Of a stretch of 64,000 bases of DNA, positions 1-64,000 are shown piece by piece (positions within the stretch are counted from its first letter, which is position 1; every line of letters starts with the position of its first letter). The stretch covers positions 45,946 through 109,945 of the IMG/VR virus record IMGVR_UViG_3300038505_000007. One strand, 5' to 3'. The translations under genes were made by a program, and so were the position numbers. Under the pieces are notes generated by a model. It made no database searches, had not been told where the DNA came from, and worked only from the letters and a program-made list of their open reading frames with translations. The stretch comes from a virus.

Positions 1-1
1 T

Positions 2-130
2 CAGCAGAACGGCATGAGTGGGTGGGGCTTGTGCAATTGCACCGTAGATGATGTGGCCGAATTTGCGTGGCGTATCGCCGACGCTATGCTCAAGGCGCGT
101 GGTGGTTTCCACATCGACGCGACGAACTGA
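2..130 (+). CDS. 3' end of a hypothetical phage protein (partial)
   Basis: Open frame from window edge to TGA at 128-130, ending ...AWRIADAMLKARGGFHIDATN; 75/130 GC. Confidence 0.5.
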   Translation, partial: QQNGMSGWGLCNCTVDDVAEFAWRIADAMLKARGGFHIDATN

Positions 131-188
131 AAAAGGAGAACTAATATTACTTCATAGATTAAAACGGTAACAACAAAAGGAGAGCGCT

Positions 189-1016
189 ATGTCTTCAAAG
201 TCTTCAAAGTCGTTAAAGCTTGTGCTCACAAAGATTCCCTCTATCAAGAAGCAGAGTGGGGAGCCGCTTTTGGGGATAAGGTCAGACGTGTCAGGTTTAG
301 GTAATGACTTCGTGTGCGTATCTAGGCCAGCGCTGGTGAAAAAACCTAGCAATGAGTTCACCTCCAGGTACAATGAGTTCACTTCCAGGTACCTAGGAAA
401 CACCCTACTTAACATCCTAGACTTTGAGTACAAGATCGTCACTACTAAGGAGTTGAACGGAAAAACAGAGGTGATTGAGGAGTTGATGCGTGGCTGTAAT
501 ATATACATTACATACATTAGGTGGCGCAAGTACACCATGATGTCCAGTAGCGTAGACTTAGCCATCTACTTATTTGGCTTGAGTAAGGAGAAGTTCTTGT
601 TGGACTTTTTTGCACTCATGAGCTCTCCTGTCATGGAGGACGTGGTCGCTAAGGCTTTTGAGAAAATAAACCAGACCCTACACAGGGTGGTGAAATCCAA
701 GACTCTCTTTAGATTTCAAGAAACCCACGCCCCTGTGATTACCCATCTCTACCTCTCTAGGGACGGTATCTCTGTAAAAGAGCCAGAGGGTGATTACGTG
801 GATCTCACCTTACATATAAGCCTTATGCCAGAGATAGGAGCAAGTGGTTCCACTATAATGATAGGCCCTTATATGACGATGAGCGTAGATTTCACTGTCT
901 CCCTTAAGGACTCATTGGTCGAGCAGTACTCGGCAGATAACATAAACATCGACCAGCTGCTGAAGCAGCACAACGACAACGTGGTCTTAAACGAGTTAAT
1001 ATCCTACATAGGGTAG
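189..1016 (+). CDS. hypothetical protein (275 aa) with in-frame 21-bp tandem duplication (NEFTSRY x2)
   Basis: Long ORF, SD AAGGAG upstream; 350-370 and 371-391 differ by 1 nt. Confidence 0.75.
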   Translation: MSSKSSKSLKLVLTKIPSIKKQSGEPLLGIRSDVSGLGNDFVCVSRPALVKKPSNEFTSRYNEFTSRYLGNTLLNILDFEYKIVTTKELNGKTEVIEELMRGCNIYITYIRWRKYTMMSSSVDLAIYLFGLSKEKFLLDFFALMSSPVMEDVVAKAFEKINQTLHRVVKSKTLFRFQETHAPVITHLYLSRDGISVKEPEGDYVDLTLHISLMPEIGASGSTIMIGPYMTMSVDFTVSLKDSLVEQYSADNINIDQLLKQHNDNVVLNELISYIG

Positions 1017-1128
1017 AAATAAAACATGGCGCAGGAGTGGTTCATACTAGGAGATGTGCAACCTATGATAGAGCCTATCGACAAGGAGACATTCTTTGTC
1101 TTCTCAAAGTCCTAGCAAAGGAGGATCT

Positions 1129-1347
1129 ATGTCCATGCTAGATGGAGAGAACAGAACAACCTTTGTTGTATCAGTAGGACTTATGTTGCTGCTGTACCTG
1201 ATACTTTCTCTCATGCTAGATTCCATCCTTTCCATGAAGAGGAAACTAGATAAGACTTCAGAACAGGTCAACTCTATGATGGAGAAGAGAAGTCCCCAGC
1301 ACAGGATGTCTCTGCCTAAAGGAGGTGAGCATGCTGAAGCTCACTAA
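1129..1347 (+). CDS. small single-TM hypothetical protein
   Basis: SD AAGGAGG before ATG 1129; hydrophobic segment FVVSVGLMLLLYLILSLML. Confidence 0.6.
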   Translation: MSMLDGENRTTFVVSVGLMLLLYLILSLMLDSILSMKRKLDKTSEQVNSMMEKRSPQHRMSLPKGGEHAEAH

Positions 1348-1741
1348 CAACATATCTGCTATAGTAGATACTTTTAAGATGGGAGACATCCTGCTTGTAT
1401 ACGGGGATATGATAGAGGCCTTTGGTGAATCTGTAGAGTGGGACAACTACAAGATCTTTGAAGATGATGAAACTGGAGCTGTATTCACTGTATACGACTG
1501 GAAACGTACAGCACTTTATGACCCAGCACTTCCCTCAGTGAAAGAGCTAAAATCATACTCCCATTCCATCTCCTTTAGCATAGGAAGCAACAGAAAAGGA
1601 TCTCTTGAGGAGTTCAAGACTCTGCTTACTAGACATATCCGCTATATAAAGTCCAAGGAAGATAAGGTGGATGAGATCTTGCTGGGTAAAGCAGTTCCTC
1701 CTATTCCTAAAACCACTAGTTTGTATACCTCAAGCTTCTGA
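1331..1741 (+). CDS. hypothetical phage protein
   Basis: SD AGGAGGT before ATG 1331; VEW...GAVFTVYDWK segment resembles a common phage unknown family. Confidence 0.7.
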   Translation: MLKLTNNISAIVDTFKMGDILLVYGDMIEAFGESVEWDNYKIFEDDETGAVFTVYDWKRTALYDPALPSVKELKSYSHSISFSIGSNRKGSLEEFKTLLTRHIRYIKSKEDKVDEILLGKAVPPIPKTTSLYTSSF

Positions 1742-1766
1742 GAAGCTAGAAAGGACACAATACACT

Positions 1767-2081
1767 ATGTACTATCTTATTGACAGATTCTTAGCAGAGA
1801 ATATGTTTCCAGATACAGTTCTGGAAGATGATAATAGTCCAGAGTCTCTTGGACCTTCCTATGAGGAGTGTTCTTCTTTCTTAGAGAAGAAGCTTCCTTT
1901 TATGTTGGGCGCTAACATGGCAATGATAGGATTCTTCCTCTTTTTAGGGAGAGGAACTTCTACCGATCCTGTTTCTTCCATTAACTTTGAATTAAGCCGA
2001 ATTAGGCATGTTGTAGAAACAAATTCTATGAGAGGTAAAAGTCAACCACCCCAGGCTAAAGCCTGGGGCTTGAAAGAGTAG
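1767..2081 (+). CDS. hypothetical protein
   Basis: ORF with AAGGA SD before ATG 1767. Confidence 0.55.
   Translation: MYYLIDRFLAENMFPDTVLEDDNSPESLGPSYEECSSFLEKKLPFMLGANMAMIGFFLFLGRGTSTDPVSSINFELSRIRHVVETNSMRGKSQPPQAKAWGLKE
2041..2072. mobile_element. orphan IS200/IS605-family terminal palindrome
   Basis: GTCAACCACCCCAGGCTAAAGCCTGGGGCTTG: 9-bp stem CCCCAGGCT/AGCCTGGGG preceded by GTCAAC, typical of IS200/605 (IscB/TnpB) ends; no associated transposon ORF. Confidence 0.6.
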
Positions 2082-2110
2082 CGCATGCCAAGCGTGAAAC
2101 GGAGAGTTAA

Positions 2111-2821
2111 ATGGAGACTAGGGTGGCCGAGGTCCGAGAGGGCCGTTTAAAGGCAACTGAACCGACGAACCGACTAGACGTGGCAGTCCAAAACATGGCG
2201 CAGAAAGAGGCTCACGTAGCTCCAGAGGAGCTCTTGGTGTTGAGGAGAGAGGCCCTCTCTGTCGCGGAGTCGATGCTTGGGAGGCTCTCTACAGCGCGCA
2301 AGAGTATGCTGTACCTCATGATGCACGAGGTGGGCAACATAGCGTCTTTTGACTCTTCTACTGACTACGTGAGACTGAAGCAGAGCGCAGACCACTACTC
2401 AAACATGCTGAAATACCTCTACGAGAAGGCTCCGCGCGTCTACGACGCTTTCTGCACGCTTGACATGAGGCAAGATAGTGAGCTATCTAAGCAGATAAAC
2501 AGCACAATGAAGAGGCTCCTCATCTCCAGAGGAATCACACACCTCCCAAAGATGCTCATGAGTCTCTCCTTAGAGAGAAAGAAGAGGTCCTCGAAGAGGA
2601 GAGACCTGCTCTACGACACGTCTGAGGTGGACGCCCTATATCACATCCTCTCAAAGCGAGACTTCGCTTTGAACGAGGTCGCGACTCTGCTTGTAGTGTA
2701 CGACAGCATCGTAAGCAGTGAGATACCGGTGGCTAGCGGCCATCACAGCGACAACGTAGCTATATTATTCTCTCTGTTTTCTTACTTGCTCACTAGAGCC
2801 GTGCTCGACACGATGGGTTGA
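2111..2821 (+). CDS. hypothetical protein (236 aa)
   Basis: Long ORF with GGAG SD. Confidence 0.75.
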   Translation: METRVAEVREGRLKATEPTNRLDVAVQNMAQKEAHVAPEELLVLRREALSVAESMLGRLSTARKSMLYLMMHEVGNIASFDSSTDYVRLKQSADHYSNMLKYLYEKAPRVYDAFCTLDMRQDSELSKQINSTMKRLLISRGITHLPKMLMSLSLERKKRSSKRRDLLYDTSEVDALYHILSKRDFALNEVATLLVVYDSIVSSEIPVASGHHSDNVAILFSLFSYLLTRAVLDTMG

Positions 2822-2871
2822 GAGTCGCGTTTTCCGATATTATAAATAAAACAACAATAAGGAGGTATTAT

Positions 2872-3249
2872 ATGAAGAGTCAAAAAGAAGCAGTATTTCT
2901 GACAGTCTCAGAGGTTCTAGGTCGCGTCCCCTTAAAGGGCGAGCGAGTAGTCCTCACTAAGGAGCAGACAGAGCAGGTCAAATCTATCCTGCTTGAGGAG
3001 TTCAAGCAGGGCAGGGTGCAGCTAGGTTGCACTTACTCGGAGCAAGACTTGAAGAAGTACGTGGCTGGGCTGGTAGCTAACTGGTTAAGAAAAGACGTAA
3101 GACTGAACGGCGGAGTTGAGTTAAAGGCCTCTGCCTCTAAAGCTAAGCAGCAGGAGCAGCGGAGTGAGGCAGCCGAGAGTACCTCTTTAGAGGACATGTC
3201 TTTGAGCGAGCTCGTATCTGTTGCTAGACAAGCTGTGAGGACGGCTTGA
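2872..3249 (+). CDS. hypothetical protein
   Basis: SD AAGGAGGT before ATG 2872. Confidence 0.75.
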   Translation: MKSQKEAVFLTVSEVLGRVPLKGERVVLTKEQTEQVKSILLEEFKQGRVQLGCTYSEQDLKKYVAGLVANWLRKDVRLNGGVELKASASKAKQQEQRSEAAESTSLEDMSLSELVSVARQAVRTA

Positions 3250-3354
3250 TGCTGTCCTCCTTAATAGGTATGCGACACATACACATACTATAAACAAGAC
3301 TTCGTACTTATTCTGAAAATAATTTATTAAAAACAAAAACAAGGGAGGGTAAAC

Positions 3355-4470
3355 ATGAGAGCGTCAGACATTCCTAACATCTTAAATCTAGCTCTTCGAG
3401 CTAGAGAGAACGGCTTAGTATTCAATCCTATGTTCAGGGGTGAGGCTGGTCTAGGTAAATCTCAAGTAGTCCAGCAGTGGGTAGAGGAGCAGCAAAAGAA
3501 AGACCCGACTTTTGGCTTTGTCGACCTGCGCATTGCTTACATGGAGGCACCAGACTTAATCGGCTTCCCTCACAAAGAAAAAGACGAGAACAACCTAGTG
3601 AGAACCACAAACGCGCTCCCGTCTTTCTGGCCTACCTCAGGTAGAGGCCTGCTGTTCTTAGAGGAAATAAACCGCGGAAAAACATCTGTAATGAACGCTC
3701 TCATGCAGCTCCTCACAGATAGAAAGATTCATGAGTACACCCTACCTGAGGGCTGGATAATAGCCGCCGCTGTGAACCCTGATACTAGTAAGTACGACGT
3801 AAACGTTATGGACCAAGCTCTGATGGATAGGTTCGAGGTGTTCGACATCGAGTACGACCACGAGTCTTTCTCTCGATACATGGCCAAGAGCAACTGGCAT
3901 CAAAACATACAGTACTTTATCAACCAAGCTCTATGGGTGTATAAAAAACCAGAAGAGCTAGCAGAAGACGCAAAATACATCTCTCCAAGAACGTGGTCAA
4001 AGCTCAACGCTGCCGAGAAGTCTGGCTTGGCTAGTAGCCGCGCTATGCACTTCACGGTATCCACGTCTATCCTAGGTAAGAGTATCGGAACGGCCTACCA
4101 TAAGTTCTGTTTCGACGAGTCTCCTGTTACGGCCTTTGATCTACTAGAGAACACAGAGCGCTCGCTTGAGAGAATCAAGGAGCTAGTTAAAAACTCCTCG
4201 TACAGAGGCGACATGATCTCTGTATTAGTTCAATCTATCGTCCAAAACTTTGGTGGGCCAGACGAGACGTGTGAGCAGGGTAAAATACCAGAGTCCTTGA
4301 TGATCAAGGTAGCAGACATCATCCCAGCAGATCAAGCTGTTCAGCTCATCAAGGAGTGCGCTTTCGCTACCAACAAAGGCATACAGTATATCAAAGAGTT
4401 GGCAGAGAGACACAAGAGTGTCCTCAAGAGGATCAAAGCAGACGTTGTGACAGAGGACGATAAGAACTAA
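3355..4470 (+). CDS. MoxR-like AAA+ ATPase
   Basis: Walker A GEAGLGKS, Walker B LFLEEINR, AVNP sensor and DQALMDRF arginine finger; adjacent VWA gene. Confidence 0.9.
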   Translation: MRASDIPNILNLALRARENGLVFNPMFRGEAGLGKSQVVQQWVEEQQKKDPTFGFVDLRIAYMEAPDLIGFPHKEKDENNLVRTTNALPSFWPTSGRGLLFLEEINRGKTSVMNALMQLLTDRKIHEYTLPEGWIIAAAVNPDTSKYDVNVMDQALMDRFEVFDIEYDHESFSRYMAKSNWHQNIQYFINQALWVYKKPEELAEDAKYISPRTWSKLNAAEKSGLASSRAMHFTVSTSILGKSIGTAYHKFCFDESPVTAFDLLENTERSLERIKELVKNSSYRGDMISVLVQSIVQNFGGPDETCEQGKIPESLMIKVADIIPADQAVQLIKECAFATNKGIQYIKELAERHKSVLKRIKADVVTEDDKN

Positions 4471-4485
4471 TTTACATCTATAAAA

Positions 4486-4581
4486 GTCCAGCTAAGCGCC
4501 GGATGCCTCCCACCCTCCCCCCAATCTTAGTTGGACACATTAGGTACAGCGAGATTCCGGCTCTCGCTGTATCGTCTTTTT
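4486..4581 (+). ncRNA. putative structured RNA: stem-loop with C-rich loop followed by intrinsic terminator
   Basis: Stem GTCCAGCTAAG(4486-4496)/CTTAGTTGGAC(4526-4536), loop containing CCTCCCACCCTCCCCCC, then terminator hairpin. Confidence 0.4.
4543..4581 (+). terminator. intrinsic terminator
   Basis: 12-bp stem GGTACAGCGAGA/TCTCGCTGTATC then GTCTTTTTT. Confidence 0.75.
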
Positions 4582-4621
4582 CTGAAAATATATATAATAC
4601 AACACACAAGAGAGGTTTAGT

Positions 4622-6160
4622 ATGCGTACAATAGCAAAACTCGATAGAGTAAATCAACTAACAGTAGATGACGTAAGAATGGCTGAGGCTAAGTATGACT
4701 CTTACTTAGAGTCCTCCATATTCAACATCACTATGTCTTACCCTTTTTGGGGACACATGCTTCAAAACATCGACATTTTTCCGTCATATTCCCTACCCAC
4801 ATTAGGCGTAACCTACGATAAACACGGCTCAAAGTACGTCATGTATATCAACCCCGTATATTTTTCTATAATGCTCTCTCAAAAGCAGAGAGTGTCAGTT
4901 CTTTTACATGAGTTGCATCACTTAATACATGGCCACCTAAAAAGATTTAACTTCAAGAGCATGTCTTCGTCAGACGTTAAGCTCTACGGTATAGCCGCAG
5001 ACTTAGCGGTCAACCAGCTTATCAAAGATCTACCTGACGGCTGCGACTTCTGTAAAGATCAACCTATTGATTTTGTGTGCCCTAACGATAAGTGTCCTGG
5101 TCACGTTCTCACTCTAAACATGTTCAAGCACAACGGTAAGCCTTTTCCAAAAGATCAAACTGCTGAGTACTACTACAGTCTATTAAAGCAGTCTGATATA
5201 CTAAACATGATTGGAGGCTCAGGCGACAACAATGACTCACAGAATAATCAAAATCAACAAAACAACAATAACAGTAACTCACAGAGCAACCAAAATCAAC
5301 AACAAGCCAACAGTGGCTCAGGAAGCGGTGGTCAAGGCTCTGCGCAGAACAAGTCTGAAGAAGAAAAAATAAACTCTGTTCAAAAGCGAAAGAAAAATAA
5401 GCTGTCCCCTATAGACCAGCACGACCTATCTGAAGTCGCAAAAGAGATGGGTAAGGAGAGCGACAACAACGATCCTAACATGGACGACGTGCTATCAGAC
5501 TTAATCAAGCGAACGATGATTAAGGCTAACATGGGGTACAACAACTTACCTCAAGCAGCAAGAGACATCTTCGATAAGATACAGGCACAAAAAAGCCAGA
5601 TAAACTTTAAGAAAATCCTACTGGACGCTATCAAGCGCAGCGTGTCTGGTATAGACGACACGCACGATTGGTCTCGCCTCTCTAGGCGATACGACGTTTT
5701 TGCTCCCGGGATAAAAGACGGCGAGCTACCTAAGCTCCACATATATATTGACACGTCTGGCTCTATCTCGGCTCAAGAGCTTTCTGAGTTCTTAGACATT
5801 ATCGATGAGTTCATAAAGATAGGCCACAGAAAGTGCACAATATCGTTCTTTCACACCTCCTTGTATAAGACCCTCACATACACACGAGGAAAAAGATTTG
5901 ACTCAAAAGACCTTCAAATCGGCGGCACAGAGTTAGCACCCGTAATGCAAGACATTATTAAAAAACAACCTGACCTCTCTATCATCCTCACAGATGGTCT
6001 CTACCCCTATGTCGATAGATCTCAGTTAAATATCAGGCATGGGCAGAAAATTCCTGAGATATTGTTCATCATATCAAGAGACAGCAACGTTGAGCCTAAA
6101 GATAACCCATTAGGAGCCTACGGTAAGACAATTAAAGTCCCTAAGACTAAGAATAAATAA
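4622..6160 (+). CDS. DUF2201-type protein: HExxH metallopeptidase-like N-terminal domain plus VWA domain
   Basis: LHELHH motif, N/Q/S/G low-complexity linker, MIDAS YIDTSGS, GGT and ILTDG; follows MoxR ATPase. Confidence 0.88.
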   Translation: MRTIAKLDRVNQLTVDDVRMAEAKYDSYLESSIFNITMSYPFWGHMLQNIDIFPSYSLPTLGVTYDKHGSKYVMYINPVYFSIMLSQKQRVSVLLHELHHLIHGHLKRFNFKSMSSSDVKLYGIAADLAVNQLIKDLPDGCDFCKDQPIDFVCPNDKCPGHVLTLNMFKHNGKPFPKDQTAEYYYSLLKQSDILNMIGGSGDNNDSQNNQNQQNNNNSNSQSNQNQQQANSGSGSGGQGSAQNKSEEEKINSVQKRKKNKLSPIDQHDLSEVAKEMGKESDNNDPNMDDVLSDLIKRTMIKANMGYNNLPQAARDIFDKIQAQKSQINFKKILLDAIKRSVSGIDDTHDWSRLSRRYDVFAPGIKDGELPKLHIYIDTSGSISAQELSEFLDIIDEFIKIGHRKCTISFFHTSLYKTLTYTRGKRFDSKDLQIGGTELAPVMQDIIKKQPDLSIILTDGLYPYVDRSQLNIRHGQKIPEILFIISRDSNVEPKDNPLGAYGKTIKVPKTKNK

Positions 6161-6171
6161 CGTATCAGCAT

Positions 6172-6924
6172 ATGGAGGGGTGCATGAGATTTTATCCTTC
6201 ACGCCAAAATAACTTAAAAGTCATAAGTGTATCTTACAAGAAGATTCAAGACGTGCCAACGATACATCCTTTCAATGACTCTCTCTTTGCCAACGATAAC
6301 GTCTTTGTTCTTGAGAAAGACGGAAAAATACACCAGCAGAAGTCGTCTTCTAGGATAGGCCACTTCTTCGACGAGGATCGTATAGTGGTGGTACTGCAAG
6401 GCATAACATGCGAAGTGACCCTTGGAACACCTGAGTCTAAGACGACCGTAAGCATCCCTGTAGTTTTTAATTTACCTTCTCTCTTAAGAGACGATCAAAA
6501 GAACATCCTATACTTAGCCGATTTGAGCTACACAGATTTATTTAGAAATACTTTAACCGCAGTGTACACTGATGATTTCTTAAATAAGATGTTTGCTTTA
6601 GCTGATTTCTCTTATATAAAAAACCCCTTAGATATAAAAGGCAGGATTGTGTTAAAGCACTCTATTGAGATAGATCATCATCAAAAAGATAGAGGTATAG
6701 TTATACGAGGAGACTTCATAGGCTCTATGTATACAGAGAACCATACCCTAGAAAACGGAGACCCTAGTATTCATATTAGCTCATTCTTGAGCTTAAGAAT
6801 GTTTATCAGCGTACACGTGTCATCAGATCTCTTGATAAAGAAGATGACTCCCACTGTTGAGTCTCTATGTAAAGAGATAAACAATCAGGCTGCTGTAGAC
6901 CTAATACTAAGCGTGTCTGCTTAA
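6172..6924 (+). CDS. hypothetical protein (250 aa)
   Basis: Long ORF in operon context. Confidence 0.7.
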   Translation: MEGCMRFYPSRQNNLKVISVSYKKIQDVPTIHPFNDSLFANDNVFVLEKDGKIHQQKSSSRIGHFFDEDRIVVVLQGITCEVTLGTPESKTTVSIPVVFNLPSLLRDDQKNILYLADLSYTDLFRNTLTAVYTDDFLNKMFALADFSYIKNPLDIKGRIVLKHSIEIDHHQKDRGIVIRGDFIGSMYTENHTLENGDPSIHISSFLSLRMFISVHVSSDLLIKKMTPTVESLCKEINNQAAVDLILSVSA

Positions 6925-6962
6925 TAATATCCCCTTAACAGGGTAAGACGAACGAGGTCTTT

Positions 6963-7733
6963 ATGTTTATAAAAGATATATCTATTAGCGTAAGAAAAGT
7001 CGCTGACAACGACTTGCCTAACGTGTCTTCTAAGTTGTCTGATAACAATAACTACATGACTATATATGCTTCTAATAACAACAGCAGAGTTTTCCATGTA
7101 AAAAAAGATAAGCTAAAGTCTTACCAAGAGATATTCCTGTTAGACTACGAGTACCAAAAAGACTTCTATATTGTAGATGATGATGGCAAGGAGCATCACA
7201 TAAACGACATAGGGACTGTCTGTATAGATAGTTTTTACATACCGAGAGCTAACAGGTCTATAATAAATAACTTCTTAGAGAAGTCAGACAAAGATATACT
7301 GATAGACGCCATAAATATGCTAAACAAAAATCCCAAAATTATAAGCAAGATAGTGAGCAGCCATAACAAGAAGATAAAGTCATTTATCTCTTCTGCGTAT
7401 GATAAGTATAACCAGATATCGACCAAAAAACCGATAAATATAACTATCGCTAATAATTTTTCCTCTTTCGTGTCAGCTGACTCAAGTATACAAAAGTCCT
7501 CTGTAAGATTAGGATACAGCTTTCACACGATATCTAGGCTCTCACTTCTAAAGAACTCCTCTAAGAATATCAGTGAGCTGTATTTTTATTACACGAACTT
7601 AGCTTTACATATTAAAGTAAATCTAAAAATAGATGACCAAAAAAAATCTAATAGCACAGAAAATCTATTTAATGAGGTAGTAAACTACTTTACACTTAAC
7701 GCCATGGACTGTAGCAGTGTCAGTAAGGAGTAA
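6963..7733 (+). CDS. hypothetical protein (256 aa)
   Basis: Long ORF, GAGGT SD. Confidence 0.7.
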   Translation: MFIKDISISVRKVADNDLPNVSSKLSDNNNYMTIYASNNNSRVFHVKKDKLKSYQEIFLLDYEYQKDFYIVDDDGKEHHINDIGTVCIDSFYIPRANRSIINNFLEKSDKDILIDAINMLNKNPKIISKIVSSHNKKIKSFISSAYDKYNQISTKKPINITIANNFSSFVSADSSIQKSSVRLGYSFHTISRLSLLKNSSKNISELYFYYTNLALHIKVNLKIDDQKKSNSTENLFNEVVNYFTLNAMDCSSVSKE

Positions 7734-7735
7734 AG

Positions 7736-8545
7736 ATGGGCAACTTGTCATGTGTTGAAGGCGTAACTAAAGAAGAAATCATTGACTTGTTTAGTAATCT
7801 ATTCTATTTTAGAAAATTAGAGAGCATATCTAATAACAGCTTAGACGAGTACTTACTGGCAAAATTATCGCCAGATATAGTGGAAAAGATAAAACTAAAG
7901 AAATCTAAAATAAAGATAGTACCTGCAATAAACAGCATAAACATACAACATGCCGACAAATTCATTGTGTTGCTAAACAAGAACAACGAAGACTGGGGCG
8001 AAGTGTTTATTACTTCCATCTTGTTATCATACAGATCAATAATGAAAAAGGTAGATGAAATAATTAAATTCTTGGATCAACTAAATATATCAAGAATAGA
8101 GAATCTTAACGCATATAGTATTTTTGATTTAGCTATAAACATAGCTCATGGATATAAAGTTTTTAAGTTTCACACCGACGTAGAGAGGTCTTATGTAAAG
8201 TCAATGACTCAAGCGATTGAGCTTATTATCGACGTAAATAGCTTCAACATCCTAAGAGATCCATCTACTAATGAGCTTTTACTATGTCCGCTAATCTATA
8301 TATCTACTTACTACGCAAACCTGTTTCCCTATGAGCTTGAAATAAAAGCAAATGACATACTCGCCATAATGAAACAAAAAATACTTACTGGCATGTTAGA
8401 CGACGAAACCAGTGAAAAAGTAATGATTAACTCAATATTAAACGGCGAGCGCTACTTATCTAAAGAATTATTAAGATCTGGCCGTAAAGCTATGGCAGCA
8501 CAGGATGAAATAAAGACCCTTATGAGGATTTCCAAAAACATATAG
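7736..8545 (+). CDS. hypothetical protein (269 aa)
   Basis: Long ORF, AAGGAG SD. Confidence 0.7.
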   Translation: MGNLSCVEGVTKEEIIDLFSNLFYFRKLESISNNSLDEYLLAKLSPDIVEKIKLKKSKIKIVPAINSINIQHADKFIVLLNKNNEDWGEVFITSILLSYRSIMKKVDEIIKFLDQLNISRIENLNAYSIFDLAINIAHGYKVFKFHTDVERSYVKSMTQAIELIIDVNSFNILRDPSTNELLLCPLIYISTYYANLFPYELEIKANDILAIMKQKILTGMLDDETSEKVMINSILNGERYLSKELLRSGRKAMAAQDEIKTLMRISKNI

Positions 8546-8691
8546 ACTACTATGTCTAGAACACAATAGATGCATCTCATATTCTACATGACATATGTCC
8601 ATGTACTGTAAGTACAGGACTTTATCCTGATTTAATTTGATATAAAAATGATACGCGAGTAAGTTGATTAACTTTACTGTACAAAAAACAT

Positions 8692-8928
8692 ATGTCAACT
8701 AGTGGTAAAAATATAACTTTTGAAATAGAAGACAGTGTTGATGCCTCGTTTGAGGATATACTCAGCCGCGCATCGCAGACAGCAGAAGAGTACGCTAGTT
8801 TTTATGAGATAAAAAACTATAAAGTAGAGCTAGTGGCTTTTAGGCTGCTAGAGAATAAAAAAATCTATGTCTTCTCTATCAAGAAGACTAGAAAGTCTAG
8901 TGTAAATAAACGAAGGAGGCTAAGATGA
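8692..8928 (+). CDS. hypothetical protein
   Basis: ORF overlapping next start (ATGA coupling). Confidence 0.6.
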   Translation: MSTSGKNITFEIEDSVDASFEDILSRASQTAEEYASFYEIKNYKVELVAFRLLENKKIYVFSIKKTRKSSVNKRRRLR

Positions 8929-9227
8929 CTGAAAAGAAACTAAAAACAGAGTCTTTAGAGCAGTTCTTAGCAAGAGGAGGAAAGATAAAGGTTGTGCGGT
9001 CTAAAGTGCCAGAAACAACCCAGACAGTCTTCTCTTCCTCTAAGAAGAACATCTCAGCAGACACCATGACATTATGGGACGCCCAGATTTACTTTGGCGA
9101 GAAAGAGGGCAGGCCTAGCTCTGCTAAACAGCCTAAAAACAACAAGGAAACCTCACTTAATCTCGACGCTCTACCAGAAGAGCTAAAAAAACGACTCTTA
9201 GAAAAGATTAAGTCCGCTAATGAGTAG
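8925..9227 (+). CDS. hypothetical protein
   Basis: SD AGGAGG; ESLEQFLARGGKI segment resembles a recurrent phage unknown family. Confidence 0.7.
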   Translation: MTEKKLKTESLEQFLARGGKIKVVRSKVPETTQTVFSSSKKNISADTMTLWDAQIYFGEKEGRPSSAKQPKNNKETSLNLDALPEELKKRLLEKIKSANE

Positions 9228-9296
9228 AGCGGGTTATATCACCTGCATCTTGCTGCTTTTTCTGATCTTATTATTTTATAAACAAAGGGAGGTATC

Positions 9297-9506
9297 ATGA
9301 AGCTTCAATCAAGAAAGCCAGTTAAGCAGGCGATCGCTGTCTACTCAGTCACCGTAGACGTCGAAGAAGGAGACACTCTAGAGTCCCTGGAAAAGTTCGT
9401 GGTTCCTTGCTTTAGAAACTTAAAGCCTAAAGAGATCGTGTTTACTACCTCCTATGGAGACGAGATCTTCACAGACGAAGAGCTTGAACAGTATATCAAG
9501 GAGTAG
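9297..9506 (+). CDS. hypothetical protein
   Basis: SD GGGAGGT. Confidence 0.65.
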   Translation: MKLQSRKPVKQAIAVYSVTVDVEEGDTLESLEKFVVPCFRNLKPKEIVFTTSYGDEIFTDEELEQYIKE

Positions 9507-9508
9507 TC

Positions 9509-9715
9509 ATGTATAAGTCGTTCTTTGATGACGTATATTCTGTTGATATAAAAAACCTGCGATCCAATCTTATGTCTAGAGCAAGGAAGTTCATCGCCTC
9601 TCTGGATAAAGAGGCGTATTTAGATTTGTTCTACGACGTCGACGGTCTTTGTGTGGTGTACATAGACGAGAGTGGAACAAGAAGAACGAGAAAGTTCAGT
9701 ATAAGAGACTGCTAA
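9509..9715 (+). CDS. hypothetical protein
   Basis: AAGGAG SD, tight operon spacing. Confidence 0.6.
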   Translation: MYKSFFDDVYSVDIKNLRSNLMSRARKFIASLDKEAYLDLFYDVDGLCVVYIDESGTRRTRKFSIRDC

Positions 9716-9730
9716 CAAGATGAGGGGAAG

Positions 9731-9940
9731 ATGGGAGAATTGTTTTTACTACTGAGTGCTACGGTTAAGGGCAAGACTAAGAGTGTAGTGTTGTCTACAT
9801 CAATCATCCGCTCCATGATTGAGCACACTGATCCTGATAAGACCATCATATTCTTAGATGATAAAAAAAAAGTCGTTGTCAATCACAGCGTTGAGGACAT
9901 TTTTAGCATCATACGAGATGCTAGGTCAAAAAAGAGGTAA
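9731..9940 (+). CDS. hypothetical protein, weakly FlbD-like
   Basis: Pattern IIRSMIEHTDPDKTIIFLDDKKKVVVNHSVEDI loosely resembles FlbD family; GAGGGG SD. Confidence 0.5.
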   Translation: MGELFLLLSATVKGKTKSVVLSTSIIRSMIEHTDPDKTIIFLDDKKKVVVNHSVEDIFSIIRDARSKKR

Positions 9941-9942
9941 GC

Positions 9943-10476
9943 ATGGGGTACAGCGGGATAATGCAACGCATAAACTTACTCAGTGAGTCTAGTATAGAAA
10001 ACATACTACTCTCCAGTGGTGTATCTGATAACACTAAAAAGATATTATCTTTGCTATACAAGAAACACGTAAATCAGAAAAACCTATTTCTAGCGGTCTC
10101 CCCTGTCCCTCTGATAATGAGAAAGTTCAATCTACCCATAGATAAAGCACTTAAAGTTAAGCTTTCGTCTATCAAAAAAGTATCCAGCTCTCTCTCAAGA
10201 AAGATCAAATCGCAGCTCAGCGTTCCCTTTTCAGATATAAAACAAGAAATGAACATCAGTGACAACATATGGATGAGTTTTGTTCTTAACGAGGCAAATG
10301 TAGACAAATTCTGTGACACTCTTATTCAATCGCTCTCTAGATCTATAAATAACCACTATGAGAAAAATAACAACCTCTTCTTTGATAAGAAAGAGTTCAT
10401 GCTTATGAACAGTAAGCTTATTAAGGCTATTAGCTTTATATATAAACACTTATACCAGGAGAACCAACATGAATAA
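9943..10476 (+). CDS. hypothetical protein
   Basis: ORF with GAGGT SD. Confidence 0.7.
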   Translation: MGYSGIMQRINLLSESSIENILLSSGVSDNTKKILSLLYKKHVNQKNLFLAVSPVPLIMRKFNLPIDKALKVKLSSIKKVSSSLSRKIKSQLSVPFSDIKQEMNISDNIWMSFVLNEANVDKFCDTLIQSLSRSINNHYEKNNNLFFDKKEFMLMNSKLIKAISFIYKHLYQENQHE

Positions 10477-10681
10477 ACTTCCTGGCTATGATGAGTTCCT
10501 AGAAGAGCTAGACAAGACACTCTCTTCCGAAAATATGATAATGTGTCCAGTGTTTTTTAATCTTAAGAAAGGAGTACACGATGCAGGTGGTAAGAACAAA
10601 AGACAAGAGCACCAAAACAAAAAAGGTACATCTCAGAAAGAACCGTCCCAACAAGGACGGCAGATTGTGTGCGTATTATGA
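10469..10681 (+). CDS. hypothetical protein
   Basis: AGGAG SD, overlaps previous stop. Confidence 0.45.
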   Translation: MNKLPGYDEFLEELDKTLSSENMIMCPVFFNLKKGVHDAGGKNKRQEHQNKKGTSQKEPSQQGRQIVCVL

Positions 10682-10749
10682 CAGTGAGTCCTCTAAGATG
10701 AGAACGTGTACTGGGTGGTACGGTAAGCATTAAACACTAGGAGATATAT

Positions 10750-11244
10750 ATGGGATTATTAAGAAAGCTATATAACTCATTATTAGCTATCATGATTAAA
10801 CGAGACATATTAAAAATGTGCGACAAGTATAAGGGATACCTAGCCATCTTCTCCTTAGATAAGCCAGAAAAAAACATCAACTACAGACACATGTTGTATG
10901 ACATTATTAGCTCATGCTGCGGACACGACTCGTGCGAGTGTCGTGTGTTCGAGACAAAAGGCTCTTTTGAGCAACAAAAAGAAAAATCATACTTAATGTT
11001 CTTCGATGCAGCGTCTTATCTTAATGACTTAAGAAGTATCTTACAAAAAGCAGAGCAAAAAAGTTTTATCCTCTTCTCTAGTAAAAAGAAGACTTTCTTC
11101 TTCTACAGAATAGAAGAAGATGATATTAAGCTTCAGTTTAAGACACACCTAGATTCTCTCAAAGTAGATAGCTCAGCAGAAGACAACTACACTCTATATG
11201 TATCTGAAAATAAGCTTCTAAACAACGTCAAGTTTTCCTTATAA
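10750..11244 (+). CDS. hypothetical protein
   Basis: AGGAG SD, 164 aa ORF. Confidence 0.7.
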   Translation: MGLLRKLYNSLLAIMIKRDILKMCDKYKGYLAIFSLDKPEKNINYRHMLYDIISSCCGHDSCECRVFETKGSFEQQKEKSYLMFFDAASYLNDLRSILQKAEQKSFILFSSKKKTFFFYRIEEDDIKLQFKTHLDSLKVDSSAEDNYTLYVSENKLLNNVKFSL

Positions 11245-11255
11245 AGGAGCTTGAT

Positions 11256-11711
11256 ATGGAAGACAAGGTTATATACGTATACACGGATGGCGGATATAGA
11301 CCTTATCACAAGCTAGGCGCTTACTCGTTCTGCGTAAGCAAGGGTAAGCGCTGTATACCTCAAAAAGGCTTAATATATAACTGCGACTCAGTAGATACAG
11401 CAGAGTTCACAGCTATGATAAAAGGCTTCTCTTTCATAAAGAAAGACATACCACTACTAAGAAAGCGTGGGTATAAGATAGTCTTTGTAACAGACTCTAT
11501 GCGCCTCACTCACGTGTTCAATGACCTACTAAAAGTAAACAATAAGCTATTTAGAGAGATTAGAAAAATAAGTCAGAAGTACTCAGACATAGTGAGGGTT
11601 GTGTGGGTAAAAAGAAACTCTCTAGTGGAACAAAAGATGTGCCACGATATGTGCGACATGGTATTAGATAACAAGACAAAAACAGTTAAACAAAAACTTA
11701 ATTCTTTATAA
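11256..11711 (+). CDS. RNase HI-like protein
   Basis: YVYTDGG, AEFTA and VTDS acidic triad in RNase H spacing; WVKRN in place of WVKGH. Confidence 0.75.
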   Translation: MEDKVIYVYTDGGYRPYHKLGAYSFCVSKGKRCIPQKGLIYNCDSVDTAEFTAMIKGFSFIKKDIPLLRKRGYKIVFVTDSMRLTHVFNDLLKVNNKLFREIRKISQKYSDIVRVVWVKRNSLVEQKMCHDMCDMVLDNKTKTVKQKLNSL

Positions 11712-11726
11712 GGAGTATAAATACAA

Positions 11727-12854
11727 ATGACGCAAGGAGGTTTTATGAATAAAGCGCTGTCACTTGTGACATTAGTGCTTGCTGTGTATTCGCTCTCGTG
11801 CGAACGAAAGCAAGTAGTAGAGTTAAAAACAAAACCAGCAAGCGTTCGTCCGGCTTTGCCGCATGAGTGTCCAAACGGCGGAGTCGTTGTTGAGTCAGTA
11901 CCTGTGTGCAACGGAACAAACGGAGTCGATGGGGCATCTATCGGAGTTCAGGTTAATAATGCTACATGTTCTCATCCTACAAGACCAGGAAAGACCATAG
12001 AGTTCTATAGGGACACTAATAACAACGGCACTAAAGACAGCTCTGAGAGTATTGTATCTACTACGCTGCTTTGTGACGGAGCAAATGGTGCATCTCCAAC
12101 AGTCGTTGCTTTATCGCCTGGAGACCCTGATTGCCCAAATGGTGGAGTAAAGATAAACGGAAACCCGGTATGTAACGGTTTGAACGGTATAGATGGAGCT
12201 TCTTTTGGTTCAAACGTTATCGCTGCTAAATTATGTCCATCAGATACAGACCCAATGGCTGAGTATGGTATATTCATAGGCACAGAATTGTATGCTGTGC
12301 TGTATTCACCACCTTATGCTGGTTTAGTTAGACTACCTCCTGGTACATACACAACTACTGCAACAAGCAGCCCAAAGACGTTCACATACGCAAAAACTGG
12401 AACAACTGCGACTCTTACATGTGGGTCTTCTAGTGTAACATATGACCTAACAACAGGTACTTCTAGTTCAGGCTCTGGCCCATATACTTTAACAGGTGTC
12501 ACTTGCTTAGTGAAATTACAGCACAATTATGGCTCAGAAAAACACTACAAAACAACTGTAACAGGCGCAGGAATAGCTGGGGACTACTACATAGAGTACT
12601 TACACAATAACAGTAGTTATCACAGTACAAGTGGGTGTTTCTCGTCCTATGGGTTCTGGACAGACAACAACTGCCTATCATCACAATATCAATGGCTTCC
12701 TCTAAACACAGTGAGATTTACTCCAATTTCTAGCTCTATGAATTACACCCTCTATATTAGAGGAAACAGTTCATTGCAAATTCAGTCAGCAGTCTTAACA
12801 AAGATTAGTACTAACCAAAAATTAAACTGCACAGTGGATAATACTGCTCCATAA
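11727..12854 (+). CDS. putative lipoprotein with Cys/Gly collagen-like repeat units
   Basis: Signal peptide ending SLSC; two CPNGG..VCNG.NG.DGAS units; beta-rich C-terminal region; start may be ATG 11745. Confidence 0.7.
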   Translation: MTQGGFMNKALSLVTLVLAVYSLSCERKQVVELKTKPASVRPALPHECPNGGVVVESVPVCNGTNGVDGASIGVQVNNATCSHPTRPGKTIEFYRDTNNNGTKDSSESIVSTTLLCDGANGASPTVVALSPGDPDCPNGGVKINGNPVCNGLNGIDGASFGSNVIAAKLCPSDTDPMAEYGIFIGTELYAVLYSPPYAGLVRLPPGTYTTTATSSPKTFTYAKTGTTATLTCGSSSVTYDLTTGTSSSGSGPYTLTGVTCLVKLQHNYGSEKHYKTTVTGAGIAGDYYIEYLHNNSSYHSTSGCFSSYGFWTDNNCLSSQYQWLPLNTVRFTPISSSMNYTLYIRGNSSLQIQSAVLTKISTNQKLNCTVDNTAP

Positions 12855-12889
12855 ACTATGTACAATATATTATGTCTTGTCTTGTCTTG

Positions 12890-12917
12890 AAGACCCCTCC
12901 TTTTGGGGGTCTTTCTT
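12890..12917 (+). terminator. intrinsic terminator
   Basis: AAGACCCCT/GGGGGTCTT stem followed by TCTT. Confidence 0.65.
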
Positions 12918-12925
12918 GATGGAAC

Positions 12926-12970
12926 AAAAAACCCCAGGATCACTGCTTCTGCACATCCCGGGGTTTTTTT
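12926..12970. terminator. possibly bidirectional terminator-like hairpin
   Basis: AAAAAACCCCAGGAT...ATCCCGGGGTTTTTTT. Confidence 0.55.
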
Positions 12971-13234
12971 ATTTTATCAACTCTACTAAGTTGGCACTTA
13001 ATAATCCGTTTTTGCAGTTATTTCTTCCCTGGGCTTTTTCGTTTCGCCCCGGGGCACGCTCTCCATGACTCTGCTGCAAAGGGCTTCACTATATGTAACA
13101 ATCATGGTCCTAGTTATGGCAAAGAAGTAATTAAAAGCTATGCTACCCCGCATATACTTTGTCCTTCTTATGGTGTCAACGCCGGTTTTTATAGAGAAAC
13201 AATCGGATATAAAGTTATTCCTGAAAACGCGCTT

Positions 13235-13909
13235 ATGTTGACTGTTGCGTCTATATGTACTAAACCTATTAGTCTTAGTGTTTTTAAGCCTAACGATGAG
13301 TGTCCTAAAGGGGGACTGTTAATTAATGGTAAAGCATTTTGTAATGGCTTGAGAGGTCTCAACGGTAAGTACGACTTTTTAGTATTTAGAAGCGCCCATC
13401 AAGATGGCGGAGGAACTTGTAGAGGCCTTGATATCAATGGTAAACCATTGTGTTTGGGTTATTCTTCGTATACAAACTTTTCAGTCGAAGAACCTTCAAA
13501 GAAAAATAAGTGCAAAAACAATGCTCTTCTAACAAATGAACAAAAATTATTATGCGACGAAGAGATTGATCGTACAAATATAATACCTTACGACTCTATT
13601 ATAGCTGTTAAACTGTGCCCAGCCGACAACACCCCAGAAACAGAGTATGGTTTTTTAATAGGCGGAGAGTTATATGGTGTTCTATACAACGATGATCAAA
13701 GACAAGTGTGGAATCCAATTGGGTTTATACAGTATAAACAAGGTTTTAATTACACCATGGGCAATATGCCTTGGTCTTATAGTGAACCTACTATTAAATA
13801 TCGAAGACGTTTTGAGTATACTAAAAAAGACGACACTATAGAGCTGTCCTGCTCAGGAGTTACAACAAGATATAAAATTGGCAAAAAATACTCAAATACA
13901 GATAAATAG
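13235..13909 (+). CDS. paralogue of the upstream Cys/Gly repeat protein
   Basis: CPKGGLLINGKAFCNG and IIAVKLCP.D..PETEYGFLIGGELYGVLY match VIAAKLCPSDTDPMAEYGIFIGTELYAVLY; frame is open upstream to 12920 without an ATG. Confidence 0.7.
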   Translation: MLTVASICTKPISLSVFKPNDECPKGGLLINGKAFCNGLRGLNGKYDFLVFRSAHQDGGGTCRGLDINGKPLCLGYSSYTNFSVEEPSKKNKCKNNALLTNEQKLLCDEEIDRTNIIPYDSIIAVKLCPADNTPETEYGFLIGGELYGVLYNDDQRQVWNPIGFIQYKQGFNYTMGNMPWSYSEPTIKYRRRFEYTKKDDTIELSCSGVTTRYKIGKKYSNTDK

Positions 13910-13977
13910 ATACAAGATTATTCACAATAGACTATACAGCTTATGTTAAATATATACAAAAGCTATGCGTCAAAAAT

Positions 13978-14001
13978 AAGCTCCCATAAAGCGGGAGCTT
14001 T
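13978..14001 (+). terminator. intrinsic terminator
   Basis: AAGCTCCC/GGGAGCTT stem; short U-tract. Confidence 0.6.
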
Positions 14002-14136
14002 CATAAACCCAATGAATAATAAAAACACAAAACATGGCTTTGATTTAATATGTTATCAAAAACATATCACACATTAAAACTAACGCCGCGCTGCAAAATT
14101 AAAACAGTATAATTAAATAAAAATAAGGAGGTAATT

Positions 14137-14835
14137 ATGTTGCGCAGTATGTCTAAAATAGTGGCCATCCATGTATTTTCTTATTCTATAGCATACGCCG
14201 CTCATTTTAACACAGGCAGCGCAACACCTACCCAGGCTCTTATCGATGAGCTCAACAAAGCATGTGAACAGATAGACAATGGCTCCTCTATAATCGTAGA
14301 GGGGCACACTGATATAAGAGGAGGGAACGAGTACAACCTGTGGCTATCAAAAGATAGAGCTGAATCTGTGAAGATGTTTCTGCTAGAGAAGTGCCAAAAT
14401 AAACCAAAAGAGATCCGAACTGTTGGATTTGGCAAGATGTACCCTGTATCAGATAAACATGAAGATAATAGAAGAGTCGTTCTCCATATTTATGGAGAAA
14501 AGATAAAGACTATCTACATCGCTGAATCTGGCACTAAGCAGGAAGAGGCTAAAGCCGTAGCAGTGTCAGTGCCTAAGGAAGAACCCAAGCCTCGTGAAGA
14601 GCATGTCAAAGTGAACAAAGAGAGACACTACTTGTCGCTTATTGGAACAGTCGGAAGTGCTGCTCATATAAGCGCACAATCTAACAACGATAGTGCCCGT
14701 GTGGTCCTCACTAGGGGAATGGATATGGGTGTGCTATATCAATACAAACCAGAAGATTCTTCTTTGTTCCTAGGAGTAGGAGGGACATTCTTCTATCCAA
14801 TGCTCATGTTTAGCATGGGCTTGGAGCTAGAATAA
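14137..14835 (+). CDS. exported OmpA/MotB-type peptidoglycan-binding domain protein with beta-rich C-terminus
   Basis: Signal peptide; VEGHTDIRGGNEYNLWLSKDRAESVK, GFGK..P and NRRV motifs. Confidence 0.88.
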   Translation: MLRSMSKIVAIHVFSYSIAYAAHFNTGSATPTQALIDELNKACEQIDNGSSIIVEGHTDIRGGNEYNLWLSKDRAESVKMFLLEKCQNKPKEIRTVGFGKMYPVSDKHEDNRRVVLHIYGEKIKTIYIAESGTKQEEAKAVAVSVPKEEPKPREEHVKVNKERHYLSLIGTVGSAAHISAQSNNDSARVVLTRGMDMGVLYQYKPEDSSLFLGVGGTFFYPMLMFSMGLELE

Positions 14836-14879
14836 TGTTCCTGATTTTATCTATTCTTGTTTGAAATAGGAGGCTCAAC

Positions 14880-15257
14880 ATGCAAGAACAAGATAAAAAC
14901 AACAGTCTACATATATCTGATTATGCGATAATCAGCATCGTGTTGTTAGGTTTCCTATCTATGCTTAACATATTCTTATCAATGTTCGGCGTGTCAGATA
15001 TAAGGATATCTTTAGTGCTAATAGCACTCACGCTTCCGTTCTTGCTGTTGACGTTGTTCACTTTTAATCCCAGCAAGAGCCAGCTTGCTAAAATACAAGT
15101 AGACACAAAGTACGCCAAAAGAGACCTCATGTTGCATAAAAACGACCGCTTTGAGGAGTACTTTTATAGACAAGAAATGTTAAACCATCTAAGAGAAATA
15201 CGACGACAGACCAACCCCTACACTAGGTTTGGAAAGTGGGGAGGCAACGATGAATAA
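14880..15257 (+). CDS. two-TM membrane protein
   Basis: Two hydrophobic segments; AGGAGG SD. Confidence 0.7.
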   Translation: MQEQDKNNSLHISDYAIISIVLLGFLSMLNIFLSMFGVSDIRISLVLIALTLPFLLLTLFTFNPSKSQLAKIQVDTKYAKRDLMLHKNDRFEEYFYRQEMLNHLREIRRQTNPYTRFGKWGGNDE

Positions 15258-15522
15258 GCTTTGTGCTTACTCTTTAAGCGCTCTACTAGCTCTTTCTCCA
15301 GCAATATCGCTCGCAGACACAGAGAAACCTCAACAAATAGTAGACTCTATCTCTATTAAGACAGACTCAAAAGATAAGACTAAGAAGGTTCTCATTGTTG
15401 AGTTCTACAACGGAAAAACAATAGAGATTCTCCTCTCTAAGGAGCAACTTGAAGAGCTTATGTCCTCTGAGAAGGAAATAAAGAGGCTCTCAAAAGAGAT
15501 ATTTAACATGTTTTTAGAATAA
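15250..15522 (+). CDS. small exported protein
   Basis: Signal peptide MNKLCAYSLSALLALSPAISLA; GGAGG SD. Confidence 0.65.
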   Translation: MNKLCAYSLSALLALSPAISLADTEKPQQIVDSISIKTDSKDKTKKVLIVEFYNGKTIEILLSKEQLEELMSSEKEIKRLSKEIFNMFLE

Positions 15523-15523
15523 C

Positions 15524-15814
15524 ATGGTGCCAGAGTTTCTGCTTGCGTATTCTTGCTATATAAACAACATACCAAACGCATGCGCAGGAGTCTTGGCTTC
15601 TTACTTGTCCTACAACAAGGACCTAAAGTCTGTTATAGAGTTCAACGAGAGAAGAATAAACACCTATACCTCTAGGTATCCTGTTCTCATATACGTAGCG
15701 ACACCTATATATCAAAGCGTATCTGGGCAGCCGATAAGCTTCTCTATAAGCTCTTCTTCTTCTATCTCTATAGATACAAGGAGAAACTTAATAAGTATTA
15801 ATTTTGCTTTTTAA
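15524..15814 (+). CDS. hypothetical protein
   Basis: ORF 1 nt after previous stop. Confidence 0.55.
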   Translation: MVPEFLLAYSCYINNIPNACAGVLASYLSYNKDLKSVIEFNERRINTYTSRYPVLIYVATPIYQSVSGQPISFSISSSSSISIDTRRNLISINFAF

Positions 15815-16001
15815 CGTCATCTTCTGTATCAAGAACAATTATGTTCTCTCTTGGATGGTTTATATCTGAATTGGGGTGCTTGTTCTTTAGGTCCGTGTTG
15901 ACCTCTGAGTATCCACAACATGGGCATTTTTTCCAAAAGTATAACTCCGGGTGGTCTTTCATGAATACTGTTTTGCATATTTTACAAAGCATCGTATACA
16001 T
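15798..16001 (-). CDS. small Zn-ribbon protein
   Basis: CKIC...CPCC motif; start ATG 16001 or 15992. Confidence 0.5.
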   Translation of the reverse strand: MYTMLCKICKTVFMKDHPELYFWKKCPCCGYSEVNTDLKNKHPNSDINHPRENIIVLDTEDDVKKQN

Positions 16002-16063
16002 TATACATCGTGTTTTGTTTGACTTTTTCCGAATATAAATACAATGTATTAAAGGAGGACGCA

Positions 16064-16420
16064 ATGAACACTGAGATCTTAGAGAGAGAAGAGCAAAGAG
16101 AGATTCAAGCCGTGTTGATGCTTATCACTTCTTATCAGAAGTTCTTAAAAGACAGCTTCAACCCAGATCTAATATCTCATAAGGTGCATCAGCTTGAAAA
16201 AGCAAAAGACGCATTAAGATACTGCACTACTATTAGTTGTGCAACTCGCGTGGTCTTAGAGAAGAAACAATCTCTTCTAAAAGAGATCTTTTCCCTTGGT
16301 TTGTTCGAGAGACTCTCTAAAAAGAAGTTTCATTTAGAATCATCTCTAAAGACACTATTAGAAGTAGAAGACATGATAATGTCTGCTGCTAAAAGATTGG
16401 CTAAAACAGAGTATCCCTAA
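16064..16420 (+). CDS. hypothetical protein
   Basis: SD AAGGAGG before ATG 16064. Confidence 0.7.
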   Translation: MNTEILEREEQREIQAVLMLITSYQKFLKDSFNPDLISHKVHQLEKAKDALRYCTTISCATRVVLEKKQSLLKEIFSLGLFERLSKKKFHLESSLKTLLEVEDMIMSAAKRLAKTEYP

Positions 16421-16683
16421 GATATCTTCCCAGGGCCAACGCTCGTTTGAGCACTCTGGCTCCCCGCTGTAGGAATACCAGGCATAACCTGCGCATTCTG
16501 AACTATCTCCATAACTATATCCATAGCAATACCGGATATTGCTTCTGCTAGTTTTTGCCAGTGGTCGTCTGCTATACCGTTGTAGTTCTTTCCCTGTGAC
16601 GCGGCGCTCCCAAACTGAGCCTTTAAGCCGTTATATATGGTTTGTTTCATCTTGCTTTTTAGGTTTGCTGGGTTCATCGCCAT
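16417..16683 (-). CDS. hypothetical protein, possibly a small baseplate-associated structural protein
   Basis: AAGGAG SD; LAEAIS..A...V...GIPTAGS...TSVGPGKI resembles small proteins encoded next to spike genes (recollection, unverified). Confidence 0.6.
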   Translation of the reverse strand: MAMNPANLKSKMKQTIYNGLKAQFGSAASQGKNYNGIADDHWQKLAEAISGIAMDIVMEIVQNAQVMPGIPTAGSQSAQTSVGPGKIS

Positions 16684-16825
16684 AAGCGTCTCCTTGTATA
16701 CTTACATTGTAACACGCTGCGTCCCTAACGTCGCGGTTTCCCGAAACTATGAAATAATCGAATAAATAAAAATAGACCTGAGAAAATGCACAAAGTATAA
16801 ATAAAACAGATCTATAGTAATAGAC

Positions 16826-16902
16826 GGGGGCTTAGCTTAGTTGGTTAAAGCAGCCGGCTCATAACCGGCGGATCGGGGGTTCGAGTCCCTCAGCCCCTAC
16901 CA
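16826..16902 (+). tRNA. tRNA with CAT anticodon (elongator Met or lysidine-modified Ile2)
   Basis: Full cloverleaf: GGGGGCT/AGCCCCT acceptor, GCTT/AAGC D-stem, GCCGG-CTCATAA-CCGGC, TTCGAGT T-loop, encoded CCA. Confidence 0.95.
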
Positions 16903-16913
16903 CTTATAAAATT

Positions 16914-17540
16914 ATGGTAAACAAAAGAGACTTCCTATTCTTGCAGGACACCATAAATGTAGAGTTCATGTCCCTTAAAAGGGACGTAGGAGAAAGATAT
17001 ATACTGTTCATCGTGTCTCATGCCTTCAGCAGCATGTTAGAGCACAAAGCTGCAACGATGATAAGTGATATAGTCTATAAGAAAGACCCAAATCTATCTA
17101 AATACACAAGCTTTGTGGCTTTATCTCCAATGAAGTGGTCTGAGAGACTGAGACGTCTAGAGGACATAAGCGAACCATTTCTTCTTAGAGATAAAGCTAT
17201 AGCGCTTTATGCTCTCTCTTCTCTTAGTGAAGATGAAGATGGCCCTATATCGACGACATACTTAAGTCGCGTCATGTTCCTGATCGACAGAGATTATTTT
17301 ATAGACTATAGGCTAAACCTTCTCAAGGGTGAGTTTATCAAGAGCGATAAAAACAAAATACTTCTTCCCTCTATACAAGACACAGTAGAGGCATACAACT
17401 CTGGCTCTGTCTCTATTAGAGATGAGCTGATGAATTACAACGACGCGCTTACTGATAATCTTAAAAATGTCATAGAAGAGGGTCTGTTATCTTATAAGAT
17501 GTTTTCTAGCTACGGCTTAAAAGAGAACTTCGGCGTATAA
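16914..17540 (+). CDS. hypothetical protein (208 aa)
   Basis: Long ORF directly after the tRNA. Confidence 0.7.
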   Translation: MVNKRDFLFLQDTINVEFMSLKRDVGERYILFIVSHAFSSMLEHKAATMISDIVYKKDPNLSKYTSFVALSPMKWSERLRRLEDISEPFLLRDKAIALYALSSLSEDEDGPISTTYLSRVMFLIDRDYFIDYRLNLLKGEFIKSDKNKILLPSIQDTVEAYNSGSVSIRDELMNYNDALTDNLKNVIEEGLLSYKMFSSYGLKENFGV

Positions 17541-17567
17541 GCCACGGGCTAATTGATCACCCGTGGC
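17541..17567. terminator. hairpin between convergent genes
   Basis: GCCACGGG/CCCGTGGC 8-bp stem; no clear U-tract. Confidence 0.45.
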
Positions 17568-19281
17568 ATGTCAAGCACTCATCTTTTGTAGCTGCCTGAG
17601 ATTCTTTTGCTTCCCTAGAGGCAGCGTCTGCTTTTAATACGCTGCTGCCCCTGCAGTAGTACAAGGTCTTAACGCCTAACTTCCAGGCCTCAAAGTGAAT
17701 CTCATGAAATAGTTTAGGATCGACGTTGGCATAGAAGAACAAGTTTAAGCTCTGAGACTGATCTATGAACTTCTGCCTTTGAGCAGCCTGCTGTATGATG
17801 GCTTTTTGATTTATCTCCCTTGCGGTTTTAAATACCATCTTCTCTTCTTGTGTCAAGAAATCGAGATGCTGAACGCTTCCACCGTTTACCACTATACTCT
17901 TCCACACCTCGTCGTTGTCTTTACCTTTCTGCTTAAGCAGAGCCTCTAGTGTTGGGTTCTTCACTAAGAAGACACCTTTTGACGTCTTGTCTGCATAAGC
18001 GTTCGCCACTACTGGTTCTATACCGTAGCTGACGCCGCCGCTGATTATAGAGTTAGACCTAGTAGGAGCTATAGCTGTCAAGTGAGTGTGTCTCATACCT
18101 GTCCCGACACACCACTCTGGCTCTCCATATTCTTGAGCCATCTCCATCGAGGCCTCTCTTGTTTTTTGCTGTATAGTTCTGAATATCTCAGAGTTAAGCT
18201 GCATCGCTCTAAAGGACTCAAAAGGAACACCCTTCTGCTGCAGCAACGTATGCCAGCCCATAACTCCTACTCCTAGAGCTCTAGATTTCTCAGCAAACCT
18301 CACTGTCCTCTCAAACCCAGGAATGCTGCGTGCCTTATCTATGAACTCAGACATCACGCCGTCTAGGAAGTAGACGGCTATCTTAGGAAGATCTGTATCT
18401 TTCCACTCATCCCACTTAGCTAAGTTAAGCGACGACAAGCAGCAAACAAAGCTGTGGTCCTCGTCTGTATGGAGTGTTATCTCGCTGCATATGTTAGTCA
18501 TCTCTACTTTGAGGCCGTTCTTCTTGTACGACTCAGGGTTTGCTTTGTTTACGTTACCCTCAAACATGATATAGGGCTCGCCTGTCTCCATGCGCTCTTT
18601 CAATATCTCTACCCAGAGCTCCCTAGCTTCTCTGTCTCCCTGCTCTACTTTCTCCATGAATTGATCACTTATGACTATGCAGTGGTGTAGATTCAAGCAC
18701 TGTCTGTTAACGTCTCCAGTCTGTCTTCTTATTCTAAGAAACTCTTTTATATCTACGTGATCTACATGTAGATTAACAGAAGACGCGCCTCTTCTGACAC
18801 TGCCTTGCGAAGTAGCTATAGTGGCTGAGTCTACGACCTTAGCCCAAGGTACAACTCCCTCAGACTTCCCGTTCTTACCTTGTTTTATTTCAGCCCCTCT
18901 TCCTCTTATCCTAGACATTCCAATGCCTACTCCGCCTCCGTGTTTAGAGAGCATAGCTAGCTCATGCACTGTTTTGAATATACCGTCAACAGAATCAGGC
19001 ATAGTAGCGCCAAAGCAAGATATAGGAAGACCTCTCTCTGTGCCCATGTTCGCCAACACAGGCGTTGCTCCTCCAAGCCATCCCTTCCAAAAGGCATCAA
19101 AAAATCTTTCTGCCAACTCTGGTTTGTTTAGTCTACTCGCTGCCGCTCTAGACACTCTAAGCCACATGTCTCTAGGCGTCTCGTTTTCTAGTAGATACCC
19201 GTTTTTAAGAGTCTTCCACGCAGCTTCTGTTAACCACTCAGGTGCCTCGTTTCTTGCTTTTAGCTCTTCTAATGAACTCAT
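17557..19281 (-). CDS. nrdA: class Ia ribonucleotide reductase alpha subunit, lacking an ATP cone
   Basis: ATPV, PISCF, TNICSEI, CCLSS, APTRSNS, KTLYY and C-terminal CLTC. Confidence 0.95.
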   Translation of the reverse strand: MSSLEELKARNEAPEWLTEAAWKTLKNGYLLENETPRDMWLRVSRAAASRLNKPELAERFFDAFWKGWLGGATPVLANMGTERGLPISCFGATMPDSVDGIFKTVHELAMLSKHGGGVGIGMSRIRGRGAEIKQGKNGKSEGVVPWAKVVDSATIATSQGSVRRGASSVNLHVDHVDIKEFLRIRRQTGDVNRQCLNLHHCIVISDQFMEKVEQGDREARELWVEILKERMETGEPYIMFEGNVNKANPESYKKNGLKVEMTNICSEITLHTDEDHSFVCCLSSLNLAKWDEWKDTDLPKIAVYFLDGVMSEFIDKARSIPGFERTVRFAEKSRALGVGVMGWHTLLQQKGVPFESFRAMQLNSEIFRTIQQKTREASMEMAQEYGEPEWCVGTGMRHTHLTAIAPTRSNSIISGGVSYGIEPVVANAYADKTSKGVFLVKNPTLEALLKQKGKDNDEVWKSIVVNGGSVQHLDFLTQEEKMVFKTAREINQKAIIQQAAQRQKFIDQSQSLNLFFYANVDPKLFHEIHFEAWKLGVKTLYYCRGSSVLKADAASREAKESQAATKDECLTCHG

Positions 19282-19295
19282 CTTGTTACCCCACA

Positions 19296-20267
19296 TTATC
19301 CAAAAATAGACTCAACACTCCACTCAACTACTCCCTTAGAGTAGTCAGCGACTCTTCCAGCAAAGAAGTCCTGATAGTTCTCTCCGGCTGTTAAGTAGTC
19401 AAACCAATTAAGCCTAGATATAGCTTCTTTGTCTAGGTTTTTCCAGTTTGTCTTTAGACCTAGGTCGTGTAGTTTAGTATTTGCTCTGTGTTTTATATAC
19501 TCTTTTAAGTCTTTTGGATCAAGGTCTAGAACAGGTTTCCCATCTAGGAAAATTGAATCAATGTAGTCGATTTCAAGTTTTACTGCATCTCTAGCTGCTT
19601 GATATATCTTACTCTTAAGATCGTCATCTAGTACATCTGGATACTCTTTGACTAGCTGTCTAAAGAGCCAGCAGCCAGCAGCAGAGTGAAGAGACTCATC
19701 TCTAGCAGAGAAAGTAATAATCTCCCCTACGCCCTTCATCTTGTTGAACCTGCTGTAGTTAAGCAGTATGGCGAAAGAAGAGAACAACTGAACACCCTCT
19801 CCAAAGGCGCTAAAAACAGCTAAGCTGAGAGCGATGTCTCTCACAGAGTCGCCTTTTGTGTCGATCAACTTGTCAATCTTAGCTTTTCCTGCTGGATCCT
19901 TTAGGAAAGCAGCGAAGTCGTACAAGCCAAGAGACTCATTGAGATACGCGTAAGACTTAGTGTGTATAGTCTCCATGTTGCCAAAAGCCGCAGCCATCAT
20001 CTGTATCTCAGGCTTCTGGAACCACTTGTGAACCTTTCCTATCCAGTACTCGTTTCCTATGACGATCTCAGTCTGAGTGAAGCTCTTTAATATTCCACCT
20101 ATGACTCTCTTCTCTTCTTCTGATAGGACTTGCTGCCAATCATTGATATCTCTGGCCATAGAGATCTCACTGTGAAGCCAGTGAGCTTGCTGCTGCTGTA
20201 ACCAAAAATTGTAAGCTTCTTCATACTCAAAAGGATAATAGATAAGCCTGCTATCGAGTAGCGCCAC
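19296..20267 (-). CDS. nrdB: class Ia ribonucleotide reductase beta subunit
   Basis: ETIHTKSY, EGVQLFSSF and DESLH di-iron motifs; GTG start at 20267 with GGAGGG SD. Confidence 0.95.
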   Translation of the reverse strand: MALLDSRLIYYPFEYEEAYNFWLQQQQAHWLHSEISMARDINDWQQVLSEEEKRVIGGILKSFTQTEIVIGNEYWIGKVHKWFQKPEIQMMAAAFGNMETIHTKSYAYLNESLGLYDFAAFLKDPAGKAKIDKLIDTKGDSVRDIALSLAVFSAFGEGVQLFSSFAILLNYSRFNKMKGVGEIITFSARDESLHSAAGCWLFRQLVKEYPDVLDDDLKSKIYQAARDAVKLEIDYIDSIFLDGKPVLDLDPKDLKEYIKHRANTKLHDLGLKTNWKNLDKEAISRLNWFDYLTAGENYQDFFAGRVADYSKGVVEWSVESIFG

Positions 20268-20355
20268 AAGTACCCTCCGCAAAAATAGTAATATAGGCTT
20301 GTTATACAACGCATAACACAGAAATCTTAAACAAAAATCCGCACAAATAAATGCA

Positions 20356-20375
20356 CGGTATAATTTATTATAGCA
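20356..20375. promoter_or_regulatory. back-to-back divergent -10 boxes for thyX (+) and nrdBA (-)
   Basis: CGGTATAAT at 20356-20364 (+) and TGCTATAAT at 20375-20367 (-). Confidence 0.55.
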
Positions 20376-21088
20376 TGAACAGCAGCAAAAAACAAAATAC
20401 AGAAGAAAGACTATCAGAGGCCCTACTGTCAAAAAACAAAGTCGAGCTTATATCTATAACAGAAAATGCAGAAAAAATAATAACTTACTGCGCAAGAGTC
20501 TCTAATCCTAAAAATCAACTTAATTTTCAATCAGCAGAAAAACTGATAAAATACTTAATAACACACAAGCACTGGTCTCCTTTTGAGATGGCTAGTATGA
20601 CAGTTCAGATAAAAACATCTAGAGCCATATCGTCGCAAATACTACGACACAGAAGTTTTACTTTTCAAGAGTTCTCTCAGAGGTACGCGGCTCTCGACGA
20701 GAGCGGAGTAGAGATATACACTGCAAGAAGACAAGACGATAAGAATAGACAAAACTCCATAGATGACCTACCAGAAGACATTAAGCAAGAGTGGGAAAGG
20801 AGACAGCTAGAAAACTGGAAAAAATCTTTTGAGCACTATAAGTGGGCTATAGACAACAACATAGCGAAAGAGTGTGCAAGATTTGTGTTACCATTGGGTA
20901 CATCGACTACGATGTATATGTCCGGCACAATCAGATCATGGATACACTACATAGAGCTAAGATCAGCAAACGGCACTCAAAAAGAACACATGGATATAGC
21001 TCTAAAATGCAAAGATATCTTTAAGAGAGAGCTGCCCTTAATATATCAAGCACTGTGGGGAAAAGATGAGCAGGAACAAAAAGAGTAA
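20375..21088 (+). CDS. thyX: flavin-dependent thymidylate synthase
   Basis: HWSPFE, RHRSFTFQEFSQRY signature, ARFVLP, W.HYIELR. Confidence 0.95.
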   Translation: MNSSKKQNTEERLSEALLSKNKVELISITENAEKIITYCARVSNPKNQLNFQSAEKLIKYLITHKHWSPFEMASMTVQIKTSRAISSQILRHRSFTFQEFSQRYAALDESGVEIYTARRQDDKNRQNSIDDLPEDIKQEWERRQLENWKKSFEHYKWAIDNNIAKECARFVLPLGTSTTMYMSGTIRSWIHYIELRSANGTQKEHMDIALKCKDIFKRELPLIYQALWGKDEQEQKE

Positions 21089-21701
21089 GTTCTTGTTAGA
21101 AGAGCAAGACGCGACGCATAACGCAGCTGGCTATACAGAAGTTGTCTCAAATGGTTTTGAGATAAACGTGTGCGAGTTTGACTCAAACTCTGTTAATGAT
21201 ATTAGGAAGCAAATACTCAGCGCTGCGTCTTCTAACCCAATGAGACCTATTATCTTAGCCATCGATTCATACGGAGGCTCAGTCTATGGTGCCTTAAAGA
21301 TAATAGATACTATAAAAGAGATCCCAAACCCTGTCATCACGATGGCTATAGGTAAAGCCATGAGTGCTGGAGCGCTCCTGTTAACACAAGGCGATATCAG
21401 GATCGCGACACCAAACTCAAAAATCATGATACACGAAGTCATAGGTGGCTTCTTTGGATCAACGTCTGAGATGAACACAAACGCCAGCGAGCTAAACAAG
21501 ATAAACGACCAAATACTATCAATGATAGCTCACAAGACTTCTTTTAAGACACTAAAGAAGCTAAAAGACTGGATGAGAAAAAATGGCCCTGGAGACATAT
21601 TCATCTCTCCTAGAGAGGCCAAAAACTTAGGCATGATAGATGAGATAGGATGGCCTAAAGTTCAAGAGAAGATCGTCTATAGCATAGCCATTAAAAAATA
21701 A
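21066..21701 (+). CDS. ClpP-family protease (paralogue 1)
   Basis: IDSYGGSV, KAMSAG (catalytic Ser), IMIHE (His), DIFISPREA (Asp). Confidence 0.88.
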   Translation: MSRNKKSKFLLEEQDATHNAAGYTEVVSNGFEINVCEFDSNSVNDIRKQILSAASSNPMRPIILAIDSYGGSVYGALKIIDTIKEIPNPVITMAIGKAMSAGALLLTQGDIRIATPNSKIMIHEVIGGFFGSTSEMNTNASELNKINDQILSMIAHKTSFKTLKKLKDWMRKNGPGDIFISPREAKNLGMIDEIGWPKVQEKIVYSIAIKK

Positions 21702-21736
21702 CTTTTTATCCGCTCACTACTGATAAAATAATAATT

Positions 21737-22210
21737 GTGTCTAAGATAAAGAAAAAGATCAAAGAGTCTTTAGGTTTTAGCGGTCTTAGCAGAGAAGAAG
21801 AAGTAATTAGGGCCTACTATGTATTGAATAACAACGAACTAAAACAACAAATATGTAATCAAATCCAAGGTTTATCGTTCAAAGATATAGATAAAGTCAT
21901 GGAGGCTATCTTAAACAACTCCTCTATGACAGAGGAAGAGATTAAAGAGCTGTACGAGGCATACAAAGAAAAACTTGACTTAGAAATTAGCCAGCCTATA
22001 GCTCAACCAGCTCCCAAAAAGAAAGTTAAATATCGCAACCCCACCCAAGAAGAAGCACAAAGACTGCTTGAGGCGAGCAAAGTACCTAAAGTCGATAAAC
22101 CTATTAAAAACAATAATAATAAAAATTACATAAATCTATCAATAGAAGAAGCCAGCGCCTTAGTGAGCGAATATCTTGAATACTTAAAGTCAAAAAAACA
22201 AAAAGTATAA
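21737..22210 (+). CDS. hypothetical protein
   Basis: GTG start 7 nt after TGATAAAAT. Confidence 0.65.
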   Translation: MSKIKKKIKESLGFSGLSREEEVIRAYYVLNNNELKQQICNQIQGLSFKDIDKVMEAILNNSSMTEEEIKELYEAYKEKLDLEISQPIAQPAPKKKVKYRNPTQEEAQRLLEASKVPKVDKPIKNNNNKNYINLSIEEASALVSEYLEYLKSKKQKV

Positions 22211-22239
22211 GAATACATGTATCGCGTATTGGAGGAAAC

Positions 22240-23016
22240 ATGACACTAAGGCAAGCTTGTTTGTATTTTTTGTTTTTTGTCGCGTCAGCTGGAACCTTCA
22301 ACCCAGTCAATACCGCTCTTGCGGCTCCCTTTGTAAGAGTAGCAGTCATCGATACTGGTCTACCTATGGTGCCCATTGCCAACGATTATCTATGCCACAG
22401 CGGACACAAAGACTTCACGAACACTACCATCGCAGACCTGCAAGGCCACTCAACATCTGTGGCTTACTTGATTCACAAGTACTCCGAGCTTAACAAGAGC
22501 AAATACTGTCAGGTTCATATAAAGTTCTTTAACAAAGAAGGCGATAACACAGATACGCTCAGCTCGTCTGTGCGAGCCATAGAGCACGCTATAGAGTTAA
22601 AAGTAGACATAATCAACTACTCAGGTGGAGGAAAAACATTCTCTCAAGAAGAGAAGATAGCCGTAAAGAAGGCTCTCAATGCTGGGATCATATTTGTCGC
22701 CTCGGCTGGAAACGATGGTGTTGATTTAGACCGTTTTAAGTACTACCCTGCCACACTAGATGAGCGAGTTATAGTTGTTGGCGCTCACAATAAACAGCAT
22801 CAAAAATTAAATTCATCTAACTTCTCTGACACGATTGTTGACCTATGGGAGGTAGGAGTCTTCTACGAAGATTTTGGTACTGGAGAGAAAAAGATGTTCT
22901 CTGGCACATCAGCTGCAACCGCAGTGGCTACCGGTAAAATAATTAAAAACTTATTCAATATAAGGAGCCATTATGAGAGCAACGATAGAGTTCAATTTGC
23001 CAGAGGAGAAAGATGA
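22240..23016 (+). CDS. secreted subtilisin-like (S8) serine protease
   Basis: Signal peptide; VAVIDTG, GHSTSVA, SAGNDG, SGTSAAT. Confidence 0.9.
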   Translation: MTLRQACLYFLFFVASAGTFNPVNTALAAPFVRVAVIDTGLPMVPIANDYLCHSGHKDFTNTTIADLQGHSTSVAYLIHKYSELNKSKYCQVHIKFFNKEGDNTDTLSSSVRAIEHAIELKVDIINYSGGGKTFSQEEKIAVKKALNAGIIFVASAGNDGVDLDRFKYYPATLDERVIVVGAHNKQHQKLNSSNFSDTIVDLWEVGVFYEDFGTGEKKMFSGTSAATAVATGKIIKNLFNIRSHYESNDRVQFARGER

Positions 23017-23218
23017 GTACAAGATGGCAATTTTAGGAGCAAAATTTAAGTCAGCCTTGGAAGATATAGAGTATGATATTTTTAGACCACCGTTGAAACA
23101 CGGTTTTGACGACAGAGAGCTGCAAGATCTTTACGAGAAGCACTCCCACGTAAGGAAGTATCACGAGCTTCTCGCAAAGCGGTTTTATAATATAATCTCT
23201 GAGGTAGAGCAACTATGA
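22973..23218 (+). CDS. hypothetical phage protein
   Basis: AAGGAG SD; MRATIEFNLPEE start resembles a recurrent phage family. Confidence 0.7.
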   Translation: MRATIEFNLPEEKDEYKMAILGAKFKSALEDIEYDIFRPPLKHGFDDRELQDLYEKHSHVRKYHELLAKRFYNIISEVEQL

Positions 23219-23517
23219 CCACGATGTCTCAAAAGCAAAGACACGAGCTGTCTGCTTTAAAAAAGCTACTAGAAAACTCCAGCCTACTAGATAAGCTTAT
23301 TCCATTCTTGATAGAAGAAAAGATTATCACTAAAAAAGACGTACCACTTTTAACGCAGCAAAACACAGCAAGCAACTTATACGAGCTTCTCAATAAGTCT
23401 TTAAAAGAAGAGACTCTACAGATGGTAGAGTACACATGGCAAATACTTCCAGTAGAGCAATGTAAGATAGTAATAATAGGTAAAAAAGATAAAATTGAGT
23501 GCTCTATTAACTTTTAA
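23215..23517 (+). CDS. hypothetical protein
   Basis: ATGA overlap with previous gene. Confidence 0.6.
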   Translation: MTTMSQKQRHELSALKKLLENSSLLDKLIPFLIEEKIITKKDVPLLTQQNTASNLYELLNKSLKEETLQMVEYTWQILPVEQCKIVIIGKKDKIECSINF

Positions 23518-24304
23518 CTTCTTCGCTGCTAGGTTCTTTGTTTTCTAACTCGGCCTGTTTTTCAGGCGGCACCTGCTCAAGTGTTTCTAAGTCTTCTTCT
23601 GGATAGACCTCAGGTAGGTTAACGCTTATGTTAACTGTGCTCTTCTTGTTGACTCGCTTGTATATGTTCATGATAAGCTTTTTTAATTGCTTTGATTCTA
23701 TCTTTGAGTTCAACACAGAAGACCTCACTCTCCTGAACTTACCTCTATTTTTAGGCTCTATTATCTTATCTGCTAATCCTAAAGTGATAGCTTCTTCTGC
23801 TGTTAAGTAGACATCGCGCTGCCCCACGTCTTCCCAAAAAGACTTAGGCAGCCTAGAGTTCTTTGCATATATGTCGTAGATTAAGTTTCTCACCCTCTTG
23901 TCTTCTGTGGCATTTATCTGGCTATCTGTGTGCGAGCCGTCAAAAAAAGTAGAACCATCATGTATCATCACTGTTGTGTTCTTGTGTAGATACCTCTCAT
24001 CGCACCCAGCCATTATACAGCTGGCAGCGCTCATTATGGCTCCTCCGCCATAGAACTTAACTTGACAAGGACAAGCTTGAATCTCGTCGTAAAGCCTAAG
24101 CATTGAGTAAACATCTCCGCCATACGAGAACATGTGTATCTCTATGGGCTTGGAGTTTGATTCTGCTACCATAGCGTGTATAGCTCTGATAGCATACTCA
24201 ACAGTCATTGGGTTAAACTCAGAAGACGTCTCTGAGTCAAAAGAAGAGAGGACCCCACCAAAGTATATTCTTCTGTTTTTTAGGTCAACTCCATTCTCTA
24301 TCAT
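23507..24304 (-). CDS. ClpP-family protease (paralogue 2) with acidic C-terminal extension
   Basis: FSYGGDV, AIMSAA, VMIHD, RDVYLTAEEA. Confidence 0.88.
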   Translation of the reverse strand: MIENGVDLKNRRIYFGGVLSSFDSETSSEFNPMTVEYAIRAIHAMVAESNSKPIEIHMFSYGGDVYSMLRLYDEIQACPCQVKFYGGGAIMSAASCIMAGCDERYLHKNTTVMIHDGSTFFDGSHTDSQINATEDKRVRNLIYDIYAKNSRLPKSFWEDVGQRDVYLTAEEAITLGLADKIIEPKNRGKFRRVRSSVLNSKIESKQLKKLIMNIYKRVNKKSTVNISVNLPEVYPEEDLETLEQVPPEKQAELENKEPSSEEVKS

Positions 24305-24397
24305 AGAGCACCAAACCTAGTATAGTATTATACCTATAGCCGCTCTTTCTGAAAATATACGTATACTACGGATAAAAATAAAATAGGTATAGGTCTT

Positions 24398-25309
24398 ATG
24401 ATTAAGAAGCCAATGCTAGCATCAGCACTTTCTTTAGAAGATAAAGATGAGGCCTCATTGCTGAGGTTTCCTATGTTTGCCTCTATAAAGCTAGACGGCA
24501 TAAGAGCCATAACTAGAGACGGAAAGCTCCTCTCTAGAACATTAAAAGAGATACCTAACGAGGCTATACAAGATAAGTGCAGTAGTCTACCTAACGGCCT
24601 AGATGGAGAGATAATCATAGAGGGAAAAAGCTTTAGTGACATTACCTCTATAGTGATGTCAATTAAAGAAAAAGAAATACATGGTTTTAAGTTCTACATA
24701 TTTGACTATGTAAAAGAATCACCCAATAAGCCGTACTCAGAGAGACTACAAGACTTACTAGAGCTAAAAAGCAAAGGCCAACTACCAGAAGATATATGTA
24801 TTATTTTAGATCAGCACGTGATGAGCTCTATAGAGGATATAAGACTCTTTGAAAGCAAGGCTGCAGATGAAGGCCACGAGGGCATAATGCTAAGAAGAGC
24901 AGACTCGCCTTATAAATATGGAAGATCGACTCTAAAAGAGAGCTACTTGTTAAAGGTAAAAAGATTCGACTACAGCGAAGCAGTCATCCTAGATATAGAG
25001 GAGATGATGAACAACTTTAACCCACCAGAGTTAGATCTACTTGGAAACACTAAGAGGTCTTCTAGTAAATCCGGCCTTGTTCCAGCTAACATCATGGGAG
25101 CCCTAGTTGTAAAGGACATCAAGAGCGGGGTTATTTTTAGGATTGGGTCAGGCTTTGATAAGGAGATGAGAGACAAGATATGGGGCAATAAGCAGACTTA
25201 TATTGGGAAGACACTGAGATACCACTTCCAGTCCGTGGGGGTAAAGAGCTCACCAAGAATACCTGTTTTCTCTGGTTTTCGAGACGAGAGGGACATGGGC
25301 GACCCCTAG
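24398..25309 (+). CDS. minimal ATP-dependent DNA ligase
   Basis: KLDGIR (motif I), LDGEI, FYIFD, EGIMLR, LLKVK, C-terminal OB fold. Confidence 0.93.
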   Translation: MIKKPMLASALSLEDKDEASLLRFPMFASIKLDGIRAITRDGKLLSRTLKEIPNEAIQDKCSSLPNGLDGEIIIEGKSFSDITSIVMSIKEKEIHGFKFYIFDYVKESPNKPYSERLQDLLELKSKGQLPEDICIILDQHVMSSIEDIRLFESKAADEGHEGIMLRRADSPYKYGRSTLKESYLLKVKRFDYSEAVILDIEEMMNNFNPPELDLLGNTKRSSSKSGLVPANIMGALVVKDIKSGVIFRIGSGFDKEMRDKIWGNKQTYIGKTLRYHFQSVGVKSSPRIPVFSGFRDERDMGDP

Positions 25310-25349
25310 AATGAGGTCGTCGCAGGAGGAGCTATGGTATAATTGACAT

Positions 25350-25985
25350 ATGATAGAAGTTAAAGTATTAGAGATCCCTGAGACACTTGAGAAGAAGTGC
25401 CCTAGATGCGGCAAGCCCAGCGCTAATCCTAAAAACCCAAAAGGTCGATGCAAAGAGTGTCTAGCTGAGCTAAGAAGAGCAAAGAAGACACCTGGACACT
25501 ACATAAGAGCTCATACTAAAGCAGATGACGCACTTAGAAGACAAGACGGCAAGAACGGCACAGCTAGCAAGAAGACCAAAGGCAGAGGCACAAGAAAAGA
25601 GATAGTAGACAAGATACAGAGAGAAGAAAAGAAGACCGGCCAACTGTTGAGCCCAGATAGGATAGATAACTCTAAGGGATATGAGTCATCAAACGTGCGA
25701 GCCGTACCAGAAGAGCTCAACAGGGGGCGCCATAAGGTAGACGAAAAGAAACTCAAAGAGTGGAGAGAGAAGATAAAGAAGTACGACCTCACGCCTGAGC
25801 AGATGTACACCATGATGAAGCGTCTCGCAATCGAGGCAAATGATAACGGTGAAACCGAGAGACTAGTTAAGAGTGTTGGTTTAGAGTTTTTAAATTTCTT
25901 GTTTTCCAGCACAGAGGTTTTAGATAATGAGATCGCTACTGATAGACAGTGGGATGAGAATAAGAACAAAAGCGGAGATAGATGA
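25350..25985 (+). CDS. Zn-finger plus degenerate His-Me-finger (HNH-like) protein
   Basis: CPRC...CKEC and SPDRIDNSKGYESSNVRAV...N motif. Confidence 0.6.
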   Translation: MIEVKVLEIPETLEKKCPRCGKPSANPKNPKGRCKECLAELRRAKKTPGHYIRAHTKADDALRRQDGKNGTASKKTKGRGTRKEIVDKIQREEKKTGQLLSPDRIDNSKGYESSNVRAVPEELNRGRHKVDEKKLKEWREKIKKYDLTPEQMYTMMKRLAIEANDNGETERLVKSVGLEFLNFLFSSTEVLDNEIATDRQWDENKNKSGDR

Positions 25986-26559
25986 CCTTCTTGTTTTTGG
26001 CTTACACGTATCTTCTATAGATTTTTCTAATATGGGGGACATACATGTCCCTTTTAGCTTGATCCTAGGAGGCTTATACTCTGAAGGCTCAGACATAAAC
26101 AAAAGCACTTTGTCTCTTTCTAAGACAGACATAATAAAAGCCTTATTAGATAAGGAGCCAATAAGCACTCACCAAAAGATTCACGCGGCTCTATACCTAG
26201 AGTACTCGTACTCCCTAGAAGAGTATTTTGCTAAAAAAGCCATGAACAATGCAGAGTCTTTAGATAAATCTTATCTTCCCCTGATAAGGACAAGAAAACA
26301 CGAAGAGGACTTTCTGGTAAAGAATATAAAAAATATATACCATACATGCAACATGTTCAATGTAAGTATATATAACCCTATGTATACTTCTATAAAGGCA
26401 ATCGAGACAATACTCTATCAAGATGATATTTATACTGCTATAGAGCAATACAAAAACTATGATGAAAAAATTGCGCTTAAACTTGATGAACTACACAAAC
26501 AAGGCGGAAAAGTAAAAGATCTACAAGAGCTTGTTTCTCTATGCAATTTAATGGAATAG
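25927..26559 (+). CDS. hypothetical protein (start uncertain)
   Basis: Long ORF. Confidence 0.6.
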   Translation: MRSLLIDSGMRIRTKAEIDDLLVFGLHVSSIDFSNMGDIHVPFSLILGGLYSEGSDINKSTLSLSKTDIIKALLDKEPISTHQKIHAALYLEYSYSLEEYFAKKAMNNAESLDKSYLPLIRTRKHEEDFLVKNIKNIYHTCNMFNVSIYNPMYTSIKAIETILYQDDIYTAIEQYKNYDEKIALKLDELHKQGGKVKDLQELVSLCNLME

Positions 26560-27074
26560 ATATAATCAACTATATTAACTTATATATAGAAGAGGTAGAG
26601 AAAAACCTATATGTCTCTATCAGAGGCTCTTTAAACCGAATAATTGTTCAAATAGACGTAGAAAACAGCAAGATCAGAACACCTCAGCAGTTTGAAAGAG
26701 TGTTTCCAACAACATTCTTAGAGACGTTAAACAAGCACATAAGATCGTCTATGTTCTCATACTTAGAGTCAAAATTAATAATAAACAACTCAGAAGTCAG
26801 AAAAGTTCTATTTTTTGACGAAAACAGCAGGACAATAAAGATAAGAAAGCAAGACCTAGTAGCAGATATAATAAAAAAAGTATGTCTCAATATGATCAAT
26901 ACTGCTATAAATAACACAGACGACAAGGATGTAATTAGCTGGCTTGTCAATAAAAAGCAGCTAATCAACTATGAAAATCAAAAAACAAAAAAGCAAAATG
27001 ATTTCATAAACAACTGCGCTGACTTAATAATTTATATTAGTAAAAATATATTACACACAGATGAGTCTGTGTAA
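26541..27074 (+). CDS. hypothetical protein
   Basis: Long ORF overlapping previous stop. Confidence 0.6.
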   Translation: MQFNGIDIINYINLYIEEVEKNLYVSIRGSLNRIIVQIDVENSKIRTPQQFERVFPTTFLETLNKHIRSSMFSYLESKLIINNSEVRKVLFFDENSRTIKIRKQDLVADIIKKVCLNMINTAINNTDDKDVISWLVNKKQLINYENQKTKKQNDFINNCADLIIYISKNILHTDESV

Positions 27075-27082
27075 TATCCAAC

Positions 27083-27364
27083 ATGGAGGCAGAGGTGCAC
27101 AGCTTTAACAAGAAGCCTAACGCAAGGAACTTAAACAAGAAAACTGTATCTTTTTCGCAAGAAGAGTACAACTATATCTTATCCAACCCAGAGAAATTTG
27201 ATACGTTCATCATTAACTTAAAAGACGAACTAGGATTAACTGTTGACTCATACGTAATAGAAAGAGAAAAGATGCTGCACTCTGTTGTACGCAAGAACGG
27301 CGAAGAAGGGCAGTTTTTTGTAGTAGACTTAAAACTCTTTAAGACCACAAAGGAATATCAATAA
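27083..27364 (+). CDS. hypothetical protein
   Basis: ORF in operon context. Confidence 0.6.
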   Translation: MEAEVHSFNKKPNARNLNKKTVSFSQEEYNYILSNPEKFDTFIINLKDELGLTVDSYVIEREKMLHSVVRKNGEEGQFFVVDLKLFKTTKEYQ

Positions 27365-27540
27365 TGAAAGCAACAGGCTCATCGCTTGTAAAAGTAAAAA
27401 CCGTTAAGTCTAAAGAAAAAAGTGTCGACGTTTATATGGACGTCGACACTATGAAGATGTATCTACTAGTAAACAATGACTTTATCAGTGTCTCTCAGGA
27501 AGAGCTTAAGAAGCTAGAAGAAAGCGCTACTCGATCTTGA
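27364..27540 (+). CDS. small hypothetical protein (58 aa, not in ORF track)
   Basis: TAATG overlap; MKATGSSLVKVK...EESATRS. Confidence 0.55.
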   Translation: MKATGSSLVKVKTVKSKEKSVDVYMDVDTMKMYLLVNNDFISVSQEELKKLEESATRS

Positions 27541-27787
27541 TAAGGCGCCTGTACTCTTTTAGAGGAAACTCAATACACAGAACGCCGTCTTCTAGTTTTG
27601 CAGTGGCTTTTTCAGTGTCTAGTTTTTCTTGTAGATGTATCTTAGTAGAATACTCAGTGTTGTCTCTATGTTTTTTGGCTGTTATATGTATATAAGATTG
27701 ATGGGCCTCCAACTTGATGTCCTCTTTCTTAACACCCGGAAGGTCTATCTCGTATTTAACTTTATTTTCGCTGAGCGACTTTTTCAT
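27527..27787 (-). CDS. small heat-shock protein (Hsp20, alpha-crystallin domain only)
   Basis: IDLPGVKKEDIKL...ITAKK...AKLEDGVLCIEFP; GGAG SD before ATG 27787. Confidence 0.85.
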   Translation of the reverse strand: MKKSLSENKVKYEIDLPGVKKEDIKLEAHQSYIHITAKKHRDNTEYSTKIHLQEKLDTEKATAKLEDGVLCIEFPLKEYRRLIKIE

Positions 27788-27966
27788 GTTTAGCTTATCT
27801 CCGCTGTATAGAGGGTAGTAAAAGTATGAATCTACTAAATAGAGCATACGTTCCTCCTTTGTTTAAGCCGTGTAAATACAATATAGTGCCTTTTTTAAGA
27901 AAGTAAAGCCGACTTAACATAAAACTATTTACTATTTTCCGAAAATATATTAACGTGGAGGTAAAA

Positions 27967-28161
27967 ATGTCTAGAAAAAAACAGCAAGAAACCAAACCAC
28001 AGCAGTTAAAAACTGATCAAAACAGGCCCAAAAGCGAGTTTAGCCTAAACGTGACTACAAGCGTTTCTCCGTCCCCGAGCGGCAAAAAGCTACAGGTAAA
28101 AATACAGCTATTAAAAAACGGAGAAGTCGTAGCAGAAGACTATGACTTCGTAATCATCTAA
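27967..28161 (+). CDS. hypothetical protein
   Basis: GGAGGT SD. Confidence 0.65.
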   Translation: MSRKKQQETKPQQLKTDQNRPKSEFSLNVTTSVSPSPSGKKLQVKIQLLKNGEVVAEDYDFVII

Positions 28162-28184
28162 TCCTGAAAATAATGGGAGATATT

Positions 28185-28574
28185 ATGAAAAACAACAATA
28201 GAGTATTAACAAACGAAGACGTGCTAAAGTACACTTCAATGGTAGAAAAATACATCAGGGACTCTGTAGTTAAGAACTGGAATGAGGCCTTCTATTATAG
28301 GAGCAATCCTAATGTGTCTTTGGGCAATTCCGGCTACACCATAACAGATATAAGGCAATACCTATACACAGAGGTATGCGTGGCTCTGCGTAACTACAAC
28401 CCAAACTATGTAACTAAGGAAGGCAAGAGCGTCCAAGAGTCTACTTTTGTTTATTTGCACCTGTATAACAGGATAGGGCAATTAATGAAGAGGCTTACAA
28501 AAAAGAGCTACGGGTATGGTGTTAAACACCTCAACTTAGAAGAGTACCTAAGAGAGGTAGACACAGATAGCTAA
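28185..28574 (+). CDS. sigma-70 region-2-like protein lacking region 4
   Basis: Y..MVEKY...DIRQYLYTEVCVALRNYNP...STFVYLHLYNRIGQLMKR follows the region 2.1-2.4 pattern. Confidence 0.55.
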   Translation: MKNNNRVLTNEDVLKYTSMVEKYIRDSVVKNWNEAFYYRSNPNVSLGNSGYTITDIRQYLYTEVCVALRNYNPNYVTKEGKSVQESTFVYLHLYNRIGQLMKRLTKKSYGYGVKHLNLEEYLREVDTDS

Positions 28575-28701
28575 TAGGAGACACAACATGGAAGCTTTTC
28601 TCTTAGAAAATAGCCTAGATGCCACTAAACCAGAAGAATCCGCAACGAACTAAGTAAAGTATAATACAGTGAGCAAAACCAACAAATAGGAGCAGCAAGT
28701 A

Positions 28702-29454
28702 ATGCTCGTATATAACACTACATCAGAGGCTTACTTAGGAACCCTAAAAGACATAATCACTAACACCGATTACGTCTCTTCTCCAAGAGGATTAAAGATA
28801 CTGGAGAAGATGAATTACTCTTTTAAGGTGTTGAACCCATCTGATTCACCAATAGTGACCATGTCAGAGAACAGAAACAAGAAGATTGCCTCTTACACTG
28901 AGAAAGAGAAACAGCTATACGAGAGTTGCTCAAATAGAGTAGAGGACTTTGCTAAAGCTTCTAAATTCTGGGAGCAGATAGCAAACCCAGACGGTACAAT
29001 AAACTCAGCATATGGCTACTTGATTTGGAAAAACAAATCCCATGGAGGTACTTTTGACTCAGAAAAAATCACTCCCTGGGAGTGGGCTAAAACTTCTCTC
29101 ATAAGAGATAAAGACACTAGGCAGGCAATCCTTAGGTTCTCTTTGCCAGAGCACCAATGGAGCGGAAATAAAGATCAAGTCTGCACAATGCACGGTATCT
29201 TTCATATAAGAGACAACAAGCTGCATCTCACCATCAACATGAGATCCAACGACGTAGTACTAGGTCTAGCATACGACATGCCTTGGTTTTGCTCATTGAT
29301 TGATAAGATGCTCCAAGAACTAAAGCCTGTCTATCCAGAGCTTTCAAAGGGAACATACACGCACATAGTGCACTCAATGCATGTGTACGAGAAAGATATC
29401 AATCTAGTAAATGAGATGCTAGGTGTGACAAATGAGAATACCGGTTCTAGATAA
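28702..29454 (+). CDS. thymidylate-synthase-fold enzyme, dCMP hydroxymethylase (T4 gp42)-like
   Basis: TRQA, DQVCT (catalytic Cys), MRSNDVVLGLAYD with Asp at the TS Asn177 position, HSMHVY. Confidence 0.8.
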   Translation: MLVYNTTSEAYLGTLKDIITNTDYVSSPRGLKILEKMNYSFKVLNPSDSPIVTMSENRNKKIASYTEKEKQLYESCSNRVEDFAKASKFWEQIANPDGTINSAYGYLIWKNKSHGGTFDSEKITPWEWAKTSLIRDKDTRQAILRFSLPEHQWSGNKDQVCTMHGIFHIRDNKLHLTINMRSNDVVLGLAYDMPWFCSLIDKMLQELKPVYPELSKGTYTHIVHSMHVYEKDINLVNEMLGVTNENTGSR

Positions 29455-30031
29455 TGGCTTTGTAGAGCTATTAGATTCTTGCATGACCACTAAGAAATTG
29501 AGAGAAATCGGCTGGTCATACTACACAGATGCTAAGACAAAAAATCTAGCAGTGTCAGGCGGAGAGCTCGAGACTCCGCCTACGTATCCAGTGGAGCTAG
29601 AAAAAGCTGGCTACCTCGTGTTAGGAATTAAGTGTCCATTGTTTTTTCAACTCTTCTTGTCTTTTTACGATATTAAGATAATAAACGCAGACATCAATAA
29701 GGGCCTCTCGAAAGTCGAGGCTTATAAACCAAACTTCACAGAGATTGGGTGTTCAGATATAGAGGACTCAAAAGTCATAGCTGACGACATATCTAGAACA
29801 ACAGACGCATTGCTTATAAACCCGCTCGCCTACCAAGCAGATGGAGCCGAGAAGTTTGTATCACAAGTCATAATGCCGTTATCTACATATACAACCATAA
29901 TAGCGTACGGCGAGTACAATTCTTGGGTAGAAATGCTTAAGAGACTCTACGACAAGAACAAGAAAACACCGAGACAAATACTTGACTACATACAAGCTAT
30001 AGAGCAAATAGTAAAAGCAGAGTGGACATAG
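29432..30031 (+). CDS. degenerate ThyX-fold protein lacking catalytic motifs
   Basis: MRIPVLDNGFVELLD, IKCPLFF, VIMPLSTYT, QILDYIQAI align to ThyX; no RHR...SxRY. Confidence 0.7.
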   Translation: MRIPVLDNGFVELLDSCMTTKKLREIGWSYYTDAKTKNLAVSGGELETPPTYPVELEKAGYLVLGIKCPLFFQLFLSFYDIKIINADINKGLSKVEAYKPNFTEIGCSDIEDSKVIADDISRTTDALLINPLAYQADGAEKFVSQVIMPLSTYTTIIAYGEYNSWVEMLKRLYDKNKKTPRQILDYIQAIEQIVKAEWT

Positions 30032-30062
30032 GATTGAGTAAGTCGTAAAACAAAGGAGTGTT

Positions 30063-30296
30063 ATGGTTTTTGCCGTCTTAGCATTAATCGTAATCAGCGC
30101 CTGGGTGAGCCCCATACATAAAAAAGACACGAACATAGCACATAAAAACATATGTACAATAGAGGTATATTCTTACAAAATAAACCAAAGAGAGACTATT
30201 CATGTTAAATACGGGGAGAGCTGTAACCCAGAGCTTCTACAACCAGTACGAAGCAGCTCTACTGATGTATACACTAACAGAGAGAGTATCAAATAA
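30063..30296 (+). CDS. small protein with N-terminal hydrophobic segment
   Basis: AAGGAG SD; two Cys. Confidence 0.55.
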   Translation: MVFAVLALIVISAWVSPIHKKDTNIAHKNICTIEVYSYKINQRETIHVKYGESCNPELLQPVRSSSTDVYTNRESIK

Positions 30297-30326
30297 CTCA
30301 ATAATGAACACGAGATAGGAGAGAAG

Positions 30327-30596
30327 ATGACAAGAGGTAAGAGAGTAATCAGAGGAAGAAAACCCAAACCACTTGGATACCTAAATCCTGATTCTTTTAT
30401 AGAGGAGATCGTTGAACAAGAGGTTGAGTTTGTCTGCCCTAAGAGGGGAAGAGTGAAAGAAAAAGTAATGGTAAAGAAATTAAGACCCGTCACCGTTGAA
30501 GACGTTAAGACTGTTCTTATAGAAGACATTGTTCTTAATTTAGAGAAAGAATCAGAAGATCAAGAGATCTCTGAGGAGAACGAAGAAGATGAATAG
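30327..30596 (+). CDS. hypothetical protein
   Basis: AGGAG SD. Confidence 0.65.
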   Translation: MTRGKRVIRGRKPKPLGYLNPDSFIEEIVEQEVEFVCPKRGRVKEKVMVKKLRPVTVEDVKTVLIEDIVLNLEKESEDQEISEENEEDE

Positions 30597-31050
30597 TAGT
30601 GTTAAAAATAAGGCAGCCGTATACATGGATGTAGCAGAGGCAGTAGCTCAACGGTCTCCTGACGCAGAAACAAAAGTTGGAGCCGTTCTAGTAAACAACA
30701 ATACTGGGGCTATATTAGCAACCGGCTACAACGGCTTTGTAAGAGGAGCAAAAGACGAAGAGCTGCCCAATACTAGGCCAGAAAAATACGAATACATGAT
30801 ACATGCAGAGCAAAATCTTATATCTAACTGCGCTAGGCATGGTATATCCACAGATAACTGTACGCTTGTTTGTACGATGACTCCGTGTAAGAGCTGCATG
30901 AGGATGTTAATAAACACTGGAATAACAAAGATTATCAGCAAAAACCTATACAAGGACTTCAAAGAAATACTTGAGATGCGTGATGTTTGTATAGACTTAG
31001 ACTACGACCAAGAAAATAATTTTTATGTCATACAGTACAGACCTAGATAA
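30589..31050 (+). CDS. dCMP deaminase
   Basis: VGAV, TGYNG, HAEQN, TMTPCKSC zinc motifs. Confidence 0.93.
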   Translation: MNSSVKNKAAVYMDVAEAVAQRSPDAETKVGAVLVNNNTGAILATGYNGFVRGAKDEELPNTRPEKYEYMIHAEQNLISNCARHGISTDNCTLVCTMTPCKSCMRMLINTGITKIISKNLYKDFKEILEMRDVCIDLDYDQENNFYVIQYRPR

Positions 31051-31071
31051 AAACAAACTAGTTGTTTTTAT
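31047..31071. terminator. perfect 10-bp inverted repeat at end of + strand block; IS insertion site
   Basis: ATAAAAACAA-ACTAG-TTGTTTTTAT. Confidence 0.5.
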
Positions 31072-31159
31072 AAGAGATAGGTGTAAAACCCCTACGCCTT
31101 CAGGCTAGGGGATATAAGCCCTAATGACCTTGTTCTTGAATATATTTTTGGATAATCTC

Positions 31160-31188
31160 TTGACATACACTAATACTTTGTATATACT
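31160..31188 (+). promoter_or_regulatory. sigma-70 promoter of tnpB
   Basis: TTGACA-17 nt-TATACT. Confidence 0.8.
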
Positions 31189-31220
31189 TATAGTATATAC
31201 GAAAAGAGGGGTGAAGGTCA

Positions 31221-32329
31221 ATGATTGTAAATAAGGCATATAAATTTAGAATTTATCCAAACAAAGAACAAGAAATATTAATTAATAAAACATTTGGTTG
31301 CTCCCGATTTGTATTTAATCATTTTTTAGCAAAATGGGACAATGCTTACAAAGAAACAGGAAAAGGTCTAACTTATAATTCTTGTTCTGCTCAGTTAACA
31401 CAATTAAAAAAGAATTAACTTGGCTAAAAGAAGTAGACAAATTTTCACTCCAAAACTCTTTAAAAGACTTAGACAAGGCATTTAAAAACTTCTTTGAAGG
31501 TAATGCAAAATATCCAAAGTTTAAGTCAAAGAAAAACAAACACCAAAGTTATAGAACAAACTTTACAAATAACAATATTAAAATAGAAGGCAACAGAATA
31601 AAACTTCCTAAATTGGGATGGGTAAAGTTTGTAAAATCAAGGGAAGTAGAAGGTAAAATCTTAAATGTAACTGTCAGTAGAACGCCTATTGGCAAGTATT
31701 ATGTATCAATATGTTGTAAAATAGATGAAGTTGATAAAAAGCCTACCACTAATAAGATGATAGGCATAGATTTAGGTATAAAAGATTTTCTTGTAGATAG
31801 CGATGGGGAATAAAATACCGAATTCCAAGTATTTAATTAAGTTGGGAAAAAGACTTATCAAAGAACAAAGGAAACTTTCTAAAAAGCAGGTGGGAAGTAG
31901 TAACTTCTACAAACAAGCAAAAAAGTAGCAAAGATACATGAAAAGATAAGAAATCAAAGGGAAGACTTTTTGCACAAGTTGTCCTCTAAAATTATAAACG
32001 AAAACCAAGTTATAATTTTAGAGGATTTAAAGGTTAAAAATATGTTGAAGAATGATAGGTTATCGAAGTTCATATCAGACAGTGCATGGGCAAAATTTGT
32101 AAAAATGCTTGAGTATAAAGCATTATGGTATGGAAGAGCGATAGTAAAAGTAGATACATTTTATCCATCAAGTCAGATTTGCAGTGTATGTGGTTATAGA
32201 AATGAGAAGGTAAAGGATTTGAGCATAAGGGAATGGGAATGTCCGAAATGTGGAGCAAGGCATGACAGAGATATAAATGCCAGCATAAATATAATGAACG
32301 AAGGTAAAAGAATACTGGGTATTGCTTAA
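31221..32329 (+). pseudogene. tnpB: frameshifted TnpB RNA-guided nuclease
   Basis: [12 protein letters not shown], RuvC IGIDLG / ILEDL / HDRDINA, Zn finger CSVC..CPKC; frameshifts near 31410, 31811 and 31920. Confidence 0.92.
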
Positions 32330-32513
32330 GCAATATAACAACGTAGGGTAGGGACTACCCGAAGTTACGCCTGTGGACACTGGAGGTTACAGCCGACAAA
32401 AGCAGTGCTGGTGGATGAAGCAGGAATCTCGCGACTTTAGTCGTGAGAGGTTTAAAGAGCTAAATTAGCACACCTTAGCATACCTCACCCATCTGGGCTA
32501 AACAGAAAATTAA

Positions 32514-32541
32514 ACGACCCCAGGTTTGAGCCTGAGGTCGT
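32514..32541 (-). terminator. intrinsic terminator closing the - strand structural block
   Basis: On - strand ACGACCTCAGG-CTCAAA-CCTGGGGTCGT followed by TTAATTTT. Confidence 0.65.
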
Positions 32542-32563
32542 AAAAAATATAAAACAATACGTG

Positions 32564-32842
32564 TTAAATAAGGCTTGAAAGCTCTTGTGCGGATTTTTTA
32601 CTAGACAGAGCTGAAACAACTCTACCCCAAACATTGTGTCGGGTTTTCTTAGGAATCCCTGCTCCGGCTAAAACTGCCTGCTCTAACTCTTTAGCAGCGC
32701 TAGCGCTACCTAAAGCAAAAGACCACATCTTCATTAGGTGAGCACTGAACTGAGCTGGAGAGGCTAAAAGTATCTCCATCTCCTCTAGAGCCTTATTAGT
32801 CTTAAGAGCAAGAAGTAGTCGTCTTTTTAAATCTTTAGTCAT
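32564..32842 (-). CDS. hypothetical protein
   Basis: AGGAGGT SD. Confidence 0.7.
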   Translation of the reverse strand: MTKDLKRRLLLALKTNKALEEMEILLASPAQFSAHLMKMWSFALGSASAAKELEQAVLAGAGIPKKTRHNVWGRVVSALSSKKSAQELSSLI

Positions 32843-32851
32843 TTTGACCTC

Positions 32852-33268
32852 CTAGTGTTTGTATCTTAATAATTCAAAAATACCTTTAATTGCGCCGACC
32901 AGCAAGCCTAAAAATGCGGCCACAGCTCCTATTACTTTAAAACCAGTCTTAAATCTCACAAGCGGCTCTATTTCTGACTTTATATTGTCCTGTTCTTGCT
33001 GCAGTACTTGTAGTATGCCTTCTACTGCCTCTGTTCTTCTCATGTGCTCTTGTAGAGAATCGGTGTTTTTAGCAAGAATCTGGTTCAACCTATGCAGCTC
33101 TTGCTGCATCAACTTATCTTGCTCAATATGGTTCTCAAAAGAGACAGTGTGCTTTATTAAATGATTATTAATATCATGAACAGTCTTAGATATGTCTTCT
33201 AGCTTATCATGTACACTATAGATGGCTACAGCAGAGTTTTTCTTAACACTAGAAGGCTTTTTTCGCAT
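32852..33268 (-). CDS. coiled-coil protein with C-terminal TM (holin/lysis-associated candidate)
   Basis: Heptad pattern then VIGAVAAFLGLLVGAI. Confidence 0.6.
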   Translation of the reverse strand: MRKKPSSVKKNSAVAIYSVHDKLEDISKTVHDINNHLIKHTVSFENHIEQDKLMQQELHRLNQILAKNTDSLQEHMRRTEAVEGILQVLQQEQDNIKSEIEPLVRFKTGFKVIGAVAAFLGLLVGAIKGIFELLRYKH

Positions 33269-33323
33269 GAGTGCACCCCTATTTTAATCATATTCTATCA
33301 CAAATAGGGGTATAAAACTCTAA

Positions 33324-33530
33324 TTATTTAGAGTCGCCAGCGATTACACTTGATAGCTTTTGAAGCTCAGTTATGGCACCCACTAGCTGATGTATCCTTA
33401 CCTGGATCTCTTCATCTCTCTGTTTTAAAGACTCCCTCTCCTCATGAAGGGAGGATATCTCCTCATGGGCGGCCTTTAAGCGATGCTGGATTATAGATAG
33501 GAACTCTTGAACATCAGAGATATCGCTCAT
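33324..33530 (-). CDS. small coiled-coil protein
   Basis: ATG 7 nt after AGGTATAAT. Confidence 0.6.
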   Translation of the reverse strand: MSDISDVQEFLSIIQHRLKAAHEEISSLHEERESLKQRDEEIQVRIHQLVGAITELQKLSSVIAGDSK

Positions 33531-33553
33531 GTATTATATTATACCTATGATGG

Positions 33554-33862
33554 CTACTCTTCTTTCGCGCCAGACATCTTTTTGTCTTCTTGAGACACAG
33601 AGAGCTTTCTTCCAAAATAAAGGGCACAACTAGTCCAAAAAAACTCCATAGATTGCGAAACGTTTATCTGACCACCAGTCTTCGACTCTATCATTGGAGC
33701 CATTATAGATAATATGACAGTTATAGAAGATATAAATACTAAAGTGAGCGAGACAGACCCCTTGTTTGTCTTTGGGTCTTTTATCATAGGCACTGGAACG
33801 CCATTAACGTTTAACGACTCAAGTTTTTCAGATAATATAGATAGATACTTCAACAACATCAT
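33554..33862 (-). CDS. two-TM holin-like protein
   Basis: SVSLTLVFISSITVILSI and FFWTSCALYFGRK with charged C-terminus. Confidence 0.55.
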   Translation of the reverse strand: MMLLKYLSILSEKLESLNVNGVPVPMIKDPKTNKGSVSLTLVFISSITVILSIMAPMIESKTGGQINVSQSMEFFWTSCALYFGRKLSVSQEDKKMSGAKEE

Positions 33863-34350
33863 TTGCGGTCTCTACAATAAGAGTTAAGCAGGTTAAACAC
33901 GTCTTTAGGCGTCATCAAATTTGGCTCTTTAAGTAGCTCAAAACCAGAACTCGCTAACACCTCAGACACAAGCTCAGAGCAATTCTTGCCTTTACTGATA
34001 GGGTTCCTCTTTAATCCAAATAAGTCCGATATCACTATTCCTATATTTTGCCAGAAGCCATACTCTATGCCAGCATAATCTATGAGCTGACGCATTAAAT
34101 CTAAATATGCCTCTTCTTTTACAGGAAGGCTGAACTCCACCACTGTGTGGTTCCTCCTCTTCCACTCGTTTGAGCCAACAAACTTAACGCCGCCCCCTGC
34201 TGACTCGTAGATTATGTTTCTGTTTAACGTGTCTGAGTAAAACCTTATATATGTGTGGCTAAAATCTGTCCCCATGTACCACTGTATTAGCTTACTAAAC
34301 ACAGGAAACCTTAACGACGACCTAGAAAAGCCAACATACATGTTTCTCAT
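33859..34350 (-). CDS. permuted papain-like NlpC/P60 (YiiX/YebB-type) enzyme
   Basis: N-terminal FSHT (His), IYES..GV, C-terminal NCSELV (Cys), MTPKD. Confidence 0.75.
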   Translation of the reverse strand: MRNMYVGFSRSSLRFPVFSKLIQWYMGTDFSHTYIRFYSDTLNRNIIYESAGGGVKFVGSNEWKRRNHTVVEFSLPVKEEAYLDLMRQLIDYAGIEYGFWQNIGIVISDLFGLKRNPISKGKNCSELVSEVLASSGFELLKEPNLMTPKDVFNLLNSYCRDRK

Positions 34351-34360
34351 AAAATCATCT

Positions 34361-36184
34361 CTATAACACTTGTCTTATTATCTTATAAGTCACCACCCAT
34401 CTAACATTATTGTTAGCAGCCCCGTTGACAGTCAATATAATTAGGTTAGGAGATTGGACGCCTAGGCTAGCATTCCAAGAAGCTTGATCTTCAGAAGTAT
34501 ACGTAGACTGCTGTGTCAGCATAGTGACTGTTCCACCGTTGTTTTTAAACCTAGCTGCCCTGATGTAGGATGCACTGTCGAGCGGAGACCCTGCTGTTCC
34601 ACCTGTCCTTAATGCTAGAACGTGAGCCTCTACTAAATACACTTCGCTTTGAGTAATAGACGCAGTATGTATCAAGATATTTGAAGGCGTGCCGTTGGTT
34701 GTAGTGAGCTCGCTCTGTCCCCACCACGTTTCATTGTTTCCAGTTATAGATAGAAGCACTCTTCCGTTAAACCTAGATGTGCCGTAAACATGCAGAGTAT
34801 CTTGAGGAACAGACGTGGCTACACCTAAGCGACCGTTAGCATAGTCCCAGAACAAGTTGGGGTTATCCTCAGAGATAGCACCAGAAGGACCAGCGAACAA
34901 GACTGAACCAGGGGTCAACGAAGATAGAGTTAAACCACTAAACGTAGGAGAAGCAGTTGTTTTTATATCTTGAGCTGTGTCTAGCTGGATAGAGCCTGGG
35001 CCGTTTGTTATGACTACGCTATTAGAGCCGTTCTGTGTTATATTTGCTGGAACAGGAGCGCCTCCTGTGCTTCCGATAAGCAGCTGGCCATTATTCAAAG
35101 CTGGCGCTTCTACTATCTGACCAGACTGAGACCACATTATCCTGTTGTTAACCAGAGGCCCGCTCCAGTTTGTTCCTCCGTTGGCTATAGGAAGAACACC
35201 TGTTATATCTCCAGTTGATAGGTCTACCTGGCTGTTTATTAAGTTTCCGTTAGCGTCGGTCTTAACAAATTGAGGCAAGTTCAAAGATGTTATTCTAGCT
35301 GTACCTACTACGTGGAGGTTAGCAGTAGGAGACCCGGTACCTACGCCTAACGAGGACAGCGTGTTCACCCACACGAAGTTTGAGTCAGCTGTTATTGTGT
35401 TAGAAGTAGCCCAAAAAGCTATCGTATTGTTAGCACCAGAGTTTCCTAATATGAGCTTTCCGCTCTCGTCAGGTAGGTTGTATTCCCTATCTTGAGACAG
35501 TAGATTTAAACTTAATTTAGCCGTGTTAGCAGAATAAGGTACAAGCAGGTCCCACCCCTCTCTGTCTTGAGACACAGTGAGAGAGGCTACTATATTTGAG
35601 TTCTCCTCTATTTCTATACCAGATCCAGACGACGAGTTGACAGGTCCGTTCTTATTTAACGTGATAGTGGGGTCTACGATAGTCGTAACAGTAGAGTTAA
35701 TGGAGGTCAAGGACCCGTTTACTGTTAAGTCGCCTTGCACGACAACGTTGTCGTTGAAAGTCTTGTTCCCGTTGATAGTCTGAGATCCCTCTGTGAGCAC
35801 AAAATCAGCAGAAGATATAGTATTACCTGGGTTAGGGATTGTATATGTTATAGGAGTCGACCTAGCAGGGTGGCTATCGTGCTGAACAACTACAGGCTGT
35901 AAGTTCTGGACATACACGTCGTCCACCGTGTTTCCAGTAGAAGGGTAAACAGGAATCCTTCCTCCTACTCCGTTTAACACAGTACCAGAGACCGCTAACG
36001 TGTTTACTTGATCCCAGTCTGTGTTTAGTGGACCGGTTTTTACATACACACGCCCAACTGTTCCATCATTCCACATAGCTATGGAGCCTATAAACGCAGG
36101 CGTTCCAGGTCCAATAGATGGATCATTGTCTACCTGAAGTATCTCGACTTCGTTATCTGTTAGTCGACCTATTATATTTGCCAT
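34361..36184 (-). CDS. virion fibre-like protein (607 aa)
   Basis: Gly/Asn/Thr-rich beta repeats (QTINGNKTF, LPIANGGT, LGVGTGSP); shares N-terminal module with 36619-37857 and C-terminal module with 37869-38831. Confidence 0.75.
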   Translation of the reverse strand: MANIIGRLTDNEVEILQVDNDPSIGPGTPAFIGSIAMWNDGTVGRVYVKTGPLNTDWDQVNTLAVSGTVLNGVGGRIPVYPSTGNTVDDVYVQNLQPVVVQHDSHPARSTPITYTIPNPGNTISSADFVLTEGSQTINGNKTFNDNVVVQGDLTVNGSLTSINSTVTTIVDPTITLNKNGPVNSSSGSGIEIEENSNIVASLTVSQDREGWDLLVPYSANTAKLSLNLLSQDREYNLPDESGKLILGNSGANNTIAFWATSNTITADSNFVWVNTLSSLGVGTGSPTANLHVVGTARITSLNLPQFVKTDANGNLINSQVDLSTGDITGVLPIANGGTNWSGPLVNNRIMWSQSGQIVEAPALNNGQLLIGSTGGAPVPANITQNGSNSVVITNGPGSIQLDTAQDIKTTASPTFSGLTLSSLTPGSVLFAGPSGAISEDNPNLFWDYANGRLGVATSVPQDTLHVYGTSRFNGRVLLSITGNNETWWGQSELTTTNGTPSNILIHTASITQSEVYLVEAHVLALRTGGTAGSPLDSASYIRAARFKNNGGTVTMLTQQSTYTSEDQASWNASLGVQSPNLIILTVNGAANNNVRWVVTYKIIRQVL

Positions 36185-36212
36185 ATACGTCTCCGTCTAT
36201 TAGTTTATTCTA

Positions 36213-36608
36213 TCATAAAGTTGAAGCCAAAATGAAGATGTCGTCTATCTGCTTGCTAGACAACCCAAGCAACGGTGCAAGCTGATTTATTAAAGGGTTG
36301 TTTCGCTGAAACTCAACAGAATACTCCCAGGCTATTAAAGCTATCTCCTTATTTGGAGAGGGAAGACTATCTATGATAGCCTCAATAGAGGACAAAGATA
36401 TACCGCTCAGCACCAATGCAGTTCTAATCTGCCTAGGCGTTACAGAGAGCGGCACGGTATTTTGAGGCGGAGGCAATATAGGTTCGTTGGGGTCTAATTT
36501 ATTTAATAATAAAGACTTGGTGTGTTCGTCTAACCCCTGAAAATCTACATCTTGCAATAAAGATTCTTTATCCGCAAATTCTTTGCCATTTAATACAACC
36601 ATTCCCAT
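36213..36608 (-). CDS. fibre-associated protein (putative assembly chaperone)
   Basis: SVTPRQIR.AL...AWEYS..FQRNNPLI...LGLS..QIDDIF..A pattern; lies between fibre genes. Confidence 0.7.
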   Translation of the reverse strand: MGMVVLNGKEFADKESLLQDVDFQGLDEHTKSLLLNKLDPNEPILPPPQNTVPLSVTPRQIRTALVLSGISLSSIEAIIDSLPSPNKEIALIAWEYSVEFQRNNPLINQLAPLLGLSSKQIDDIFILASTL

Positions 36609-36618
36609 ATTATCCCTC

Positions 36619-37857
36619 CTATCCTACCCTTTTAATTAAAAAATACCCGTCTGTTAACGTTACGGCCGATCCAGACACTTCTGATCTAATTTGTAATGAC
36701 GGAACAACACCAGTTGTTGTGTTAAAAAACCCTTCCACTATAGCCAAATTATCTGTTGTTGCCGTAGAGCTTGGGGCTACATAGTTATCAGCAGCTGTTA
36801 ATTGTGTCCTATCCCAAAACATAGTTGTCGATCCGTTAGTTCCAGCAGAAATACTCCAATGCAAAAACATACTACTATACGAACCAGAATTGGCAGCAAA
36901 ACGTATTCCTATACCTGTACTCGTAGCAGCACTGTTAAATGTAAAAAAGCCTCTTACCTCATAACGCCCAGAAGGCAGGGTATTTATAGCTGTAATAGGC
37001 ACGTTTGTCCAGTTTATCGTGTTATTTGAGGCTGTGTTTGTTACATACACATATTGCTCCAAGGTCCATATGCCAGCTATAAAATGTGAAAGACAATTGC
37101 GCGTTGTGTTAAACACGGTCAGATATGATGCCGGGCTTGAAATAGCATTTATTTGAGACTCAGTCAATCTCGGAATTAAAATACCTTGGCTTGCCGATCT
37201 TACTTCCAAAGCAGCAGATGTAGGCTGGTCATTGGTCAAAAACCCAACCCCAAACCCAGAACCATTTAATTGCGCATATCTATTGCTTACCGCACTTCTT
37301 TGAACAATTCTATTTTGCGAAGCCACCAAAGTATCGTCAGCTAAAAGACCTGTTAAAATGTCGTCATTATTTACAGCACGGCCTAAAAGCGGCATTATGG
37401 TCGAGGTACTATCCAAATAGCCCAATACAAAAGGTCCTGTATTAAAAGGTGTTCTTAAAAATAGCCCATTATTTCCTGTATAATACCCGGAGAAAATACC
37501 GAATAATGCATTTGTATTGCTAGGATGCCTAAACGTTTGCGATCCTGTAAAGTTATTGCCGTTATACAAATTAGCCTTGTCCAGTCCCAATAAATCCAAA
37601 GCATCCTTTACGTTATCGACCGATCCGAAAAAAGAAACAAGCGTGCTAAAAGACACTTGGTTGGCGGGAATCGGAAGATTGTACGTAAACACGTTACTCC
37701 AATCTATGTTTGAAGGCCCTGTCTTCTGATAAACACCAGAACCGTCAGTCATTATAGCTAACGAACCAATAGGAGCATCCACTGGAGACACGTTAGGAGC
37801 AGCATCTACTTCTAATAGAAGTATCTCGTTTAAAGTTATCTGACCAAGTACTGCCAT
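36619..37857 (-). CDS. virion fibre-like protein (412 aa)
   Basis: APIGSLA...YQKTG...DW N-terminal module; SAALEVRSASQGILIPRLT module. Confidence 0.7.
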   Translation of the reverse strand: MAVLGQITLNEILLLEVDAAPNVSPVDAPIGSLAIMTDGSGVYQKTGPSNIDWSNVFTYNLPIPANQVSFSTLVSFFGSVDNVKDALDLLGLDKANLYNGNNFTGSQTFRHPSNTNALFGIFSGYYTGNNGLFLRTPFNTGPFVLGYLDSTSTIMPLLGRAVNNDDILTGLLADDTLVASQNRIVQRSAVSNRYAQLNGSGFGVGFLTNDQPTSAALEVRSASQGILIPRLTESQINAISSPASYLTVFNTTRNCLSHFIAGIWTLEQYVYVTNTASNNTINWTNVPITAINTLPSGRYEVRGFFTFNSAATSTGIGIRFAANSGSYSSMFLHWSISAGTNGSTTMFWDRTQLTAADNYVAPSSTATTDNLAIVEGFFNTTTGVVPSLQIRSEVSGSAVTLTDGYFLIKRVG

Positions 37858-37868
37858 ATATTCTCCTA

Positions 37869-38831
37869 TTAAGTATCAGTCTTTATAGCCTCTATCTTTA
37901 CATGACCAGTCCAAAACGTTTTGTCGCTCTTAGCAGACCTAACTCTTATAAAGAGATCAGAGACACCAAGCACATAAGACACATCAAAACCAAGCGCGCT
38001 CTTCTCTGTGTACAGAGAGTGCCACAACCCTTGCTGCTGCACGTTGCTAGATTCTCTAAAAAACAAACCCATTCTCTTAAAAGCAGCTCTCTCGCTCCCG
38101 TCGTCAAATCTACACACAGCGTCGAACTCTACTTTCACAACACTGTTGTCGTCTATGGGAATAGAGATAGCAGTCACATAAGAAGTCGAGCTAGTGGTTA
38201 GCGACCAGGTCTCTGTTCTTAATCCAGACCCTGAGTAGCCCACATGCGTTTTTTGATGAAAATGAGACAACGGAGAAGTCAAGTCTGGGCCGATAGCTAG
38301 TCTTCCTTGCTTGTTAAACACAGCCATCAGTTGATTGTTTGTTCTTATTCTTAAATCGCTAGCGTCTAGAGTACCCAAAAAATTAACCAACTCGTTGGTG
38401 CCGCTGTTTCCATCTAAGCGCCAAGATATAGAGCTAGCACTCGCATTTAGCTCTGTTAGCACATAGAGAACTCCTTGGGTGGCATGCTGCTTAACAACAG
38501 TAGCTACGATACCGCCTAAAGGCGCGACAGTTAAGTTACCAGACGAGTCTGAATACAACTCTGTGCCGACTGCCCAAGGAGAGGTATCGACATCAAACAA
38601 AAAACCAAAGCAAGTCACATACCCAAAACCACCAGCAGGTATATCCGTCGCAGCTATCCCAAAGTTTTGGTATGCACCTGGATTTGCAGGCAAGACTCTT
38701 GGGTATATGGCTCCCATCTGATCTAGCCTTACTACTTTCAACTTAGGTATCAAAGCAGTAGTATTGTTCTCTACTAGCTCGTTAGTAGGTGCGTGAAGAT
38801 CAAGTCCTCTCAGGTTCTTGTGAAAAGCCAT
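37869..38831 (-). CDS. virion fibre-like protein (320 aa)
   Basis: WRLDGNSGT..NFLGTLD..DLRIRTNN module typical of fibres. Confidence 0.65.
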   Translation of the reverse strand: MAFHKNLRGLDLHAPTNELVENNTTALIPKLKVVRLDQMGAIYPRVLPANPGAYQNFGIAATDIPAGGFGYVTCFGFLFDVDTSPWAVGTELYSDSSGNLTVAPLGGIVATVVKQHATQGVLYVLTELNASASSISWRLDGNSGTNELVNFLGTLDASDLRIRTNNQLMAVFNKQGRLAIGPDLTSPLSHFHQKTHVGYSGSGLRTETWSLTTSSTSYVTAISIPIDDNSVVKVEFDAVCRFDDGSERAAFKRMGLFFRESSNVQQQGLWHSLYTEKSALGFDVSYVLGVSDLFIRVRSAKSDKTFWTGHVKIEAIKTDT

Positions 38832-38832
38832 A

Positions 38833-39060
38833 CTACCCCACTACTACTACATTTCCCTGATTATCTACGACTACAAGAGGATCTTGTGGTATATGCTGTC
38901 CAGACCTAGAATCAAATGTCATCAAGAGACTTCCTGCTGAGTTAAGCTCATGCGTCACAATTCTATCTGGGTTGAATTTTAAGGAAAGATCGAACTTACC
39001 TGTAAGGTAGTTGAACAGCAGTACTTCTTTATCTTTAACAGTCTTATCAAACACAGACAT
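38833..39060 (-). CDS. small hypothetical structural protein
   Basis: FNYLTGKFD motif; operon context. Confidence 0.55.
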   Translation of the reverse strand: MSVFDKTVKDKEVLLFNYLTGKFDLSLKFNPDRIVTHELNSAGSLLMTFDSRSGQHIPQDPLVVVDNQGNVVVVG

Positions 39061-39650
39061 TATGGACCAACCTTCCTAGCTCTTATGACTGACTTAGCTA
39101 TATTATACGTAAGAGCTATACGTTTTATCTCTTGGCCTCTAAGGAAGAACCTGGCTTCCACTACGTCCTCATCTAGGTCTCTTGTTATCTGCACATCGTC
39201 GAACTCAGATGGGACAAGCCCGTCCTCTGCCCAGTTTACAGCGTTGCCCCAAGGATCAACTCCTATGACTCTGTAAGCAACTGTTGGTTCTTCTTCATAT
39301 ACAGCCCTAGTGGTCTCTTCGTAAGATATCTTTGACCGGACCTGCTCTATGGCGAATATGACAGCATTATCTGCCACAGTGTAGGCACTCAAGTCTGACC
39401 TTAAGTGGATATGACCTAGAGGACCTACCTCTATAGTGTTAACGTCTAGTATTCTCTTTATCTCTAATTTAGAAGTAGGGGGCTGCGTGTTAGATCTAAT
39501 AATTATCTCTTGCTTTACCTTGAATAAACCAGAGTAGGCTACTTTCACTACACCGTCTTGTGTTCCATTTGATATAAATGGCTGCGGAGGAACCGCAAAA
39601 AAGCGCTTCTCAAGCATAATAGCCTTTCCCTGGTCATCTAAAGATGACAC
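39060..39650 (-). CDS. hypothetical structural protein
   Basis: GTG start, TAATG overlap with next gene. Confidence 0.65.
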   Translation of the reverse strand: MSSLDDQGKAIMLEKRFFAVPPQPFISNGTQDGVVKVAYSGLFKVKQEIIIRSNTQPPTSKLEIKRILDVNTIEVGPLGHIHLRSDLSAYTVADNAVIFAIEQVRSKISYEETTRAVYEEEPTVAYRVIGVDPWGNAVNWAEDGLVPSEFDDVQITRDLDEDVVEARFFLRGQEIKRIALTYNIAKSVIRARKVGP

Positions 39651-39709
39651 GTCGACCGCTCGACGCCAGCGTTATCACACCATGTATAATTATAACACAA
39701 AAGACAACA

Positions 39710-40162
39710 TTAATTATCTATATCGTTCACGCTATCTGATACTGGTATAGATCTCCAATACTCTATAGCCTCTTTCTCGCTCTTAAATCTTTGACTGATA
39801 GGCTTAGTAGCCTCTGCCGCCCAATCTGCAAAACTAGCTATAAGATCGTTATCATTGTTGTCAGCGACGGGTCTACTAGGCACCTGCGCGCTAGACAATC
39901 CTCTATTAGAGGCAGTCAATGTCTTAAAAATATCCAGCGTTCTTGACACTGCTTCGTCCTCAACAGAGGTCTGGCTTTGAACCTTGAATACCCTAGACGT
40001 AGCAGTACTCTTAGTTAGTACCTCTACTAGACCTTTATTTATCAAGGATGAAACAGTCTTGTTAACTACGTCAACAGGAGTATCCGGGTGCACCACCAGC
40101 TCAACTCCGTTGTCTTTTGTAGGCAGAATCTTTATAGAATACCCAGAGCCAGGCATAACCAA
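39710..40162 (-). CDS. hypothetical protein
   Basis: AAGGAG SD. Confidence 0.65.
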   Translation of the reverse strand: MVMPGSGYSIKILPTKDNGVELVVHPDTPVDVVNKTVSSLINKGLVEVLTKSTATSRVFKVQSQTSVEDEAVSRTLDIFKTLTASNRGLSSAQVPSRPVADNNDNDLIASFADWAAEATKPISQRFKSEKEAIEYWRSIPVSDSVNDIDN

Positions 40163-40166
40163 CTCC

Positions 40167-41075
40167 TTATGTTTCCGCTGCGCCGCTGCTTCCTCTCATT
40201 ATCTTCTTATACCGCTCAAGCAGGTCTAGCTCCATTTGATTTCTCATCATCTCTATCTCTAACCTTTTTCTTTCTAACTCTATTTGCTTCTCTGGGTCGT
40301 TCAGCGACTGATTAAACACAGGAAGATTCTGTGTTAGGTCTTGCCCCTCTTCGAGGGCTTTGCTGTCATCTTCAGGCTCTAAGCCACTTCCTCCTACTTC
40401 AAGCTCTTTTTCCGCGTACTCTTGATACAGATCTTGAGCGTTCTCGGGGACCTCATCTAAAGGCATTACACCCTCTAAAACAGCCTGAATCTCTTCATCT
40501 GTAAAACCATCATCTTGCAGGACACTGATAAGCTCGTCTCTGATCGGCATCTCTTCTTCTTGTATCTCCTCCATAGAGGGCTCTAAATCTTCATCACTCT
40601 CTTCTTGCTCTACATCCTGCTCCTCTGGCTGATCAGCTTCCATGTATTCATCCTCTTCAGGAGAGACGGCTTGTTCAGCTCCTTCAGACATATCGGTTTC
40701 TTCTTGTCCTCCTGATTGGGCCTGTAGGTATCTATGGTACTCTTCTTCTGGAATACCTAATTGCTGTAAAATAGCAGCGAAGCCATCTTCAGCCGGCACT
40801 CCCTCCTGTTCCTGTGGGACGCCTTCTTGCATCATTGTTTGCGCTTGATCTTCTTGCTGATCTTCTTCTTCGGACATAACAGACGACAAATCTAAAATAG
40901 AGCCTCTATTGTTTAAGACATACTTCTTTAGATCGTCTAGTTTTTTCTTTATGCTCTCAACAGATGCCTTATCTTGTTTTTTCTTCTTCTTTGGATCTTT
41001 TTTGAGAGGCTCCTTGCCTTCATACCTGCTGATTTTTCCATCTACAGTCTGTTCAACTATAATATCTTTCTTCAT
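40167..41075 (-). CDS. highly acidic hypothetical protein (possibly internal head protein)
   Basis: E/D/Q-rich low complexity; GAGGT SD. Confidence 0.7.
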   Translation of the reverse strand: MKKDIIVEQTVDGKISRYEGKEPLKKDPKKKKKQDKASVESIKKKLDDLKKYVLNNRGSILDLSSVMSEEEDQQEDQAQTMMQEGVPQEQEGVPAEDGFAAILQQLGIPEEEYHRYLQAQSGGQEETDMSEGAEQAVSPEEDEYMEADQPEEQDVEQEESDEDLEPSMEEIQEEEMPIRDELISVLQDDGFTDEEIQAVLEGVMPLDEVPENAQDLYQEYAEKELEVGGSGLEPEDDSKALEEGQDLTQNLPVFNQSLNDPEKQIELERKRLEIEMMRNQMELDLLERYKKIMRGSSGAAET

Positions 41076-41086
41076 GTTACACCTCT

Positions 41087-41923
41087 TTACAGATAATCTA
41101 TTAGATATCTCTTCTGATAATATCCTTTAGCCGCATCCATCTGCTGATCTATAAGCATCTTTAACTCATTTAATCTATTTTGCAAAAAGCTGGGACCAAG
41201 CGTTCCTACGCTCTGAGAAGTACCATCTATACCTATGCTCACAGAATTATGAGGAAATATGACTGGACCTAAAGTGGAAAGAAGCTTCCAAGCAGCGAGG
41301 TTCTCTATAAGAGAGACTAATAAAGCTGGAACCTTGTCGTTCTCAAAACCAGCCCTGTATTCTACGTATATAGCCCCAGGCCAAGAAGATATTATGCTAG
41401 CATTAAAAGCATGAAAAGCTAATCCAGCGTAAAGAGTAGCAACAAAGCTAGACAAAGTAGCGCCAGATGTCGGCACTATCTGTATTGTCATCTCTCTTGG
41501 TTGAACATGAACAAACTCAAGAGGAATATTTATCATAGCAGGAGCACCGTATATAGAGTTCCCGTTGTTAAAAGTGAGCTCAAGCTTAGAGACATCAAGT
41601 ATAGGCCCATGGTTTACTTTAAAATATCCAAAGCTCCAAAACATCTGATGCCTGCTATAATCATGCTGCTCTTTGAAAACAACTGGCGTTATGTATAGAT
41701 CTAGTACGTGCTCTATCTCAGAGATAGACTGATCAATGTAGTGCTGAATAGCGTCGTCTGTTATCTCCTCGTTTGTTAAGTAAGATCTAAGAGGAATACC
41801 AAACAGCACTGTAGCTCTCATCGAGGCAGGTGTAGGCAGAGGAAGATACCTAGTAGGAGTAGATTCCTGGTCTATCTCAAAAGCTGGAAAAGGAGAGTGA
41901 GTAGGTGTTTTTATTATTCCCAT
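41087..41923 (-). CDS. putative head-tail adaptor/neck protein
   Basis: Position in head module; YRAGF...VPALL..LI...AA and SIGIDGTSQS patterns typical of adaptors. Confidence 0.6.
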   Translation of the reverse strand: MGIIKTPTHSPFPAFEIDQESTPTRYLPLPTPASMRATVLFGIPLRSYLTNEEITDDAIQHYIDQSISEIEHVLDLYITPVVFKEQHDYSRHQMFWSFGYFKVNHGPILDVSKLELTFNNGNSIYGAPAMINIPLEFVHVQPREMTIQIVPTSGATLSSFVATLYAGLAFHAFNASIISSWPGAIYVEYRAGFENDKVPALLVSLIENLAAWKLLSTLGPVIFPHNSVSIGIDGTSQSVGTLGPSFLQNRLNELKMLIDQQMDAAKGYYQKRYLIDYL

Positions 41924-43843
41924 TTATCCCCCAATGTTTGGTTTTTTAATCTTTACATTCATAGCAGATGCGCCGCCTGGTCTCCTAATCACAGATGGCT
42001 TATCTGCGCTAGGCTTAATATCTGTGTCAGTGCTACTAGAAGGCATATTAGTATCTACGCTTTGTGGTCTTACTTGTGAAACCGTAGGCTGCTTAAACTC
42101 CTGTTTGGACATAGCAGCTCCAGCAGGCTTTGCCTCTACTGCCGACATCTTAGGTCGCTCTTCTGTTGACTTAGGAGTAGGAGCTTTTAATTCAGAGGTA
42201 GAACTATGAGACTCAGGAGCTTTAATAGCTTGATTCTGCTCTTTTTGAGCCTTAATCTGAGATATTAATTTGGAAGCTTTTTCTGGATCAGGTAGCTTGC
42301 TCAATACGTTCTGCATTCTTTTTTCATTAACATATTTCTTATGAGCTCTCCTGATCTCGCTGGGTATCTGGTCCTGAGATTTCAGCGCGGTCATCTGCAT
42401 ACCTTTTATCTTATTCGCAGCATAAGAGCTAAAACTAGTGTTGTATCTTGGGTCGTAGTCATTTATCGCCTGAAAAAGCGCATGCATCCCAGCCTCGTGC
42501 AGAAGAGACATGTCTACATCGCTCTTCTTAGGATCCAGGCCTAGTGTTTTTATGGCCCTGTTAGCTGAAATAGATATAAGCGGATAATACGTAGAAAAGA
42601 ACTTCTCAAATTTTGGATCTGAGGCAGGAGCAGGGCCTAAAAGCCTAGAGAGATCTCGCTTAGAGTGCTCGTCAAATGTAGCCATCTCTGACAAAGAAGT
42701 TGGCTTTTTAGCTTTTTGATTATATATCTTAGAGTACTCTTGTATGAAGTCTTGATTCTTTGACGCGAACGAAGAAACTGGATCAGACAGAAAACTCGCC
42801 TGCGTGCCAGAATCATCATCACCCTTTACTCCTCCGACGTGTTGAGCAGCCTCTTCCATTGATATAGAAGACGGTAAGCTTTGCGCGCCGGAAAGCACAG
42901 ATTGTATCGCTTCTTGTTTCTTTTGATTATATATATCCTTATATGCTTTAGATTTTTGATGAGCCTCAGAGTGAGCCTTCATGGCCTCCATTAAATGAGA
43001 TGGATTTTTCTGCCTCCACTCGTTCTCAAACTTCTCATCCATCTCCATCCTTGTTATTGGGTCTGCTGACTGATACTCAGCAGAGGATACCATTTCTTCG
43101 TACGCTCTTCTCTTATCAGCAAAGAACTTGTTTCTAGCTTCAATAGTAGAACCCTGATGAGCTAGGACAGGGTTTTTAGAGGGGTCTGCTTTTAATCTAG
43201 CAGCGTCTCTTGCTCTTCTTACCCACGGTATAGTGTAAGACCTATACTGTTTTAACTCTTCTGGCGTCGGCTGCGGGAACGAGGAGATCCTCGTCTTCTT
43301 GTTTTGAGTTTTTTCTTCGCCAATTCCGGAGTCTTTTTCCGAGTAAGACTCATCATCATCAAAGAGAGATTCCCCATGACCGTGTAGCTCCACACCAAAA
43401 TCTTCTGCCGCAGACTTCGCATCAGACTCATCAATGTCGTCATAATCAGCATAGGAATCATCATCACTTTCTCTTTTAGGGTCATTTTCTTCGAGCCATC
43501 TGTCTTCACCATCTTTTTTTCCTTCCTCGTCTATTACATGGAATCCCTCTGGGATTTCGCTTTCTTCATCTTGATTATACTCATCCATGTAATCACTGTC
43601 CTGGTACAGAGCTCTTTTTCTAGCTTTTGATAGCTCATCTAGTATCACAGCCGCTGCGGCGCCTTCTTGACCGCTGTTTAGTATGTAATTTTTAGCCTTC
43701 TTCATTGTGTGGTATATCTTATTAACTAGAGCCCAGTCTTTATCAGTAAAAGCATCAACACTCTTCTTCTTGCTAGAAGAAACAGCATCTTTTGCTCTTT
43801 TCCACTTTTGCTCATCTTTTTTAGATCTAACAAAGCCGGGCAT
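41924..43843 (-). CDS. 639-aa acidic protein containing an embedded FliA-like sigma-70 region 2
   Basis: YYPLI..SANR...VDMSLLHEAGMHALFQAINDYDPRYNTSFSSYAANKIKGMQMTALKSQDQIP. Confidence 0.7.
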   Translation of the reverse strand: MPGFVRSKKDEQKWKRAKDAVSSSKKKSVDAFTDKDWALVNKIYHTMKKAKNYILNSGQEGAAAAVILDELSKARKRALYQDSDYMDEYNQDEESEIPEGFHVIDEEGKKDGEDRWLEENDPKRESDDDSYADYDDIDESDAKSAAEDFGVELHGHGESLFDDDESYSEKDSGIGEEKTQNKKTRISSFPQPTPEELKQYRSYTIPWVRRARDAARLKADPSKNPVLAHQGSTIEARNKFFADKRRAYEEMVSSAEYQSADPITRMEMDEKFENEWRQKNPSHLMEAMKAHSEAHQKSKAYKDIYNQKKQEAIQSVLSGAQSLPSSISMEEAAQHVGGVKGDDDSGTQASFLSDPVSSFASKNQDFIQEYSKIYNQKAKKPTSLSEMATFDEHSKRDLSRLLGPAPASDPKFEKFFSTYYPLISISANRAIKTLGLDPKKSDVDMSLLHEAGMHALFQAINDYDPRYNTSFSSYAANKIKGMQMTALKSQDQIPSEIRRAHKKYVNEKRMQNVLSKLPDPEKASKLISQIKAQKEQNQAIKAPESHSSTSELKAPTPKSTEERPKMSAVEAKPAGAAMSKQEFKQPTVSQVRPQSVDTNMPSSSTDTDIKPSADKPSVIRRPGGASAMNVKIKKPNIGG

Positions 43844-43851
43844 AGAGACAC

Positions 43852-45279
43852 CTATTTCTTCTTAAATCGTTCTAACAACTCTTTTGGCAAGTGCTTAAAA
43901 TGATCAGCTGATAGATCAATTGCTGGCTTGACCTGTTGAGCCGGCTGCTCGCTCTGAGTCTTGGGCGCGCTGACTGGTTTGACTTCAGCAGGTTTGATAG
44001 GAGCTTGTGGTTTAGCTGCAGCAGCTGAGGACGTAAAAACAGAAGATTGAGTAATGTTTTTTATAGGAGCGGAGCTAGAGGGCTTAGTACTTGATGGCTC
44101 GCTATCTGGTTTAACTATATTGTCAGCTCTTATTCTGAAAGAAGACGTGCCTAATTCTTGTTTCTTAGGTTGTAAAGTTTCTTGACTTGGTTCCTCTATA
44201 GTATTGCCCTCGTTATCTGCAGGTCTGTTTGCTAGCTCTTTTGGAGACAGGTTACCTTGACCAAATTTTTCCGCAAACTTACTTTTTAGCTCATCTGGTA
44301 GAGCATCCATTATTTGATTCTTTTTTCTAGAGTGCTCAGGGGGATCTATTAGCTTGATGTCTGAAAAGAAGTGATCTGGTTTTTTCTTGGGAGCCTCATG
44401 AAACAAGAACTGAGCTTGTTTTGGGTTTTCCTTAAACATCTGTTTGACTCGGTTGAGCCATCTAGTGTTGTGCTCAGAAGTGTTCCACTCATTCATCTTA
44501 TTATAGTAAGACTCCATCGTTTCTGGAGTAAGCATATCTTGTCTTATATCTGCTACAGAGTTTATGGGGTGAAAGTCAAACTCATGCGGAACATACTTAT
44601 CCACGTCTTCTACGTCAACAATAGGTATGTATCCCTCGCCGGCATCTATTGATTTTGAGTGCCCTATTTGGAGCTCTTCAAAAGGATACCCACCAGAGAA
44701 CCTCATCTTTTTTGCATCGGGGTGCTCTGGATGCGCAGGCATCTCTAAATAACGATAGTCGGGAACAGACCTAGAAACACCATACTTAGACTGACCAGTA
44801 GACTTCCTAGGTCTCCTTCCTAGGCCTTTTGTTCCCTCTATGAGTTTTCCCGTCTCTGGTCTTCTATCTAACGTAGTGTAGTTAGATTCCCATGCCTCTA
44901 AAGGCACGTAATCCATGTCTAGTTGACCACCAGAATGAGGAGCAGCTCTCGCAATTAGGTGTAGTAGAGGTATGAGCCTAGATATATGAGCATCAGCTAC
45001 TTCGCGCTTCCCTCTCTTCAATGCAGACTTATACCTGCTCAAATGATGAGACACTGCGTCTCTTATCATCTGGGTGTCTTTATTGGTCAAGCTGTTAGCC
45101 CAACCAACCACAGCAGAGTTGGTACTCCTTCCCATTGAGGCGTGCGGGCGAGCCATCTTGTTTAGAGACTCTATAACATAACTAGTAAGCTCTTCATCGG
45201 ACGCAGATAAAATAGCCTTCTTTAACTCTAGATCGTCTGTCTTCTTAAGAAGAAGCCTACGAAGACTGCTAAGACCCAT
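43852..45279 (-). CDS. hypothetical protein (475 aa), Pro/Lys/Ser-rich C-terminal tail
   Basis: Long ORF, AAGGAGG SD. Confidence 0.75.
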   Translation of the reverse strand: MGLSSLRRLLLKKTDDLELKKAILSASDEELTSYVIESLNKMARPHASMGRSTNSAVVGWANSLTNKDTQMIRDAVSHHLSRYKSALKRGKREVADAHISRLIPLLHLIARAAPHSGGQLDMDYVPLEAWESNYTTLDRRPETGKLIEGTKGLGRRPRKSTGQSKYGVSRSVPDYRYLEMPAHPEHPDAKKMRFSGGYPFEELQIGHSKSIDAGEGYIPIVDVEDVDKYVPHEFDFHPINSVADIRQDMLTPETMESYYNKMNEWNTSEHNTRWLNRVKQMFKENPKQAQFLFHEAPKKKPDHFFSDIKLIDPPEHSRKKNQIMDALPDELKSKFAEKFGQGNLSPKELANRPADNEGNTIEEPSQETLQPKKQELGTSSFRIRADNIVKPDSEPSSTKPSSSAPIKNITQSSVFTSSAAAAKPQAPIKPAEVKPVSAPKTQSEQPAQQVKPAIDLSADHFKHLPKELLERFKKK

Positions 45280-45291
45280 GAGCAGCCTCCT

Positions 45292-45591
45292 TTAGTTCTC
45301 AAATATTCTAGCGACTTGGACGTATGCCTGTCCAGTTATGACCACCTGAACACCCGGTGTTCCGTCTAACTCGCCAGACCCAGAATTAAAGATCATGACC
45401 TCGCCTGAGGACATAGTAGCAGCAAGCACGCCGTCTACTGTAACAGTCACAACAGAGGAAGCGGCTCTCACTCTAAACGTAGAGTATCTAGGAAGGTATA
45501 GAGTGCCGCTAGAATTGGTTAGTTTTTCTTCCCAAACCTGACCAGACTCAGATGTCCTTATGGCCTTATTAGAAGGATTATTAGTGCGCAT
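45292..45591 (-). CDS. hypothetical protein
   Basis: AGGAG SD, upstream TGGTATAAT. Confidence 0.7.
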   Translation of the reverse strand: MRTNNPSNKAIRTSESGQVWEEKLTNSSGTLYLPRYSTFRVRAASSVVTVTVDGVLAATMSSGEVMIFNSGSGELDGTPGVQVVITGQAYVQVARIFEN

Positions 45592-45657
45592 AATATCTCC
45601 TGAGCTAAAAACAGCTCATAATATTATACCACTTCCTGAACTATAAATAATCGGGAA

Positions 45658-46482
45658 TTAATCTTTAACAGGCACCTTCATTTCTTTTCTTGCGTCAGGC
45701 TCTATCAGATTGGTCTTGGACCTAAACTCTGCACCACATTTCTTGCATTTAAACTTTTGATATTTACCTACTTTTGTGTAGTAGAAGCCATTTTTCTTTA
45801 ACTCAGTAGACCCACAGGAACACATGTGCTCGTTGTCTTTATTAAATAAAGACCAGTTGATAGTTGGGGCCCAGGGGGCAAGCTTTTTATAAAGCTCCTC
45901 TAAGGCTAGAACATCATGCTTGTTGTATTCTTCCATTTCTTTAAATGCCTCAATATTCCCTTTCATACACTCACGCCACATCTCAAAGCCTTGGAACTTT
46001 TTAGGCTTAAGCTTCTTATAAGACTGGCAAAGCGTATTAGAGAGGTACTCTAGCCTATTAGAAGTAAAATCAAAGTGCTTTTTAGCTATCTCTTTTGTAT
46101 CTATGTGTTTAAAGGAAGAAGGCGGCTGAAAGCCATTTATGATAAATCTTGCGTTTAGCTTTCTTTGATCAAATCTTTTCCCATTCTGGGTTATAACAAC
46201 ATCGGCTTTATCCAGTAACTCCCATATTTGTTTAAGCAAGTCTGAGTCGTCTTCTATGTTCTTAGCATGTCTTTGATCCATGTACATGATCTCATCTTCT
46301 GGGGAATTAAGCCATTTGGCGCTCCAGCTCAATATAAACCAGTCGCTTATAACATGGTTTAACTGAACCTCTTTATCCCACAAAGACCAAACATAGGCAG
46401 ACAAAGGTGCAGTCTCAATATCAAAGACAAGAACTTTAGCCCCATACTTGGGGGGATCAAATATCTTCACTTTTTTAGACAT
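45658..46482 (-). CDS. DnaQ/RNase_H_2-like 3'-5' exonuclease with C-terminal Zn ribbon
   Basis: VFDIETA, NGKRFD, YNKHDV; CSCG...CKKCG. Confidence 0.85.
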   Translation of the reverse strand: MSKKVKIFDPPKYGAKVLVFDIETAPLSAYVWSLWDKEVQLNHVISDWFILSWSAKWLNSPEDEIMYMDQRHAKNIEDDSDLLKQIWELLDKADVVITQNGKRFDQRKLNARFIINGFQPPSSFKHIDTKEIAKKHFDFTSNRLEYLSNTLCQSYKKLKPKKFQGFEMWRECMKGNIEAFKEMEEYNKHDVLALEELYKKLAPWAPTINWSLFNKDNEHMCSCGSTELKKNGFYYTKVGKYQKFKCKKCGAEFRSKTNLIEPDARKEMKVPVKD

Positions 46483-46530
46483 ACTGTCTCCTTTAATGAC
46501 TGGATTATACCTATAAAGATAAAAGGAACT

Positions 46531-47220
46531 TTATAATCTTTTTGATATAGCGTCCAATATATTGCTAAAAACCTGCTCTTTTGTTTGATCTTTTTCTACT
46601 AAGATGTGCTTAGTCTTCCAATGAGGAGCCATTGTGTGCATCTTTCTAGAGACTTCGTTAAAAAACTCTATACCAAGATTCTCTATGTGATCTCCTCCTC
46701 TATGTTCTGTGTTTGATCTCTTAGCTCTATCTAGCGCCCAAGATGGATTATTTGTATCAAGAACAACTATCAGATCATATATATCTAATAATGAAGTCAG
46801 GTATCTATCAGATCTAGGAGACAAACGATTTAATTCTCTTGTTACTGTCTTGTCTAGATCTTCAATAAAATTGCTAGAAACACCTAAAGCAGCAGAATAA
46901 ACCATTCCGCTTAGAGCGCCTCTGTCTTGTATCACGTAGTCATAGTTATTTAGTATGTCTTCGTTTATCTTAATATAATGAGATACTCTACTAGAGAGGA
47001 AGATGAGCTCTCTGGTGAGATTGTTAATGTTTTTTGCGTTTTCTCTATTTAAGATGCTATCCTTGATAAAGGAACCTAACCCGAAATTATTAAAATCTGT
47101 CTCTTTAGTGACATAGACTTTATAACCTTTACGCTCTAGATAGCTAGCAAGCATGTTTATATGTGTTGTTTTTCCTACTCCATCTATACCTTCAAAACAT
47201 ATATATTTAGCTCTCTTCAT
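46531..47220 (-). CDS. tmk: thymidylate kinase
   Basis: FEGIDGVGKTT P-loop, VTKE, R..H, VIQDR; likely start ATG 47220. Confidence 0.85.
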   Translation of the reverse strand: MKRAKYICFEGIDGVGKTTHINMLASYLERKGYKVYVTKETDFNNFGLGSFIKDSILNRENAKNINNLTRELIFLSSRVSHYIKINEDILNNYDYVIQDRGALSGMVYSAALGVSSNFIEDLDKTVTRELNRLSPRSDRYLTSLLDIYDLIVVLDTNNPSWALDRAKRSNTEHRGGDHIENLGIEFFNEVSRKMHTMAPHWKTKHILVEKDQTKEQVFSNILDAISKRL

Positions 47221-47270
47221 GAAGAAGATTATACTAAGCCAACAATAAAGCGAAACAGTCAAGCAAGCTT

Positions 47271-48836
47271 CTAAAACTTATTAGGCTTACTAGAACCAGC
47301 AACAGACTGTTTTATATGAGGCGTCTCTACTTTTACAGGTTTTGGAACTATTTGTTTCGGTTTTTTGATAACATCTGGCTGAGGTTTTGGTTGAGAAAAC
47401 TCTGTTTTAACAGAAGGTGATTCATTAACATTTTGTTGCTCTTTTTTACCAGCAGGAGCACCAGAAGCAGAAGCGTGCCACTGCATTATAGATTTCTTCT
47501 GTTCTGGACTAGAAGAGGACCAAATGTTGGCAAACTCATCTTTGTCCATTCCGTAAGACTCTGCTATATGAAAAGGTATTTCTTCAGCAGAAGGCTCTTT
47601 TTGCTTACGATCAACGCTGGTCACAGTTGGTTGTTTATCTTTACTAGCAGCAGAAGAGCCTATTTTTTGCTTATGCTCATTGTGAAACCTTATTGTCTCT
47701 AACTTCTGATCGTCAGACATGTTTTTCCATGCTGACTTGAACCCCTCTGGGTCTACATTATGTATCTCTGCAAAATCAGAAGGAAACTCTATAGAAGATC
47801 TCTTCTCAGAAGAGACTGTTTCCTTAGGTTTTTCTTGGTTAAACTTTTTCTTCTTTTCGTTGTAATAATCTAAGGTTACTTTTTTCTGATCATTGTTCAT
47901 AGCAGACCAGGATGTCAACATTTTCTGCGCGTCTACGCCTAATACGTCTGCTAAATCATCAGGCATGGTGTATTTTTCTTTAACTACAAATGTTGAAGGG
48001 TCTTTGCGCTTTGGTTTACTAGATGACTCAAAAACCAAATCTGTGTTTATAGAGGGGTCGTAAACATTCTTAGGTAAAGTTCCGCTCTTGGTTGCGCCTG
48101 TATTTATCTTGTTTGGCTGATCGTCTGGTATATCTTCTATATTTCTTGCGTATTTTTGCTTAATAGCGTTTTTCTTGTTATTATATTGATCAACCATGAA
48201 CTTCTTCTGCTCAGGAGTCATTCTGTGCCAAGCTTCAATAAAATTAGATGGCTCAACATTAAAAACCTCATGGAAATCATGAGGCAAAGTAGGTTCATCT
48301 TCTTGTCCCACTGCAGGCTTAAAGAGTTCTTTTTGATCTTTTAAATGATCTGGAGCTTCACCTGAATATTGTTGGTTAATGTAGTTTTGCAGATTATCGT
48401 TTAATAGTTTTTCTACTCTCTTCTTGTGCTCTATGAGCATGTTTTTGCGCTCTTCATCGCTCATCCTAGCCCAGTTTTCTTCAAACTTCTTTGGGTCAAC
48501 CCCATAAAACTTAGGCAGGTCTCTTGGATATCCTAATGGAGTAGAACTATAATCTTGATATCTCTGTTTTGGGGAAGGAAAAATAGCTGAATAATCTATA
48601 TCTTTATCTTTTTGACTCCTACTTCGAGGCTTATCTATACCAGCTCCGCCTGCGTATACTATTTTGTCTATATTTTGTCTAGCTAATTGCTTCTGCTTCT
48701 GAGACGCAGATGGGTTTCTTAGTATATCTACGTTTCTAAATAACTCATTTAGAAGTTTTCTATTAACAGATGATTTTGCTAAATTGCTGTCTACAAAATT
48801 GATAATATCTACTATCAACTTAACAATATCTTGCAT
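47271..48836 (-). CDS. 521-aa protein with five copies of a ~39-aa helical repeat
   Basis: Five P.D.....V.P..F...W..M..(E/D)QK..... units. Confidence 0.8.
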   Translation of the reverse strand: MQDIVKLIVDIINFVDSNLAKSSVNRKLLNELFRNVDILRNPSASQKQKQLARQNIDKIVYAGGAGIDKPRSRSQKDKDIDYSAIFPSPKQRYQDYSSTPLGYPRDLPKFYGVDPKKFEENWARMSDEERKNMLIEHKKRVEKLLNDNLQNYINQQYSGEAPDHLKDQKELFKPAVGQEDEPTLPHDFHEVFNVEPSNFIEAWHRMTPEQKKFMVDQYNNKKNAIKQKYARNIEDIPDDQPNKINTGATKSGTLPKNVYDPSINTDLVFESSSKPKRKDPSTFVVKEKYTMPDDLADVLGVDAQKMLTSWSAMNNDQKKVTLDYYNEKKKKFNQEKPKETVSSEKRSSIEFPSDFAEIHNVDPEGFKSAWKNMSDDQKLETIRFHNEHKQKIGSSAASKDKQPTVTSVDRKQKEPSAEEIPFHIAESYGMDKDEFANIWSSSSPEQKKSIMQWHASASGAPAGKKEQQNVNESPSVKTEFSQPKPQPDVIKKPKQIVPKPVKVETPHIKQSVAGSSKPNKF

Positions 48837-48865
48837 ATAACTATTTTACCATACGTGTAAAAATA

Positions 48866-48895
48866 AAAACCCCTAGAGATATTTCTAGGGGTTTT
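48866..48895 (-). terminator. intrinsic terminator after major capsid gene
   Basis: AAAACCCCTAGA/TCTAGGGGTTTT stem with T-tract on - strand. Confidence 0.85.
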
Positions 48896-48921
48896 CGTGA
48901 TCAACCGTATATACTTAATTA

Positions 48922-50370
48922 TTATTTTCCAACGTTCTCGAAGACACCGTTGAAACGAGGAGCATATACGAACAACGCGCCATAGAGGACTAACGCAAAC
49001 TCTAAAGCAGTCGTAACGATAGCAAAGTTGATCTTAGTGAGAGGAGACAACTGCTTGAACTTCATAGTCTCAGGAGAGAGATCTAACAAGAAAGCTTCTC
49101 CAAGACCGGGGAGTTTGCGTCCAGCAAGTCTGTATGTAGCATTTCCTTTAGAAGCAAAAGCTCCAACAAACTTCTCAGTACCAACAGCGCCACCTGGTGC
49201 AGACATGTATACGCGTATAGACTTAACACCTGCAGGCATGTTAGTGACAGTTAAGTCAATGTTTTGACCAGCAGTGATTGTTACAGGAGCTAATTGCAAA
49301 GGAATAGACTCGCCGTGGTCATTACGCAGAGTCACTTTAATTTGATAAGTACCTGCATCAAGAGCAGAACCAGTACCAGCGCCAGCAGCAGTTACAGCTA
49401 AAGAGCCAAGAGCAGGGGCAGCAGGGCTTACTGCAAGCATCTTAGCAGTGCTGCGAGGACGCAAGAATACGTTTGGTTTAAAATCAATTCTTCCAGCGCT
49501 AGTAGTGACGTTAGAAACACTGTAACCTACTGTTTGGTTAGCCAAACCAGGCTCAGAGCGGAACTGAGGATAGAATTGACGAACAAAAGCAGATAAAGCA
49601 GCTGGCTCGATGTGGAGTTCAGTAGGATGACCAAAGTTCTCCAAAGCAACAACTGCAAGTTTTTCGATATCATCTTGCATCAAGATGTCGCCGCGCAAAT
49701 CTTTAACTACAGAGCTAGAATCGCCATAGCCTTCAAAATCACCAGAGCGATGCAGTACATCTGTGTCGCCTTTTTTGATTTGCTTTAATAGACCGTTCAT
49801 CTCGATGCTATTAGCAGGAAGATCAGCATCAGAACCATCTAAAGCACCAGTGAGCTGGTTAAGGAAGTGAGCATGTCCCCAGTAGAGCTCGCGCTCGATG
49901 CTCTTCAACATGTGGAGAGTTCCTTCCTTAACACGCTGAGCGATGATGTCTCCGACGGTGTTGCGGACCAGTGTCATTTGGTGAGAAACTTTCATTCTTA
50001 CACCAAAGAACACGATCTTTTGACCGTCACGTACATAGATCGCATCTTCTTCCATTGGAGCTCCGCCTTCGCCGATGTAAGGAGCAGAGTCAGAGCCGTA
50101 AGAGATGATACGATTGTATTGCTCGAAAAGGTTATAAGCCTTATCGATGGAGATGCTCTGCCATAAAACGATATTTTTAGAATCAAAAGTTACACTTTTC
50201 AAGGTAGCATCTAAAGACTCAGCTTGAAGAACACCACCACCTGTGAGATCAGTGGGTTTTCCAGCACCGCCGTAACCAGCAGTTAAAGCCTTGTTCAAGG
50301 CCTCTAAGTCAGCTGGAGACACCAGCCCCTGGTTGATTCCGCTTATTAGTTGATCGATAGCCTCTTGCAT
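48922..50370 (-). CDS. major capsid protein
   Basis: Position after protease/scaffold, strong terminator, KA..AGYG...LQAESLD N-arm, EQYNR..SYG, Ig-like insertion, LYGAL C-terminus. Confidence 0.88.
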   Translation of the reverse strand: MQEAIDQLISGINQGLVSPADLEALNKALTAGYGGAGKPTDLTGGGVLQAESLDATLKSVTFDSKNIVLWQSISIDKAYNLFEQYNRIISYGSDSAPYIGEGGAPMEEDAIYVRDGQKIVFFGVRMKVSHQMTLVRNTVGDIIAQRVKEGTLHMLKSIERELYWGHAHFLNQLTGALDGSDADLPANSIEMNGLLKQIKKGDTDVLHRSGDFEGYGDSSSVVKDLRGDILMQDDIEKLAVVALENFGHPTELHIEPAALSAFVRQFYPQFRSEPGLANQTVGYSVSNVTTSAGRIDFKPNVFLRPRSTAKMLAVSPAAPALGSLAVTAAGAGTGSALDAGTYQIKVTLRNDHGESIPLQLAPVTITAGQNIDLTVTNMPAGVKSIRVYMSAPGGAVGTEKFVGAFASKGNATYRLAGRKLPGLGEAFLLDLSPETMKFKQLSPLTKINFAIVTTALEFALVLYGALFVYAPRFNGVFENVGK

Positions 50371-50390
50371 TTTTCTTCTCCTTTTTGTAT

Positions 50391-51095
50391 TTATTTAATG
50401 TTGTATTTTTCTGCAATTTGTTGTAGTTCTAGCCCAGTATCAACCTTAGCGATATCTAAGGTATCAACTTTATGACCGCTCTTCTTGAGTTCTAATAATT
50501 TGTTAACCAGCTCTGATTTGCTCAAAACTGTCTCTCCAGAGTGAGAAGACTTAGCGAGCACGCTAGTCTTAACAGAGAAACCTTTTTGGGGAAGAGGTTG
50601 GTTAGCAATCTTATTAACAACGTCAAGAAGTGAAGAAAGTTTTTCTTCGATGGGCTTAATTCGCTCATCTACATAGCTCTTTAACAAAGTCTCTGTCTTT
50701 TTAAGAGACTTGTTAAGACTAGATTTGTGCATTTCTAAAATCTCTTTAGCTGCTTCTTTTGTTTCTTCTTTGTACGGATGTTTTTTCTTCTTTTCTTCTT
50801 CGTCTTCTTCTTCTTTCTCTTCGTCTTCTTTTTCTTCTTTCTTCTCTTCTTCATCTTCTGCTTTTTCCATTTCAGAAGACTCTTTTTCTTCCTCTTCCTC
50901 TTCTTCTTTCTTATCTTTCTCTTCTTCTTCGTGCTCGGACTTTTTTGAGCTCTCTAATTCACCGTTGGCGTCTATTCCTGCCATACCTGAATCAGAGTCT
51001 CCAATTTTGCCCTCTACGGCAGATATACGAGACTTTATGAGCTCTTCAACCTCATGAATAGTCTCGTCGATAAGATCTAATAATCCTTTTTCCAT
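50391..51095 (-). CDS. putative scaffold protein
   Basis: Poly-Glu/Lys, coiled-coil, directly upstream of MCP; multiple xxK(S/A) motifs. Confidence 0.7.
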   Translation of the reverse strand: MEKGLLDLIDETIHEVEELIKSRISAVEGKIGDSDSGMAGIDANGELESSKKSEHEEEEKDKKEEEEEEEKESSEMEKAEDEEEKKEEKEDEEKEEEDEEEKKKKHPYKEETKEAAKEILEMHKSSLNKSLKKTETLLKSYVDERIKPIEEKLSSLLDVVNKIANQPLPQKGFSVKTSVLAKSSHSGETVLSKSELVNKLLELKKSGHKVDTLDIAKVDTGLELQQIAEKYNIK

Positions 51096-51118
51096 TATGC
51101 ACCTCTCATCTTATGAGG

Positions 51119-51520
51119 TTATTGACCCATGCCAAGCAAATCACTGTGTCCACGGATCATCATCGACCAAGAAGCATCACTGTTTTCTAATACGATGTCG
51201 TTAGCCATAGAAGCGCATAAAGCTAATAATTTAGCAGCAACTTCTGAGTTTAAAACGTCAGTAACAGATGTGTTAGTGTTGATAGAAGACTTAATCTTGA
51301 TTTTGCCGGGAGCTCCTACGCCGATTCCCAAAAACGGAGAAACACTGGGATCTACTCCGCCAAGAACAGCAGGGCTAACAGGCAGGTCCTCGTAAGAGAC
51401 AGTTAAATCGTTGCTACCGTTCTCTACGACAAACTTAGTAGCACTTTCAGAGTTTAAAGTTAACCCGAGCATCTTTGCGTTTCGAGCTAACTTCATTAGC
51501 ACCATAGAAGACTTTGACAT
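51119..51520 (-). CDS. hypothetical head-associated protein
   Basis: AAGGAG SD; between protease and scaffold. Confidence 0.65.
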   Translation of the reverse strand: MSKSSMVLMKLARNAKMLGLTLNSESATKFVVENGSNDLTVSYEDLPVSPAVLGGVDPSVSPFLGIGVGAPGKIKIKSSINTNTSVTDVLNSEVAAKLLALCASMANDIVLENSDASWSMMIRGHSDLLGMGQ

Positions 51521-51598
51521 ACCTTTCTCCTTGTGTAAAAAGTTAACTAACCGCTTATGCGGCTACATAACTATAATATACCACAAACTGTAGTTAAT

Positions 51599-53242
51599 TT
51601 ACTTATTTTTTTTATAAGAATCAGTTAGTTTTTTTAGTTGATCAAAAGATATGGGAGAAGCGCAGTGCCTGCACTTGACCTGATGTTTAAAATATACCTG
51701 ATTTTTACCACAATTGTTGCAAACAAACTCCACTAACCCTTTGTGTCCATCTAGGGACTCAGCCTGCAGAACACTGCCGCCTGTCAGGCTAGACGGAGAA
51801 CCAGCGTACCCATAACCGGCGTATAATGCTTTTTTTATATCAGAAGGTATCTTAGACTTAACTTTATTTACATACCAGTGGTTAGATATAGAGTTTTGGC
51901 CGCCGTCTTTTAGCTTTTTCCATGAACCAGAAAGACCGTTATACCAAGCATAGAAAGCATGGTCTGGGTTTATAGTCTTTTTCTTTATATACTTAAAAGC
52001 AGTGGTGGCTACATCTTTGTCAAGCTCAGGATTTGAATTAAGCAGCTCTGTTATCTTGTGGTGGTTCTTGCCAACATCAGACGCGAGCTCTGCTAGCTGC
52101 GGATACTTTTGTTTTAAGGCGTCGTCTTTAGAGACGGTTAGCGCAACAAAGTGAGGCATTAAACCAAAAGCCCCTCCTGCTTTATGTCCAAAATGTACAC
52201 TATTAGGATTTTTTATGGTTCTATGTGATATGTTCTTGCCCCCTGAGGACTCTACTTGAGCTATAGCAAAAAGTTCTGGATGTGAGTCTTTTATAGACTC
52301 CACTACATGTGCATGCGTAATTTTAGGAGTATCCTGAACATGGGCTTGTGATTGCTGCTTAACATTAGGTATGTTTGCTGAAATAGGAGCAAGCCCTACC
52401 ATCGTACCCAATATCTTTGCTTTTATGTTCTTTATAAGGTTCTCGTCGTATTGCGAGTTATCTAAGGAATAGAGTTCATCTCTTATCTGCTCTATCTCTT
52501 TATGTATCTTTACTAAGTTATTTTTAATTTTCTTGTTGATAGCCTTTTTTATGAGCTCCTCTTTAGAGGGTATCTTTATAGAAGAAGTATCCACGCCGTA
52601 TTTTGACAATATGTTAACTATTTTAAGCAAGTTAGACTCAATCTTCTCTGCACTGGCCATCCTTGTTATCTGTCTAAAGGAAGGCACATCTGTCATGGCT
52701 AGATGCAGAACAGAGTTTATTATAGCCATGTCTGCTTTATCGTCGTGTCTTGACTTATCAATAGAGAGGGGCTCAACTAAGGTATTTTGGTTAGCAGGAG
52801 TGAATGTAAGAGCAACTGAGTGTATCTTTGTCCTAGCTAGCAGTTTGGGATCAGATACGCCTCTGGCTATAACAGAGCCCTCAACAGAGGCTTTTAGCTG
52901 AAGGGGGCTATCTGTCTTGTGTATGTTTCTTAATATAGCAGCGGCTGCCCTAGCATTTGGATGGTCTTCGTCGTCAAATAAGTACCCTTTTACGTATATA
53001 AAAGGTACCTTTATCTTATTCCAGTAGTATTTCTGCCTCTCATCAGTGGCGTCCTCTTCCTTTAATATCTTCTTAGCAAACGTGATTCGACCTATAGTGT
53101 TAAAAAAGCCAGCCCCATGGTTGTCGTTAAACCTACCACGGCCAGCCTCTAATTCAGATATATCTGCTCCCTCTATAGATAAGACTTCTCCTTGAGTGTC
53201 TCTTATCTCAGAGCCAGCTATCATGTCTATATTTAGTCTCAT
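51599..53242 (-). CDS. prohead protease fused to lytic transglycosylase, capsid N-arm copy and Zn ribbon
   Basis: DTQGE...NDNH(His)...ASVEG(Ser); AIAQVESSGG(Glu)...FGLMP...WYNG; KALYAGYG...LQAESLD; CNNC..CRHC. Confidence 0.8.
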   Translation of the reverse strand: MRLNIDMIAGSEIRDTQGEVLSIEGADISELEAGRGRFNDNHGAGFFNTIGRITFAKKILKEEDATDERQKYYWNKIKVPFIYVKGYLFDDEDHPNARAAAAILRNIHKTDSPLQLKASVEGSVIARGVSDPKLLARTKIHSVALTFTPANQNTLVEPLSIDKSRHDDKADMAIINSVLHLAMTDVPSFRQITRMASAEKIESNLLKIVNILSKYGVDTSSIKIPSKEELIKKAINKKIKNNLVKIHKEIEQIRDELYSLDNSQYDENLIKNIKAKILGTMVGLAPISANIPNVKQQSQAHVQDTPKITHAHVVESIKDSHPELFAIAQVESSGGKNISHRTIKNPNSVHFGHKAGGAFGLMPHFVALTVSKDDALKQKYPQLAELASDVGKNHHKITELLNSNPELDKDVATTAFKYIKKKTINPDHAFYAWYNGLSGSWKKLKDGGQNSISNHWYVNKVKSKIPSDIKKALYAGYGYAGSPSSLTGGSVLQAESLDGHKGLVEFVCNNCGKNQVYFKHQVKCRHCASPISFDQLKKLTDSYKKNK

Positions 53243-53311
53243 TTTTTATGATTATACCATAAGTGGGTCTTATTAAGACGCCAACCCCGGGAGTACATGA
53301 CACGACGGTTA

Positions 53312-53623
53312 TTAAAAGAGTACTATACTAGATATAATAGATTTAAGGTCTTTCTCAAAGGCCTTTCGTCTAGAGGGTTTTATCTTTTTTAGATCGGACT
53401 TCTTTAGGGACTCTTCTAAAGATCTCTTATTGATAACAAAAGATACCTCATCTTTGATATGAAACTTAGGAACGCATATAGCGAACAGGTCTAGGTCGTC
53501 TTCTGTACAGGTTAACACGACCCTAACACTAAGAGGCCACTTGTCGTTAAATCTCTGGGCTCTCTGTATCAAAGAGACCAACTCTTTTCTCTTTGAGATC
53601 GGCAACTCTTTATTACGAGACAT
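53312..53623 (-). CDS. hypothetical protein
   Basis: ORF in operon. Confidence 0.6.
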   Translation of the reverse strand: MSRNKELPISKRKELVSLIQRAQRFNDKWPLSVRVVLTCTEDDLDLFAICVPKFHIKDEVSFVINKRSLEESLKKSDLKKIKPSRRKAFEKDLKSIISSIVLF

Positions 53624-53626
53624 GGC

Positions 53627-53956
53627 TTATCTGGATTCCTTTATAGTCTTGTTCAACTTTAACTTGTTCTTTGCTTTCTTCTCTATGTTTCTAACAGTAT
53701 CCACCGATATATTAAGCAGTGCCGCAATCTCTATCTCAGAGAGAGTCTCTTCTGGACCCAGCTTGTCGTACGCTAGCTTAAAAAAGCAATAACAAGCACT
53801 TTGGCTATCTACAGCCCATGGGCAACCAGGAAGGTTGTTTTCTTCCTCCTCTGAGAGTTCTTTTCCTGCCGTCCTGATAGCCCGCAGTCTCATTACAGCT
53901 AGCGGGCACCAGGTGTCAGGATATGTTTTTAGCTTTCTTGGGCACCTTTGGTCCAT
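53627..53956 (-). CDS. Cys-rich domain plus sigma-70 region-4 HTH
   Basis: TLSEIEIAALLNISVDTVRNIEKKAKNKL; five N-terminal Cys. Confidence 0.75.
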   Translation of the reverse strand: MDQRCPRKLKTYPDTWCPLAVMRLRAIRTAGKELSEEEENNLPGCPWAVDSQSACYCFFKLAYDKLGPEETLSEIEIAALLNISVDTVRNIEKKAKNKLKLNKTIKESR

Positions 53957-53958
53957 AA

Positions 53959-54543
53959 TTAGTGCTTAATCTGCTCTGCTGCTGTTGTTGTTTGTGTTGT
54001 AGACTGATTAACTGTGGCGTCTTTTAACAAGACTCTCAAGATGGAGACCTCGATATCAGCATCTCCAGACTTAGAGAGAACAGTAGTGCCAACAGATTTA
54101 CCTAGAATATCTGCAACAAAAGAGAGCTCTTTTTGCTTTAACGTCTCGTCGTTGATCCTAACAACGCTCTTAACAGGGTCTTTACCAGTAGAGAGGTTCT
54201 TAATGTTTAAGACAACAACAGAGTTGTTCTCCACCATAGAGGCATCAACTAGCCCCTCTGTCTGCGCAAGCTTTTCAATAGAAGCATCAAAGTCTTTTGA
54301 TTTTCTGGCATTAGCTGCATCAAATAGCTGCTTCTCATCGACCTTCAGCACATCAAAAACAAGAGCGTGCAATAGATAATGCATGTCTTTATGCAGCTCA
54401 TTTACAACATCTACTAAGGACCTTAAGCTCTGAACCTGATCAAGAAGAGTCTTGCTCATAAGCTGCTGAATCCTTAAGGCAACAGAAAGGTTCTCTACAT
54501 GCTTAGCTAAGTCTTGTTCTTGAGATTGCTGTTTAATTTTCAT
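53959..54543 (-). CDS. hypothetical protein (coiled-coil N-terminus, possibly FKBP/GreA-like C-terminal fold)
   Basis: AGGAGG SD; ILGKSVG...IEVSILRV loosely matches. Confidence 0.6.
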   Translation of the reverse strand: MKIKQQSQEQDLAKHVENLSVALRIQQLMSKTLLDQVQSLRSLVDVVNELHKDMHYLLHALVFDVLKVDEKQLFDAANARKSKDFDASIEKLAQTEGLVDASMVENNSVVVLNIKNLSTGKDPVKSVVRINDETLKQKELSFVADILGKSVGTTVLSKSGDADIEVSILRVLLKDATVNQSTTQTTTAAEQIKH

Positions 54544-54564
54544 TTTTCCTCCTATTTAATTTGT

Positions 54565-55350
54565 TTAGTTCTTGCTCATCATTTTTTTATACAAAGCTTT
54601 ATAAAACTTTATCTCTTCTTGTGATAAAGTCTCTAAGTTAGCCGAACTATCGTCTTTACTGAACAAAGAATCCAACATCTTATTAAGAAAACCCCTTATT
54701 TGCTCCTCAATAAAATCATAATGCTCACCAGTCTGTTTAATGATTCTTTTTGAAAGAATAAGATTTATAGCATTAGCTCTCTCTAGCTTAATTTGCTGAG
54801 GAGACTTATGTGGAACAGAGGTCTTGCTAGACTTAGCGTCAGAGTTTTCCTTGCTTTTACTCTCAGCATTTTTAGAAGCCGGCTGGTCAACAAAATCTTT
54901 TAATGTCTTTTTAACAAAACCAAACTCATCAGCCATGGATAAGAATAACTTTCTAGCGATATTAAACTGATTCTTATCAAATGGCTCATTATTAGCCACA
55001 CACCTGTTCCATAAAGCCAACACGTCTGGATCGTACATCAATATGCGCTGCGTGTCCAGCTTGTCTTCAACCTGCCTAATAAGCATTATGTCTTCTTTGG
55101 ATAACTTAGGCTTTCTATTGTAGACAAAAGGCCAAACCAGCTCACCGTAATGAGACCTATCAAGCACTAAACCAACAGGTTCATCTCTGGATGACATTAA
55201 TAAGTCTATTATCTGAGCCTTGTATTCTTCGCTTGACATCTCTGCAGGAGGAGCACCTAGATGCACCACGCTATAACCTTCTGACTCTAGCTTGGACGCA
55301 ACAGTGCTCTTACCTGTTCTATCCATTCCTTCTAGTATTATCAAAGACAT
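54565..55350 (-). CDS. deoxynucleoside monophosphate kinase (thymidylate-kinase-like, second copy)
   Basis: ILEGMDRTGKST, LVLDRSHYGELVW. Confidence 0.8.
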   Translation of the reverse strand: MSLIILEGMDRTGKSTVASKLESEGYSVVHLGAPPAEMSSEEYKAQIIDLLMSSRDEPVGLVLDRSHYGELVWPFVYNRKPKLSKEDIMLIRQVEDKLDTQRILMYDPDVLALWNRCVANNEPFDKNQFNIARKLFLSMADEFGFVKKTLKDFVDQPASKNAESKSKENSDAKSSKTSVPHKSPQQIKLERANAINLILSKRIIKQTGEHYDFIEEQIRGFLNKMLDSLFSKDDSSANLETLSQEEIKFYKALYKKMMSKN

Positions 55351-55360
55351 CTAATGTCTC

Positions 55361-57253
55361 CTACTTTTCTTCGTCTAACTTGTTAATAGTATTTGCTACT
55401 ACTTTTCCATCTATATTGTTAGCCTTTGTAGCCCCAAACTCCTTAGCAGACTCTCTTAATGACGACTGTTCTGAAGAATCTGGTGCTTGTTGTTCACCTT
55501 CACCCTGAGAGGCAGCCATTTGCTGCATCTGCATCATTTGTTCTTGCTGCTCTTGAAGAGCTTTCTTCTGCTCTTTAGCGTTTTCAATAGCTAATATAGT
55601 TTGTTGCCAAGCTAGGAAAGCACTGTCGCCTGGTATGTACGCGAGCTCTTTTCTCCTAGATGCTCCAACGTCTCCAAAAAATATCTCCCTGATCTCACCT
55701 CTTGTGTAGTTCTTCTCTACAAGAGCCCAAAATGCTTGGTTTAGAGGAAGATCCGCAGCTGGTGTCTTTAATGTAGGCCTTTGAGCGGCTGTAAGGAGGT
55801 CGTTCATACTTCTCCATACAGTCATCTCTGCTTGCATCAAAGCAACATTCGTCTGCGCCGTCTCATCTGTGTAACCTGTAAATACAAACATATATTTTTC
55901 AGCAAGCGCTGGGTCAATAGCAGGAATAATATCTGAGTTAACAAGATCTTCAATGAACATCAGGATAGGATATAAGCCTCTTTCTCTTGAGTAGGCAATC
56001 TTGTATTCGTTATTTGCCTGCTGAGAAGGAGATCTTCCTGTACCAGAAGAAAGATAATCTAAGCCTAGCTCTACCGGGTCAATCTGAAACATAGAGCAAA
56101 CAACCCGCATCAAATGGTTGTTAAAATTAATGTACTCCATCTCACGGGCAGACGCAGACATAGGAACCCACTGCACATCATCCAAGCCCGCAACAATAGG
56201 CGTCCTCCATGCATGTTGATGCCCAGATATTGAGTTATAGAACTGCCTTCTAAAAGCAGCAAGCTGGTCTTGTGTCACTGTTCCTTTTAAGTGCAATATG
56301 CCTCTTGCTGCATAACCGTGAGTAAAAAAATTAGCGTTATACGATTCAACATTTATATGGTTTGTTATATTTATGATAGCTAACTCAAGCGGGGAATAGC
56401 AGTACCCATTTAAATCTACAAAGTTCTGCGGGTTAAATAGCTTAAATATCATGTCTTCGTCGCCGAAGTACACCATCTCGTTCTTATCGTAAGAGAGCTG
56501 GACATATTTATAATAACCAATATCAGCGTCATTTAACGCGTACTCAGCCGACGGATCATTAGAGCTCTTAGGTTTAAACAATGCAGTATTATTTTTTAAT
56601 GACTGCTCTATCTGCTCTCTTGAGATATTTTTGTTCACTAGATAAACAGACTCAGCAGGAAGAGGCCTAAACCTATGTAAGCCTCCGTTTCGAGTCTTGA
56701 TCTTTTCTATAGCTACGTGCCCAAAAGTAAGAGCATCTCTCACGATGAGCTTAAGAAACTCACCAAAAAGCATCCTATCTTCAGCTGGAGTACCCTCTCG
56801 TCTGCCGCAATTATAAATAAAATCTTCTAATGCAGCTATCTCTTGCAGCTCTTCTTGCGTATACTCGCTATTCTTGTCTCTCTTGACTACCCTAAAACCA
56901 GTCTCAAATCTCCTATGCTCTGGCCTAGAAAAACGCAACAAAGTGTCTACTCTTGTTTGAATTATAGTAGACACAAGCCAGTCTCTCATAGAGACATCTT
57001 TTAATGTCTTATTGCTTAGACCTGAAAGTTTGTGCTTATATGTACCACTAACACCAGAATTATCGAAATATGGGTCCTCAATGATCGCCTTCCTACCTAC
57101 AATCTCTTTGTCATAAGGTCTCTCAGGCTCATCTGGTAAAGAGTCAGCAAGACCAGAGGAAGGAGATGGAGCAGGATATGAGTTTATCTTTTGCAGAGAT
57201 TCTTCAGAGATTTGAACCTTATTGCTCTTGAACAAGAAATCAAAAATACCCAT
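55361..57253 (-). CDS. portal protein
   Basis: Follows TerL; LRPL-like FRPLP, YSPLELA, NANFF..G...RGIL, FQIDPVELG. Confidence 0.9.
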   Translation of the reverse strand: MGIFDFLFKSNKVQISEESLQKINSYPAPSPSSGLADSLPDEPERPYDKEIVGRKAIIEDPYFDNSGVSGTYKHKLSGLSNKTLKDVSMRDWLVSTIIQTRVDTLLRFSRPEHRRFETGFRVVKRDKNSEYTQEELQEIAALEDFIYNCGRREGTPAEDRMLFGEFLKLIVRDALTFGHVAIEKIKTRNGGLHRFRPLPAESVYLVNKNISREQIEQSLKNNTALFKPKSSNDPSAEYALNDADIGYYKYVQLSYDKNEMVYFGDEDMIFKLFNPQNFVDLNGYCYSPLELAIINITNHINVESYNANFFTHGYAARGILHLKGTVTQDQLAAFRRQFYNSISGHQHAWRTPIVAGLDDVQWVPMSASAREMEYINFNNHLMRVVCSMFQIDPVELGLDYLSSGTGRSPSQQANNEYKIAYSRERGLYPILMFIEDLVNSDIIPAIDPALAEKYMFVFTGYTDETAQTNVALMQAEMTVWRSMNDLLTAAQRPTLKTPAADLPLNQAFWALVEKNYTRGEIREIFFGDVGASRRKELAYIPGDSAFLAWQQTILAIENAKEQKKALQEQQEQMMQMQQMAASQGEGEQQAPDSSEQSSLRESAKEFGATKANNIDGKVVANTINKLDEEK

Positions 57254-57295
57254 AAAACACCTCTATAGCTCAAAAAATTATACTAATAAATAAAA

Positions 57296-57670
57296 CTAGT
57301 CACCATTAGATTTAGCTATATCCAATACAACTTTTGTAAAGTTCTCGTTAATCTTGCTAGCTTTTATTAAAAACTCAGTAAAATCAATGTTATTGTTTTT
57401 TGTATATACAAAAATCTTATAAACAAGAAAATAGCTTAACTCCTCAAAAGAGGACTGATATAGAGCCACAACAAGGTCGACAATAAAATCATAAAAATCT
57501 TCTACTTCTTGTTTAGATAGACTTGTTTTGCCTGCATTTTCTAAAAAATCTAAAGCCACATACATATTTCCTGTTAAATAGGCATACCTTCTCTCATAAT
57601 CAGAGAAGAATGGCTTCTCAAAATAAGGCGGACCTATCATAGCAAAATCGAGTTTAGAAAAATTAAACAT
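57296..57670 (-). CDS. AT-rich hypothetical protein between TerL and portal
   Basis: GGAG SD before ATG 57670. Confidence 0.55.
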   Translation of the reverse strand: MFNFSKLDFAMIGPPYFEKPFFSDYERRYAYLTGNMYVALDFLENAGKTSLSKQEVEDFYDFIVDLVVALYQSSFEELSYFLVYKIFVYTKNNNIDFTEFLIKASKINENFTKVVLDIAKSNGD

Positions 57671-57686
57671 ACTGTCTCCGGTTGTC

Positions 57687-59243
57687 TTAAAAAGACCATA
57701 TAAATCCACCACTGTTGTTAGGATCAGAGCCTGGATCTTCGTCTCTGTCTATATCAGAGATTTTACCTATTTTTCCTAAATTATTAGGCGTGCCGTCAGC
57801 AACTGAAGGCACATCATTATTGTTTATAGGTATACCCATAGCTTCTGCAAACTCTACTGGAGTTGGAGCCTTAGTAAAGGCAACCCCAGAAGAGTCTCTA
57901 AGACCATAAGTAGAGTCATATGTAAGAGCATCCCCTAAGATAATCGTAGACTTACCTAATATCAATGTTATTGCGTAACGGAGAGCATCTATCCAGTGGT
58001 CGTGCTCTGTGTCTGGCTCATCTGTAGCAAGCCCAGAAGCATCTAGTTTATAGTGATACTGACTCATCTCTGCTATTATATGAGAGCAGGTCTCTTTTGC
58101 AAACACAAGCTTAGGTTCAGAAGAGATAGGAGACTTTAGTAGCTTTCTTATTATCTGGATACCAAACTTAATAGGCTCTTTCTTTGCAGAGTTAGATACA
58201 GGAAGACCAGCTTTTTGCATCTCCATTATAGAGCCCTGATCTGCCTGGTCAGGCACGTATAACTGTATCCTATATTTGTTATGATACTTTGTTTTTATGT
58301 AGTGAATCCAAGTAGGAGCAGAAACATGTGTCATACCGTCAGTCTTAACTACATAAACATTATCTTTCTTGTCTATAAAGAATATCACTATGGTATTTGG
58401 AGAGCTAAATCCCCAGTCAATACCAGCAAATGCCTGAAGACCCATAGAGTGGCATTTTGCGACGAAGATGTCATGTGTGCACTCTCCTGGGAACTCCTGA
58501 CCTGTCAGCATAAGCCACATCTGGTTCCACGTCTTTACATGGAGTCTTTCTTCGAACTCTCTAAATATAATCCCCTCAATTGAAGGCTTTAGATTAACAA
58601 GCTGAGCTAAAGACCAATCTGGTCCCTCTGCGACAGCTTTTTGAATAACTTCATCTAGAGTCTTAAGCATGTTAGAAGTAGAGGTTTGCTTTTTAGCATC
58701 TGTTAAACAAATGGGAAAAATAGGACAATTAGCACAACCTGAAAAACCTTCTTGAGCCATATATTCTTTTTGCTTATTTGGATCTTTTTTAAGATACTGC
58801 TCTTCTGTAAGTGTCTCCATTCTTTCTTGGTTGTAGTACAGCATTACTTTTTCTGTGCCAGATCTCTCGTCTGTGCATCTCTCTGTAAACTCAAATACAG
58901 TCCATCTCCTAACTGTTCTTCTTTCTTTCTCAGCGTTCTCTATCTGCTTGTTCATCAGACCAAATGTAGACTTTCTAGTAGAGATACCAACACGAAGGGC
59001 CTTCTTGTCACCCCTAGAGTCGAGCATACCTGATATTTCTTTAAAAGCCTTCTTGCCTTCTCCGCTAACTGTATCTATCTCGTCTACTACTACTAGAGGA
59101 GCATGGGGACCATTACAATTATGGTGAATAGTCCCGTCTTGAGTCTTAAAACTATGCTTAAAATCATTATCAGCATTGGAGTCTACTTCCAAAACTGATA
59201 CAGGTTTTGCTCCTAATAAAGTCTTTAACTTTACTTTAGCCAT
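57687..59243 (-). CDS. terL: terminase large subunit C-terminal part, preceded by split intein C-half
   Basis: 42-aa IntC ending HHN then Cys+1; Walker B VVVDEID, ISTRK, nuclease GIDWG and HWIDALRY. Confidence 0.92.
   Translation of the reverse strand: MAKVKLKTLLGAKPVSVLEVDSNADNDFKHSFKTQDGTIHHNCNGPHAPLVVVDEIDTVSGEGKKAFKEISGMLDSRGDKKALRVGISTRKSTFGLMNKQIENAEKERRTVRRWTVFEFTERCTDERSGTEKVMLYYNQERMETLTEEQYLKKDPNKQKEYMAQEGFSGCANCPIFPICLTDAKKQTSTSNMLKTLDEVIQKAVAEGPDWSLAQLVNLKPSIEGIIFREFEERLHVKTWNQMWLMLTGQEFPGECTHDIFVAKCHSMGLQAFAGIDWGFSSPNTIVIFFIDKKDNVYVVKTDGMTHVSAPTWIHYIKTKYHNKYRIQLYVPDQADQGSIMEMQKAGLPVSNSAKKEPIKFGIQIIRKLLKSPISSEPKLVFAKETCSHIIAEMSQYHYKLDASGLATDEPDTEHDHWIDALRYAITLILGKSTIILGDALTYDSTYGLRDSSGVAFTKAPTPVEFAEAMGIPINNNDVPSVADGTPNNLGKIGKISDIDRDEDPGSDPNNSGGFIWSF
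59118..59243 (-). other. split intein C-fragment (42 aa)
   Basis: MAKVKLKTLLGAKPVSVLEV...KHSFKTQDGTIHHN|C. Confidence 0.88.
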
Positions 59244-59249
59244 ATGCCG

Positions 59250-59993
59250 TTATCTGTTTAATCCTATAACTTGTAGCATAGAAAACACAGGAGCGCCAAA
59301 GAAACTAACAGCAGTGGTGCTTATTGATATATTAACTCCAATTACAACATCGTCGGCGACATTGTTAGTGTCTTTTAAATCATAAGTTGTCATTATAGGC
59401 CCCCCGCTCATGCCGCTAAATATGGAAGACCCTTGCATGCTTAGATTGTTCCAAACAGGCCCTACGTACATAGCATAAACACATCTAAGAATCCCGCCAA
59501 AAGGATAGCCGCATGACCTAATTGGCATTGGTTGCGCAGGAAAGTTTGGCAAATTATTTCCATATAAATCTAATCTCAAAGAATCAAAATTGCTAAAATC
59601 ACCTCTTATAAAAGCTATATCGTTAACGGCGCTAAAAGCAACAACATGCGCTACACCTGACTCAGAAAAATCATGAGAAGCAAAATATAAAGTGTTAGGC
59701 TCCTTCTTCATAGAAAGAAGATTATGCCTAAAACTTAAGCAATGAGCAGCTGTGACTGCCATATTTTTTGAAACAACAAAACCAGAGCAGGTAGTAATAA
59801 AACTCTTGTCTGACTGTAACAACCTAATAAATGGATATTTTTTAGTAGGCCGATCTAATCTCATTAATAATGAATGTGGCTGTAGGTCTTGTCTATCTAT
59901 GTTTGCCATCTTATACAATGGGTCAGTAAATAATAGTAAATACCCACACCCTACAACTAGTACCAATAAAAGCGTTCTTAAAAACAATCCCAT
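59250..59993 (-). CDS. membrane-anchored/exported trypsin-like (S1) serine protease
   Basis: N-terminal hydrophobic helix; CSG..VTAAHC (His), NDIAF (Asp), GMSGGP (Ser). Confidence 0.9.
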   Translation of the reverse strand: MGLFLRTLLLVLVVGCGYLLLFTDPLYKMANIDRQDLQPHSLLMRLDRPTKKYPFIRLLQSDKSFITTCSGFVVSKNMAVTAAHCLSFRHNLLSMKKEPNTLYFASHDFSESGVAHVVAFSAVNDIAFIRGDFSNFDSLRLDLYGNNLPNFPAQPMPIRSCGYPFGGILRCVYAMYVGPVWNNLSMQGSSIFSGMSGGPIMTTYDLKDTNNVADDVVIGVNISISTTAVSFFGAPVFSMLQVIGLNR

Positions 59994-60000
59994 AAAAACC

Positions 60001-60789
60001 TCACAAAACTTCGTGTTCTTCAGTTAAGTCTTTTAACTCTACCCATCCTTTATTTGTGTATACCTTATGATCTAAGGTGCCCTCTATTGTTCTACCGTCA
60101 TCTAACTCCACTCTAATACACGGTCTATAATCTATGTAATTCGAAACAACCCTAGCTTCTCCTTGAGCAGACTCAACAATGTCGTCTTTTTTAAGATCGC
60201 GCACCTTGACAGATCGCCCGTCTTTCAACTTAACTAAAGAATCCACGGTTAGACAGGCTTTTAGTGTCATCGGGAGAACCTCAAGGGTTACTTTTTCACC
60301 TCCTAGGTTAAACACTGTTTTAGACATGTTTGACTTCTCTAGTATCCTCTTTTCCTCAGGCACATCCTCTGGAGCAACAATTTCTTGTATGTGTTTCTTA
60401 AACAAGAAGTTTTTTTGATAGTTATAGCAACGCTCAGCCTGGCTTAGAATTGCACCCACATGAACTACATCTCTTTGGTCATGAAGAAGGACCATAAGCT
60501 CCGCCACAGCCATACCTAAGGTCTTTCCGGATCCCCTTCCTGCGACAAACAATAGCTCTTGAATCTTTTGTGGGTTGTTCTTTAGGACACAGATCGAATA
60601 AACCTCCCATATAACATCTAGCGGGTTTGTGTCGCTATATCTAGACACAGTTACATCTGGAAGGTCTAGATCAAGAAAATACTTAATCCAAGCTTTTAGC
60701 TCTTTCTTAGTCTTACATGGTTTAAGAAAAAGCTCTCTCTTCTCTTCTAAAGTAAGAGTCTTCTTTTTCTCATTACTCTTTTGAGCCAT
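60001..60789 (-). CDS. terL: terminase large subunit N-terminal part, ending in split intein N-half
   Basis: Walker A AGRGSGKT, QAE.C; then CLTVDS...TLDH...GWVELKDL and stop. Confidence 0.92.
   Translation of the reverse strand: MAQKSNEKKKTLTLEEKRELFLKPCKTKKELKAWIKYFLDLDLPDVTVSRYSDTNPLDVIWEVYSICVLKNNPQKIQELLFVAGRGSGKTLGMAVAELMVLLHDQRDVVHVGAILSQAERCYNYQKNFLFKKHIQEIVAPEDVPEEKRILEKSNMSKTVFNLGGEKVTLEVLPMTLKACLTVDSLVKLKDGRSVKVRDLKKDDIVESAQGEARVVSNYIDYRPCIRVELDDGRTIEGTLDHKVYTNKGWVELKDLTEEHEVL
60004..60255 (-). other. split intein N-fragment (84 aa)
   Basis: Cys1 block A CLTVDSLV, block B TLDH, GW..KDL, acidic C-terminal end. Confidence 0.9.
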
Positions 60790-60810
60790 AAGAGTATTTA
60801 TACTAAACTA

Positions 60811-61500
60811 TTACTCTTCTACGATATCAATTATAGAGAGCTCTTTGTTTTCTAATTGCGAGCTCTTGTTTTCTGAGCTAGACTGTTGGTTGCTGCCTTC
60901 TTTAGCTGGAGATATATCTTTTATCTCCTGTTTTTGCTCATAAGAGATGCCCTTTTTCTGACTCTTATTAGAGAGTTGTTTAGGAGCATCAGGTGTTTTA
61001 TAGTTGTTTACTACGTTTGAAATGTTGTTAACTGTCCTACTTAGGGTCTCGACTACTTCCTTATATTCTTTAATTGACTCTATCCTTAATTTAGGCTTGG
61101 GATTGTTTTTAGGATCTAATACGTAATTCTGCATCTCAGTTACGTGCTCAGCTGTAGCCACAGAGAGTAAGGAAGTCAAGAAGTCGAGCTGATCTACTAC
61201 AGACTTTACTAGCTTTGCTTTAACTCGCTCTTGTATTGAGCTCTGTATCCTTTCTCTATCATAGGCCCAGCCTTTTATAGCAGCCGTGAGGGCTATCTGT
61301 CCAAAAGAGTATTGCGGGAACTGAATAGAGAGTCTATAAAGAGACTCTCCTAATAAATACATCTCATAAAGCTTAGACGCCTCATGGTCTGGGATAATAG
61401 ACTTAGTCTTATATTTTCTTAAGAAACGCTGAGCGTGAATTATCTCGTCTTCCGAGAGTCCATATCGCTGCTTATCTGTTAACTTTCTTTTGTCTCCCAT
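60811..61500 (-). CDS. putative terminase small subunit
   Basis: Directly upstream of TerL; helical N-terminus, GW..DR motif, coiled-coil. Confidence 0.55.
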   Translation of the reverse strand: MGDKRKLTDKQRYGLSEDEIIHAQRFLRKYKTKSIIPDHEASKLYEMYLLGESLYRLSIQFPQYSFGQIALTAAIKGWAYDRERIQSSIQERVKAKLVKSVVDQLDFLTSLLSVATAEHVTEMQNYVLDPKNNPKPKLRIESIKEYKEVVETLSRTVNNISNVVNNYKTPDAPKQLSNKSQKKGISYEQKQEIKDISPAKEGSNQQSSSENKSSQLENKELSIIDIVEE

Positions 61501-61867
61501 GGAGATCCCTCCAAAAGGACTTATTCTTTACAGCCATCATTGCTGCCCTTAACTTTGCATCATCTATATTATACTTAGAACTTATATCTTGTATAGATAA
61601 GCCCAAATATATTAAAGAGACTAGCCACCTCCCCACTGGGGATAAGTTCTTCTCTATAGTCTCCTTTATAGAGAGAGCATCCATATTAGATAAAACAGTA
61701 TTTATTTTTAAAATAAATGTCTTTTCTTGTTCTATCCTGCTTTTTATGATATTTAATATATAACAAGCAGCATAACTTGGATCGTTTTGCAGTAAGAAAG
61801 CATGGGCCTCGTCTTCTAAGACGTCAAAATCACTACTAGACAAAACTAATCTTTTCTGGCCCTTCAT
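61472..61867 (-). CDS. hypothetical protein with sigma-4/LuxR-like HTH
   Basis: LSPVGRWLVSLIYLGLSIQDISSKYNI. Confidence 0.5.
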   Translation of the reverse strand: MKGQKRLVLSSSDFDVLEDEAHAFLLQNDPSYAACYILNIIKSRIEQEKTFILKINTVLSNMDALSIKETIEKNLSPVGRWLVSLIYLGLSIQDISSKYNIDDAKLRAAMMAVKNKSFWRDLHGRQKKVNR

Positions 61868-62294
61868 TATTTTCTATTCTACCATAGCTGCTAATATGCA
61901 TGAACCTCAAAGATGCCTTCCATGAAGGACCAAGAGTAAGGGCAAGATTATTATTTAGCATATCCTCGTGGCCATCTATGTCTTCAAACACTCTCAAGCG
62001 CTTACATAGAAGATAATACAACACCTTGTTAGATCTTAACTTTTTAGCAACACGATACCTAAACATAGTGATAGAGTCAGTATAGATCACGTAATCTATC
62101 ATCTTAGACTTGAAGTTTATGTCAAGAGATATAGCCAATATCTTGGTATCAATAACAGTGGCTAGCACAAAAAGATCATTCTTTATGCTATCTGTTATTA
62201 AGTTATTGTTAATAAGCCACCTTCTGCTGTCTACATATTGATCTGGAGACACTGTCTTTCCATTACTAAGGACTATCTTAAAATCTTTGCTCAT
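61836..62294 (-). CDS. hypothetical protein
   Basis: AGGAG SD. Confidence 0.7.
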   Translation of the reverse strand: MSKDFKIVLSNGKTVSPDQYVDSRRWLINNNLITDSIKNDLFVLATVIDTKILAISLDINFKSKMIDYVIYTDSITMFRYRVAKKLRSNKVLYYLLCKRLRVFEDIDGHEDMLNNNLALTLGPSWKASLRFMHISSYGRIENNEGPEKISFV

Positions 62295-62315
62295 AAAGAT
62301 CTCCTAGCAATATTT

Positions 62316-63338
62316 TTATACATCGAGCTTAAAATCTATAGCGCTAAGAGCTAATCGTTTTAACACATCCTTGTCTAGGGAGCCAGAGTAGACCTTTTCT
62401 ATATACTCTTCTATAATAGACCCTATACTAACAGCGCTGATCTGTGTGTTCTTCTTCTCTTTATCTAAGAACGTTGTCTTAACAGATATCCTCTTTTGTG
62501 AGGCAGCGTCCTTATACTGTTTTGAAGAAAGATACGACAATATCTCTGCTTTTGGCCCAGAAATATATAAAACCCAACTATTAAAAGTATCCACACTCTT
62601 AGATAAGACATCAGTTATGTGGTCAAAATCTTGAGTAGATGATACAGTGAACCTCAAAGAACGCCACATAGGAAGCGGCGACTCAATAAAGCTAAACTTT
62701 CTAGTAATTGTGTCATAAATATGGATGCCCTTGATCTGGTCTATATCAGAAGCATCTTGAGCATAAGGTGTTCCAACATAAAAAACTTTAGAATTACTCT
62801 TCTCAGAGAAGAGCTCATGTTTCTTATGTATATGCCCTGAAATTATTAACTTATTCTCACCCACAGTATCTAAATCTACTCCCGTAGACGCAACAGCATG
62901 CCCATAGTCTGCTCCTATAAACCCCTGATGGGCAACACACACATCTGTGGTTATTTTTGGAAACTCTAAATCGTTGTGTATATACGGGACATAAGTGATT
63001 CCATCTATCACTCTTGGTGAGTCTACTACTATGAAATGTTTTCTAGTATCCTTTATGTGCTTAAGAGCATGATATGTATCATCGTTAGGCTTATACATGT
63101 CATGGTTGCCTAGCACGTACACGTACTGTGCCTTACATAAGATCCTATCAACGCTATCAAAAAATTCAGTAAGTATCTCTGACCTCAACACAGCGTGAGT
63201 ATCAAAAGTGTCGCCTAGATTAACAACTAAATCAGGCTTATACTGGTCTACTACAGACTCTATCCAGTTGTTGAAATCTTTAACAAGAGAGAGTCTGCTA
63301 ATTTTTAGATGAGGATCTCCTATAAAAAGAATCTTCAT
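62316..63338 (-). CDS. Mre11/SbcD-like metallophosphoesterase nuclease
   Basis: GDPH, LGDTFD, GNHD, GHIH motifs. Confidence 0.88.
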   Translation of the reverse strand: MKILFIGDPHLKISRLSLVKDFNNWIESVVDQYKPDLVVNLGDTFDTHAVLRSEILTEFFDSVDRILCKAQYVYVLGNHDMYKPNDDTYHALKHIKDTRKHFIVVDSPRVIDGITYVPYIHNDLEFPKITTDVCVAHQGFIGADYGHAVASTGVDLDTVGENKLIISGHIHKKHELFSEKSNSKVFYVGTPYAQDASDIDQIKGIHIYDTITRKFSFIESPLPMWRSLRFTVSSTQDFDHITDVLSKSVDTFNSWVLYISGPKAEILSYLSSKQYKDAASQKRISVKTTFLDKEKKNTQISAVSIGSIIEEYIEKVYSGSLDKDVLKRLALSAIDFKLDV

Positions 63339-63342
63339 ATTA

Positions 63343-63966
63343 TTAACCCGGTTTAACTCCGCTCTTAAGAACTATCTCACATATATGATCTAATCTCTCT
63401 ATATGCTCCCAAGCAGACCAAGGGTCCCTAGCTACAGCGCATACGCCGTGGCCTTTTTGACCAACAATATCATGAAACTTCTTGCCATTAGTTGGCTTAT
63501 TGCCGTCTAAACCAAACAGCCTAAAATGAGTCTCCTTACCAAGGAGCTCAGTGGTTACTGGAATAACTGGAACCGTAGAGCCAACGGAAGTATACCTACC
63601 TAGTTCGGGGAACTCTCTAGCGAGAGACACTAAATCCCATCCAGCGTGCATAGCCGCAACAACGTGAGTAGGATGCATGTGAACTATCGACAAAGTCTGG
63701 TCAGCATCTCTATGTATAAAATAATGCATCCATATCTCGCCAGATGGTTTTTTGCTTTTGTCAAAATCTATACCAGACTCAGTCATCGTTATCTTAACAA
63801 TATCCTCTACTCTCAAGACGTTCTTTCTTTCACCTGAAGGTGTTATATGTATAAGCTTACTACCGTTCCTATGAAAAGATGCATTTCCATCTCTAGTAGT
63901 TATAAAGCCGCGACTATATCCCTTCTCCATCACATCGCACAACTCTTTTAACACAAAATCCTCCAA
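63343..63966 (-). CDS. class II aldolase/adducin family protein
   Basis: DGNAS, TPSG, PSGE...MH, HMHP, GHG zinc/phosphate motifs; TTG start. Confidence 0.88.
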   Translation of the reverse strand: MEDFVLKELCDVMEKGYSRGFITTRDGNASFHRNGSKLIHITPSGERKNVLRVEDIVKITMTESGIDFDKSKKPSGEIWMHYFIHRDADQTLSIVHMHPTHVVAAMHAGWDLVSLAREFPELGRYTSVGSTVPVIPVTTELLGKETHFRLFGLDGNKPTNGKKFHDIVGQKGHGVCAVARDPWSAWEHIERLDHICEIVLKSGVKPG

Positions 63967-64000
63967 CTAAATATCAATATCTAGGTCTAGATCTTTATCT

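Follow-up and report, generated by a model that had tools for sequence, protein, structure and literature searches.

A predicted gp42-like deoxycytidylate 5-hydroxymethyltransferase in a lineage of uncultured hot-spring phages

A thymidylate-synthase-fold gene and its neighbourhood

The window considered here is a stretch of 64,000 nucleotides of viral DNA, part of a 126-kb IMG/VR record that is estimated to be 75% complete. It contains a gene of the thymidylate synthase (TS) fold, an uninterrupted reading frame of 250 aa that begins with ATG and is preceded, on a reading of the sequence, by a ribosome-binding site 9 nt 5' of the start. A perfect TATAAT is found at 28660-28665, 37 nt 5' of the gene start, as judged from the letters only. 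The gene, the codons of its key residues and other genes of nucleotide metabolism in the window are as follows.

17557-20432, minus strand: class I ribonucleotide reductase (RNR), for dNDP supply; large subunit at 17557-19296, small subunit at 19296-20432
20351-21088, plus strand: intact ThyX, source of dTMP (PF02511, E 7.5e-49; RHR-x7-S-x-R-Y present)
28688-28692, plus strand: AGGAG ribosome-binding site of the TS-fold gene
28702-29454, plus strand: TS-fold gene, predicted deoxycytidylate 5-hydroxymethyltransferase (gp42-like)
28906-8, within the TS-fold gene: codon for Glu69
29005-13, within the TS-fold gene: codons for Ser102/Tyr104
29119-21, within the TS-fold gene: codon for Arg140
29173-5, within the TS-fold gene: codon for Asp158
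29182-4, within the TS-fold gene: codon for Cys161
29242-7, within the TS-fold gene: codons for Arg181-Ser182
29251-3, within the TS-fold gene: codon for Asp184
29275-7, within the TS-fold gene: codon for Asp192
29432-30031, plus strand: ThyX-fold paralogue without the RHR and S-x-R motifs, overlapping the TS-fold gene by 23 nt
30589-31050, plus strand: dCMP deaminase, converting dCMP to dUMP (PF00383, E 2e-22)
46531-47262, minus strand: dNMP kinase of the thymidylate kinase family (Tmk-like; PF02223, E 1e-22), a candidate for the conversion of hm-dCMP to hm-dCDP

Profile and structure searches establish the fold and family of the TS-fold protein. It matches Pfam PF00303 (Thymidylat_synt) at E 1e-15 and 58 bits, against a cut-off of 24.3, and PHROG 160 at E 1e-33. 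None of the NCBIfam ThyA equivalog cut-offs (108-427 bits) is reached, with scores of at most 40 bits, and the protein is thus a divergent member of the superfamily rather than a housekeeping ThyA. When all PDB sequences were searched with phmmer, T4 dCH (gp42) was retrieved at E 1.2e-20, the Streptomyces rimofaciens enzyme MilA at 5e-16 and the best ThyA at 1e-8. The AF2 model (pLDDT 95.9, with 51 homologues in the input) gave a similar picture in Foldseek comparisons to the PDB, where MilA (E 6e-22, TM 0.79) and T4 dCH (E 8e-19, TM 0.73) were matched with probability 1.0 and every ThyA ranked below these two.

The gene sits in a conserved setting. Relatives on contigs of 146-177 kb share one gene arrangement (ORF133 homologue, TS-fold gene, ThyX-fold ORF, dCMP deaminase and UDG), and every relative examined has the deaminase downstream of the TS-fold gene. 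Among the eight closest relatives, ThyX and the Tmk-like kinase are found in six and dUTPase in all eight; six near-complete to complete relatives have in common a toolkit of ThyX, dCMP deaminase, RNR, Tmk-like kinase and dUTPase. Also close to the TS-fold gene are genes for two ClpP homologues and an ATP-dependent ligase. Elsewhere the record encodes a trimeric dUTPase, RecA, a GroEL-like chaperonin and a PolC-like polymerase. The dUTPase resembles those of staphylococcal phages and seems to be an ordinary phage enzyme of the trimeric type, and no cultured relative of the PolC-like polymerase exceeds about 30% identity. In some relatives (L004/L005), a gene for NT5C, a 5'(3')-deoxyribonucleotidase, directly precedes and overlaps the TS-fold gene (9373-10017 and 8053-8664). 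The contigs of these ~175-kb relatives also encode a vault/MVP-like protein, a Band_7 protein, a peptide deformylase and NAMPT.

The neighbour that overlaps the TS-fold gene is itself a divergent protein. We found 157 homologues, about 177 aa long, on contigs of similar type, and relatives keep the paralogue 2-4 kb downstream of the TS-fold gene. Its model (pLDDT 88.9) matches Thermotoga maritima ThyX with probability 1.0, a TM of about 0.7 and about 20% identity. In the alignment, the RHR and S-x-R positions of ThyX, located by comparison to the T. maritima sequence, are replaced. Prediction of a complex between two copies of the TS-fold protein and one of the paralogue scored 0.00, which is evidence neither way. 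In one relative (L003), an overlap of 23 nt is likewise seen between the TS-fold gene and the first ORF downstream, which is not related to ORF 29432-30031; the true homologue is situated farther along in the same direction. For G007 and G008, both of them complete relatives, ThyX-family matches are limited to a weak one of 178-195 aa, and these phages may keep the degenerate copy without an intact ThyX.

Active-site signature and phylogenetic position

Residues of the TS-fold protein were assigned by pairwise HMMER alignment and by a MAFFT alignment of 155 sequences, comprising the query, 147 database relatives and references from annotated records (RB55, which has a T4-type gene 42; RB69 gene 48; E. 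coli thyA; and the TS homologues of Xp12, SPO1, ViI and phiW-14). Both approaches align Cys161 to Cys148 of T4 and Cys146 of E. coli, and Asp192 to Asp179 of T4 and Asn177 of E. coli. Residues 158-162 read DQVCT and residues 180-192 read MRSNDVVLGLAYD, with Asp192 ending GLAYD. Of the 15 active-site positions that can be aligned across the 155 sequences, 14 are identical between the query and gp42; those named, in E. coli numbering, are E58, W80, Y94, R126, L143D, C146, H147T, Q165M, R166, S167, C168N, D169, G173, N177D and Y209. The sole mismatch falls at E. coli R127, the second phosphate-binding arginine, which is Gln in the query and also in SPO1 gp29 and ViI. This level of agreement is seen at an overall identity to T4 gp42 of only about 28-29%.

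Several of these positions have published functional correlates. Replacement of E. coli Asn177 by Asp selects dCMP as substrate (PMC8670742, PMC13326640), Asp or Glu in place of Leu143 goes with non-methyl products and D169N marks the 5-hydroxy synthases, all tested 5-hydroxy-dCMP synthases having Asn there (PMC13326640). The signature of hydroxymethylases is an Asp or Glu three residues before the Cys, where ThyA has Leu, together with Ser/Thr-x-Tyr (PMC6400193). In T4 dCH, Asp145 positions and activates a water molecule with Ser94 and Tyr96, and D145N abolishes activity (PMC6400193). The query has both water-activation elements, as Asp158-Q-V-Cys161 and Ser102-A-Tyr104, and it keeps the folate-side residues Glu69, Trp90 and Asp184 (the Glu58/60, Trp80/82 and Asp169/171 positions). 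Residues of T4 gp42 (PDB 1B5E, 1B49, 6A9A) that are matched in the query thus include the Cys, Asp179, Asp145, Ser94-x-Tyr96, Asp171 and Glu60, and the two proteins are also alike in fold and length (250 aa in the query, 246 aa in T4).

Because the published diagnostic residues all match a hydroxymethylase, the product can be narrowed to 5-hydroxymethyl-dCMP. We consider it likely that the TS-fold gene encodes a folate-dependent, gp42-like deoxycytidylate 5-hydroxymethyltransferase, a prediction based on residue correlations from a few papers. A first-pass annotation had recognised DQVCT and MRSNDVVLGLAYD as motifs of a thymidylate synthase homologue, with Asp at the equivalent of ThyA Asn177 and a T4-like D-x-x-C-T loop. 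The motifs are real and belong to a member of PF00303 and PHROG 160, Asp192 is the correct residue in both alignments, and Asp158, Cys161 and Thr162 match gp42 in the larger one. The same annotation had left the product as 5-hydroxymethyl-, 5-methyl- or 5-hydroxy-dCMP; the first of these is borne out by Asp158, Ser102-x-Tyr104 and Asp184, while the residues expected for the other two have no match in the query.

The phylogeny gives a concordant placement. A tree of the 155 sequences (IQ-TREE, LG+C20, quick search) puts the query in a group of 19 rows (SH-aLRT 90) within a clade of 139 rows (SH-aLRT 95) that also holds gp42. E. coli ThyA, Xp12, RB69 gp48 and SPO1/ViI/phiW-14 fall outside a clade of 149 rows (SH-aLRT 89). 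This comparison had been proposed at the outset as a check on the dCMP assignment, and it places the query with gp42, and both ThyA and the dUMP hydroxymethylases outside. With its long branches, single outgroup and short search, the tree serves as support for the residue argument and not as independent proof.

The signature itself is widely kept. The four-residue pattern D-C-D-D is present in 136 of the 155 alignment rows and is invariant in the query's subfamily, and the Cys161 and Asp192 positions are invariant in both the broad and the closer subfamily alignments. Nested in the Asp-type radiation is a subclade of nine D-C-D-N rows (SH-aLRT 99; P0190, P0192, P0198, P0207, P0214, P0225, P0236, P0248 and P0273), and P0142, with Asn, pairs in the tree with P0135, with Asp. 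Judging by sequence, the D-C-D-N members and P0142 appear to have reverted, or switched, from hydroxymethylation of dCMP to that of dUMP.

Relatives of the TS-fold protein are numerous. A word-indexed search returned 1820, of which the top ones are 58-70% identical and are annotated with PF00303 only; an exhaustive search gave 3483 matches at E<=1e-3, of which 154 reach E<=1e-30. The closest record by protein in the phage collection is an unannotated 462-kb uncultured phage (45% identity), no cultured phage is nearer than 45% identity to the TS-fold protein, and megablast of 28000-31100 against the same collection gave no match. Near-identical DNA is present in runs of 12 hot-spring and microbial-mat studies dated 2014-2025. 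Across four hot-spring data sets, the gene shows four synonymous and two non-synonymous differences (T22P and T218I), with none at catalytic positions, so that the gene is conserved across hot-spring populations. Contigs from an RNA library (run X5) span the TS-fold gene, which is not proof of transcription. In one relative (P0032, 412 aa), an Endonuclease_7 domain is fused to the TS-fold enzyme; the window also holds a free-standing endonuclease VII-like gene at 25350-25985 (phrog_1035, E 6e-13).

Predicted reaction and competing products

By analogy with the characterised enzymes, Cys161 would attack C6 of dCMP while Asp192 reads and protonates the N3/N4 face of the cytosine, and the methylene group of 5,10-CH2-THF would pass to C5. 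A water molecule activated by Asp158 and held by Ser102 and Tyr104 would then add to the exocyclic methylene, in place of hydride transfer, to yield 5-hm-dCMP and released THF. The phage Tmk-like kinase and a host NDP kinase may convert hm-dCMP to hm-dCTP for incorporation by the PolC-like phage polymerase, and 5-hydroxymethylcytosine (5hmC) in progeny DNA would protect against restriction. In a parallel route, dCMP deaminase and ThyX would convert remaining dCMP to dTMP, the role played in T4 by cd and td. Substrate and product, like incorporation into DNA and the extent of replacement, are what we infer from these residues and genes; the phage DNA probably contains 5-hydroxymethylcytosine, the step from enzyme to virion DNA being part of the same prediction.

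Other products can be envisaged for a TS homologue that uses dCMP. One is 5-methyl-dCMP, made by a C5-methyltransferase like that of Xp12 either for 5-methylcytosine DNA or, through the neighbouring deaminase, as a route to dTMP. Asp192 would suit any dCMP-using member of the family and the deaminase is conserved downstream, but the residue three before the Cys is Asp158 in the query, as compared to Asn in Xp12 and Leu in ThyA, and in T4 dCH that Asp diverts the reaction from hydride transfer (PMC6400193). Xp12 moreover does not belong to the clade shared by the query and gp42, and the intact ThyX already makes dTMP. We therefore regard methylation as improbable. The end product could also be a modified uracil, either because the enzyme takes dUMP in spite of Asp192 or because hm-dCMP is deaminated to hm-dUMP, leading to 5hmU DNA as in SPO1. 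The nested nine-row Asn-type subclade indicates that substrate switches happen, and the deaminase is tightly linked; against this, Asp192 is invariant in the subfamily, and the dUMP hydroxymethylases that have been characterised, those of SPO1, ViI and phiW-14, carry Asn without exception and group in a clade of their own. 5hmU phages such as SPO1 suppress dTMP, whereas this phage has retained both ThyX, in intact form, and a Tmk-like kinase, i.e. it makes thymidine nucleotides. A modified uracil is thus a decidedly poor candidate for the end product.

A flavin- and O2-dependent 5-hydroxy-dCMP synthase, which would feed ether-linked glycosylation, has to be considered because RB69 gp48 and DLP3 gp80 are likewise phage TS homologues with N177D and an acidic position 143. 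These proteins bind flavin, use O2 and carry out a pre-replicative modification of dCMP (Lee et al., NAR 2026, PMC13326640). The class was recognised only in 2026, and its sequence limits are poorly known. Unlike these enzymes, all tested members of which have Asn at the Asp169 position, the query has Asp184 there and keeps the folate-type residues. RB69 gp48 differs from the query at positions 58, 80, 168, 173 and 209 as well, and its very long branch falls outside the clade. The searches described below turned up no NDP-sugar or glycosyltransferase genes, and we give 5-hydroxylation a very small probability. MilA (PDB 5JNH, 5B6D) is the best structural match and resembles the query in having Asp at the 143 and 177 positions and in its hydroxymethylation chemistry, which raises the idea of a CMP hydroxymethylase that serves a nucleoside metabolite or RNA instead of DNA. 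MilA is 70-90 residues longer, and its preference for ribose depends on Ala and Lys in place of Ser and Arg (PMC5175136). At these positions MilA has Ala176 and Lys133, as opposed to Ser182 and Arg140 in the query, the deoxy-type pair of T4 dCH. The gene also lies in a phage deoxynucleotide module with RNR, ThyX, dCMP deaminase and dUTPase. A role outside DNA is accordingly hard to credit.

The preferred assignment, 5-hydroxymethylation of dCMP, invites comparison with known systems. Thymidylate synthase, dCMP deaminase, RNR and a dNMP kinase all have counterparts in T4, but the synthase here is ThyX instead of the ThyA-type td, and the kinase is Tmk-like instead of gp1. Two further components of the T4 system, the gp56 dCTPase and the alpha- and beta-glucosyltransferases, were not found here. 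The host genome differs too, being that of an uncultured phage of ~170 kb from hot springs that encodes a PolC-like polymerase and does not belong to the Straboviridae. MetaGPA surveys of uncultured phages have associated Asp177 and loss of His147 in TS homologues with modified-cytosine DNA (eLife 2021, PMC8670742); the query likewise has Asp192 and, at the His147 position, Thr162. Many of the MetaGPA homologues are paired with a 5hmC carbamoyltransferase (PMC8670742), whereas none is detectable here. We read the protein as a predicted gp42-type 5-hm-dCMP synthase from a new uncultured hot-spring lineage; the enzyme class and the sequence rules have been published already.

The prediction of 5-hydroxymethylcytosine DNA in widespread, uncultured phages of ~170 kb from hot springs and microbial mats would place gp42-type chemistry far outside the T4-like phages and in warm environments. 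It would bear on the use of restriction enzymes, CRISPR nucleases, bisulfite or enzymatic methyl-sequencing and nanopore basecalling with these genomes. The variant toolkit, which combines ThyX with a Tmk-like kinase and shows no sign of a dCTPase or sugar transferase, makes this lineage a reasonable place to seek naked 5hmC or a new downstream modification.

Accompanying functions and variation around the locus

In T4-like systems, hydroxymethylation is accompanied by further enzymes, and we searched for these in the record and its relatives. The supply of dTMP, which the first-pass annotation took to be covered already, is accounted for by the intact ThyX at 20351-21088 and the deaminase at 30589-31050. 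That annotation also saw no glycosyltransferase in the window and suggested a search of the rest of the genome for dCTPase and transferases. GT1, GT2 and beta-GT searches agree for the window, and the wider search likewise returned neither function from the 126-kb record or relatives. No six-frame match to GT1, GT2 or T4 beta-GT was obtained in the record, although the beta-GT model matched no control genome and that search proves little. GT1, GT2 and MazG were also not detected in the eight close relatives searched, of which six are 100% complete, and the record had no six-frame match to a carbamoyltransferase. A dCTPase of the MazG or gp56 type gave no match in six frames of the record, which is 75% complete, or in 11 relatives, the gp56 family being divergent. 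Searches by tblastn and phmmer with RB69 gp56, gp45 and gp47, and with the unassigned ORFs located between the TS-fold gene and the deaminase in relatives, returned nothing from this genome apart from a UDG remnant. About 60 further ORFs of the record were scanned with Pfam and PHROG, without any match relevant to base modification.

Lack of a dCTPase leaves exclusion of dC from the DNA without explanation, so replacement could be partial; lack of a transferase means that the base may remain as plain 5hmC or undergo a change through some activity that cannot yet be recognised. DHFR also had no six-frame match in the record. The predicted hydroxymethylase and ThyX would both return THF rather than DHF, and a missing DHFR would fit this pair of enzymes. 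Observed-to-expected ratios for 4-mer palindromes range from 0.83 to 1.12, with no marked avoidance, a measure too indirect to count for or against modification. A gene for an N6/N4 DNA methyltransferase (PF01555, E 3e-10) lies outside the window, at 124470-125783 of the record on the minus strand, where it adjoins the trimeric dUTPase gene at the record end; it could be a second, independent DNA modification.

A more adventurous view is that 5-hm-dCMP is the lineage's entry to an undescribed cytosine modification, with the ThyX-fold paralogue, or unassigned ORFs between the hydroxymethylase and the deaminase, acting as a new component that modifies nucleotides or controls their pool. It draws on the complete relatives, which have no recognisable glycosyl- or carbamoyl-transferase or gp56-type dCTPase and always have, near the hydroxymethylase, a conserved ThyX-fold protein devoid of the flavin/dUMP motifs. 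We think this unlikely.

The region beyond the deaminase is polymorphic. A TnpB gene of the IS605 family occupies 31221-32329 and is split in three frames (HTH_OrfB_IS605, OrfB_IS605 and Cas12f1-like TNB). Just after it, at 32462-32563, is a 34-codon remnant of the C-terminus of UDG, in the place where relatives carry a UDG gene. In contigs from two further hot-spring studies, 31050/31072-32456 is absent and 222-270 other letters stand in its place. Given the remnant and these contigs, the 5' part of UDG appears to have given way to the TnpB element in this variant. Bins without coverage within 31400-32400 in DNA runs are interpretable only with the bridging contigs. The copy in another run has one-base indels at 31405, 31805 and 31918, located at or between the breaks that separate the three TnpB fragments. 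Upstream, in contigs of two other populations (run X10, where the phage reaches a depth of about 218x, and run X14), about 870 extra bases are inserted at 28605, between ORF133 and the TS-fold gene, while a third population (run X18) is colinear with the window; this polymorphic insert is possibly a mobile endonuclease gene.

Follow-up and report, generated by a model that had tools for sequence, protein, structure and literature searches.

What does a sigma factor domain do inside a protein encoded among the head genes of a large uncultured phage? The question is raised by a 639-aa ORF (P0001, hereafter the target; 41924..43843, minus strand) in the window analysed here, a 64,000-nt stretch taken from positions 45,946-109,945 of the IMG/VR record IMGVR_UViG_3300038505_000007; all coordinates given below are window positions. 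The ORF encodes a protein of a head-module family into which a sigma domain 2 (sigma-2) has been inserted.

An earlier note on this DNA had placed a segment resembling sigma-28-type region 2 at 42335-42615, and the resemblance is real. The quoted segment corresponds to aa 419-499 (42347-42589), and the complete domain, of FliA/WhiG type and comprising regions 2.1-2.4 and the first region-3 helix, extends over aa ~410-505 (42329..42616, minus strand). The NCBIfam FliA/WhiG profile TIGR02479 matched the target with an E-value of 7.5e-12 and 45.5 bits over profile positions 3-148 of 224, a score below the curated whole-protein cut-off of 189.6, and beyond profile position ~105 this match runs into low-complexity sequence absent from the relatives. 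A phmmer comparison with the solved E. coli FliA (6pmi_F) gave an E-value of 8.3e-7, with regions 2.2-2.4 aligned ungapped. The Pfam profile Sigma70_r2 reached an E-value of only 0.2 with the target itself, and two relatives, P0047 (27.3 bits) and P0060 (24.9 bits), exceeded its threshold of 24. Structural comparison, which had been proposed as a check, gave the same answer: an AlphaFold2 model covering aa 185-530 (pLDDT 75.6) matched SigB, RpoS, SigE, WhiG, sigma-28 and T4 gp55 with Z values of 6.7-8.2. The sigma-2 of pro-sigma-K (8vjl_B) was also among the fold matches (Z 7.5), and the match to T4 gp55 (7d7d_F; Z 7.0, rmsd 3.8, 98 residues aligned) was not better than those to cellular sigma-2 domains. 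The sigma-2 module of the target is real and intact, and it is the best-conserved segment of the protein, with a mean top-residue frequency of 0.59 in an alignment of 75 representatives.

The rest of a sigma factor is missing. Region 4, already noted as absent, was not matched by profile searches in the target or in ten long relatives, and most relatives have just about 60-90 residues after sigma-2. Sigma domain 3, with its three-helix bundle and 3.2 finger, is lacking as well, the model showing a single helix after region 2.4. The residues of Pseudomonas sigma-28 that touch the beta-prime coiled-coil and the -10 DNA have been described (PMC12784957), and were mapped onto the target through the phmmer alignment with FliA. 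The corresponding target residues were kept or conservatively replaced: R80 aligned with K478 (conserved in at least 90% of the relatives), R82 with K480 (Arg in most relatives), D93 with D491 and Y76 with Y474 (His in most relatives), and the helix 2.2 signature (E450, G452, L456, A459) was kept. In sigma-28 an aromatic side chain stacks on the -11 base once this has flipped out; at that position most relatives have His and not Tyr, which counts against the main reading given below.

Besides sigma-2, the target has four conserved segments. The basic N-terminal module (aa 1-50; 43694..43843, minus strand) has a net charge of +8, ends in a conserved M-x-K↓A/S/G (aa 47-50; arrows mark putative cuts) and is found in about two thirds of the sigma-2-bearing relatives. 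Further on, a poorly conserved acidic linker (aa 81-187; 43283..43603, minus strand; net charge -29) holds a conserved W116-L117 motif. It is followed by a conserved central domain of long helical hairpins (aa 188-400; 42644..43282, minus strand), the family core, which sigma-2-less relatives have too; the domain resembled no known fold specifically, and the ESM Atlas gave no usable match for it. Downstream of sigma-2, aa 506-615 (41999..42328, minus strand) form short helices and then a low-complexity Pro/Ser/Lys-rich stretch, again with no region 4; the low-complexity part (aa 546-615; alignment occupancy 0.18) is confined to the target phage and those closest to it. The protein ends in a basic tail of I-R-R-P-G-G type (aa 616-639; 41927..41998, minus strand). 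This tail and an R-L-K-R-type helix motif, which in the target phage lies further up, near aa 520-545, are common to relatives without sigma-2. The sigma segment had been described as flanked by acidic and low-complexity sequence; both exist, but the acidic stretch does not adjoin it, since the conserved ~210-aa helical domain lies between them.

About 40 close homologues of the target were found, and 94 representatives at E-values below 1e-30. Homologous over their full length and encoded in a common genomic slot, they define an unannotated protein family of the head-gene module in uncultured SPO1-like myoviruses, with a common plan of an N-terminal helix ending in hydrophobic-x-Lys↓Ala, an acidic linker, a helical-hairpin core and a basic C-terminal tail. 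Sigma-2 was missing in 45 of the 132 representative relatives and present in 80 of the 81 rows of a single clade with 97% support, its presence following capsid-protein relatedness. Sigma-2 is an accessory insertion between the core domain and the tail, which marks essentially one subclade and has since been under strong constraint. The target and ten relatives lacking sigma-2 matched no PHROG family. Likewise, when 50,697 phage records were searched with tblastn, neither the target nor two relatives lacking sigma-2 nor the 475-aa protein encoded upstream found a counterpart, and no carrier of the family emerged among cultured phages. Equivalent genes were not found near the head genes of Thermus phage phiYS40, whose capsid protein is distantly related, and none of the family modules recurs, as a portable tag might, in another ORF of the 126-kb genome.

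The location among head genes was borne out, as the target lies within a conserved, translationally coupled head-module operon. In every relative examined the order is fixed ([~105 aa][~350-480 aa][family][gp6.3-like]), and the stop codons overlap the start codons that follow. The upstream partner gene (43852..45279, minus strand; 475 aa) codes for a protein with a conserved E-S-L-x-K↓M-A and a set of invariant residues rich in His. Here a gap of 8 nt lies between it and the target; in relatives it overlaps the family gene, and in P0088 the two are fused. Its confident model (pLDDT 75) found no PDB match by Foldseek (best E 1.8) or VIA-align (best Z 4.5), no match in the AlphaFold DB clusters and no usable one in the ESM Atlas. 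The downstream gene (41087..41923, minus strand; 278 aa), whose ATG immediately follows the target TAA, is a homologue of SPO1 gp6.3 (PHROG 772; weak head-tail adaptor match). Position alone is no proof of a structural role, because the same cluster also contains a thymidylate kinase and an exonuclease gene.

The target also has candidate sites for the prohead protease, which is encoded at 51599-53242. The two motifs that the earlier note had singled out, MKK↓A (aa 47-50) and LSK↓A (aa 71-74; 43622..43633, minus strand), are present and conserved in 17 and 18, respectively, of 23 aligned relatives; the second stands immediately before the acidic linker and its L71 and K73 are nearly invariant. 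Their proposed likeness to maturation sites was also upheld, since both fit the prohead-protease specificity deduced from motif patterns. The capsid protein of the target phage has E-A-L-N-K↓A and that of SPO1 D-A-L-N-K↓A, and in the tail of the protease the motif takes the form (I/L/M/V)-(K/N)-K↓A, with the same residues after it. The SPO1 scaffold contains about 13 hydrophobic-x-K-S motifs, and the scaffold-like protein of the target phage has 8 motifs where 1.3 would be expected, its z of 5.6 being the top value for the genome. A measured cleavage specificity for SPO1-type prohead proteases was not found in the literature. Caution is called for because the motif is short and about 3 occurrences are expected by chance in a protein of this composition. 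The target has exactly two of the hydrophobic-x-Lys↓Ala type, both N-terminal and conserved, and none in aa 75-639. In T4, this pattern distinguishes retained virion proteins from degraded core proteins (PMC9026906). The previous suggestion that a protease releases the sigma-2 module is not favoured by these results: the central domain and sigma-2 have no conserved site between them, and because no site adjoins the sigma domain, it would not be freed as a separate piece. What the prohead protease would take off is rather just the first 49 or 73 residues, as a propeptide.

Upstream of the genes [99 aa][475 aa][target][adaptor-like]..., which form the operon, lies a promoter region (45592..45657, minus strand) in which an inverted repeat, TTCCCGA (45657-45651) N11 TCAGGAA (45639-45633), is followed by TGG-TATAAT (45631-45623). 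This architecture is conserved across the clade and is the same as that of the promoters preceding the protease, portal and scaffold-side genes within the window. A strong -10-type element, TGGTATAAT, is present in the promoters of the structural genes, where a -35 hexamer is lacking, and phages without sigma-2 keep the same late promoter type, with TGGTATAAT after the inverted repeat. With their host-type extended -10, the late promoters look dependent on the host primary sigma, with which a dimeric activator probably acts, as the inverted repeat at about -29 indicates. Promoters of a separate class, assignable to a factor with sigma-2 only, were not found; this, like the late promoter type common to phages with and without sigma-2, counts against the main reading given below. 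A generic sigma-70 promoter scan around the target gene gave no excess over shuffles. Within the 126 kb of genome there is no phage RNA polymerase or complete sigma factor, the sole sigma-like pieces being the target sigma-2 and a sigma-4 helix-turn-helix protein of 109 aa (53627-53956). A split sigma composed of these two was not adopted as the main reading, since the sigma-4-like gene does not co-vary with sigma-2: all loci that cover its slot have it, both those with sigma-2 in the family member and those without.

Our best reading, held tentatively, is that the target is an N-terminally trimmed, capsid-carried and co-injected protein whose sigma-2 putatively docks onto host RNA polymerase. 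The target would be made alongside the head proteins and enter the prohead, where the protease would take off only the N-terminal 49 or 73 residues, as happens to T4 Alt and the internal proteins; the trimmed protein would remain in the capsid and be ejected with the DNA. Sigma-2 would then dock on the beta-prime clamp helices of the host core RNA polymerase and contact a -10-like element, as T4 gp55 does without sigma-4. In this manner the phage may bring a putative polymerase-steering factor into the cell with its DNA, and a small number of injected copies could direct polymerase to the entering genome ahead of all phage gene expression. The absence of a phage RNA polymerase and of a complete sigma factor from the 126 kb speaks for this reading. 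The role of decoy that had been offered for an injected sigma-2 is unlikely, because the phage's own promoters look host-primary-sigma-dependent and a few dozen injected copies could not titrate thousands of polymerases. Our literature searches turned up no report of a sigma factor inside a virion and, within their reach, no phage particle shown to contain a sigma-type factor.

That the target instead acts late and inside the infected cell, its sigma-2 binding RNA polymerase there rather than being delivered by the virion, we consider unlikely. Such a factor might tether polymerase, whether transcribing or stalled, together with its DNA to proheads or to the packaging machinery; alternatively, it might withdraw polymerase from DNA about to be packaged. 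The late-type promoter shared with the head genes, the coupling of the target to head-module proteins and the conserved polymerase- and DNA-contact residues all speak for it, and so does the precedent of the sigma-2-only late factor gp55 of T4, which reportedly interacts with the terminase gp17 (Malys et al. 2002, reference 59 of PMC9026906). However, a host-sigma competitor made late would harm the phage's late transcription unless sequestered, because the late promoters carry the host-type extended -10, and the conserved N-terminal sites, with none further on, are better explained by entry into the prohead.

Still less probable, in our opinion, is a late sigma of gp55 type, in which sigma-2 would replace the host sigma at TGGTATAAT-type promoters, perhaps together with the 109-aa sigma-4-like protein. 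The lack of other sigma-like pieces in the 126 kb, the strong -10-type element without a -35 hexamer at structural-gene promoters and the fold would fit such a role, the latter resembling gp55 (7d7d_F) as it does other sigma-2 domains. Nevertheless, orthologues devoid of sigma-2 occupy the same slot in phages with the same promoter type, the sigma-4-like gene is independent of sigma-2 presence, the inverted repeat at about -29 suggests an activator plus host sigma, and a late-promoter factor is normally not encoded solely behind a late promoter.

We give little credence to an exapted sigma-2 fold with no role on RNA polymerase, which might serve inside or on the head, for example by binding another phage protein or the packaged genome at single-stranded DNA or at its ends: the family functions without sigma-2 in many phages, sigma-3 and sigma-4 are absent, the domain is embedded in a head-module protein and the -11A-stacking Tyr is replaced by His in most relatives, but conservation follows the canonical sigma-2 functional surface (helix 2.2 signature and basic residues of region 2.4/3.0; PMC12784957), which would be unexpected if the fold alone mattered.

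Even if packaging of the target in the virion fails, the locus offers a natural experiment, the same head-module protein with and without sigma-2 in close relatives, and supports a testable cleavage rule, hydrophobic-x-Lys followed by Ala or Ser, for prohead proteases of SPO1 type, which could serve to predict capsid cargo across this large group. If the reading of an injected sigma-2 is correct, its novelty would be that an SPO1-like subclade packs a FliA-derived sigma-2 by means of a trimmed N-terminal signal and injects it with the DNA, so that core RNA polymerase is captured before expression begins, a possibility to which we lean without great confidence.

Known systems share parts of this arrangement. 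FliA/WhiG (sigma-28; E. coli 6pmi, P. aeruginosa PMC12784957) aligns gap-free with the target over domain 2 and the start of region 3.0, shares its beta-prime-binding helix signature and basic residues at the R80 and R82 positions and, like it, lacks the tryptophan wedge; in contrast, the target has no sigma-3 bundle, sigma-3.2 finger or sigma-4, and its sigma-2 is an insertion within a 639-aa head-module protein. The pro-sigma-E and pro-sigma-K of Bacillus resemble it in that a sigma-type domain is made as a precursor with a protease-removable N-terminal piece, but they are complete sigma factors cut by membrane proteases, whereas the target would be cut by the capsid protease, more than 330 residues upstream of sigma-2. 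Another phage protein keeping a sigma-2-like domain only is T4 gp55, which works with gp33 and the gp45 clamp, and by this analogy the target is predicted to be one that could work on polymerase without sigma-4. T4 gp55 is a small stand-alone protein of its own sequence family, has a clamp-binding tail and is needed for late promoters. The target differs from it in being large, late-expressed and provided with protease-type sites, and in having a sigma-2 closer in sequence to cellular FliA; the gp55-type family was absent among its Pfam, NCBIfam and PHROG matches, and related phages without its sigma-2 keep the same late promoters.

With T4 Alt and IPI-III, which are targeted to the capsid, trimmed by gp21 and ejected, the target would share an N-terminal propeptide ending at a putative prohead-protease motif; it also shares a remainder free of such motifs, and encoding and expression with the head genes. 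Alt acts on host RNA polymerase on entry (PMC9026906), as the target putatively would. There is no sequence relation between them, the T4 motif is Leu/Ile-x-Glu↓ instead of hydrophobic-x-Lys↓, and Alt modifies polymerase enzymatically whereas the target would act by binding. The virion polymerases of N4 (vRNAP) and of phiKZ type (multisubunit) are also transcription machinery brought in with the genome, but as whole polymerases, in contrast to a putative docking and promoter-melting module relying on the host core enzyme. Phages are known to take over host transcription through sigma factors made after infection, through injected polymerase-modifying enzymes such as T4 Alt, and through an injected whole polymerase, as in N4 and phiKZ; an injected sigma-2 module, if true, would add a fourth route, and the smallest.

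The region 41924-43843 holds a single ORF on the minus strand, encoding a 639-aa protein whose residues ~410-505 matched the NCBIfam FliA/WhiG model with an E value of 7.5e-12. Four further related FliA or WhiG models also matched (E 4e-5 to 4e-11), as did the solved structure of E. coli FliA (E 8.3e-7, ungapped across regions 2.2-2.4), bearing out the sigma-28-type similarity claimed in the earlier note. The short Pfam model Sigma70_r2 reached an E value of only 0.2, its threshold being passed by two relatives. An AlphaFold2 model of residues 185-530 (38 homologues as input, pLDDT 75.6) aligned with the sigma-2 domains of SigB, RpoS, pro-sigma-K, SigE, WhiG, T4 gp55, sigma-32 and sigma-28 (Z 6.7-8.2), and Foldseek with this two-domain model likewise placed sigma factors in the top rows, below significance. 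The FliA alignment was transferred to the residues described for Pseudomonas sigma-28, namely the -11A-stacking Tyr, R80, R82 and D93 (PMC12784957), which corresponded to Y474 (His in most relatives), K478 (conservation of at least 90%), K480 (Arg in most relatives) and D491, respectively. The helix 2.2 signature (E450, G452, L456, A459) is also kept. The lack of region 4 noticed earlier extends to ten long relatives, and neither in these nor in the 639-aa protein was a sigma-3 bundle found. The protein contains a bona fide FliA-type sigma-2 domain and belongs to no curated sigma factor family, because its score falls short of the cut-off and domains 3 and 4 are absent.

A word-indexed search retrieved ~40 homologues of 414-669 aa, and profile-based screening of 1.8 billion representatives yielded 94 family members at E < 1e-30. 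Their alignment revealed, from N to C, an optional basic N-terminal module, a nearly invariant L-x-K-A motif, an acidic linker, a core domain of ~210 aa with long helices, sigma-2 and a short basic tail. Among relatives of 330-450 aa, many possess every segment but sigma-2, the core domain continuing directly into the same tail. Sigma-2 is an insert in a wider family protein, carried by 87 of 132 representatives in which the core domain is complete, and is the most conserved segment across 75 representatives. In a rapid maximum-likelihood phylogeny of the core domain, one 97%-supported clade had sigma-2 in 80 of its 81 rows, sigma-2-less forms were basal under midpoint rooting, and at least 2 gains or losses (7 by parsimony) were required. 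As far as libraries and literature were searched, no description was found of a conserved head-module protein with a sigma-2 insertion.

All contigs examined shared the gene order capsid protein, thymidylate kinase and, further on, a ~105-aa gene, a ~350-480-aa gene, the family member and a gp6.3-like gene, with overlapping or abutting stops and starts within this slot, whether or not the member carried sigma-2. In a set of 80 capsid-anchored IMG/VR loci, family members with sigma-2 came from phages whose capsid protein was at least ~67% identical to that of our phage, and sigma-2-less members from those with 60-67% identity. Here, the gene starts 8 nt past the stop of a 475-aa gene (43852-45279, minus strand) and its TAA directly abuts the ATG of the 278-aa gene; one phage encodes the family member and its upstream neighbour as a single fused gene (P0088, L009:3839-6208). 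The 475-aa protein was modelled with confidence, pLDDT reaching 90 or more at 204 residues, and the model matched nothing in the PDB or AlphaFold DB clusters. Its His-rich set (H78, H79, H98, W130, E131, H183, P199, H232, D235, P238) is invariant and so suggests a putative metal site, and an E-S-L-x-K↓M-A motif (↓, putative cleavage point) is strictly conserved near its N-terminus. In Myxococcus phage Mx1 (L010:9833-16139), genes for a 1479-aa 'NUDIX hydrolase' and a 619-aa 'kinase' directly follow the gp6.3 homologue; more generally, the neighbourhood of the adaptor-like gene may act as a hot spot where large accessory proteins, possibly packaged ones, are encoded.

The placement of the gene among head genes was confirmed. 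Its neighbours are the major capsid protein (48922-50370, ~32% identity to SPO1 gp6.1), the prohead protease (51599-53242), a scaffold-like acidic protein (50391-51095, minus strand), the 278-aa SPO1 gp6.3 homologue (41087-41923) and a cement-type protein (37869-38831), all part of the head and neck module, where a thymidylate kinase and an exonuclease gene are interspersed. The phage is large and a distant relative of SPO1 and other Herelleviridae. Directly downstream of the capsid gene, a 521-aa protein (47271-48836, minus strand) shows five ~45-aa repeats matching DUF7026 (an HMG-box match was weak) and an N-L-A-K↓S motif at its N-terminal end; it may bind DNA inside the head.

The capsid N-arm reads E-A-L-N-K↓A-L-T-A-G-Y-G and the C-terminal region of the protease itself contains repeats of (I/L/M/V)-(K/N)-K↓A-L-(T/Y)-A-G-Y-G, both holding in this phage and its relatives. 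The SPO1 capsid protein has D-A-L-N-K↓A-L, the annotated SPO1 scaffold (gp3.3, L095:2198-2932) ~13 hydrophobic-x-K-S motifs, and the scaffold-like protein 8 hydrophobic-x-K-S/A motifs where 1.3 are expected, a stronger excess than anywhere else in the genome. The agreement of these motifs suggests that SPO1-type prohead proteases cut after hydrophobic-x-Lys and before Ala or Ser, a rule usable to predict head cargo; a literature search found no measured cleavage specificity for this site. Of such motifs (hydrophobic-x-Lys before Ala or Ser), the 639-aa protein has exactly two, at residues 47-50 (kept in 17 of 23 relatives) and 71-74 (18 of 23), and none in residues 75-639; the resemblance to putative maturation sites stands for the N-terminus. 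Core proteins of T4 undergo repeated cleavage and are lost, and virion-retained ones shed a short N-terminal propeptide only (PMC9026906); the 639-aa protein is like the latter, with N-terminal sites and the rest site-free. No site lies between the core domain and sigma-2, and sigma-2 would therefore not be released by itself, contrary to the protease-released module proposed before.

We tentatively suggest that the protein would be made late together with the head proteins, enter the prohead, be trimmed at its N-terminus, stay in the capsid to be ejected with the DNA, and finally dock through sigma-2 onto the beta-prime clamp helices of the host core polymerase, a chain that as a whole we rate below an even chance. 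A recycling factor could act in few copies, with which a stoichiometric decoy would presumably fail, and the decoy role is unlikely. That the protein instead connects polymerase with the packaging apparatus inside the cell late in infection is also unlikely, although T4 gp55 reportedly contacts terminase.

The 126 kb searched (estimated 75% complete) contained no complete sigma factor and no multisubunit polymerase beta-subunit homologue; a single-subunit (T7-type) polymerase model found no match there, in a search without a working positive control. Besides the sigma-2 domain, the only sigma-like piece is a Cys-rich protein of 109 aa (53627-53956, minus strand) with a sigma-70 region-4 helix-turn-helix (PF04545, 25.3 bits, above cut-off). 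Encoded two genes upstream of the protease, it may be the dimeric activator of late promoters or have some other DNA-binding role. Its gene belongs to the core set of the entire phage clade and occurs in every locus covering its position regardless of sigma-2 in the family member, and a sigma factor split over two genes is therefore not supported. Between genes of the structural block, short spacers contain elements of the TGGTATAAT type. The promoter at the head of the operon that includes the 639-aa ORF (45592-45657, minus strand) reads TTCCCGA-N11-TCAGGAA, then TGG-TATAAT, and orthologous spots (L001, L005, L006, L015-L094, related phage loci) show the same architecture in both phage kinds, an inverted repeat with its centre at about -29 and, after it, (T)GGTATAAT, the half-sites being of the CCYGA...TCRGG type in sigma-2-bearing phages and of the AACCGA...TCGGTT type in the others. 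Such late promoters look like targets of the host primary sigma plus a dimeric phage activator. Since phages without sigma-2 share this architecture, the protein is unlikely to be the late promoter specificity factor, and a gp55-like late sigma appears quite improbable.

The leader of the 99-aa gene (45596-45612, minus strand) has a short hairpin abutting the Shine-Dalgarno sequence, which the hairpin overlaps in relatives (GTCTC...GAGAC, e.g. L006:8452-8472); it could be a translational control element. A second, TTYCTGAAA-like motif class forms a short palindrome and is found 9-13 nt ahead of a TATAAT-like hexamer upstream of many genes of the plus-strand block (replication and nucleotide metabolism), including those starting at 3355, 4622, 9297, 14880, 24398 and 27955. 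A near-consensus TTGACA-N17-TATACT (~31140-31200, plus strand) upstream of a small ORF (31221-31418) is likely an early promoter dependent on the host primary sigma. A single tRNA-Met (CAT) gene is located at 16826-16902 (plus strand).

That the domain was exapted and plays no role at the polymerase is the least probable reading, and we give it very little weight. For the packaged and ejected protein that we tentatively favour, the closest known systems in route, which here is only predicted, are T4 Alt and the internal proteins. In function the likest would be T4 gp55, as sigma-2 stands alone in the 639-aa protein too, which nevertheless falls outside the gp55 protein family.

What the first reader, a model, noticed from the sequence alone, without database searches (positions are those of the whole stretch)
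51599..53242. Prohead protease ends in a near-copy of the major capsid protein N-arm
Seen: protease C-terminal KALYAGYGYAGSPSSLTGGSVLQAESLD (~51748-51835) matches MCP N-terminal KALTAGYGGAGKPTDLTGGGVLQAESLD (~50206-50295) at 22/28 residues. The DNA differs at many synonymous sites, which suggests selection on the peptide rather than a recent duplication. A CxxC..CxxC Zn ribbon follows. Inference: the arm copy may dock the protease into the capsid lattice or portal vertex by mimicry. Alternatively, cleavage at K|A could release a Zn-ribbon peptide whose N-terminus resembles the mature capsid's.
Basis: partly seen in the sequence, partly recalled or inferred. Interest (0 to 1): 0.78.

Follow-up and report, generated by a model that had tools for sequence, protein, structure and literature searches.

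The report
Head protease carries capsid-arm copy
In this uncultured large phage, the enzyme that trims the capsid protein carries near its own tail a conserved, co-evolving copy of the capsid protein's cut site and first ~27 retained residues. This copy probably marks where the enzyme cuts itself and may dock it inside the immature head, though neither the cut nor the docking has been tested.

Summary
Protease residues 471-498 match capsid protein (MCP) residues 27-54 at 22/28 residues (BLASTP E=3e-10). Fourteen of the 22 identical residues use different codons. These are the only two copies in the 126-kb record.

The motif is not free to drift. It sits in all 116 aligned homologues and in every complete protease ORF of 80 related viral contigs. 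The Cys4 zinc ribbon always follows it.

The same protease/MCP pairing occurs in SPO1, Twort-like, Listeria, Enterococcus, Thermus and Myxococcus Mx1 phages, with lineage-specific residues and indels shared by both partners. Own-pair identity is 44% against 28% for cross pairs (p<1e-5). There is no excess codon identity, so gene conversion does not explain it.

The lysine that opens the motif aligns with the phi812 MCP maturation cut (K24|S25).

Scaffold proteins are rich in short hydrophobic-x-K-[S/A] sites. A short site therefore probably suffices for cutting, and the long arm copy likely has an added docking role. That role is inferred, not shown.

This scan found the same phenomenon four times before, in Herelleviridae genomes. 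New here are a large uncultured clade, a lytic-transglycosylase-like domain between the catalytic domain and the motif, the zinc ribbon, and cargo inserted on either side of the motif.

The parts
51599..53242 (-). Prohead protease polyprotein, 547 aa: catalytic domain, helical linker, SLT-like domain, arm copy, zinc ribbon
   Evidence: ORF. phrog_1028 head maturation protease E=8e-12. 634 homologues, mostly about 550 aa. AF2 domain layout.
52754..53242 (-). Catalytic serine-protease domain, aa 1-163. H42 and S119 are invariant. It ends at a conserved candidate site, K163|S164.
   Evidence: Invariant columns. The top Foldseek hits are herpesvirus proteases (pUL26N), but weak: E 0.03, prob 0.5-0.75. 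Mx1 prohead protease is 40% identical over aa 3-162. The hydrophobic-x-K-[S/A] pattern at K163 is kept in 83% of homologues.
52343..52753 (-). Helical linker (aa 164-272) followed by a disordered Ala/Gly-rich hydrophobic stretch (aa 273-303, running a few residues past this span into the next part)
   Evidence: AF2 helices 168-280 and pLDDT<50 for 273-303. A conserved K233|A candidate site is kept in 78% of homologues.
51848..52330 (-). Lytic-transglycosylase (SLT)-like domain, aa 305-465, with conserved E331-S332
   Evidence: pLDDT about 97. Foldseek matches Cj0843 SLT (prob 0.96-0.97) and phiKZ gp144 (prob 0.85), with E about 0.1. Pfam SLT scores 15.5 bits, below the 21.3 cut-off. The domain is absent from the 326-337-aa family members.
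51827..51832 (-). Predicted self-cleavage site K471|A472 (P1 Lys, P1' Ala)
   Evidence: K471 is invariant and A472 is at least 90% conserved. The site aligns with MCP K27|A28 and with phi812 K24|S25, where the mature chain starts. The hydrophobic-x-K-[S/A] pattern is kept in 99% of homologues. Cleavage itself is inferred.
51749..51832 (-). Copy of the MCP cut site plus N-arm, protease aa 471-498
   Evidence: Invariant or near-invariant K, A, A-G-Y-G, P, G, V, Q, E, S span 27 residues. pLDDT<50 in the monomer model.
51653..51730 (-). Cys4 zinc ribbon, aa 505-530
   Evidence: C508, C511, C524 and C527 are invariant. Two strands are modelled at pLDDT about 80. Several zinc-ribbon Pfam families hit below threshold.
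51605..51646 (-). C-terminal helix, aa 533-546
   Evidence: AF2 helix 533-546. The S532, K535, L536 pattern is conserved.
51119..51520 (-). 133-aa ORF of unknown role between protease and scaffold
   Evidence: No Pfam or PHROG hit.
50391..51095 (-). Acidic scaffolding-like protein, 234 aa, with 8 hydrophobic-x-K-[S/A] candidate cut sites
   Evidence: 8 sites observed against 1.5 expected from shuffles, with none of 2000 shuffles reaching 8. Its position matches the SPO1 gp3.3 scaffold.
48922..50370 (-). Major capsid protein, SPO1/Herelleviridae type, 482 aa
   Evidence: phrog_752 E=4e-60. SPO1 gp6.1 capsid chain 9vel_C E=2e-64 and phi812 5lii_P E=3e-12.
50290..50370 (-). Predicted MCP propeptide, aa 1-27, removed at K27|A28
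   Evidence: Alignment to phi812, whose mature chain starts at S25. The propeptide is conserved in 57 related MCPs. Cleavage is inferred.
50209..50292 (-). MCP cut site plus start of the mature N-arm, aa 27-54. This is the original that the protease segment copies.
   Evidence: Nearly invariant in 50 distinct related MCPs.
55361..57253 (-). Portal protein, marking the head module
   Evidence: PF04860 E=4e-20 and phrog_12 E=3e-41.

Best explanation
The segment is a combined release-and-dock module.

Shown here. The protease is a multi-domain protein. Its C-terminal part repeats the MCP maturation site (hydrophobic-x-K|A) and the first ~27 residues that stay on the mature MCP. The copy is kept by selection on the peptide and changes together with the MCP arm.

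Inferred. During prohead assembly the arm copy binds whatever the MCP arm binds. The likeliest partner is the scaffold's coat-binding end or a neighbouring MCP subunit. This carries the protease and its SLT-like passenger into the shell. Once active, the enzyme cuts MCP at K27|A28 and the scaffold at many short K|S sites. It also cuts itself at K471|A472, and perhaps at K163|S164. Self-cleavage would free the catalytic and SLT part from a 76-residue arm-plus-zinc-ribbon piece. A short site seems enough for cutting, so the long arm copy most likely serves binding rather than recognition by the active site.
For: - The match is significant and unique in the genome.
- The motif is retained in all 116 aligned homologues, with conserved positions spread over 27 residues. 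It is present in every complete protease ORF of 80 viral contigs, whatever the length (326-995 aa).
- The pairing exists in 10 further lineages, each with E between 1e-5 and 1e-15. Both partners share lineage-specific indels. Own-pair identity is 44% against 28% for cross pairs; 0 of 100000 permutations reach it.
- Within the clade, motif position 16 co-varies. When the MCP has V, the protease has V in 6/7 cases. When the MCP has T, the protease has V in 5/43.
- Gene conversion is not supported. Codon identity at identical residues is 0.355 for own pairs and 0.359 for non-own pairs. In other lineages, 37-71% of identical residues use different codons.
- The cut site is supported by homology: the phi812 mature MCP chain starts right after the aligned lysine.
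- Scaffolds of 11 lineages are enriched in hydrophobic-x-K-[S/A], but the residues after the cut do not resemble the arm. A short site therefore probably suffices for cleavage.
- The arm copy is disordered (pLDDT<50) between two well-folded domains, as expected for a peptide that needs a partner.
- Its distance from the catalytic domain ranges from 0 to about 700 residues. Cargo sits on either side of it. This fits action in trans, not a fixed geometry in cis.
- The protease is detected in purified virions of relatives (PMC5618024; PMC12282133; the Remus annotation).
Against: - No binding or cleavage was observed or modelled here.
- The MCP model was too poor (pLDDT 47) to place the arm.
- Bacteroides phage DAC16 has the same MCP and protease families but no recognisable arm copy, only an LLK|A-like site. 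The copy is therefore dispensable in at least one lineage.
- The enriched scaffold K|S sites are only candidate cut sites.
- Within the clade the MCP arm is nearly invariant while the protease copy varies at about half its positions. The copy could therefore be under looser, substrate-like constraint.
- Co-variation across lineages is inflated by shared ancestry of some sampled phages.
Confidence: 0.5

Rival explanations
1. Pure substrate signal. The ~27 residues after the cut are an extended recognition element (exosite ligand) for the protease. The two copies stay alike because the same enzyme must cut both, with matched timing. The copy could also act as a pseudo-substrate that occupies the enzyme until assembly. 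No docking to scaffold or shell is involved.
For: The scissile lysine and the P3 hydrophobic residue are shared by the MCP and protease sites in all lineages. The protease copy is less constrained than the MCP arm, yet it keeps a scattered set of invariant residues. DAC16 keeps only a short site.
Against: Scaffolds carry many short hydrophobic-x-K-[S/A] sites with no arm-like sequence after them. This suggests the enzyme needs only a short site. AF2 does not dock the segment onto the catalytic domain (pLDDT<50). Spacing from the catalytic domain varies from 0 to about 700 residues, which does not suit regulation in cis.
Confidence: 0.25
2. The function comes after cleavage. The piece released downstream of the cut would be a minor head protein: the arm plus zinc ribbon here, the arm plus about 970 aa in Mx1, the arm plus a small helical domain in Herelleviridae. 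It would insert its arm into sites normally filled by MCP arms, for example around the portal vertex. The protease would merely be its carrier.
For: After the predicted cut, the downstream piece would start exactly like mature MCP. Some family members place large cargo downstream of the motif (L050; P0182, P0183, P0198; Mx1). The zinc ribbon is invariant. Protease-derived peptides are found in virions of relatives.
Against: It is unknown which protease fragment stays in virions. In this window the largest passenger, the SLT-like domain, lies upstream of the cut. The apparent stand-alone arm-plus-ribbon genes were on fragmentary or frameshifted contigs shorter than 1 kb.
Confidence: 0.15
3. The similarity has no function of its own. 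It is a relic of an old partial duplication, or it is refreshed by gene conversion between two nearby segments in the same orientation.
For: The two segments lie 1.5 kb apart on the same strand.
Against: Synonymous sites are as different within a genome as between genomes (0.355 against 0.359). The motif is retained in every complete homologue across very distant lineages, with invariant residues. A neutral relic would have decayed.
Confidence: 0.04

Closest known systems
Herelleviridae prohead protease / MCP pairs (SPO1 gp3.2/gp6.1, Twort-like phage K/phi812/Remus, Listeria A511/P100-like)
   Same: Same protease and MCP families. Each protease carries a K|S or K|A site followed by a copy of its own MCP arm. 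The gene order portal, protease, scaffold, MCP is the same. The MCP is processed after the aligned lysine in phi812. Earlier reports of this scan noted the phenomenon in these phages. I found no paper describing it in 9 literature searches.
   Different: In Herelleviridae the copy follows the catalytic domain directly and is followed by a ~55-aa helical tail. Here about 300 residues intervene (helical linker plus SLT-like domain) and a Cys4 zinc ribbon replaces the tail. MCP identity is only about 30%.
Herpesvirus assemblin precursor (HSV-1 pUL26 with nested pUL26.5): protease, R-site, linker/scaffold, M-site, MCP-binding tail (from established knowledge)
   Same: Both have an N-terminal protease of the same fold class; herpesvirus proteases are the top structural matches. 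Both have a long linker and a C-terminal element thought to hold the enzyme in the procapsid. Both have self-cleavage sites at the end of the catalytic domain and before the tail (candidates K163|S and K471|A).
   Different: The herpes tail binds the MCP and is shared with the scaffold through a nested gene. Here the scaffold is a separate, unrelated gene. The tail here imitates the MCP itself rather than the scaffold.
HK97 gp4 protease C-terminal capsid-targeting tail and K103|S104 cleavage of gp5 (Duda, Oh & Hendrix 2013 and earlier HK97 work; recalled, not read here)
   Same: Both have a C-terminal segment outside the catalytic domain that is needed to encapsidate the protease. In both, the MCP is cut after a lysine and before Ser/Ala.
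   Different: The HK97 tail is reported to bind the MCP delta domain and is not known to resemble the MCP arm. HK97 has no separate scaffold.
T4 capsid-targeting sequence of internal proteins, and T4 gene 61.1
   Same: A short peptide directs passengers into the prohead, and the head protease cuts next to it. Gene 61.1 was noted to copy the gp23 cut site and arm.
   Different: The T4 tag is an N-terminal ~10-residue leader that is cut off and discarded. Here the tag is internal or C-terminal, about 27 residues long, and lies on the retained side of the cut.

Membership tests
HK97/SPO1-type prohead serine protease (assemblin-like fold) | Sequence match to a family profile | tested here: met
   phrog_1028 E=8e-12 and phrog_38466 E=4e-4. 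40% identity to the Mx1 prohead protease over aa 3-162. No Pfam family passes.
HK97/SPO1-type prohead serine protease (assemblin-like fold) | Conserved catalytic His and Ser | tested here: met
   H42 (NDNHG) and S119 (KASVEG) are invariant in 116 homologues. Their assignment as the catalytic pair is by analogy.
HK97/SPO1-type prohead serine protease (assemblin-like fold) | Assemblin-like fold | tested here: inconclusive
   The top Foldseek PDB hits are herpesvirus proteases, but at E 0.03-0.2 and prob 0.5-0.75, with the whole 547-aa model as query.
HK97/SPO1-type prohead serine protease (assemblin-like fold) | Gene placed between portal and scaffold/MCP | tested here: met
   The order is portal 55361-57253, protease 51599-53242, scaffold 50391-51095, MCP 48922-50370, all on the minus strand.
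SPO1/Herelleviridae-type major capsid protein | Full-length sequence match | tested here: met
   phrog_752 E=4e-60 over aa 20-481. 9vel_C SPO1 gp6.1 E=2e-64. 316 phage records cover at least 80% of the query.
SPO1/Herelleviridae-type major capsid protein | N-terminal propeptide removed after a conserved lysine | not testable with these tools
   Only homology is available. The phi812 mature chain starts at S25, which aligns with A28 here.
Protease-borne copy of the MCP cut site and arm (as in Herelleviridae) | Significant local similarity between the protease's post-catalytic region and its own MCP N-terminus | tested here: met
   E=3e-10. The same is seen in 10 other lineages.
Protease-borne copy of the MCP cut site and arm (as in Herelleviridae) | The copy tracks the lineage's own MCP arm | tested here: met
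   Own pairs 44% against cross pairs 28%, p<1e-5, with shared indels. Position 16 co-varies within the clade.
Protease-borne copy of the MCP cut site and arm (as in Herelleviridae) | The copy lies immediately after the catalytic domain | tested here: not met
   Here it begins at residue 471, about 300 residues after the catalytic domain ends. In short family members it sits at about residue 255.
Herpesvirus pUL26-type protease-scaffold fusion | Nested in-frame scaffold gene sharing the protease's C-terminus | tested here: not met
   The scaffold is a separate downstream ORF with no similarity to the protease C-terminus.
Herpesvirus pUL26-type protease-scaffold fusion | C-terminal tail binds MCP and is removed at an M-site | not testable with these tools
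   A candidate site, K471|A472, exists. Binding is untested.
SLT lytic transglycosylase (PF01464) | Profile match above the gathering score | tested here: not met
   15.5 bits against a cut-off of 21.3, E=0.013.
SLT lytic transglycosylase (PF01464) | Catalytic Glu-Ser motif and lysozyme-like fold | tested here: inconclusive
   E331 is at least 90% conserved in both alignments. S332 is invariant among 35 homologues and at least 90% conserved among 116. Foldseek prob is 0.96-0.97 to Cj0843 SLT and 0.85 to phiKZ gp144, but E is about 0.1.
T4-type capsid-targeting sequence | N-terminal ~10-residue leader removed by the head protease | tested here: not met
   The motif is C-terminal or internal, about 27 residues long, and lies downstream of the predicted cut.

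The most novel reading that the evidence does not exclude
The arm copy is a portable address-and-release tag used across SPO1-like phages to load proteins into the head by imitating a capsid subunit's arm. On this reading, anything fused upstream of the K|A cut is released inside the head; here that is the protease plus a lytic-transglycosylase-like enzyme. Anything fused downstream stays pinned to the shell as a pseudo-subunit arm; examples are the zinc ribbon, HEAT-like repeats and the 970-aa Mx1 extension. This would be a natural protein-packaging system that works by capsid-subunit mimicry. It would be distinct from the T4 targeting leader, and it would be engineerable.
Probability: 0.22. 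Interest if true: 0.8.

Novelty: new variant of a known kind. Interest (0 to 1): 0.6.

Why it matters
How head-maturation proteases get inside procapsids, and are then released, is known in detail for only a few systems (herpesviruses, HK97, T4). For the large SPO1/Twort-like group, which includes therapeutic Staphylococcus and Listeria phages, the route is not described.

A co-evolving copy of the capsid arm on the protease gives a concrete and easily tested hypothesis for both steps. This window shows that the feature reaches well beyond Herelleviridae. It occurs in a widespread uncultured clade with many contigs of about 165-180 kb, in Myxococcus phage Mx1 and in a Thermus phage.

The window also shows that the module tolerates large passengers on either side. 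If the tag works as proposed, it could be used to load proteins into phage heads.

Tried and rejected
- A search for close MCP relatives in viral contigs with a single sequence found nothing. It succeeded only with a protease alignment.
- The AF2 model of the MCP, built from 34 close homologues, was unusable (pLDDT 47). The position and contacts of the arm could not be read from it.
- Foldseek with the whole 547-aa protease model gave only weak E-values. Single domains were not searched separately.
- PDB sequence search with the protease found nothing relevant.
- Apparent stand-alone arm-plus-zinc-ribbon genes (P0130, P0139) sit on 601-bp and 908-bp contigs. The second shows a truncated SLT domain and likely frameshifts. 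I therefore reject them as evidence for a separate gene.
- No third copy of the motif exists in the window or the record, so other proteins here are not tagged.
- The weak resemblance between the scaffold segment after K182 and the arm (6/14 residues) is not significant.
- Gene conversion is rejected on codon statistics.
- Nine literature searches and two full-text look-ups found no description of the arm copy. The phi812 PNAS paper is not held. The CKA15 supplement holds no peptide list.
Full report
**What is there.** The window belongs to a 126-kb IMG/VR virus record, estimated 75% complete. On the minus strand lies a head module:
- portal, 55361-57253;
- a 547-aa protease, 51599-53242;
- a 133-aa ORF of unknown role;
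- an acidic scaffolding-like protein, 50391-51095;
- the major capsid protein (MCP), 48922-50370.

The MCP is of the SPO1/Herelleviridae type (phrog_752 E=4e-60; SPO1 capsid chain 9vel_C E=2e-64). The first ~163 residues of the protease match head-maturation proteases (phrog_1028 E=8e-12; 40% identity to the Myxococcus phage Mx1 protease).

Protease residues 471-498 and MCP residues 27-54 share 22/28 residues. BLASTP of the two proteins gives E=3e-10. At the DNA level only 56/84 bases agree, and 14 of the 22 identical residues use different codons. A six-frame search finds no third copy in the window or in the whole record. The four Cys of the zinc ribbon follow at 508, 511, 524 and 527.

**Is the motif free to drift? 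No.** A search of 5.8 billion proteins returned 634 homologues, most of them about 550 aa and about 50% identical. Many sit on contigs of about 165-180 kb. In an alignment of 116 homologues the following are invariant or at least 90% conserved: K471, A472, A475, G476, Y477, G478, P483, G489, V491, Q493, E495, S496 and all four Cys.

Eighty related viral contigs were fetched. Every protease ORF that is not cut by a contig end carries the motif, although lengths range from 326 to 995 aa.
- The short forms lack the SLT-like domain.
- L050 has about 530 aa of HEAT-like repeats between the motif and the zinc ribbon.
- Mx1 has about 970 aa after the motif.
- Further variants have extensions after the ribbon.

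A profile of motif plus ribbon, searched against 1.84 billion representatives, finds 91 clusters at E<=1e-10. The module lies nearly always at the C-terminal end.

**Co-variation.** The same pairing exists in 10 further lineages, each with a significant protease-to-own-MCP match (E from 3e-5 to 6e-15):
- SPO1;
- Exiguobacterium phage EalM-132;
- Listeria phage List-36;
- Staphylococcus phage Remus;
- Enterococcus phage EFP01;
- Bacillus phages DirtyBetty and phiAGATE;
- Lactobacillus phage LfeInf;
- Thermus phage Cumys;
- Mx1.

Each lineage has its own version, with residues and even indels shared by both partners. A protease segment is 44% identical to its own MCP arm against 28% to other lineages' arms. 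None of 100000 permutations reach the observed value. This test is inflated by relatedness among some samples, but the shared indels in the window clade, Mx1 and Cumys are independent.

Inside the window's clade the MCP arm is almost invariant, so there is little to track. Position 16 still co-varies. When the MCP has V, the protease has V in 6/7 cases. When the MCP has T, the protease has V in 5/43.

Codon identity at identical residues is 0.355 within genomes and 0.359 between genomes. In the other lineages 37-71% of identical residues use different codons. The likeness is therefore kept by selection on the peptide, not by gene conversion or recent duplication.

**Where is the cut?** PDB entry 9row holds the phi812 MCP as a 439-residue chain, while the full-length protein (5lii_P) has 463 residues. 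In the alignment, chain residue 5 falls on the G of the G-Y-G triplet, which is residue 29 of the full protein. The deposited mature protein therefore starts at S25, right after K24. That lysine aligns with K27 of the window MCP and K471 of the protease.

In 9 of the 11 sampled lineages both partners have a lysine at the aligned position, followed by Ser, Ala, Gly or Thr, with a hydrophobic residue two places upstream in most. The two exceptions are the Cumys and LfeInf proteases.

Scaffold proteins are strongly enriched in hydrophobic-x-K-[S/A]. The window scaffold has 8 such sites against 1.5 expected, SPO1 has 11 against 1.4, and LfeInf has 17 against 2.1. The residues after these sites do not resemble the arm. 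I infer that the enzyme cuts after lysine in a short context, as recalled for HK97 (K103|S104). I also infer that the ~27 further shared residues are not needed for cutting.

Conserved extra candidate sites in the protease family lie at K163|S164, at alignment position 176 (an Asn in this protein) and at K233|A234. The first is at the end of the catalytic domain, where the Herelleviridae copy sits.

**Structure.** The AF2 model (116 sequences, mean pLDDT 79) shows these elements:
- a catalytic domain, aa 1-160;
- long helices, aa 168-280;
- a disordered Ala/Gly-rich stretch, aa 273-303;
- a very confident helical domain, aa 305-465;
- a disordered arm copy (pLDDT<50 for 469-486 and 490-493);
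- a small two-strand ribbon, aa 504-517;
- a terminal helix, aa 533-546.

Foldseek matches herpesvirus proteases and lytic transglycosylases (Cj0843, phiKZ gp144), with good probabilities but weak E-values. Pfam SLT is below threshold. A conserved segment that is disordered between folded domains fits a peptide that binds a partner missing from the model.

**Most likely mechanism (confidence about 0.5).** The module both addresses and releases the protease. The arm copy would bind what the MCP arm binds in the procapsid: the scaffold's coat-binding end or a neighbouring subunit. That would bring the protease and its SLT-like passenger inside. On activation the enzyme would trim the MCP, shred the scaffold and cut itself at K471|A472.

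What is shown: the copy exists, is conserved, co-varies, is under protein-level selection, and aligns with a known cut site. What is inferred: cleavage in this phage and the docking role.

The protease is found in purified virions of relatives (PMC5618024; PMC12282133; the Remus annotation). Some part of it therefore stays in the virion.

**Rivals.** Three alternatives remain:
- a pure extended substrate or pseudo-substrate signal (0.25);
- a function after cleavage, in which the arm-plus-ribbon piece becomes a minor shell protein (0.15);
- a functionless relic or gene conversion (0.04, contradicted).

One counter-example tempers all functional readings. Bacteroides phage DAC16 has the same MCP and protease families but only a short LLK|A-like site and no arm copy.

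**Comparison with what is known.** The logic resembles two systems recalled from established knowledge:
- the herpesvirus pUL26 precursor (protease, release site, linker, maturation site, MCP-binding tail);
- the HK97 gp4 C-terminal targeting tail.

The difference is that the tail here imitates the capsid protein's own arm and co-evolves with it. The scaffold is also a separate gene.

Earlier reports of this scan described the same phenomenon four times, in phage K-like and SPO1/Twort-type genomes. My tests on SPO1, Remus and List-36 agree with them. I found no paper describing it.

New in this window:
- extension of the feature to a large uncultured clade, to Mx1 and to a Thermus phage;
- separation of the copy from the catalytic domain by an SLT-like passenger;
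- the invariant zinc ribbon;
- the modular placement of cargo on either side of the tag.

**Verdict.** The feature is real, conserved and co-evolving. It is a new variant of a known kind of system (protease encapsidation and self-release). It is well suited to direct experimental test in culturable relatives.

Noticed in passing
window 51848-52330 (-), protease aa 305-465: A lytic-transglycosylase-like domain with conserved Glu-Ser is inserted inside the prohead protease. It is preceded by a disordered Ala/Gly-rich hydrophobic stretch (aa 273-303). A muralytic passenger carried into the head would be unusual for a large myovirus-type phage. Another first-stage finding on the same stretch also noted it.
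   Followed up: partly
window 47271-48836 (-): This 521-aa ORF lies directly downstream of the MCP. It holds five ~45-residue repeats of an F..W..M..EQKK-type motif. Pfam hits are DUF7026 (31 bits, above cut-off) and HMG_box_2 (below cut-off). It may be a DNA-binding head protein.
   Followed up: no
window 50391-51095 (-) and scaffolds in L084, L087-L093: Scaffolding proteins of the whole SPO1-like group are strongly enriched in hydrophobic-x-K-S/A. The window scaffold has 8 against 1.5 expected, and LfeInf has 17 against 2.1. These are probably a dense set of protease cut sites.
   Followed up: yes
window 52751-52756 (-), protease K163|S164: A conserved hydrophobic-x-K-S site lies at the very end of the catalytic domain. 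The lysine is invariant, and the full pattern is kept in 83% of 116 homologues. It sits at the position where Herelleviridae proteases carry their arm copy. It may be a second, release-type self-cleavage site.
   Followed up: partly
L050:5970-8954 (+); proteins P0183, P0182, P0198: Family members carry large extra cargo. L050 has about 530 aa with HEAT-like NPNLDPRHHEQLVND repeats between the arm copy and the zinc ribbon. Others have 350-1090-aa extensions after the ribbon.
   Followed up: partly
L085:5425-6273 (Bacteroides phage DAC16): The DAC16 protease (282 aa) belongs to the same family (phrog_1028 E=4e-27). It shows no significant copy of its own MCP arm, only an LLK|A-like site. This is a lineage in which the copy was lost or never gained.
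   Followed up: yes
window 46531-47262 (-) and 54565-55350 (-): Two separate thymidylate/dNMP-kinase-like ORFs (P-loop GxDxxGKS/T) flank the head module. The second has a long C-terminal extension.
   Followed up: no
window 53627-53956 (-): A small 109-aa protein with a sigma-70 region 4 match (PF04545, 25.3 bits, above cut-off) is encoded between the portal and the protease, inside the head module.
   Followed up: no
L044, L047, L048, L051, L057, L059: In one sub-lineage of the clade the MCP gene lies upstream of the protease and on the opposite strand. The arm copy is still kept, so proximity and shared orientation of the two segments are not required.
   Followed up: partly

Follow-up and report, generated by a model that had tools for sequence, protein, structure and literature searches.

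The locus described here raises the question of how a phage large terminase subunit (TerL) encoded in two separate pieces could give a single protein, and of what a protease gene is doing between these pieces. The window, i.e. the whole stretch of 64,000 nucleotides that was analysed, belongs to a metagenomic contig that is 75% complete. The source is hot-spring microbial mats, and the phage is roughly of the 170-kb class and related to Mx1. Three ORFs are found on the minus strand in the order TerL-N, protease and TerL-C, and the layout of the original prediction could be reproduced in its coordinates, strand and spacers, with predicted N- and C-terminal intein halves (IntN and IntC) on the two terminase genes:

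60001-60789, minus strand: TerL-N gene, 262 aa, with the 84-aa IntN at its end
60256..60789, minus strand: TerL N-extein, aa 1-178, with Walker A (GRGSGKT) and ending in ...LPMTLKA
60004..60255, minus strand: predicted IntN, 84 aa, with Cys1 (C179), block B TLDH and an acidic C-terminal end
60001-60003, minus strand: TGA stop after IntN
59994..60000, minus strand: 7-nt spacer from TerL-N to the protease; the stop codon and GG form a GAGG Shine-Dalgarno-like site for the protease gene
59250..59993, minus strand: trypsin-like (S1, chymotrypsin-fold) serine protease gene, 247 aa, assigned by Pfam, PHROG and AF2/Foldseek
59244..59249, minus strand: 6-nt spacer from the protease to TerL-C, without a convincing Shine-Dalgarno site
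57687-59243, minus strand: TerL-C gene, 518 aa, with the 42-aa IntC at its start, HHN and then Cys43
59118..59243, minus strand: predicted IntC, 42 aa, with a Lys-rich MAKVKLK start, block F LEV...HSF and block G HHN
57687..59117, minus strand: TerL C-extein, 476 aa, beginning CNGPHAPLVVVDEID (Walker B) and containing an RNaseH-like nuclease domain

The gap is filled by one complete protease ORF, and the intein halves belong to separate polypeptides, with a stop after IntN and an ATG of its own for IntC. Both terminase genes have the composition originally described for them, namely Walker A, an 84-aa IntN and a stop for TerL-N, as judged from the ORF and its motifs, and a 42-aa C-half ending in HHN followed by Cys for the TerL-C ORF. 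The TGAGG motif and its distance to the protease ATG are kept between the window and the related locus L010, while the spacer between the protease and TerL-C measures 2 nt in L010 versus 6 nt in the window. A scan for promoters and terminators gave counts equal to the shuffled expectation and was uninformative.

The two exteins together present the architecture of a large terminase subunit, with an N-terminal Walker A/B ATPase and a C-terminal RNaseH-like nuclease. TerL-C matches Pfam Terminase_6C (6.5e-8) and the PHROG terminase large subunit (1.8e-24), and its Walker B motif (VVVDE) lies 8-12 residues past Cys43. The N-extein is 38% identical to the TerL of Mx1 and 61-80% identical to intact TerL genes, with a dN/dS of 0.015 versus L010; relatives align with TerL-C from residue 43/44 on. 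The gene order also agrees with the phosphoesterase-TerL-portal block of Mx1. The original prediction placed the splice junction just ahead of Walker B and suggested a search for relatives with an intact terL. More than 60 related phage loci carry an uninterrupted TerL that reads ...TLKACNGPH... at this position, which is the predicted splice product; once IntN, the cargo gene and IntC are subtracted, the window is exactly collinear (gap 0) with these intein-less genes. From the sequences compared, this pattern is far beyond chance.

The interruption itself carries the features of a class 1 intein. IntN has the block A Cys at position 1 and the block B TxxH, and it passes the NCBIfam model TIGR01445 intein_Nterm (29.9 bits, threshold 24.5), with a match that starts at residue 179 and covers model positions 1-83. 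In profiles built from 10 alleles, IntN matches the gp41-1, NrdJ-1 and DnaE inteins (gp41-1 intein 6qaz at E 4e-4), and IntC aligns end to end with the IntC of Npu DnaE (4lx3_B, residues 1-36) at E 0.057, which is its best PDB profile match. The proposed HMM search of both halves was thus positive for IntN, but IntC alone gave no significant match in Pfam, NCBIfam or PDB phmmer. Block G is present in IntC as HHN followed by Cys. Cys1, the block B Thr/His, the terminal Asn42 and Cys+1 (Cys43) are invariant in the 10 diverged alleles, although the IntN of aligned alleles outside the lineage of the window is only 43-54% identical to that of the window. The usual Asp of block F, reported as missing at the outset, is indeed absent in all 10 aligned alleles. 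The acidic end of IntN and the Lys-rich start of IntC were likewise borne out: IntN has a net charge of -4 (-3 in its last 25 aa) and the first 15 aa of IntC have a net charge of +4. Versus L010, IntN has an omega of 0.036 and IntC one of 0.07 with a saturated dS (1.7-2.6), and the halves are under strong purifying selection despite this synonymous saturation. Taken together, these sequence features support a genuine natural split intein at the canonical split site.

Several other readings of the broken gene have to be weighed against trans-splicing. The stops could be sequencing or assembly errors, or mark a decaying pseudogene, with the true TerL being contiguous or located elsewhere, and the incompleteness of the metagenomic contig speaks in favour of this. 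However, the TerL-N/protease/TerL-C layout is also present in the independent assemblies L010, L011 and L012, and it was found in about 20 runs without any variant in the stop codons. No indels or joints were found in contigs from four public runs, and X7 (25x) and X12 (111x), single contigs that each span the whole stretch, differ by SNPs only, none of them in the stops. Moreover, L010 is diverged by ~20% in DNA and yet keeps all ORFs at omega <=0.07, and the genome has one TerL only. We consider the explanation by errors or decay as refuted. It appears very improbable, too, that an intron containing the protease ORF is spliced out of the transcript, or that a frameshift combined with readthrough turns the protease into an in-frame insert of a contiguous intein. 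The protease and IntC do share a frame across a single TAA in the window, as originally pointed out, but this is coincidental since the arrangement is not conserved: the 2-nt spacer of L010 puts the protease out of frame, which led us to reject readthrough or an in-frame fusion. In addition, the protease is not read in the frame of TerL-N. The intron, which the original prediction excluded with the gap being filled by the protease gene, was rejected as well, because no Rfam intron or other RNA family was found in 56500-62000 and because RNA-library contigs, which may come from contaminating DNA, are collinear with the DNA over both junctions. The boundaries of the insertion also fall exactly at the intein Cys1 and Asn. 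Finally, the TerL fragments could form a non-covalent heterodimer in which the intein halves are a docking module that does not splice. The loss of the block F Asp across the whole allelic family would fit such a scenario, but docking alone would not demand invariant Cys1, block B Thr/His and terminal Asn in 10 alleles, and the junction is located inside the ATPase core, beside Walker B, with the predicted junction peptide ACNGPHAPLVVVDEIDTVSGEGK. We regard the heterodimer as quite unlikely.

What, then, is the protein encoded between the intein halves? The gap ORF is assigned to 'protease' by PHROG, has no nuclease domain, and passes the Pfam models Trypsin_2 (29.4 bits, cut-off 27.6) and Trypsin (26.5 bits, cut-off 20.6). 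Its motifs TAAHC, NDIAF and GMSGGP provide His84, Asp125 and Ser196, which are invariant in the family alignment. The AF2 model (pLDDT 74, pTM 0.75) retrieved chymotrypsin, elastase and PR3 with Foldseek at probability 1.0 and TM 0.5-0.6, so that both the canonical order of the triad and the double beta-barrel fold of S1 serine peptidases are present. The protease evolves fast but retains its catalytic triad. It has two putative Cys pairs, Cys69/Cys85 and Cys161/Cys171, the former being invariant in the family. Residues 2-20 are modelled as a helix with a Kyte-Doolittle hydropathy of 2.0-2.4 over 19 aa, and an N-terminal hydrophobic segment occurs in every aligned family member. A lipoprotein reading of the LVVGC motif was rejected: the putative lipobox Cys16 is not conserved, with Tyr at this position in L012, and L010 lacks the motif. 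The N-terminus is therefore, as far as can be read from the sequence, a signal peptide or a membrane anchor and not a lipoprotein signal. The protease is probably exported to the cell envelope, as suggested by hydrophobicity and conserved cysteines only.

The protease belongs to a phage-borne family with 351 representative clusters at E<=1e-30; a search of IMG/VR with the single protease protein returned no loci. It shares its fold, triad, size range (200-280 aa) and N-terminal hydrophobic segment with other small phage trypsin-like proteases (Trypsin_2 / PHROG 9683 'protease'). The latter are free-standing in the seven other genomic settings examined for the family, among replication or lysis-type genes and with no intein nearby, whereas the protease of the window is flanked by intein halves. 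A Peptidase_M15_3 gene lies directly beside the protease homologue in three of these seven settings (L013, L014-L016 and L107); such adjacency to a cell-wall peptidase gene was not seen for L017, L108 and L109. These settings bear on whether the protease could be tied to packaging or to the intein, processing TerL, the portal or head proteins, or acting as a mobility or addiction factor. Its position inside the packaging operon, its retention across saturating divergence and the possible dependence of TerL-C translation on it are all compatible with such a role. Nevertheless, we find this role unlikely, as the hydrophobic N-terminal helix of all aligned members and the Cys pairs point to an extracytoplasmic protein, relatives with an intact TerL do without a protease at this site, and the family members in the seven other settings occur away from inteins. 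A putative separate prohead protease was also noted elsewhere in the window in an earlier examination of the sequence. One complete relative with an intact TerL encodes a distant protease homologue, predicted to be exported, elsewhere in its genome.

The split-TerL allele is widespread, with at least 62 TerL-N clusters carrying IntN, and fractured terminases are common. Relatives with other inserts at the same TerL site exist, among them free-standing homing endonucleases of the HNH or DUF7487 type, as in the sister alleles L024, L025, L028, L029, L036 and L072. In one lineage, the gap contains a gene for a Pol-beta-like nucleotidyltransferase and a second ORF without family assignment; the 299-aa cargo ORF of L026 has no Pfam or PHROG family and no usable match in the ESM Atlas. 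In a quick extein tree with SH-aLRT support, split alleles are scattered among intein-less ones, and near-identical TerLs carry different cargo. A protease in the TerL gap is unusual, as originally proposed, because related alleles hold free-standing homing endonucleases there; among the alleles examined, it was seen only in this lineage, and relatives do not routinely carry it. The nucleotidyltransferase lineage nonetheless indicates that non-nuclease cargo as such is not unique to the window.

Phage genes broken by split inteins were already known, in agreement with the original prediction: gp41, NrdA/J, IMPDH, DnaE, ligase and terminase genes were described as 'fractured genes' with a free-standing endonuclease gene between the intein halves (Dassa, London, Stoddard, Schueler-Furman & Pietrokovski 2009, PMC2677866). 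The window resembles these in that an essential phage gene is interrupted by a class 1 split intein, broken at the homing-endonuclease insertion point; in both cases IntN is acidic and IntC basic, and one free-standing ORF occupies the gap. In contrast, its gap ORF is not the homing endonuclease by which a 'fractured gene' is recognized but a trypsin-like protease with an export-type N-terminus, and the word 'protease' appears nowhere in the text of that paper (PMC2677866). The difference from known fractured genes is thus a serine protease gene in the gap where relatives have an endonuclease. Among characterized inteins, the profiles of the two halves match gp41-1 and NrdJ-1 (6qaz, 6riz, 8ubs) and Npu/Ssp DnaE (4lx3, 4kl5, 2keq) best. 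They have the same split site and the same MxKIK...G.KQ start of IntC, and sizes are similar (84+42 aa in the window; 36 aa for the Npu DnaE IntC chain 4lx3_B). However, these matches are distant in sequence (E 4e-4 and 0.057) and come from inteins with other host proteins and insertion sites. The intein of the window also has ~6 additional aa between blocks F and G and lacks the Asp of block F. AceL-TerL and GOS-TerL are natural split inteins in phage large terminases of the T4 gp17 type, with an atypical split that leaves a very short IntN (about 25 aa) and a long IntC. The intein of the window differs from them: its split site is the canonical one, its host protein is a TerL of the Mx1 type, and it has another insertion point.

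As a whole, the locus is best explained by a TerL split by an intein and restored by trans-splicing, with an exported protease as a passenger in the gap, and we consider this explanation probable. The large terminase would be made as two polypeptides, each bearing one half of a class 1 split mini-intein (84 + 42 aa) inserted between TLKA and C, shortly before Walker B. Association of the acidic IntN with the Lys-rich IntC would be followed by splicing in trans, giving a 654-aa TerL with the same layout as the intein-less TerL of related phages. The protease would be a functional passenger expressed from the late packaging operon, with the predicted Shine-Dalgarno site of its gene overlapping the TerL-N stop. 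Translational coupling of TerL-C is likely given the short spacers and the lack of a Shine-Dalgarno site, and TerL-C would probably start by termination-reinitiation after the protease ORF. The least certain part of this scheme is the target of the protease: its substrates are probably proteins of the host envelope rather than TerL, with a role in lysis or exclusion.

One may go further and view the gap of the split TerL intein as a hotspot of cargo exchange, located in the phage's most conserved gene, in which nucleases, nucleotidyltransferase and protease replace each other, with accessory genes fixed via coupling and recombination and the protease as a late envelope-acting factor; we put this forward as a tentative and rather doubtful extension. 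After loss of the endonuclease, two processes could fix an accessory gene: the coupling of TerL-C translation to the ORF in the gap, and recombination in the terminase sequence on either side, which would move cargo between co-infecting phages. The protease could then be a lysis aid or a superinfection exclusion factor that is spread and maintained by the intein scaffold.

The canonically split TerL inteins form a large allelic family that, given its relationship to the fast gp41-1 and DnaE types, may yield useful trans-splicing tools; that these would tolerate heat is a guess from the hot-spring habitat only. Split inteins accompanied by a free-standing endonuclease are regarded as one phase in the life cycle of a selfish element, and the present locus shows what can follow. 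Here the gap contains no nuclease but an ordinary accessory gene, and the split intein nevertheless persists under strong selection past synonymous saturation. This points to an unremarked niche for accessory genes inside an essential gene, and the maintenance of fractured genes could be studied in this natural system.

The terminase large subunit (TerL) is encoded here in two parts, and the original prediction of a TerL fractured by a split intein, with a protease gene between the halves, is supported by sequence comparison with minor corrections. The predicted coordinates and spacers (7 nt between TerL-N and the protease gene, 6 nt between the protease gene and TerL-C) hold for the three minus-strand ORFs:

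60001-60789, minus strand: TerL-N, 262 aa, Walker A GRGSGKT
59250-59993, minus strand: protease gene (middle ORF), 247 aa, motifs TAAHC, NDIAF and GMSGGP
57687-59243, minus strand: TerL-C, 518 aa, starting MAKVKLK...TIHHN, then CNGPHAPLVVVDEID

From Cys179, TerL-N reads CLTVDS...GTLDH...GWVELKDLTEEHEVL up to its stop. This 84-aa tail (IntN) aligns from Cys179 with positions 1-83 of the NCBIfam model intein_Nterm at 29.9 bits (cut-off 24.5), the sole match to this model in the 126-kb genome record; weaker matches to Pfam Hint, Vint and Intein_splicing are consistent with this result. Only inteins head the list when an IntN profile built from 10 diverged alleles is compared with the PDB, gp41-1 being first (E 4e-4), followed by NrdJ-1 and then the Npu/Ssp DnaE, DnaB and RecA inteins. 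The 42-aa start of TerL-C (IntC) is too short for single-sequence searches, which gave no significant match for it alone; a profile from the 10 alleles gives an end-to-end alignment with the 36-aa Npu DnaE IntC (E 0.057). In these alleles the sequence is invariant at Cys1, at the Thr and His of block B, and at the terminal Asn and Cys+1, and nearly so at the penultimate His of IntC. The block F Asp, already predicted to be missing, is absent from all 10, and the predicted acidic IntN and basic IntC start have net charges of -4 and +4 (first 15 residues), respectively. On these sequence criteria, IntN and IntC are the halves of an intein.

TerL-C matches Pfam Terminase_6C and the PHROG terminase large subunit. 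The nearest deposited phage, Myxococcus phage Mx1, has a single TerL of 667 aa that matches residues 24-139 of TerL-N and 44-423 of TerL-C, and shares with the window the gene order phosphoesterase, two small ORFs, TerL, small ORF, portal. Closer relatives in IMG/VR encode one unbroken TerL of 641-647 aa reading ...TLEVIPCTLKACNGPHVPLVVVDEIDTVSGEG..., exactly the junction expected when TerL-N 179-262 and TerL-C 1-42 are removed and the flanks (exteins) joined. In a tblastn comparison of four segments of the locus with 88 loci, N- and C-extein matches were separated by exactly 0 nt in more than 60.

TerL and the portal gene are separated by a small ORF (57296-57712, minus strand; 138 aa, without a family assignment) that shares 26 nt with the TerL-C end. 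A 124-aa ORF occupies the equivalent position in L010 and L012, two loci of the same lineage, and a 331-aa gene does so in Mx1; DNA identity to L010 is 0.62-0.75 for this small ORF, versus about 0.8 in TerL. Within 59118-59993, third-position GC is 0.30 in the protease gene and 0.26 in IntC, versus 0.34-0.39 in the exteins and portal gene, which fits a separate origin of the insert.

The same 262/247-248/518-aa triplet is found in Logan assemblies from other samples, where L012 is 98-100% identical to the window and L010 and L011 have diverged, and about 20 public runs, drawn from more than 10 studies and consisting largely of hot-spring and microbial-mat metagenomes, contain a near-identical stretch. 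When contigs of four runs were aligned to the window, two covered the whole stretch (depth 25x and 111x) and showed transitions alone, without indels, joints or stop-codon variants, which argues against an artefact and for real stops. An intron was rejected since an Rfam search finds none, and contigs from a metatranscriptomic library, in which DNA carry-over is possible, are collinear with the DNA over both gene junctions. As for readthrough, TerL-N is not in the same frame as the protease gene. In the window, the protease gene is, as predicted, in frame with IntC across a single TAA, but L010, with its 2-nt spacer, lacks this arrangement. Window and L010 have diverged to saturation at synonymous sites (dS 1.7-2.6); their DNA is about 80% identical in TerL and 46-75% identical within the protease gene (about 60% overall), and omega is 0.015 for the N-extein, 0.026 for the C-extein, 0.036 for IntN and 0.07 for IntC.

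The middle ORF encodes a trypsin-like protease. Pfam Trypsin_2 and Trypsin both exceed their gathering scores, and the AF2 model (pLDDT 74, pTM 0.75) shows an N-terminal helix (residues 2-20), low confidence to about residue 51 and then a two-barrel chymotrypsin fold. Foldseek matches it to chymotrypsin, elastase, PR3 and HtrA (probability 1.0, TM 0.5-0.6), no specific subfamily standing out. His84, Asp125 and Ser196 are invariant in the family alignment, as are Cys69 and Cys85, which occupy the sites of the 'histidine loop' disulfide of chymotrypsin. Since hydropathy reaches 2.0-2.4 over the first 19-23 residues and all nine aligned members have hydrophobic N-termini, the helix and the conserved cysteines taken together with these features suggest that the protease is exported; Cys16 was rejected as a lipobox residue, not being conserved in relatives. 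Its dN between window and L010 is 0.39, about 10 times that of the exteins, yet ORF, triad and cysteines are all retained, so that the gene, present as one copy in this genome, is judged functional but fast-evolving.

A profile search recovered 351 representative clusters of this protease family at E<=1e-30, nearly all of 190-280 aa; the 10 looked up are almost all of metagenome-assembly origin. The seven other settings examined all appear phage-like, and none has intein halves flanking the protease-family gene. In three of them (L013, L014-L016, L107) it directly adjoins a Peptidase_M15_3 cell-wall peptidase gene; in the others it follows an RNR gene or lies amid nucleotide-metabolism genes. 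A complete 166-kb relative with intact TerL carries a distant homologue with a lipoprotein-type signal next to its DNA ligase gene. The window (22240-23016, plus strand, with 21066-21701, plus, and 23507-24304, minus) encodes one more protease whose N-terminus is of export type. It is subtilisin-like by eye (DTG...HSTSVA...GTSAATA), has an N-terminal signal-like segment, is flanked by two ClpP-like genes and lies upstream of the DNA ligase gene. In the relative genome G001, the distant trypsin-like lipoprotein occupies the corresponding ligase-adjacent position. Exported proteases seem to recur in this phage group.

Split alleles of this kind are widespread: the TerL-N search returned 62 clusters, most of 250-340 aa with nearly full query coverage. 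The same IntN ends 14 of 15 aligned homologues; the exception, the diverged P0066 (291 aa), has an intein that seems to start a few residues downstream (...TMKALNGVH|C...) and that may be inserted elsewhere or be another intein altogether. Another homologue, P0035 (411 aa), has two inteins: the split IntN at TLKA|C and a contiguous mini-intein inserted within Walker A (GSGK|C...SHN|T). The gap contents recovered vary between loci:

L025: 197-225 aa, HNH/endonuclease VII type
L028: 306 aa, HNH type
L029, L072: 466-559 aa, same strand, DUF7487/PHROG homing endonuclease
L024, L036: 486-494 aa, opposite strand, DUF7487/PHROG homing endonuclease
L026 (4974-6405), L038 (5806-7216): Pol-beta-like nucleotidyltransferase, 179-182 aa, plus an ORF of 292-299 aa
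Window, L010-L012: the protease gene

The protease is thus unusual cargo, as originally proposed, most other alleles having HNH or DUF7487-type endonucleases and one lineage a nucleotidyltransferase gene plus ORF. The nucleotidyltransferase matches DNA_pol_B_thumb and palm, the ORF has no detectable family, and this cargo, present on many contigs, is apparently a second non-nuclease case in the same split TerL intein. L024 has further free-standing endonuclease genes directly upstream of TerL-N (2599-4008, DUF7487-type) and between TerL-C and the portal gene (7858-8475, NUMOD3/endonuclease VII-like); homing endonuclease genes appear to have a hotspot in the terminase region. In a quick extein tree with SH-aLRT support only, split alleles are interspersed with intein-less ones, TerLs that are nearly identical can differ in cargo (L026 versus L028), and the protease clade stands alone on a long branch. 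Scattered alleles and varying cargo are what would be expected of a mobile split intein/endonuclease element that is often gained and lost and whose cargo turns over frequently. Where the protease is the cargo, the gap contains no endonuclease gene, and this form appears to be vertically inherited.

The intein and the fracture are of an already known kind: Dassa et al. (2009; PMC2677866) described phage genes, a terminase among them, that are fractured by split inteins and accompanied by a free-standing endonuclease. In contrast to the endonuclease that defines such genes, the window's gap holds a protease gene; proteases are nowhere mentioned in that paper, and a 2025 survey of actinobacteriophage inteins reports solely nuclease types in or beside inteins. 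What is new is that a gene other than a nuclease gene is stably maintained between the halves, together with this canonically split TerL intein family. A promoter and terminator scan of the locus was uninformative, its counts being no higher or lower than in shuffled sequence. Together with the GG that follows it, the TerL-N stop supplies the protease gene with a conserved GAGG site, 5 nt ahead of the ATG, and since TerL-C has no convincing Shine-Dalgarno site and spacers of only 6 nt (window) and 2 nt (L010), we infer translational coupling of TerL-C to the protease ORF. If so coupled, TerL-C synthesis would be tied to translation of the cargo ORF.
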